Shown: positions 1 to 64,000, counted from the stretch's first letter. The stretch is DNA of 64,000 nt from Chrysomallon squamiferum (GCA_012295275.1 CM022679.1:1302001-1366000); one strand, 5' to 3'. Numbers and translations: made by a program. Notes: generated by a model not told the origin, from the letters alone.

Positions 1-1180
<1,180 letters not shown>

Positions 1181-1389
1181 CACACACACAGTCACACACA
1201 CACATAGACACACACAGACACACACACATACAGACACACACACACACACACACAGACAGATAATTTTTACAGTGATTATGTCTAATAAACCATTTTATGC
1301 TGAACTGTGATAAGTAGACAGTCTAACTAGTAGACTGAGAGACAGAAATAGATACATACAAATTAAAATAATTAAATTATAATTATAGC

Positions 1390-1444
<55 letters not shown>

Positions 1445-1580
1445 TTCATTATTATTATTATTATTATTTTCATTGATATGAATATTTATAATATTATTTT
1501 TTCTATTATTATAATTGTTGTTATTATTACTTTTGGTAGTATTACTATTACTATTATTATTGTTATTATTACTATTACAG

Positions 1581-3246
1581 ACTGGCGTGATATTGAAGGT
1601 TTGTCATCTCGGACTGATGGTAAAGTTCAGTCTTTGCAGACTTTGTTTCAACAAGTCAAACAGTGTAGACCAGCAGATGCTTCAGAAATCAGAGGTAAAC
1701 AGTCACCTGTATTTACCTGTAATTACCTGTGTATCAAATATAAACACTATTTAATACATTACATAATTACCTGTGTATTAAACTAATACATCTAGTATTT
1801 AATGCATTATAACCTGTAATAGATAAATACATCTGCTACTTACATTATTTTAAATAAAAAAAAATATACTCAGGTCTTAATACGAAATTTGGTATTACAG
1901 CATTGATTAATCTGGCAGCTCAGTCTGAATATAACATTTCTCTCACCAATGAACGTATTATATTTCAGAATCGCCGGTAAGAAATTGTGACTCACCACTA
2001 CAGAGAAAACGTATGAGTATTAAAAATCTCTTCATTTCTACTCCAAAATTCCAGAAATCTTTAAAACGGTTAGTGGTATCTTTGATTAATTTATTAATTA
2101 GTTGAAATTATTTTAATTATATAATAGTGTTACTGAAGTTAACACTAACTGCATTTAGACACATATATATGATTTTTAAATTATCCTACAATTTATTTTT
2201 TTAGTTGTTTTATTTGTTTCATATAAATATATTTTTTCATTTATTTTTTGTTATCATTAATTTATTTATTTACTTATTTATTTATTATTATCTTTTTTTT
2301 ATTATTTTTTTTTATTATTTTTTTTTTTTTAATTTATTCATTTGTCAATGTGTATTTATATTATAAACAACAACATGAACAAAAAATTAATTATTTTTTA
2401 TTTAATTATTTTTATTTCATTAATATTTTGCTACATTTTACTATGATATTGCTTTTAAAGTATACAAAGTATTCAAATATTTCATAATATTATATATTCA
2501 TATATAAAGTATGACACATTTAAATATATGAATATTTAAATATTTGACAGTATATTATAGTGAAATGTTGCACAGCATACAGTATGTCATATATATATCT
2601 ATATTACACAGAGGGGTGTACATGGCCTGTCTACTGTACAATGGAGACAGGGTGCTAGTCACTTCAGAAGAACAGTTACCCATTGTAGAGGTTGATGAGA
2701 ATTTCTCTGGAACTTCAATACAGTCAGAGCTCTACTGGATCATGAAGGTTAATTTTGTTTATTTGTTTTGTTTTATATTTTAATTTTTATTTTAGTTTAG
2801 CATTTTATATTTTATTTTGTTTTAATTTATTATTATTATTTTATATATATTTTTTATTTATATTTTTATTTAGCATTTTATATTTTATTTTGTTTTAATT
2901 TATTATTATTATTTTATATATATTTTTTATTTATATTTTATTTTATATTTATTACTTATTTATCTATTTACTTCCTTTTCTTAATTGTTTTATTTATTTT
3001 ACCTTTTTTATTTTTTTTGCTAGTTTTTATTTTTATTTTTATTTTTTTGAAATGTTTTGGTTAATTTTTATTTATTTGTTTCATTTATATTTTTTTATTT
3101 GTTAGTTTATTATGTATTTCATACATATATATTTTTATTTTAATTCTTCTCTTTTTTTTGGATATCTACTATATTTGTTTTTGCAAAATATATTTATTTT
3201 TATTTTCTAATGTTTTCTTCATATATTTCTTATCATTTTTGTTTTC

Positions 3247-3327
<81 letters not shown>

Positions 3328-5340
3328 TTTATTATTTTCTAGATTGCCAGTACATGGGATGATGTGAAATCGCTGAGGCGTGACATGGATAAAAGTAGCA
3401 GTGCTGGTGTGGTGCACTTCCGTAACAAACTCTTACAAGCAGCGTCTTTATTACAGGTACAAGACTTACCTGTCAAACAAACAGCCTCGTTACATCTACA
3501 TCTGTTCTTTCTTTCATAGTTTACTCCTATCTGTGAAAACTTTAATACTTTTATGTATTTCTAACTGACTTTAGTTTTGTTGTTTGTTCGTAAAAGTTAT
3601 AATTATTTTTTTTTAATGTATTTATTTATTTAATTTAATTTGTTTGGTTGATTATGTTTTATTCTTTCTTTCTTTCTTTTTTCTTTCTTTCTTTCTTTAT
3701 TTACCTATTCATTATATATATATATATATATATAAATGTAAGTGCATATGATTTAATTTACCGGTACAAACCTTTATTAACAACAAAGTACATTTGTTTC
3801 CCAGAATGCTCTAGGTATTCACGACCTGGGTCAGTTCTACCACAAACCTCTCAAAGACTCCAACGGCAGCATCGTGCTGGTGACAGTGAACCACGTGCAC
3901 GACCCCAAGTTCATAGCACTGGGCTCCAGCAAGTGGGTGTCGATAGGAAAACTCGCCAGACGACTTTCACTGGCAGGCACAGACTGCGAGGTCGCCAGCA
4001 CCATGATCATACAAAGCATTCCTGTGAGTCCTCTCACTGTTTTCATTAGTAGTATTAGTATAGTATTAGTATTAGTATTAGTATTAGTATTACTATTAGT
4101 ATTAGTATTAGTATTAGTATTAGTATTAGTATTAGTATTAGTATTAGTATTAGTATTAGTATTAGTATTAGTATTACTATTAGTATTACTATTAGTATTA
4201 GTATAGTATTAGTATTAGTATTAGTATTAGTATTAGTATTACTATTAGTATTAGTATTTTTATTAGTATTTTTATTATTTTCATTATTATTATTATTAGT
4301 ATTATTATTTTCATTATTATTATTATTTTTATTATTTTCATTATTGTTGTTGTTATTATTATTACTATTATTATTATTATTATTACTGTTATTATTATTA
4401 TTATTATTGTTATTATGATTATTATTATTATTATCATCATTATTAATTACTACTACTACTACTAGTACTTTATCATGTTTTATCAATTTTAATTTTAATT
4501 TTTTATATATTATTTTTTTATTTTAATTTCATTTTATTTCTAAAATTTAAGAAATGTATTTAATTTTATATATTGTATATATTTCAACATTATATATTGT
4601 ATACATTTCAGCAATATATGTATCATATACATTTTAACTGTGTATATATTGTATATATTTTAACCATGTATATATTGTATATATTTTAACCATGTATATA
4701 TTGTATATATTTTAACAATATATATATTGTATATATTTTAACAATGTATATATTGTGTGTATTGTGACAACAGGAGATGATTGTACATCATCAAGTTAGC
4801 AGCATCTCACTGCCAAACGGCCTCTACCTCGGCTACCTCAAGTTACACTGCACCGTGGAGAACATCAACGTTCTCGTACAAAAGAAAACTCCAAACGTGC
4901 TTCCCCACGTCAAGGTGCGTGACTGCGCCAACGTCTCCAGGTAAAACAACAACTACACACATGTCTTTTCTTTTTTACTCTTTACTTTTTCTTCTTGTTT
5001 TTTTACATCATTCTCCTTCCTGTGCTTATTGTCTTTGTGTTTTTTTCAATTTCATGTTTGTTTTTTGTTTTATTTTATTAGGGTTGTTTTGGGGGTGATT
5101 TGTTTTTTTTTGTTGGGGAATGTTTTCTCATTATATATAATACATGTAATAGAGTCTACATTTGTTTATTAATAAAATAATTAGAGTTATAAAATATTTG
5201 TTTTCAGAGAAGAGTGGGAATATGTTCTGAGTCTGAACAATGAGCAGACAACTCCGCCTGACCAGCCACTGCAAGAGTTTCACTCAGCCATTGGCAAAGC
5301 CTGCAGACGTCTGCTTGATATGTTAGGTAAGAACATTTAC

Positions 5341-5371
<31 letters not shown>

Positions 5372-6372
5372 TTTTAATTTTTTTATTGATTATTTTTTAT
5401 TCACTTTATTAAATTTAAATTTCTTTCTTTTATAATTGATTTTGTTTAATTTAATTTAATTTTATTCTAATTATTTATTCAAAATGTTTTGACTTCCAGT
5501 GTCAATATTAAAGGGAAATAATCCATACTTTCTTACTGTGAATTATTTGTTTTCAAGTGTTATTTATTGTTACAAAATAATAATGATTTCAAAAAATTCA
5601 AAATAATAATATTAATAAAACAAACAAACAATAAATAAATAAATAAAGAAATAAACAACACAACTAATACTGATACAAGTTGTACATTTAATAAAAACAC
5701 ACCTTTTACAGTTTTGCATAAAATGGTGACATTTGTTTTTATTGAAAGTTTTGTTATTTTAAAAAATTATATTTAATGAAAAATAAAGAAATTTCAGATT
5801 TAATAATAAGGAGGTACAAGTATAATTAAATGCAATAAAAAAAAGCAATTAAATCAATAAAATTTTTGAAAAACAAAGTCAACAAAATAATGTAAATAAA
5901 TGTGTATACAAGAAAAATGCAAGCATGGGTTATATGAGTGAGATAAGTTCATGCATGGTTAAAATATTTGCAGGTGTTTGTGAATGTATCAGTGTGTTTA
6001 TTTATTGCTCAGATTACAAGTCAAGTTCAGCAGTGATGTTAAATTACTCAGTATAATTTTACTAAGTCATAAAACACGATTACCTGCAGTTTAAAAAAAG
6101 AATACAAGGCCAACAATACTATAAATAACTAGAGAGAAGACTTAACCACCAAATAAATAAATGCAGCATTTTTTTTTTTTTTTTATTAAGAAAAGGTCAT
6201 GTAACAGATGTATCAGGTTTCTTCTCTATCACCATGACACGTTAATAATTTCAACAACAAGATAATAAATATAATAGTAATAATATGATACTAAAACAAT
6301 GTACATTAGTTCAATATTCATACTAAATTGTAGTAAGTTTGTTTTTATTATTATTATTATTATTACTATTAC

Positions 6373-6415
<43 letters not shown>

Positions 6416-8067
6416 TATGTTATTAATGTTTTTTTAATACCCAGGCTGTAGTGACTTTAGACACACTTTGCTATTTCAGGTTTGCCTCCAGGAAGTGACC
6501 ACAGACTGTATGATTTAGAAGTGATTGAGTTGAGTCCTGGAATCTCATTCATACTAGTGCTGCCACCTGCAGAAGACGTCTTTATTGTGCCTGGACAGAC
6601 AGAGGAACTGACAGACAGACAGAATCTCATATTTCTACCTGTGCAGGTTTTTGAAATGAGTAAGCATTTTAAATTTAGTTTCTAAAAACGCATTCCCTTC
6701 AGTTCATATTTCATTTTCAATAATGTACATACCTTCAGTTGATATATTGATCTATAAAGTTTATATTCTTACTTAACATAAGTTTATATTTTCAGTTGAC
6801 ACTGACATATCAGTGTTTATATTTTCAGTTCACTCAGTGACCTATTCGTATTTTCTGTTCACACAGTGACCTATTCATATTTTCAGTTCACACACTGACC
6901 TGCATTTATATTTTCAGTTCACACAGTGACCTGTTCATATTTTCAGTTCACACACTTTACTAGCCATGTTTATATTTTCAGTCCACATGTCGACCTATCA
7001 GCAGACATTTATCACACACTATTCACGTCTGTCTTCAATACTGGAGATGGACATCAACTTAGCTCAACAGGCGCAGAGACAGGTAACCAGTGTTATTACT
7101 CTTACTGTTAGTGTTATCACTTAACTACTACTACTAGTACTGTTATTATTATTATTACAGCTACTATTCCTACTAACTATTGTTACTACTTCTACTTTCA
7201 AAACTACTACTTCTTCAGCAACCACTACTGCTATTAATACAACAACACCTACTACCTACTACTACTACATCAAGAACTAATATTGCTGCTATTACCATTT
7301 ACCATTCACTGTTTTATGTTTTTAAATGTTTTTTAAATTTGCAGGCATTTTCTCCCGAGGAGGTGAGCATCGCCAAAGATCGCGTGGACATCATGATACA
7401 GCTGCAGCAGAATCTCGACATGCTGTGGAAGAGCGTTCGCTGGGTCATGGACATCATCACTTTCGCGAGAGACCGCAACATGCGCGGCGGTGTCCCCATC
7501 AGCAAGTTCCTCAACTCCGACTATGAAAACGACGACGCGCCAGAAACGAACAGAAAAATACAGGACAACAACAACTCCTCCTCCAGTGTCCCGTGCAACT
7601 CCAACGAAATCAGCGTCGGCAAGGACAACAGGAAAATTGCCAAGTTCTACGACCCCAACGAGGAAGGCTTGAACGGAGACTCGTGCGACTCGGCCGCTTC
7701 GGCCGCAAGCAGGCAGCCAACGTCAGGCATCCTCCGCGTGTACGCTGCCTACGACTGCGGCCTGTCCAAGGGCATCAGCGTCAAGCTGAACGTGACGGTG
7801 AGGACAACAGCCAGAGACGTGATAAACCTCGTCGTGCGACAGCTCAACAAGGCAGTGGTCTCGCGGGGGAAGGAGGGGCCGGTGTACAGTGACGAGGAGC
7901 TGGACGACTTCTGTCTGGTTGCAGTGATTGGTGCGAGGGAGAGAATTCTCAGAGACGATTATCAGCCACTCACACTGCAGAACCCGTGGACTAAGGGCAG
8001 GTTGTACGTGAGGTTGAGGAGTAACATCCTGGCAGCCATCCAGCAAGGCCACGCGACAGCAGTGTAG
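1581..8067 (+). CDS. ANKFN1: Ankyrin repeat and fibronectin type-III domain-containing protein 1 / wide awake-like, 3' part (5' exons lie upstream of the window), with a C-terminal Ras-association-like domain
   Basis: Phase-consistent GT-AG exons: 1581-1694, 1969-2068, 2612-2747, 3343-3456, 3805-4023, 4774-4940, 5208-5326, 6480-6659, 6982-7082, 7345-8067 (TAG). Recognised family motifs: KFQKSLKRGVYMACLLY..VLVTSEEQLPIVEVDE, LGIHDLGQFYHKPLKD, GLYLGYLKL..PNVLPHVKVRDCANVSREEWE, HRLYDLEVIEL, and GILRVYAAYDCGLSKGISVKLNVT (RA-like). Confidence 0.9.
6780..6981 (+). repeat. ~30-bp degenerate tandem repeat (ATATTTTCAGTTCACACAGTGACC) duplicating the acceptor of the ANKFN1 exon at 6982
   Basis: About six copies precede the true TATATTTTCAG|TCCACATGTCGACC junction. 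Confidence 0.75.
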
Positions 8068-11000
8068 TCGTTGAAAACACACCAACAGTGTAGCTGTTAC
8101 TATCACCATTGAAGCAATTAACTACTATCAGCAGTGTAGCTGTTACAAAAATATCACCATTGAAGCGTTTAACTTCAGCAATGCAGCTGTTCAGAAAGAT
8201 CATGAAACCACAGTGAAACTGTTTATTATGATTATGATCAAAACAGCAGCTATCTGACCAGGGCAGTAGAAAAGCTGTATTGCAGTGTAGCTATTCATCA
8301 GCATCATTAAACCACAGTGAAGCTGTTTATGTTGATAAACAGAATAGTTATTAAAAAGGATGGTAGAATAGCTTTTCAGCAGGTTCCACAGTGAAGCTGT
8401 TCAGCTAGTGACTGACTGCAGTGTGTCTATTCAGAACCATGAAAAGCAGGGACAGCAGAATAGCTATTCAGCACATAAACAGCATTGTACTGTTTAGATG
8501 AATAAGGAGATTTGCTATTCAGGAGGTGTGATAGGACAGCTGTAGTGTCATTATTCAGCAAAAACTGCTGTGATGCTACTCAGCAAGGTCATGGTACAGC
8601 AGCTGCAATGACATGATGTGTTTAGTGTTTAACAAACATAAACCTAATTTTAAAAATAAAACAAAATCAAAGGAAAATGTCAAAATTTAACAGAAACTAA
8701 AACTGATATTTATAATAATTTATTTACAAATGATACTGATGTCTGGATTTCAGGGGAAATATTTGAGAAATGTAAGGGAGGTAATTTGGAATCTAGTCCT
8801 AAATGTGTCTGACAATGTTTTTTTGTATAATTATGTGAATGTAGGGGAGATAACTTGTGAGAGAAGGGAGATAATGCTTAGAGAGTATAGCTAAGAAAGA
8901 TGATTTGTGATATGAGAAAGAAACAAAAACTGGAATCTGATGATAAACACTGATATTATTTTCTGTGATTTCTCAATTCGAGGGGAGATAACTTGTACTA
9001 TAGGGGAGACAATCTGAATGATTAACAGTGAAGTCTGTGATTTCATACACAACATGTTGTGTATATGATATGATCTCAATGTTGAAGAGTTTGTTAGAAT
9101 ACACAGTGCTATATATAGTTAACTTTGTATTGCCTCTTTTGTCTGGTGAAAAGCTTGCTAGACTGTACTCTAGTCTGTTGTGTTAAAAACAATTTGTGAT
9201 ACATATTCTGTTTTTAAGTTTAATTCTTATTTCTATTTATGCATTTAAAGGTTGTTGATTTCTTTTTTGTTCTTGTTGTTCTTTTGTTGTTCTTTACACA
9301 TTGTTGTTGTTACAGATCAGGAAGAAAATCACCCTGTTTATCAGTTTTAAAAGTATTAAGTGAGATATTAACAAAATACAGCTAAAAATAACAAATAAAC
9401 AAATAAACAAATAAATAAATAAATAATAACCTGGAGATCTGCTCTTTCCACTGAATGTCACTAAACTGACACACTTTTTGTCAGTTTTATTTCTGATTTA
9501 CAAAAATTCATGTTTTGATGTTTTTCTCAACCCCACAAAAGATTTTACATTTATCTGAATTTTTCACCTGATTCAGCAAACCAGTCTCAATGGACCAGAC
9601 TGCAACACTCAAACCACAGGTCAAAGGTCATGATCCTGTTCTGGAGATAATGAAAAAAATATCCTAATCAATAAAACTAGAGCTGGGATTGATTGCAGAT
9701 TTCTTCTCTACAGAAAATCTGACTGATACAAATAATCCTTATCATGCTGAGTACCTTTAATAACCTCTACGTATACAATCATCTGTCCTTAGACCAGCAG
9801 ACTGAGTTCTAACAATACTTCTGTATATCAGTCTGTGTGTCATCTCTTTCTAGTTAACAGATGACACTGTTAACCTCTGCAGTGAAAATGTCAGTATAAA
9901 TTATAAAATAAAGTATCTGTGTGTTAATATTTAGCACAGTTAACAGACTATAATAATATGATAATACTAACCTAAGTAGTGAAAATATAAAAAATAAAAT
10001 ATGGGATCTGTGTGTTATTTTTCACCTAAGTTAAGTCAGATGACAATACTAACCTTGCTAGTTAAAATGTCTATATTAAAATAAAGTATCTCAGCTATTG
10101 TTTACCAGTTAACAGTTGACAAAACAAAGCCTGCTTGTGAAAATGTCAACAGTAAAATAACAGTTGACAGTGCTAATCTAAGTAGTGAAAATGTCAACAG
10201 TAAATTAAAATATCTGTGTGTTATCTTTTATCACAGCTAACAGACAACAATACTAACCTTGCTAATGAAAAAGTCAGTACTGAAATAATTATTATTTTAT
10301 AATGTTTGGGGTTTTGGGGTTTTTTTTTATATATAGCTGATGATTCTTTGTTGTCAAACATTAATTCAGGTACTGAGAATGTTGTGTTATGTCTTAATAT
10401 GCAGAAGTATATTTCAAACACTGTCATTTTCCAATCCAAAAATGTTAAAATAAAATTAAAATAATGATAGAAATTTTAAAAAGTTCTGTTTGCTGATTTA
10501 AAAGAAAAATAGGATGTGATTATTTCGTAGTTAATGAATGATAGGTATGTGATGTTTTTCACATCTCACAATTTCAGTGTTATAAAAGTGCAAATACACC
10601 AGTGTGTGTGTGTATACAATAGTGTCAATGGCCGCTTGGTTTCTTTCTGTTAGTAAACAAAACCACTAAATCACTGACAAGTACAGAGAAATATAATCAC
10701 TGAAGTGGAACTGTTGTTACAACAAAACCTGAACGTGCTGTTAAGAAATTTCTGTAAATATTGTGTAAATGATATGGCAGGGATAAACTACTTACAAATC
10801 AACAATGTAGAATTCATGAGGGTCGCTCAAGTGGAACATGTGTTGCTGAAATGTGTCATTGTGTCAAAACTGTTTATAACCTTGACCATGTTTACTGCAG
10901 TTCTCAAAAACACTGCACCATGTTTACATCAGGGAAAGAATCTGGGGAGTAAGAATTTAAAACAAAAAAGACTTGTACATGAAAGTTACCACATTATTTA

Positions 11001-11643
11001 ACAACATGAGAATAGTTTTAATGTAAACTAAATATCGGCTTTATCCAAGTCACGTAGAAACACCAGAACAAGGCAAAATTTAATTTCTTCAATCACAGTG
11101 TTCTCAATACTGTTTGAATTAAATATCAAAATCTCAACTCTAGCCCTAATATTTGTGTTTTTATAAAATTACCTTGATATTTCACATCTTCAAAATTATA
11201 ATAAAAGAAAACCTAGTTCATTTCATTATCTCACCCTTTCTAAATATTTTCTAACATTCTACTGTCTTTCACAGGATCATGCATTTTTAAACTTTCACAA
11301 AGCACAGAATCATTAAACAATACAATATTCTGTAAAACATCACATCACAGACTTTATAAATATAAATATACCCACATAACACAATTAATAATGTCAGGAA
11401 TTTAACAGTTAGTGAGTCGCCCCCAGTAAACATGTCTAGAAACACCCTTGCTTTGCCTGGCTGTTCTGACTGGGATAGCTTTAGGCTTGGTGCATCAAAC
11501 ACACAAAAACATCAAGTCAGCAGAAGGTAGCAGGTTTATGAGGTTTTTAACTTACTTATAAATAGAAAACATTGACCTTTCTGTGTCAGGTTTCTCTCAC
11601 AGTGTTTAACAATCACATACACTGAGAGAAAAACTTTACATAC

Positions 11644-11705
<62 letters not shown>

Positions 11706-12671
11706 TAATAATAATAATAATACTAACAACAATAACAACAACAACAACAATAATAATAACAATAATAGAATGATAATGATAACAATAACAAGAATGATTA
11801 TAGTAAAGGTGATAATAAATTATGCAATGTTGAAACAGATTGTTTTGTCATATTTATTCATTTTCTTAATTCACTTTATTTATTTATTTATTTATTTACT
11901 TACTAAGTTACTCTTATGTATGACACTTTTTGTGTTTTATTCTTTGATAATTTGTTATGTTAAAATGAAAAGACATCATCAAAGTGTTCTGAAATTGTTT
12001 TGTTTTGTTTTAATATACACTCCACGGAAATTATAACTCCGTTCAGTTTATTAACTGTCCAACTATTTTTTTTATCTTATAACTCTTTTTAAAAAAAACA
12101 CAGTTTAAGCATCAAAAATAACAATAGCTGCATGAAGTATCACAGACTGGTTGTCAAAGCTGCATTGTGTAATAAAAGTTTTGTACCTAATAAATTATTC
12201 ATTACAAAACAGGCTGAACTATCCTGTATCAGAAAAGGTTTAAATTAAGCTGAAATTAAATTAAAATCAGCTAACACATCAAATTAAAAAAAAATAATAA
12301 TAAAAATTTTAAAAAAATATGAAAGAAAGAAATTGAATATAAAATAAAAATAATAATAATAAAATATAATATCAATAAATAAATAAATAGTAATGAAAGA
12401 ATAAATAACTAAATTATAAAAACAAATAACATATTTAAATTAAGAACAGCTGAGTAAGTTATTAATGATGCACATCTGTTACACCAGTTTGTGGTTATAA
12501 CTTACATTTAATACTGTGCTGTATTGTAAATACATTTTTATTCTTATACCTATTCATTTCTTACATCAACTTAACAGTGTATAATGCTGCAAAGGTAATG
12601 TTAACATATGCATAAAGCTAGCTGCAAGTGTTAAGGAACATAAAGCTGTAGTTGTAAATGTGGATAAAGAA

Positions 12672-12800
12672 GGTATCTGTAAATATCTGCATACTGCTAC
12701 TATCTGTAAATATCTGCATACTGCTACTATCTGTAAATATGTGCATACTGCTACTAGCTGTAAATATGTGTGTAATGCTACTATCTGTAAATGCAAATAT
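12672..12800 (+). repeat. 27-bp minisatellite (TATCTGTAAATATCTGCATACTGCTAC), about 4.5 copies
   Basis: Direct inspection of the sequence. Confidence 0.8.
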
Positions 12801-15800
12801 GTGTGTAGATCTGGTAATTTATTGTGGAACTCAAGTCTTTCAGCTGTCTGTGATGAGAAGACACTGTAAATAAAAACAGCTCAATTTCATGTGTTTATTA
12901 TTGTTTTGAAATACACTCAGATGGTTATTGATTACAGCTATTGTCCTAACAGTCAAACAGAATTACATTTTTTTTTAACTTGTGACATCTGTTTCTGTTT
13001 GATCTATAAATACATCCACAAAACACTGCCTGCTGTCAGTGGGTGTCAGGGAAATTGTCACATAGTAGTCATCATTGCAGGTATGTAATCAGGAACAAAA
13101 CTCAAAATTGCTTTATATTCTTTTTTGTTTTGAGGGTTCAGAATTTCCATAACTTTTCCAAAACTTTCCACAGCCCACAAATCCAAATTTCCAAAACTAT
13201 TTCCAAGTAAATTCAATCACAATAAAGTGTTTTTTGCAGTTTTTAGACCTGTTTGTAACTTTTGCCTTGAGTAAGCTGCATGGTATACATAGGATTACTA
13301 GTAATAAGAAAATTAATGTAATTTAATTTGGCATCTTAAAATGCAGTTGTATTCTTGGAATGGACATGTAAGGCAGATTGCCAGAAATATGAAAAGTGGT
13401 TTTGTTGTTTCATTTAGAAACTTGAACTGGTTGGAACAGATGATTGTTGTTGCATTAAATCATTAATTATGTGGCTTGTCAGTGTGTGGATGTTGATAAG
13501 AAAAGTACAACAATGCAACAATATACACTTCTCAGTAATCAATCACACTGACCACTTAGTGCTATCACAACAAGTCTACTCTGCCAGTCTGACAGAAGTT
13601 TGTAACAAGTATCACCTATTGTTTAAACAGATTAAAAAACTGGAATACTAGAAACTATAGATGTGTTTAGCAATAAGCACCTCTGCATATCTATGGTGTG
13701 CAAGATGTCACATGATTGTAGTAAGAGCATCTTAGTTCTGCCGAGTTGTTTTACAGACTGCTTGTTTTAAATGCATTCATTTTTCTTTTCTTCACAAAAT
13801 TACTGAATATAGGAACAATAAATTGTACCGGTACTCTTTGTTTGGAATATTGGTGAAACAAGCCAATTTATTATACATTTTATTTACAGCAAGGACACAA
13901 AACTGATTTTCCAAAACTTTTAAGATCCTGGAAAACACTGACAAATTTCTAAAACTTTCCAAGACTTTCCAAAACACATACATAATTATGCCTTTTGACC
14001 CTATCATTGCGAGGCCAGTAAATGTGTATTTGTCAATGATCCTATCTGTAACCAATGCACTACTAGATGATCAGTCAGACAGTGTGAGATAAAATCAAGT
14101 ACTGATCAAAATCATTCAGATATTCTGTACATTTTTTTGATAACTAACATACACTTAAATCATTCACTTACTAATTTCTTAAACATATTTTATATCAATA
14201 ATATTCTGACATCGGCTGCTTTGAGTATATTTGATTTGGAAAAGAAAAAAGTTAGCAATGAGGTATAGTAAAACTCACAGGAACAAAAACAAACAAAAGA
14301 TAAAACAAAATATATTTATTAACATCATTATATAGAATCAACAGCCTGATCTTTAAAAAGCAACATTCGAAGGTTAGATCCAGGGTGACGTAATAAATAG
14401 GTTAGTTGAGATTCCTTACTGTGAAATCATTTCATAATAAAAAGTTATTTACATCATAAATATACAGACTTTCAGTCCAGGCAGTAAATGATTAAAAAAA
14501 TAATGCATCAACCCTGGATACACAACCTTCGATCAGATTTCATTTATCTAACAGAAAAAATATTAACAATGATTACAGTGCCACCGAAACCAATTGCAAC
14601 TACTACATCTATTACAACATTATTTGTGCGTGACGACCACAGAAGCCAAACTATTGGTTTGACTTAATGATGGAGAAGATAGCCCTAACAATATGACACA
14701 CAGTACATGCATCTAAACTGAATGGTCACACAACTGTTCATAAATAAAGGTTACAACAAACACAAACTATATTTACAAACTGACAAGCCTCTTCTTAAAA
14801 TTCAGTTAAATACAAAAACCTAGTTCTAGATGCTAATCAAATAAAATTACCTAATTATTCTTTTGCTTAATCATAGGCAAGTTTGATAATACACTATGTG
14901 TTTAAAAAAATAAATATAAATAAGTGAAACACACAGCCTACCTGTAAGCATTCTAAAACATTATACCTATCGTTTAAACTCTATGAGAGCAAAGTATAAA
15001 CATTAAGGACTGCAGGTCTGTTTAACAATAAGTTGTGTCCTATGGCAAAAGTTGATTTGTACCAAAAGTAAATTTAAAAAGCTGTCTTCAATATATGGCA
15101 CGTGTACAAAGACCAACATATAGTGCAGTAAATAAAGTAAATGTAGTTCCCCCTCATTTTAACTAGTGTGTTCCATGGACACAATATGAAAATATTTAGC
15201 ACAGAGAGATCAGAAGGCAGAGATGATCTGTTCAACTAAACCAAACATTTAACATTCGAGACTGCATCAATTCATCTGAACACATTTTTATATAACATTT
15301 GTATAAAACTTGTACAGCTGTCAAACAGAACGTAATACTGAAGACATCTACAATTTAATGTGTGTATACAGATACATTTTTACAAAACTCTTAAATCACT
15401 ATATCTAATGGAAACACAACATTGCATCTTACGAACACAACTAATTATAAACTGATTTTGTATTAAAGAAGGCTGCATCAATTAAATTTGATTATTGTAA
15501 TTTTTTATACAATTTATTTTGTAGTGTATTTTACTGCATCAAATAATATTAATTACTGCATCAACCCATTGTAACAGTGAATGCAGTTTCGCACAAAATT
15601 GATTCCATTTCACATATAGAATTTATTCTTGGATAGATAACAAATTATTTCAAAATGGCTAAAAAAGTAAGACATTTTAGTTCAGATCCAGCCTTACATG
15701 TAACAAAATGAATCTGTTTTGATAGCCAAGTGTTCAGACAAAACAGTAACATGTTCTGTATGGGTCTAACACACATATACTGCATAGTTACAGTGAACAT

Positions 15801-15836
15801 TAAAGTCTGTCTTGTAAAGATACTGGAAATAAGATC

Positions 15837-18800
15837 TTAAGTCTTCAGTCCACATCGACGCATCACCTGAAATAAAGTACACATGTTGTGAAAATATGTT
15901 AACAGTTCAGAAGACAATCACAAAAACAGAAAAACAACCAATAATCTTTATAAATGTAAAATGTGCAGAAAATATATTTTATTAACTTAGTTTAAATTAT
16001 TGTATATAAGTATTGTAAGTTACCTCTTCATACAACGTCCAAGCTGTTGCTGTCATCAGAGTGCGACGTAGCATTCGTGGAACAATACCACGCCAGAACC
16101 CCAGTAATCCGTCTCTCTGAATCACAAAATATTCAAATCAAGACAGTGTCTAGTCATTCATTACAAAAACATATACAAATATGCATATTAATGTATCATT
16201 TGTAACAAAGACTAAGACAGCAGCGAATAAACTGAAGTGAATTAAGACAGATTTTAAAATTATTAACTATTTAGTCTGAGTAATAACAGTGAAGGAGAAA
16301 AATGGAAAATAATTTTATGTTAGCATGAAAAGGTGTTCATGTGTCATACAACACAAACATCCTGGATGTGTTAAATGACCCACAGTGCAGCGTACAGGTA
16401 ACAGATGTGTGAAGTACTGGTGTGAGAAAAGAGAATTGCTAATAAAGAGAAGTGACAGACAGACACACACCTGGTAGACGTGGATGGCAGTGAGGTGGAT
16501 TCTGCCGTACTTGTCTGGGTGTAGTTGTGAGTGTGTCTTGACGACGTCAGCGGGCTGAGTGACGAGTGACGTCAGCACCCCAGCTATCAGTCCACACGTC
16601 AAGTGCTGAAGGGGAGCAGCATTCTGCTTTGCATCTGTTTTAAACATTTTAACAGTCAGCACAGAGAAACAGAAGTACTTAAATAAAACATCTTTTAAAC
16701 TATCCAGTGATTAAAAAATTAATGTTAATTTATGTATACTACGACGTGAATCAGGTTTTGTAGTCTATAAAAAGAACAATTGTGCTGAAGGGATATTTTC
16801 ATTACCTGCTGAAAACAGAACAGTTTCTCTCCAACAGGTTTTCAGAATTAAAGTTTATGCATTTTGAAATATTTAAATATATAATTCTGTGTAATGTTTA
16901 TCTGCTGCAATGAAGGTAATGAGTCATATATAAACATATATCAGTGAATACACAACTCACATTCTGGTATGTTTTTCTTGAGCTGAGTGTAAAACATCAG
17001 GTAGAGGGCTGAGAATGGGACGTCTCTCATCAGTGTGGGTGCTAGACCACTGTACAATCCTGCAGAGAAACAACACAGCAACAGTTATTTTAAACTATCA
17101 TTACACTAACCTAGCAACAGTTATTTAAAAACTATCATTACACTAACCTAACAGCAGCAGGGTATCTGTTACGTCACATTTGCATAAGCATCATAGACAT
17201 TAAGTGTGTCTCTAATACCTTAAATACACATTATCTGCATATTAAATCTTAGCACAGTATATCAACATAGTACTAAAACCAGATAAATGATTTTAAATTT
17301 AAATCATTATTCAACTTTGAAAAAAATATATACATGAGGTTTGACTCCTCTGATCAAAAGCAATATGATAAAATATTTGTTGAAGAAGAAAAATTAAACT
17401 GCTGAGTACATCTACTGATTTAAGTAAAGAATGTGAAACATACCTCTGAAACCTTCCTCACGAAAAGTTACCACCACAGCCTGAGACAAACTCTTATATG
17501 CAAACTCGTTACTCTTCAATGAAAAAAAACACATCAGTTAATAATGTTTAAAAATCAATTCCAACAGAAATGTACTCAGTTACTTCATCAAAAATAATTG
17601 CAAGTATCACTGTTGTTTTTGTTTTTTAAAGTAATAATCCAATGTGTTCTTCCCAATTTAAATTTTAGTTTACATAAGCTATTCTGAATTTCAACTTCAC
17701 TAAATTATATTTGTAAAAACATTACCTAAACACAAATTTGTTTTTCATGCAGACACTTGTTTATTTTGCAACAAAGTTGAGATGAAAAAGCAAGTTTTAC
17801 TTACTTCGTATCGAATTTTGATGACAGTGAAAGGCAGAAGCAGAACGCTGGCGAAGGCTCTGGCCACGCCCCCCATCTGAACTGATTCCAACGGGCGGGG
17901 GTCAGAACTCCTGAAATTACATTTATCTTTTTACTTTCTCATTTTTACAAAATAAACAACAAACAATAACTGTGTTTTAGAACAAACAAATGTTTCAAAC
18001 TACATATTAATTTAAAATATAATCTTCTACATTTTAAATTTTATTATTGTAGTAGCTAATAAACTGAACTCTTTTTTCATAACACAAATTAAGTTTTGCT
18101 TTTAATTGGTGACTTACCCAAAATTTGTCCTTAAGAAGTGAAGACTGGAAAAGTAGATACCAACTCCAGGAACACATCTCATGATTGACTAAAATTCAAA
18201 ACAAATAATGATTATTAGAAACCAAAAATATAAAAATTATTTTTAATTTGTTAGGCACACAACTACATTTCCCTACAAATCTAAAATAAAAAACAAATGA
18301 TTTGTGTACTAATATTTGTAACAGTTAATATTAGGAGTGCACAAACACGTCTGGTAGCAGTAATGTGGAGAAGAGCTGCTTTATTTTATAAAAGTTCAAA
18401 ATGTCACTTACCGGCACTAAACCCCTCCACAGTCCTAGCACGTGGTCGCGCTTCACTACACTGGTGGCAACAGCAAGCATACCTAGTCTTGGTCTGCAAT
18501 CAAACAGCAAATATTCTTTTACATCATCAGCTTCATTATTGTATTATTATTACCATCATCACAATTTTTATTAATTTTTTTTTTAAATACAGATAGAGCA
18601 TATATAACTATTATATCTTTGTCGTATTGAAAATAAAATGTAAACGCAGACTCACCCCAATGTTACGGATGACTGCACTCTGGTTTTGATCAGATCGAGA
18701 GGCTGGAACAGTAATGTAGAACATGTTCCACTCAGTGATCCAGCAATGAACGATTTGACAAGAGGAGACTGAAAATATCAGTTAACGACATTACAGCATC

Positions 18801-19242
18801 ATTAAATGTATTATAAATAAACCAAAACAATAATGCAGTTTGTGTATTTCACAATTCATGTTTGTTCATACATGTACTGAGTTAACTGTCCTTTGCTTAG
18901 ACTTAGGTATTTCTGCTAACTGGCAATTTGTCATGACAGTATTTAACTACTGTTGACATCAGCATTTATAATTAACTGAATATTACATCTGAATATTTCT
19001 AAGGAAAATTCAGTTTAAAGGTTTTCTTTGTTATTTATATATTTATTTTATTTTATTATTATCATTATTATATTTTTAATTTTATTTTATTTTTTATTAT
19101 TATTATTATTTTTTTTTTTTCAAAATACTATTGCTTTATTTATTTATTTGTTATTTTATATTACAATTATTATTTATTTATAGTAAAACAGGAATAAATT
19201 AAAGAGTTGTTTATATTCACATACCGACAGTGCCGATTCCAT
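15837..19242 (-). CDS. SLC25A38: Mitochondrial glycine transporter (solute carrier family 25 member 38), 281 aa, complete
   Basis: Minus-strand exons 19242-19225, 18768-18656, 18493-18412, 18188-18118, 17910-17805, 17513-17444, 17059-16961, 16634-16471, 16116-16024, 15866-15837 total 846 nt and are all GT-AG. Protein: [38 protein letters not shown]...[13 protein letters not shown]...[12 protein letters not shown]...[24 protein letters not shown]...TQPADVVKT...[19 protein letters not shown]. It has three carrier repeats with SLC25A38-type signatures. Confidence 0.93.
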
Positions 19243-19620
19243 CTTGTCTCTCGCAGAAACGGCGTACAGATGTTGAGCCGTGGTGTTGATGTCACGTTAC
19301 GACTGGCAGACGCCTGCTTCCAAACTCAGCTCTTCGTGCGGCAGCAGTGTGCTGTCCCACGCCTCAGCCCTCTACCCCCATTGAGCTGCGTTTACTAATA
19401 CCCCTCCCAGTCTTCTTTCCTCGAGAGAACCAAAAATGAATGCGATCAAGGAGAACGATCGGGTCTAACGATGAGTTAACGCGTAATGTCGATAATGCGT
19501 CCTGTTGCTCGGAAGTGCTCTACGTTTCTGACCTTCAGCGGTTGGTTCGTTGGATGTAGTGAGCTTGTGATAATACTACTAGTCAGTGAACTATTTGAAA
19601 GTATAAAGACCGACCTCAAG
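19243..19620 (-). promoter_or_regulatory. CpG-enriched 5'UTR/promoter region of SLC25A38
   Basis: Local rise in GC and CpG immediately upstream of the ATG in otherwise very AT-rich DNA; ETS-like CGGAAGTG near 19510. Confidence 0.45.
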
Positions 19621-21470
19621 TAATTTGAAATTTAATATTCAGAATAATGTCTATTAAATAAAGCATTATATTAAAATAAAATGCAATTGTCGTCAAATAT
19701 AATAGCTATAATGACACGATTCCTTTATATCAAAATAAAACAAGAATAAAAGAGTAGTAGTTGAACACTGCCTAAAATCCATAGTTTTGTCTTCAGGAAG
19801 ATAAATATATAAATTAATTAATATATTTTATTTTAGTTAGTTAATTTTGTCTTCAAGAAGGTAAATAAATTAATTAATACATTTAATTTTAGTTTGTTTA
19901 TATAAGTTTTGTGTTTACTTTCATTAATACGGCTGAACACGAATTTGAAGTTCGGTTATTTGTATTCTTTTAACTAAGACCTTAATTAATAACAGCACAT
20001 TAACTGAAACTGAAGAAAATAAAATTGTAATTTTTACTCATTTGGGAATGGCTTTGTAGTGTTTTGTTACAGATAAACAACATTCGATAATATTAAGATA
20101 TTTCATAAATATAAAAAGGTGTATTGTGTCGTTATGATTTGATCTAATATGTATTTATTTATTTATTTATTTATTTGATTTCGGTTGTAGATGGTTGTAG
20201 CGCTGGTATTTGGCTCGGATGTGATACATTTCAGTATCAATTTTCAAGCACGCCTATTGTGTCATTTCCCGACCCAACCATGTCTCACGAGAGGTTTGTA
20301 GAAAACTATTGTGTAAATTTTCCTGTTTATGGGAAGGGGCCATGTTGCTAATCAAAATAAATAATCGTTATTCACATAAAAATATATGATGAAAACAGCA
20401 AAAACAATAAGCATTAATACGAAATATCTAATGTAAAGTTCTAAACAATATTATATTAAATCAATGAAAAGTGTAAATAATAATAATAATCATCATCATC
20501 ATCATCATCATCATCATAAATATTAACGTACGTTTTAAATTATTTATAAGAAAGGGAAATTATCACTGAAGCACCGTAAGATTCCTAGTTAGGATCTGTT
20601 GTTGAGAAAGACCTTTAACAATTTTGTTTGGAAGCTAGTCAAAACTGGATAAAACCAAAACAAACTCACATGGTAAATAAGACAAGTGGAAACTGGAGTA
20701 AACTGGCTGGGTTGATGAATAAGTCGGCCAGTAAGGACGTACGTCGGTCTGTCACAAACTACATATGCATGTTTTTGATTTATATTGTTAAAAGAAATAA
20801 ATATTTTAAAAGCTTTATTTCCTACAGATATGAACCGCGCTAGGGCACTGATCTGTTTATCCAATAGCACGCTAGTATTCTGACACACCCCCTTTTTAAC
20901 CAGTGCGCACGAGGTAAATAAATATTAATTCCCGAAGAAAGCACGTTTTGTTCGTGATCATATTAAAGTTATAACTATAATGAAGAAACGTGAAAATTTT
21001 GTAATTTATTTAATACGATCAAGTAGTCGCTAAAACAGGTGCCCGATTTACTTCTCACCTATATATTACATAACTAATGATTTATGATAGCAAAATGAAA
21101 ACATGTTTGTGTACAATACGAACTGTACACATTCTGAGTCACTTGTTTAATATATTTACACATACATATAAACAACAGATGGACAGAAAAATGAAAGCTG
21201 AGCAAATAAATCAACATATTAAATAATTATTGTGACTAAATCTGATCTACTATTATAAAGATAGGTATTTTTGTTTTGACACAAATCTCAAAAATAATAA
21301 TGCTTAATACAGTAGGAACTATAATTTCTGAAGATTATTTAGTTGTTATTAATATTATTAGTTGTTATTTACAACAGTTCTCAGCAGAAACTCGAAGTAA
21401 TGTGACAATTAAGCAGCTCAAATCATTTGGTAAATTATATGTGTGTGTGTTTTAAAAAAAAAAAAAATAA

Positions 21471-21503
<33 letters not shown>

Positions 21504-21966
21504 AAATAAAAAATTTTTTTTACGTTGTTGAGAATATTAAGGGATGTCTGTTCTTTATTAAATTTGTTTGCAATGTTTTCTGATGAAGAATAGTTTGATA
21601 TCAGATAATTACGTATTTCTGTTGTTTGTTAACTTGAATAAAGAATAAGTAATGCATAAGTAACTTATTTAATTTATTTAGTTATTTATTTATTACAAAA
21701 AGAAAAGAGAAAAGAGCAACAACAACAAACAAAACAAAAAAACAATGAACAACAATAAATGACTTGAACTTTGTCTTTCTCACACACTGACACAGAAACA
21801 CACACACACACATGGACACACACACACAAGTAAGATACTGGTATATTACATTACATTAAAATGTTTATATCAAACCTATGAAACTCCCAGATTCTTTGTT
21901 TTTATTTCGTCATTTTTCTTCTTCCTCTTCTTCTTGCTTTCCTTTTCTTTCATTCTTTTTTAATCC

Positions 21967-22045
<79 letters not shown>

Positions 22046-22249
22046 AATTGATTTCTGTTAACATGCAGATATCGCTAATAGTTTGAAGGAATTAGAAATA
22101 CCATCTGTTCTAGGAATATAAAGTTAAAACAACTTTCTAAAGGAAATTTTCAGTACAGGGACGTTTAACATTCAAAATGTAGGACATAGGTGTTTCACAA
22201 TCACCCTTCAGCAAGGCGTAATAATGTCACAATTTCACAGATAAAACAC

Positions 22250-23968
<1,719 letters not shown>

Positions 23969-25288
23969 ATTATTGTATTCGTACTAAGCAACACCGACAT
24001 ACAGAAATTAGAACTGTGTAACTATACTGTAATGTTTGAATGATTTTACTGCATAAATATCTCAATTTGCCACTTTATTAAATACTTAGATTTTGTTTTT
24101 TCTTCACCTTAAACGTATTCAAAGTAAGAAAGAAATCAGAAATATGATTTAAAAAAAAAAAAAAAAATTAAAAATAAATAATACATAACTTATTAATTAG
24201 CTTAACATAAAATGCGCAACCTCTGTGAAAATATAATTCTGCTTGAATGACATTTTCCAATGCACATCCGAAAGAACCCAAGTCGACCTACCGAGATTTT
24301 CCGAAACAACTCGCCGATGATCTACGAACTTAACGGCGGAAACGTCACGAACGAATCGAAAGAGGTGTTCAAGTCAAGCGGTAAAAATAATATTTAATTT
24401 TTTAATTATGAAGGAAAAGTGATCTCGGTTTCTTACATATTTTTCACAATGCGATTTTCTAACAATCTGTTCTAAAAATATAAAACTACGGCACTAAAAA
24501 TTATATCAAAAACGTAAAAATAATGCAATATTCAAATGTGAAAATTGTTTACGCCACTTTAATTTATAAAATTCTTCGCTAGACATTCGCTTTACTGACG
24601 TATTAGTGTGATAAACTCAAAGTAGAAATCGCTTTAAAAATACTTCAGTCATCACTTTGAGTAAAATATTCATAATCAATTTTAAAAATAATTTAATTTC
24701 AGTGTAAAGAAACACAAGACTACTAACATTTTAACGGATTGACGTTACATTTCTCTGGCGTTCTCTGTCAGGTCCGCGTTACAGGGTTTATAAATAACGT
24801 CGTCGGTGGCAACTGATTGTGACTTTCAGAAACCACTTCTAACGTGCAAGAGGTTCTCGATCGGAAATTAAATTTAAAACTCGGCATTCAGGTTAGTTTC
24901 ATCAAATTGGGAATTCAGGACACATCAAACTAGGCATGGTTTCTGAAATCGTAGATTCCGATCTTCATTATTTTGGTGAACCGTCTAAACCTGCGTCGAA
25001 ATTTTTAGTTTTATTTATTTATTTTATTTTATTTTATTTTATTTTATTTTATTTTTATTTTTATTTATTTATTTATTTATTTTTTATTTATTTATTTTAT
25101 TTTATTTTATTTTATTTATTTTTTTATTTATTTTTTTATTTTTTTATTTTTTATTTTATATATATATTTTTAAAAGCATTTCGGCCGACGCATCTGAAAT
25201 TGTTTCCTTTTTTCCCTTTCTTCGTTTTTTCTTACTTTCTTTCTTTCCTTTCTTCCTTTTCTTCTACATCACATATATAACACACATA

Positions 25289-25556
25289 TCTCATCTCATC
25301 TCATCATCTCTTCTCAACAACCCATCTCCTCATCTCATCATTTCATCATCTCATTATCTCATCTCATCTCATCTCATCATCTCATCTCATCTCATAATCT
25401 TTTCTCATTGCATCATTTCATCATCTCATCACCTCATCTCATTTCATCATTTCATATCTCATCTCCTCATCTCCTCATTTCCTCATCTCCTCATTTCCTC
25501 ATTTCCTCATCTCATCATTTCCTCTGCTCATCTCGTCTCTTCTCATCATTTCATCT
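25289..25556. repeat. Degenerate (TCATC/CTCAT)n simple repeat
   Basis: Direct inspection of the sequence. Confidence 0.8.
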
Positions 25557-26473
25557 TATTTTATTTTATTTTATTTTATTTTATTAAATTCTTTTTTTTT
25601 TAAAAATAATTCCTCACCATTATTTTTTTATAATTTGTACCTTAAATGCAGCAACAGTGAGTCACCTGGTGAGTGATGATACCCCCACCTCAGAGTGGCT
25701 AATACAGGAACTCATACTTGAAAATGTGTTTCTGGGGGACTGTTCACCTAAGGTACAGAACATAAAACATAAATAAAATATCTATAATAATAATAATTAA
25801 AAACAAAATTAAATAATTTTTTTTTTTTTTTATTAAATTAAAAATGTCTTTTCGCCTGGTATTTCATTATTAAGAATAAAACAGTTAATCATAAAATTAA
25901 ATTAAAAATGAAATAAAAAATTAATATGTTAATGATAATCAAAATAAGAAAAAAACCCACAACCACAGAACAGTAATAATAAGATAAAACAAATAAATAT
26001 TAAAAGTTAATAAAGAAGGAAATCAGAACAAATGATGTAGAAAAATTAGTATTTCTTGTCAGTGAAGGTGAACGAAAGTCGGTGCCGAGTAACTGATGTC
26101 CTTGTAACCCCCCACCCCCAATATACCCAACAACAGCAACATAATAATAATAATAAAGAATTTATTCTCTCCTTTCTTCATACATCATTCATTCATTAAT
26201 CCTTTATTATTTCTAAAATACTTCCTCAAACACCTTTTTTTCCTTCTTTTTTTAATCATAAATTTCTACTTCTTTATTTGTTTATAATAATTCCTTTCCG
26301 GTGTAATTTCAACAGTGTCATGTTTATTTTTTTTTAAAGAAAATTTCCAGTTGTTAAAAGATCTCTAAAACGTGCGTGTGTGCGTTTGTCTGTAATAATT
26401 TATATATGAATAAATAAAAAAAAATGTAAATAACAAGAGCAACAATTTCTAGTTACACATTTCTAAAACGTGT

Positions 26474-26582
<109 letters not shown>

Positions 26583-27573
26583 TAACTATAAGAAATAAAC
26601 TCAAACATATGCAGACGTGTGTTATATACAACTTGGATAACTGTCGTAGATCACAGAACGTCTGTATACGTCATCAAAATCGCAGCAGAACACCGATCTT
26701 CAGTTCAGCAGACCGAGCCGAGCCGAAAACAACCGAAAGAATCTTCGTGAAAAATGACTAGAATAACGGCAATAATAAATTAAAACAAAAATAAACTACA
26801 TTATTCCTATTATTTCCAGTTATCTGAAAAATGTGTAGTGATGTTTTGTACAGCGGTGTCGTTTTTCATTTGAGCCTATAATTTTTAATACTTTATTAAT
26901 GAAATGATGCACTGAATTTGTATGTGTATTTATACAGTGTACACACATTCTGTAGGAACACGTAATTAGATAAAACAGCAAAACGGAGCATTCACCACTA
27001 CAGAACCAGTGTCAAGTCATTATCGGCCATTAATAGTCATCCGCTTAATTTTTAGTGTCCGGCTAAATGTAATCTGCAAGTTTAAAACATCTGAATGGAA
27101 TCTGGATATTTAAACAAAATAACCATGATCTACATGCACACCGACATAACCCCTTTTAGGTTAAAGAAAAGATGTAATCGTTTGTGTTTAATTACGTCAC
27201 CGTGCTATGGTTTTGCGCTGTCGCATATATAAACGTAGAAATCCATTTCAAACGTTAGAAAATTCGAGTCAAATGTTAAAGCAGTCGACATTGATCCGAT
27301 CTGTTGCCGACTACAACGTACACATCTAAGTTTTGATGAACATTTTATTCTTTCTTCTGTTTGCAATCTTTAAATATTGTGTGAAGTGATTTTTAAACAC
27401 TGACTGTAGGACAAATCACGAGTCGGGTAGATTTCACGATTAGTGTCGATAATGAAAATAGGTTATTAGTTTGAGCATTTTTACGTTTTGTTTACATTGT
27501 TTTAAAAATGACAAACGGGCATTCATTTTAGTAGTTTATTAAACCTTTTCATCCCAGTTTACAAATTACTATT

Positions 27574-28230
27574 TTAAGCTACGACGCCACCGTCTCCAGC
27601 GTCGTCAGCTCCATCTTCATCGACAGCTTCTACAACTGCAAGAAAAATTTGTTATTAGTTTCAAATTTTTAAAATTTGAACGCGAGAAATTACACGCGTT
27701 TTGAATCATTACTTACGCTCATCTTTGTCCACGAAGTTGAAATCGTCCAATTCAGCGGCGTTCAGTTTGCCGTCACCATCGCTATCTGCAGCGTGGAATT
27801 TTTTCATTTGAACCACGTTTGTGGGTTTCAGACCCGATGCTACAGCGATTTCATGCAGATCAGCAAAACCATCTCCGTTCAGATCCAGTTCTTTCAAAGC
27901 TGCGACATCGTCAGCATCCTGAAAGGACCACATTTTTAATATTTGACGTTTACCGAGACGTTAGCAGATCAAGCTTACTGAAACCGTTTAAATAATTCTG
28001 TATCGAGATTTTCAAACTACCTCTGCTGGATGAGCTCGCATGTCCAGTCCTCTCTTCCTCTTGCACACCTTGCATGCCCAGCTCCTGGCCCACTTACAGG
28101 CCGCCATACAACCAAGTGTGTGATACGGACTGACGCGAATTCTTCGCACGGATCGGAAGAACCAGCCGTCCACGTTTTCAGGAACCAAGGTCAAGGCCAA
28201 CAGAACCAGCAAGAAATACATGGCTTTCAT
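27574..28230 (-). CDS. Secreted precursor (copy A, 157 aa): signal peptide + 34-aa cationic Cys-containing peptide + KRKR + acidic two-EF-hand domain; putative antimicrobial peptide precursor
   Basis: Coding exons 28230-28021, 27918-27717, 27635-27574 total 474 nt and are GT-AG. A non-coding exon 1 has its donor at 28428 and AATAAA lies at 27540-27535. Protein: MKAMYFLLVLLALTLVPENVDG/WFFRSVRRIRVSPYHTLGCMAACKWARSWACKVC/KRKR/GLDMRAHPAEDADDVAALKELDLNGDGFADLHEIAVASGLKPTNVVQMKKFHAADSDGDGKLNAAELDDFNFVDKDELVEAVDEDGADDAGDGGVVA. The gene structure is solid; the function is inferred. Confidence 0.85.
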
Positions 28231-28506
28231 TCTGCAAAGGAAGAGAAACAAAACCGATATTCGCCAACAGTTTTTAAAATAAAAAAGAAAGCCAGTTATG
28301 GCCTAGATTTTGATATGAAACGTTTCAACTGCAGCGACACAACAGACATGTCGATATTACACACAGATTTAACCTTTAGGAAATGGTTGAATGTTTGTAC
28401 ATTTAGATACGATTCAACAAAAACTTACATGAAATAATCCACAGCAAACAAACAGCACGGCACAGAACAGAACAGACGAAGAAAAACAAATAACACTGTC
28501 AACTCA

Positions 28507-28609
28507 GTCGACTTATTTATTATAGTACAGTTGTCACGTGACTACACGTTTTCTACGTACTGCACGTTCTTCTCTTTCTCGTGCACGAGCAGTTGTCTTG
28601 TGTAGCATG
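28507..28609 (-). promoter_or_regulatory. Core promoter of copy A: TATA-like TATAATAAATAA and palindromic E-box GTCACGTGAC (28533-28542)
   Basis: Block conserved with 29450-29552 in inverted orientation, just upstream of non-coding exon 1. Confidence 0.6.
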
Positions 28610-29449
28610 CTTCTGTTTATTTTCTGTTACAAACATCGTTTATAAGTGAATAAAGTTATTATATGGTTCAGTCTAATTCCTCTTTGAAACAAAATAACAG
28701 TTTAACTTCCACAATGTTTATATCTAGCTTTAAACGGAAAACAAAAACAAAACCAAAAAAAAAAAAAAAAAAAACATTTATAGGAGAAAAAAGAGAAAGA
28801 TTACATTTCTCCCTGAAAATAGTTTTCTAATGTCAAACTCAACACAGTTACCTCCCTTCATTAGAGAACCTTTTAAATTATGCTTTAATATTAGTCGTTT
28901 ACAACATTAAAACAACTGTCCTAATTTCCCAATACTTTGTTTTGATGTGTGTGATTTGAAAATAATTGCTATCATGTCACTGAAAATTCAATGTTTCTTG
29001 CTACTTTGGGACTCATGTTTTTCATTATTTATTTATTTGTTTATTTTATTTAATTTCATGTTTTGTTAGGCGAATAGTTTATTTCTAATAACGTTAATAT
29101 GAACACTTTTATTAGCCAGAAGGAAGATAAATTACCGAAGATGAAGATAAATAGAATTCATTTGGTCGCCGATAAAAATGTATTAAACAAAAAATAAAAT
29201 TCTTCACCAACATCATATAAATAGACTTACAAATTTGTCACTGTATATTTTTATTCTTATTTTATTTTGCCAGAGGTAGAAATACAACCTTTCTGTTGTT
29301 TTATCTTATACATTTATCTTTCTATTTTCTTTAACGATTAAAATTCGATGCAAAAATTATGGACACTAAAATTATTATTTCATGTTAAAAAATTAAGTTA
29401 CATTGCTTAATAACATTCATAACTTGTATATGAGTTTACACAACACAAA

Positions 29450-29552
29450 CATGCTAAACAAGACAACCTCACGTGCATAAGAAAGAGAAGAACGTGCAGT
29501 ACGTGGGAAACTTGCAGTCACGTGATAATTGTAGTATGATAAATAAGTCGAC
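29450..29552 (+). promoter_or_regulatory. Core promoter of copy B: GTCACGTGAT (29517-29526), GATAAATAA TATA-like element, several ACGTG cores
   Basis: Homologous to the copy A promoter; followed by a non-coding exon with donor TTTCAT|GTAAGT at 29623. Confidence 0.6.
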
Positions 29553-29825
29553 CGATTCGACGACGTCACTTGTCAGAGTTGACCTGTCGTGTGCCTCAGT
29601 TTGTGCTGTGGAATATTTTCATGTAAGTTAACATCATGTCTAACTGTGTTAACGCTTTTTTCCTGTTGGTTACGCCGATTACTTAAAAACTAATCAGTAT
29701 TTTAATATCGACAATCGTTAGTGCTTTGGAAACATCAGAACTTTTCATAACAAAATCTAGGTCGTAACGAAGTCCTTTTAAAACTAATTGGCAGAATATC
29801 AAGTTTTGTTGTATTCCTCCGCAGA

Positions 29826-30786
29826 ATGAAGACCGCATATTTCTTGCTTTTCTGCTGGCCTTGACCTTGGTTCCTGAAAACGTGGACGGCTGGTTCTTCC
29901 GATCCGTGCGAAGAATTCGCGTCAGTCCGTATCACACACTTGGTTGTATGGCGGCCTGTAAGTGGGCCAGGAGCTGGGCATGCAAGGTGTGCAAGAGGAA
30001 GAGAGGACTGGACGTGCGAGCTCAGCCAGCAGAGGTAGTTTGAAAATCTCGATACAGAATTATTTAAACGGTTTCAATAAGCTTCATCTGCTAACGTTTC
30101 GTACGAGTTTAAACTTTACAAAATATTTCTAAATTTCAGGATGCTGACGATGTCGCAGCTTTGAAAGAACTGGATCTGAACGGAGATGGTTTTGCTGATC
30201 TGCATGAAATCTCTGTAGCATCGGGTCTGAAACCCAGAAACATGGTTCAAATGAAAAAATTCCACGCTGCAGACAGAAATGGTAGGTGTATCTGTATAAC
30301 AGTGGGTAGGGAGATCATTTTTAAATTGAAATGTAAATATCACATTTCACAACATTAAGGAAATGTCGTGAAACAGCAAATGTATGCATTAGTGAAATAC
30401 ATCGTAACAGTTGGTAAATGTTCAAATTCTTAAATTAAAAATTGTAGGTGACGGTAAACTGGACGCATCTGAATTGGACGACTTCAACTTCGTGGATAAA
30501 AATGAACGTAAGTAAAAATGTTCAGTAGAATCGTGTTACCGACATTTAGCAGACCCAGTCTTGGGTCACGTTAACCACGTTCTAATTCCAGACAACCGTG
30601 TCCATAAATTTAAATATACCGTTTTAAATGTTCGGATCACTGAAATTTTAAGTTTATTTTTTTGGACTTGTCATAAATATTAATGTACAAGTTTGTTAAA
30701 ATTAATACTGAATTTGTAAATATTTCTAATTTGTAGTTGTAGAAGCGGTTGACGAAGACGGAGCTGATGAGGACGTCACACCATGA
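29826..30786 (+). pseudogene. Copy B of the cationic peptide-EF-hand precursor; as assembled it has a 1-bp frameshift in the signal peptide (pseudogene or homopolymer error)
   Basis: Exons 29826-30034, 30140-30281, 30448-30507, 30737-30786 (TGA). The ATG frame reads MKTAYFLLFCWP* (TGA 29862-29864) because of a 1-nt loss near 29848-29851. The downstream frame is intact and the mature peptide is identical to copy A. Confidence 0.75.
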
Positions 30787-31437
30787 ACCGCTAAACTAAA
30801 ACTGGGTTGAAGGGTAATAAAAAAAAAAAAAAATAAATAAATAAATAAATAAATAAAAATTTGAAAAATGATTTGGTGTCCGTTTTCCTTTAAGATGGTA
30901 TAAATGAAAAGGTATAAATGAAAAGGTTAAATCTACAAGTGCGTGTCAAGAATTAAACTTGGACATTTGACGATTTATAACAATGTATTTTCTGATAAGC
31001 GGACGTTCAATACGTGCGATGTGAAATGCCTGAACGGTCAACATTTCTCATGTCTGTTTTCAAAAATGGACTAATGTAAATTTGTGAAAGTTACTTTCTT
31101 TCCCAAATGAAATTGTTTTGTATACACCAGAACAAAATAAAAATGGATGCAGTAAGCATATTGAATACCATGAGAATTGTTCAATTCGGGAGAAAAAAAG
31201 AAAATGTCGTTTATGAATTAATGGATGTAAACTGTCAGAATTTTCCGGTTTTCTTTAAACAAATTTTAAACTAAAACCCCTTGCATGAAACGATATTTGC
31301 TGTCGCGTTTTTTTTTTTTTTCTTAACTTTAGGAAAATAGTAGTAGAGTAAACTAAAACGATCTGACGGAAACCAATGATCGGTATTTTATACTTAATAA
31401 ACAGCTATAGAACAAAGAAAACATTGACTGTAAGACC

Positions 31438-31474
<37 letters not shown>

Positions 31475-33369
31475 TTTTGTTTGTCACTGTGTCTAGTGCA
31501 TGTTTTATATCAAAAGTACGTAGTCGTTTATGTCTGTTCTGTTAAACGGAGAACAAATAAACTGCTACTTACAAATAACAGAAGCTCCACGAAAAAAACG
31601 AGCACATTAAACTTTCTTCCCCCACAAGATCTCCAACTGTCAGTTACTGTCCATTAATACTTTTTTTTTTTTTTACGGACGCTGGATATTTTTATATTAA
31701 AAAATGTATTATTACTGTTAATATTGTTATTATTACTGTTATTATTAAATAAAAATTATTTAGAAAGAACTAAAATATATTTAAGTAGATAAATAAGAAA
31801 TATTCTTAAGTTTCCTGAACGCATAATATGGGATATGAGATCAATAAATCTTTGACGTCAGAGCTAATCGATATTTTCGACTTAATGAACTGTGTACAAT
31901 ATAAAATGGCCGATTAAATCGAGAAATAAACCGTATTTCTTTTTTTCTTCTTCTTCTCTCTGATTTTAAAATCTTGATCACTATTAAAATACATGTTATG
32001 GAAGCGGGGATAAAGGTGGAAATACATATTCTAGATATAACCACTGTTTACTATGTTTAAATGTATACATAAACTATATCAAAAAAAGATGTAACATATC
32101 AAACCTTAAAAGTCACCACTTGTAATACCAGAATAATAACAACAAACCCCCCCCCAAAACAATAGCCAACAACCAGCAACCAGCAAACAACAAAACCCGC
32201 AAATAATAACAACAAACAGCAACAAATATCAAAAAAAACAAAAAAAAAAAAAACAAACACGCAACAAGATCCAGCAAAAAACACAACAATAAGACAATAA
32301 CATAACAATAATAATAATAATATAATAATAACCTAACTTTGTCATTTTTCTGTATTACTTTATTATCAACAAACATTGTAACAGATGTTTTTTAAAGACT
32401 TGACCAGCTTACAGATCAGGGTCAGTCAACAAACGGGTTCTGTAATACACAGGGGATTTCATTGGCCAAGTTCACTGGTCAGAGTGAAGAGGGTTTCTAC
32501 AGAGTGAGGTTAATTGATGAAGACTAACGAGAGAGTTTTGTCATTTCATACAGAAACTCTTTCATGTCTGCAGTTTATAAAACACAAAATTATCATTGTC
32601 AATGTTTCATGATAAATAAAATAAAATAAAATAAATAATTTGATCTTACAGTTTTTTTAATATTCTTTTTTTCTGTGAATAGTCTTTTCTTTAAATTGTT
32701 GTAATTTTTTGTTTTGTTGTTTTGATGTTGTTGTTATTTCTTAGATTCTACACATACATGTTAACATAAAGTACATACAACACTACACAGCAGTTTTAAA
32801 AAAATAACAACAAATAAAATTTAAATCGTGGACATCTGGGAGGTATTTAAACTAGATTTAAATTCAAAAAATTCAATAAATTAATATACAATTCACACAT
32901 ACGCACACACTCTCACACACACACAGACACACACATACATACACAAACACTCAAACAATAAAACTAATACTAGGAAATACATTATAAGAAATGAATGTAG
33001 ACCGTGTAGGTACGTTTAACAAAATGAAAGTAAGCTAAATAAACACGTGTAGCCTACAACTGGGTGTTCACATGAGAACAATTACACTTAAAATCCATAC
33101 AGTCTATAACTGTATCTGAAATCTCTATATTTCTGGCAAACACGTTGAATTTTTGATGAAATTGCGCAGTAGTTTGAACCGCGGGCGACTTCATTCCTGT
33201 GATTTCGAACAGCGGGATCGAATCTTCCCATCGACCGGTTATTGCTCTTTATTATTAAATTTTTAATGTTGTTCAAACACGGACATTTTTACCAAAAGCT
33301 CTCTAAACCTGTCTGTGTCAATACTCCGTATTGTGCGCTGTTTGAATACGGACAGAAAAAAAGTCTATG

Positions 33370-33460
33370 AAAATATAAACCCGACAACAAAACGACGGCG
33401 AGAAGAAAAGAAATAAAAATACGAGGTTTTGTTCAATACGTCTGTTAACGAGGGACTTTT
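33370..33460 (+). promoter_or_regulatory. Putative TATA box (TATAAA 33374-33379) and non-coding first exon of the mosaic lectin gene
   Basis: TATAAA followed by donor TTTT|GTAAGT at 33461 and acceptor TTTTCTACAG at 33641, upstream of the ATG at 33706. Confidence 0.45.
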
Positions 33461-33705
33461 GTAAGTTTCTCTGTTTGTCAATAACTTTATACCGTTTCCT
33501 TGCTTTTCAATTCTAACTTAAAAACAGCAAGGTCTTTTAATCAGTCGATTGATTGATTTCTTGTATTGCCTCCGAGTTAAACATTCTGCAGGTCAATAGC
33601 TGAGCACGGGGACGGCACAATAGCGAGTTAATTTTCTACAGGTTCCGCCTGTTTAACTGTGAACGTGCACGCTGCAGTCTCCCACATCGTCTCTGCTACG
33701 CCAGG

Positions 33706-63515
<29,810 letters not shown>

Positions 63516-63540
63516 GTGAGTGTTTTACAACTCTTCTTCA

Positions 63541-63742
63541 ATACAGTCATTGTCAGTACAGTCAGTTTCAGTACAGTCATTTTCAATACAGTCATTTTCA
63601 ATACAGTCATTTTCTGTACAGTCATTTTCTGTACAGTCATTTTCAATACAGTCTTTTTCAGTACAGTCATTTTCATTACAGTCATTTTCAGTACAGTCAT
63701 TTTCAATACAGTCATTTTCTGTACAGTCATTTTCAGTACAGT
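63541..63742 (+). repeat. 15-bp minisatellite (TACAGTCATTTTCAG), about 13 copies
   Basis: Direct inspection of the sequence. Confidence 0.85.
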
Positions 63743-63835
63743 ACTCCATTACTTCTCTCTGTGTATGTTGTGTGTGGGTTGCATAATGTATATCTCTCTG
63801 TGTTTGTGTTAGTGTTTGTGTATATTGTTTGTATG

Positions 63836-63869
<34 letters not shown>

Positions 63870-64000
63870 TGTATGTATGTATGTATGTATGTATATATGT
63901 ATGTATTTATGCATACCTAAAAAGCATAACTTACATATACACTAAATCACATCTGTTTATGTTTATTGAAGTAATTTATAAGAGATGATTATCACAGAGA

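What the first reader, a model, noticed from the sequence alone, without database searches (positions are those of the whole stretch)
27574..30786. Candidate new antimicrobial-peptide precursor: cationic 4-Cys peptide fused through a furin site to an acidic EF-hand pair
Seen in the spliced 157-aa ORF: (a) a hydrophobic signal ending VDG; (b) the 34-aa peptide WFFRSVRRIRVSPYHTLGCMAACKWARSWACKVC, with 7 K/R, no D/E, 3 Trp and Cys spacing CX3C-X7-CX2C; (c) KRKR; (d) a 97-aa domain with 26 D/E vs 7 K/R and two 12-residue EF-hand-type loops, DLNGDGFADLHE and DSDGDGKLNAAE. Known: basic clusters such as KRKR are cleaved by proprotein convertases; anionic C-terminal propieces accompany cationic AMPs such as mussel mytilins and myticins; paired CX3C motifs define helix-loop-helix alpha-hairpinins. 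Inference: the propiece is not just an acidic spacer but a folded Ca2+-binding module that could shield the peptide and change its release or activity with Ca2+ (secretory granule vs seawater or haemolymph). A toxin or biomineralisation role is also possible. I do not recognise this architecture as a named family.
Basis: partly seen in the sequence, partly recalled or inferred. Interest (0 to 1): 0.85.

Follow-up and report, generated by a model that had tools for sequence, protein, structure and literature searches.

The report
Vent-snail peptide with calcium-binding tail
This is a real, spliced, multi-copy snail gene family encoding a predicted secreted precursor in which a near-invariant, positively charged 34-residue peptide is likely cut from an acidic calcium-binding-type tail and likely acts against microbes; the layout is known from mussel mytimycins, but the peptide itself matches no described family.

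Summary
Observation confirmed. The minus-strand copy (28230-27574) splices to the 157-aa ORF with every count as stated, and RNA contigs join both introns. A second, divergent copy (29826-30786) is frameshifted in this assembly. The architecture is not new: mussel mytimycin has signal, cationic Cys-rich peptide, dibasic site and an anionic EF-hand extension (PMC8004829). The peptide is new: no Pfam, PDB or Atlas match; relatives only in the vent snail Gigantopelta aegis (12 records) and unnamed ENA contigs. The peptide is near-invariant (32-33/34 vs G. aegis; 25/34 columns fixed in 19 sequences), while the EF-hand exon is 49-57% identical, keeping its Ca ligands. The two window copies share a 158-nt identical tract over the peptide amid 59-86% identical non-coding flanks, suggesting gene conversion. 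The same signal/EF-hand frame carries unrelated cargo peptides in G. aegis. The Cys spacing fails the alpha-hairpinin motif, and KRKR is not a strict furin site. Best reading: a host-defence or symbiont-control peptide with a generic EF-hand propiece (0.55). Activity, cleavage and Ca binding are untested.

The parts
28165..28230 (-). Copy A: predicted signal peptide, 22 aa, ends VDG
   Evidence: small residues at -1 and -3 kept in relatives; SignalP not available
28063..28164 (-). Copy A: 34-aa cationic 4-Cys peptide (about 4.1 kDa, pI 10.3, charge about +6.5)
28051..28062 (-). Copy A: KRKR, predicted proprotein-convertase site
   Evidence: KRKR in 18 of 19 sequences listed, NRKR in P0022
28021..28050 (-). 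Copy A: start of the acidic linker, end of first coding exon
27919..28020 (-). Copy A: phase-0 intron (102 nt) separating the peptide exon from the EF-hand exon
   Evidence: joined in RNA contigs of X1 and X2
27717..27918 (-). Copy A: EF-hand pair exon (loop 1 27885-27850, loop 2 27786-27751)
27636..27716 (-). Copy A: intron 2 (81 nt)
   Evidence: joined in RNA contigs of X1, X2, X3
27574..27635 (-). Copy A: last exon, acidic tail and stop
28232..28617 (-). Copy A: predicted 5' intron (about 28428-28232), non-coding first exon and TATA-like promoter (about 28524-28515); similar to the region upstream of copy B
   Evidence: an RNA contig of X4 leaves the stretch at 28231
29442..29825 (+). Copy B: predicted promoter, non-coding exon and 5' intron, inverted relative to copy A (head-to-head pair)
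   Evidence: blastn 27775-28617 vs 30283-29442, 80.7% over 870 columns
29826..30786 (+). Copy B: paralog with coding exons 29826-30034, 30140-30281, 30448-30507, 30737-30786; same peptide; extra intron inside EF loop 2; frameshift in the signal-coding part in this assembly (pseudogene or assembly error, unresolved)
28042..28199 (-). 158-nt tract identical to 29856-30013 of copy B (late signal, whole peptide, KRKRGLD); likely gene conversion

Best explanation
This is an expanded, spliced vent-snail gene family encoding a predicted secreted prepropeptide that likely releases a 34-residue, two-disulfide cationic peptide acting as a host-defence or symbiont-control antimicrobial, with the acidic EF-hand pair likely serving as a generic propiece. 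Steps: (1) signal peptidase would cut after VDG (inferred from sequence); (2) in the Ca-rich secretory pathway the EF-hand pair would be Ca-loaded and would neutralise the +6.5 peptide, aid folding or help sort it into granules (inferred; the fold is predicted and the ligands are conserved); (3) a proprotein convertase would cut at KRKR and a carboxypeptidase would trim the basic residues, leaving an unamidated 34-mer (inferred); (4) the Arg/Trp/Phe-rich N-terminal arm and the amphipathic Cys-clamped C-terminal part would bind anionic microbial surfaces (inferred). Shown: gene structure, splicing, many copies, near-invariant peptide, diverged EF domain with fixed ligands, and an identical tract between the two copies. 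High copy number plus conversion would keep many genes making one peptide (dosage).
For: Same four-part layout as the antifungal mytimycin precursor, including a KRKR-type site, a short acidic linker and an EF-hand pair (PMC8004829; compared by eye). Peptide pI 10.3, charge +6.5, 56% hydrophobic, helical hydrophobic moment 0.55-0.64 at the N-terminus and about 0.5 at the C-terminus; EF exon charge -11.4. 12 G. aegis records with the full peptide on 4 contigs. In run X6 a 128-nt contig over the peptide has depth 563 against about 40-55 for the promoter and last two introns (a hint of about ten copies, not a measured copy number). Spliced transcripts in 3 of 4 metatranscriptome runs. EF loop positions 1 and 12 are fixed in both loops in 15 of 15 sequences. 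Unrelated cargo on the same frame (P0014, P0072, P0047) fits a generic propiece. G. aegis hosts endosymbionts (PMC7895826).
Against: No activity, cleavage, tissue or induction data. Near-invariance is unusual for membrane-lytic AMPs and fits a receptor ligand equally well. No sequence link to any known AMP. No protein of matching mass among the top 85 host proteins or in an exact-mass search (6 masses) of the G. aegis metaproteome (weak, gene models differ). The 3-Cys cargo of P0047 is near neutral and does not look antimicrobial. Seawater-like salt blunts many cationic peptides (recalled).
Confidence: 0.55

Rival explanations
1. The 34-mer is a neuropeptide or hormone acting on a host receptor, and the EF-hand tail is a granule-sorting or Ca-buffering propiece, as in nucleobindin/nesfatin or the land-snail interneuron gene encoding peptides plus an EF-hand.
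For: Extreme conservation across lineages; paired-dibasic site typical of PC1/3 and PC2 substrates (recalled); a gastropod precedent seen as a reference title in PMC8398477 (Bogdanov 1998); short Trp-rich cargo variants.
Against: About ten or more near-identical copies is unusual for hormones; no homolog in other molluscs, whereas neuropeptide families are usually pan-molluscan; no amidation Gly; strongly cationic and amphipathic.
Confidence: 0.15
2. The working product is the acidic EF-hand tail, a shell or scale matrix protein, and the cationic peptide is a matrix anchor or periostracum protectant.
For: [quoted passage not shown]
Against: Selection falls on the peptide, not the tail (32-33/34 vs 49-57%); EFCB1 is 224 aa and a minor shell component; no abalone or limpet shell protein was listed among the homologs (best 120 of 291 shown); I could not map these genes to the hard-part proteome tables.
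Confidence: 0.13
3. One reading: the EF-hand lobe specifically cages the peptide and a change in Ca concentration on secretion switches release or activity.
For: The predicted fold matches calmodulin lobes, many solved with basic amphipathic Trp-anchored peptides including melittin; opposite charges; conserved ligands.
Against: The tail drifts to about 50% identity while the peptide stays fixed, and the same tail carries unrelated cargo, which argues against a tuned interface; granule, haemolymph and seawater Ca would all saturate a typical EF-hand (recalled).
Confidence: 0.12
4. The peptide is a defensive toxin or deterrent against animal predators or parasites.
For: Small disulfide-rich cationic peptide from a multi-copy prepropeptide family.
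Against: No toxin-family match for the peptide; toxin families usually hypervary in the mature region (recalled), the opposite.
Confidence: 0.05

Closest known systems
Mytimycin (Mytilus antifungal peptide precursor; PMC8004829)
   Same: Signal, cationic Cys-rich mature peptide, KRKR-containing basic site, anionic extension with an EF-hand pair; about 150-160 aa; multigene family with pseudogenes; non-coding first exon; function of the EF-hand unknown.
   Different: Mytimycins have 10-14 Cys in a 54-aa variable peptide, a highly conserved EF-hand and are reported only in Mytilida. Here 4 Cys, 34 aa, Trp/Arg-rich, near-invariant peptide with a drifting EF-hand, in a gastropod. No mytimycin was listed in the homolog searches.
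Mytilins and myticins (anionic C-terminal propieces)
   Same: Cationic Cys peptide followed by an acidic extension.
   Different: Their extensions lack a defined fold (PMC8004829); 8-Cys CS-alpha-beta peptides (recalled).
Plant alpha-hairpinins (PMC11591084) and ascidian turgencins (PMC7024374)
   Same: Short Cys-clamped cationic peptides with a helix-loop-helix tendency; one CX3C motif.
   Different: Second pair is CX2C; turgencins have 6 Cys and are amidated; no EF-hand propiece reported in the passages seen; no sequence match.
Lottia gigantea EFCB1/EFCB2 and abalone SMP5 secreted EF-hand shell proteins (PMC4094399, PMC10741955)
   Same: Secreted, acidic, EF-hand-bearing gastropod proteins; one EFCB2 tryptic peptide is cationic-hydrophobic and ends G-K followed by R, hinting at a cargo plus basic site.
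   Different: No 4-Cys cargo described; EFCB1 is 224 aa, SMP5 has three EF motifs; full sequences not seen, homology untested.
Nucleobindin/nesfatin-1 and the land-snail interneuron peptide-plus-EF-hand gene (Bogdanov 1998; title seen only)
   Same: Convertase-type precursor with an N-terminal peptide and a C-terminal EF-hand region (nucleobindin recalled).
   Different: Neural or endocrine, low copy, no cationic Cys cargo; no sequence match found.

Membership tests
Mytimycin | Signal + cationic Cys-rich peptide + dibasic site + anionic EF-hand extension | tested here: met
   against PMC8004829
Mytimycin | Backbone of 10 conserved Cys (10-14 in all) in the mature peptide | tested here: not met
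   4 Cys in all 19 sequences; definition
Mytimycin | Sequence homology of mature peptide or EF extension | tested here: inconclusive
   No mytimycin listed or 40 (120 of 291 shown); by eye the first loops share L-D-[ILV]-N-x-D-G, which is generic for EF-hands; no direct alignment was run
Mytimycin | Antifungal activity and haemocyte expression | not testable with these tools
   needs assay and tissue data
Alpha-hairpinin | CX3C-X4-20-CX3C motif | tested here: not met
   CX3C-X7-CX2C in all 19 sequences; motif from PMC11591084
Alpha-hairpinin | Helix-loop-helix with C1-C4 and C2-C3 disulfides | tested here: inconclusive
   Full-length AF2 model pLDDT 44, unusable
Canonical EF-hand pair (calmodulin-like lobe) | Two 12-residue loops with D1, D/N3, D/N5, G6, E12 between helices | tested here: met
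   D1 and E12 in 15 of 15 for both loops; G6 in 14 and 13 of 15
Canonical EF-hand pair (calmodulin-like lobe) | Binds Ca and a target peptide | not tested
   Complex-prediction queue was full; binding needs experiment
Furin substrate | R-X-[K/R]-R with Arg at P4 (consensus recalled) | tested here: not met
   C-K-R-K-R has Lys at P4; a paired-dibasic convertase site is present
Gastropod shell-matrix EF-hand proteins (EFCB1/2, SMP5) | Detected in shell matrix or mantle-enriched | tested here: inconclusive
   IDs in the peltospirid proteome supplements could not be mapped to these genes

The most novel reading that the evidence does not exclude
Molluscs use a Ca-loaded, calmodulin-like EF-hand lobe as a reusable secretion chassis that cages whichever peptide is fused in front of it (mytimycin in mussels, probably the limpet EFCB2 group, three cargo types in vent snails). 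In chemosymbiotic peltospirids one cargo, the 4-Cys Trp/Arg peptide, was amplified to ten or more copies, frozen by selection and gene conversion, and is the host's effector for controlling its bacterial symbionts, like legume NCR or aphid BCR peptides.
Probability: 0.15. Interest if true: 0.8.

Novelty: new variant of a known kind. Interest (0 to 1): 0.5.

Why it matters
Few gene-encoded antimicrobial peptides are described from gastropods, and I found none described from these vent snails. A short, synthesisable, near-invariant peptide from a symbiont-housing snail is a direct test candidate for host control of symbionts and for a salt-tolerant AMP scaffold. A second, gastropod case of the mytimycin layout, with natural cargo swaps, makes the open question of what the mytimycin EF-hand does (stated as unknown in PMC8004829) testable by comparison.

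Tried and rejected
Whole-genome search: no genome held, so copy number in this genome was not counted; only two copies lie in the window. AF2 of full-length P0003 with 9 sequences: pLDDT 44, pTM 0.23, discarded. Peptide vs PDB sequences: only E 1.5 chance hits. ESM Atlas: peptide exon no usable hit; full length only generic EF-hand clusters at 0.83 or below, including four mollusc clusters of 133-145 aa whose sequences could not be seen. Sensitive phmmer: 10 hits, 5 family members; the other 5 (P0037-P0041) are repeat-driven noise judged from the sequences of 4 of them. JGI metagenome scans: 0 of 69 and 0 of 593 candidates confirmed. Complex prediction of peptide with EF domain and Ca: the queue was full, no result. 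Mapping to G. aegis expression and proteome supplements failed. Earlier scan notes: nothing in 4 look-ups. EF-domain tree: 15 rows, 1 of 12 inner branches strongly supported, window row on a long branch, so no order of events is claimed. Whether copy B's frameshift is real: no listed contig spans it, unresolved. Foldseek hits of the EF model did not reach E 0.001 (best 4.5e-3, TM about 0.6-0.75).

Full report
OBSERVATION. The region holds two paralogs head to head. Copy B (plus strand, 29826-30786) has the same peptide, an extra intron inside EF loop 2, and a frameshift in its signal-coding part, so its ATG gives 12 codons in this assembly. Six public runs hold part of the stretch. In four metatranscriptome runs of one study, contigs join intron 1 of A in 2 of 4 runs and intron 2 in 3 of 4 (the second joint is an 81-nt intron plus one synonymous difference). 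A run of another study, guessed to be RNA, joins the matching intron at copy B. The contigs are mostly 90-99% alike, so they show spliced expression of the family, not of this exact copy. No listed contig spans copy B's break.

FAMILY. The peptide exon finds 7 of 56 longer candidates, all Gigantopelta aegis. Further searches add G. aegis paralogs and unnamed ENA contig proteins that run from the peptide exon into intron sequence. A filter-free phmmer over 1.84 billion representatives gives 10 hits, of which 5 are family members, the most distant at 62% (P0036), and 5 are repeat noise. There are 12 G. aegis records with the whole peptide, isoforms excluded, on 4 contigs; the two on a 24-kb contig may be haplotype duplicates. 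I did not identify the window's organism; its EF exon is only 49-57% identical to G. aegis copies, so it is likely a related species. No other mollusc appears among the listed hits, though the word-based searches have limited reach and one search showed 120 of 291.

CONSERVATION IS THE REVERSE OF WHAT WAS PREDICTED. In 19 sequences (the window, 12 G. aegis, 6 ENA; isoforms, eight further ENA near-duplicates and P0036 left out) the peptide has 9 variants and 25 of 34 invariant columns, and equals the window's at 32-33 of 34 positions in the 9 G. aegis proteins compared. Among six G. aegis paralogs the peptide is 31-34/34 identical and the tail 55-87%. The tail keeps its ligands: D1 and E12 in both loops in 15 of 15 sequences. 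Between copies A and B a 158-nt tract covering the late signal, the peptide and KRKRGLD is identical, with no synonymous difference in 52 codons, against 6 synonymous and 8 non-synonymous codon differences in 66 EF codons and 59-81% identity in non-coding parts. A run this long arose in 0 of 20000 shuffles of the whole alignment and 51 of 20000 of coding positions only; the synonymous-only contrast is weaker (Fisher p 0.034). Gene conversion is the likely cause, but the cross-species conservation needs purifying selection too. In run X6, which covers introns and so behaves as DNA, a 128-nt contig identical to the peptide region has depth 563 against about 40-55 on the promoter and last two introns, a hint of about ten copies sharing it (the tool warns depth is no copy number).

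A CHASSIS WITH SEVERAL CARGOES. G. aegis uses the same signal and EF tail with a short Trp-rich Cys-free cargo (P0014, EF part 83% identical to the 4-Cys paralog P0009; P0072 has a similar cargo but its model lacks the EF loops) and with a near-neutral 3-Cys cargo (P0047/P0152, 48-63% identical in the EF part). A phase-0 intron separates cargo and EF exons in the window's copies.

STRUCTURE. The EF exon folds as two helix-loop-helix units (pLDDT 79, pTM 0.60; the alignment included 11 calmodulin-like sequences, so the model leans that way). Its nearest solved folds are calmodulin and troponin-C lobes, many peptide-bound, none at E below 0.001; sequence search agrees. The full precursor did not fold reliably. 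The peptide has pI 10.3, charge +6.5, 56% hydrophobic residues and amphipathic ends; the EF exon has charge -11.4. It matches nothing in Pfam, PDB or the ESM Atlas. The complex prediction could not be run because the queue was full.

WHAT IS KNOWN. Mytimycin precursors have a 23-aa signal, a 54-aa cationic Cys-rich peptide, a dibasic furin-like site and an anionic 75-aa extension with an EF-hand domain of unknown function (PMC8004829; passages, part 2 of 5 of the text and part 1 of 9 of the supplement seen). By eye the supplement's sequences show a KRKR-type site, a short acidic linker and two EF loops as here. The architecture is therefore published, but mytimycins need 10 backbone Cys, have a conserved EF part and are reported only in Mytilida, so this is not a member. 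Alpha-hairpinins need CX3C twice (PMC11591084, passages); not met. Turgencins have six Cys (PMC7024374, passages). Secreted EF-hand shell proteins exist in limpet and abalone (PMC4094399, passages and supplement rows; PMC10741955, passages), and the RefSeq name of some relatives echoes limpet EFCB1. A land-snail gene with peptides and an EF-hand was seen as a reference title only (PMC8398477; one search found no text). G. aegis hosts two endosymbionts, and passages of PMC7895826 show no mention of antimicrobial or EF-hand terms in its main text; PMC11871041 reports EF-hand domains in hard-part proteomes generally (passages). Passages of PMC11767717, PMC7653742, PMC5549309 and PMC3039611 added nothing against this. 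Searches listed no description of this family; the library lacks most subscription papers.

MECHANISM. Most likely (0.55) a prepropeptide: signal removed after VDG, tail Ca-loaded in the secretory pathway where it neutralises, folds or sorts the cargo, convertase cut at KRKR, basic residues trimmed, and a 4.1-kDa two-disulfide peptide released against microbes or symbionts. Gene structure, splicing, copy number in G. aegis and conservation are shown; cleavage, Ca binding, disulfides and activity are inferred. Against it: no functional data, an invariance unusual for lytic AMPs, and no trace in the G. aegis metaproteome tables I could search. Rivals: neuropeptide or hormone (0.15), shell or scale matrix role (0.13), a specific Ca-switched cage (0.12), animal-directed toxin (0.05). 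The cage idea is structurally possible, but a drifting tail, swapped cargoes and uniformly high extracytosolic Ca (recalled) argue for a generic role.

VERDICT. Real and well supported as a gene family; a new variant of a known precursor kind with a new peptide.

Noticed in passing
window 30282-30447 vs 27778-27774: An intron inside EF loop 2 is present in copy B and absent in copy A; most ENA EF-exon ORFs also end there (P0048-P0058) while P0046 reads through, so paralogs differ in intron presence.
   Followed up: partly
window 28617-29442: The two copies are divergently transcribed with duplicated promoter blocks about 0.8 kb apart; both carry CACGTG-type boxes and a TATA-like element upstream of a non-coding exon.
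   Followed up: partly
P0014, P0072, P0047 (G. aegis): Two further undescribed cargo peptides on the same signal/EF-hand frame: short Trp-rich Cys-free peptides and a 3-Cys near-neutral peptide with two dibasic sites.
   Followed up: partly
PMC4094399 supplement 3, limpet EFCB2 (119 aa): A tryptic peptide is cationic-hydrophobic and ends G-K before R, like an amidated cargo ahead of an EF-hand part; the EFCB2 group may be peptide precursors rather than plain shell proteins.
   Followed up: no
window 38831-62164, plus strand: Exons with PAN, Sushi and C-type lectin domains suggest one or more multidomain lectin-like receptor genes downstream of the pair.
   Followed up: partly
window 7177-8064 (+) and 16318-16710 (-): Exons of a Ras-association-domain gene and of a mitochondrial carrier gene.
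   Followed up: partly
window 22268-23962: A tandem duplication of about 800 nt (95% over 899 columns) flanked by CT/GA microsatellites; real repeat or assembly artefact.
   Followed up: no
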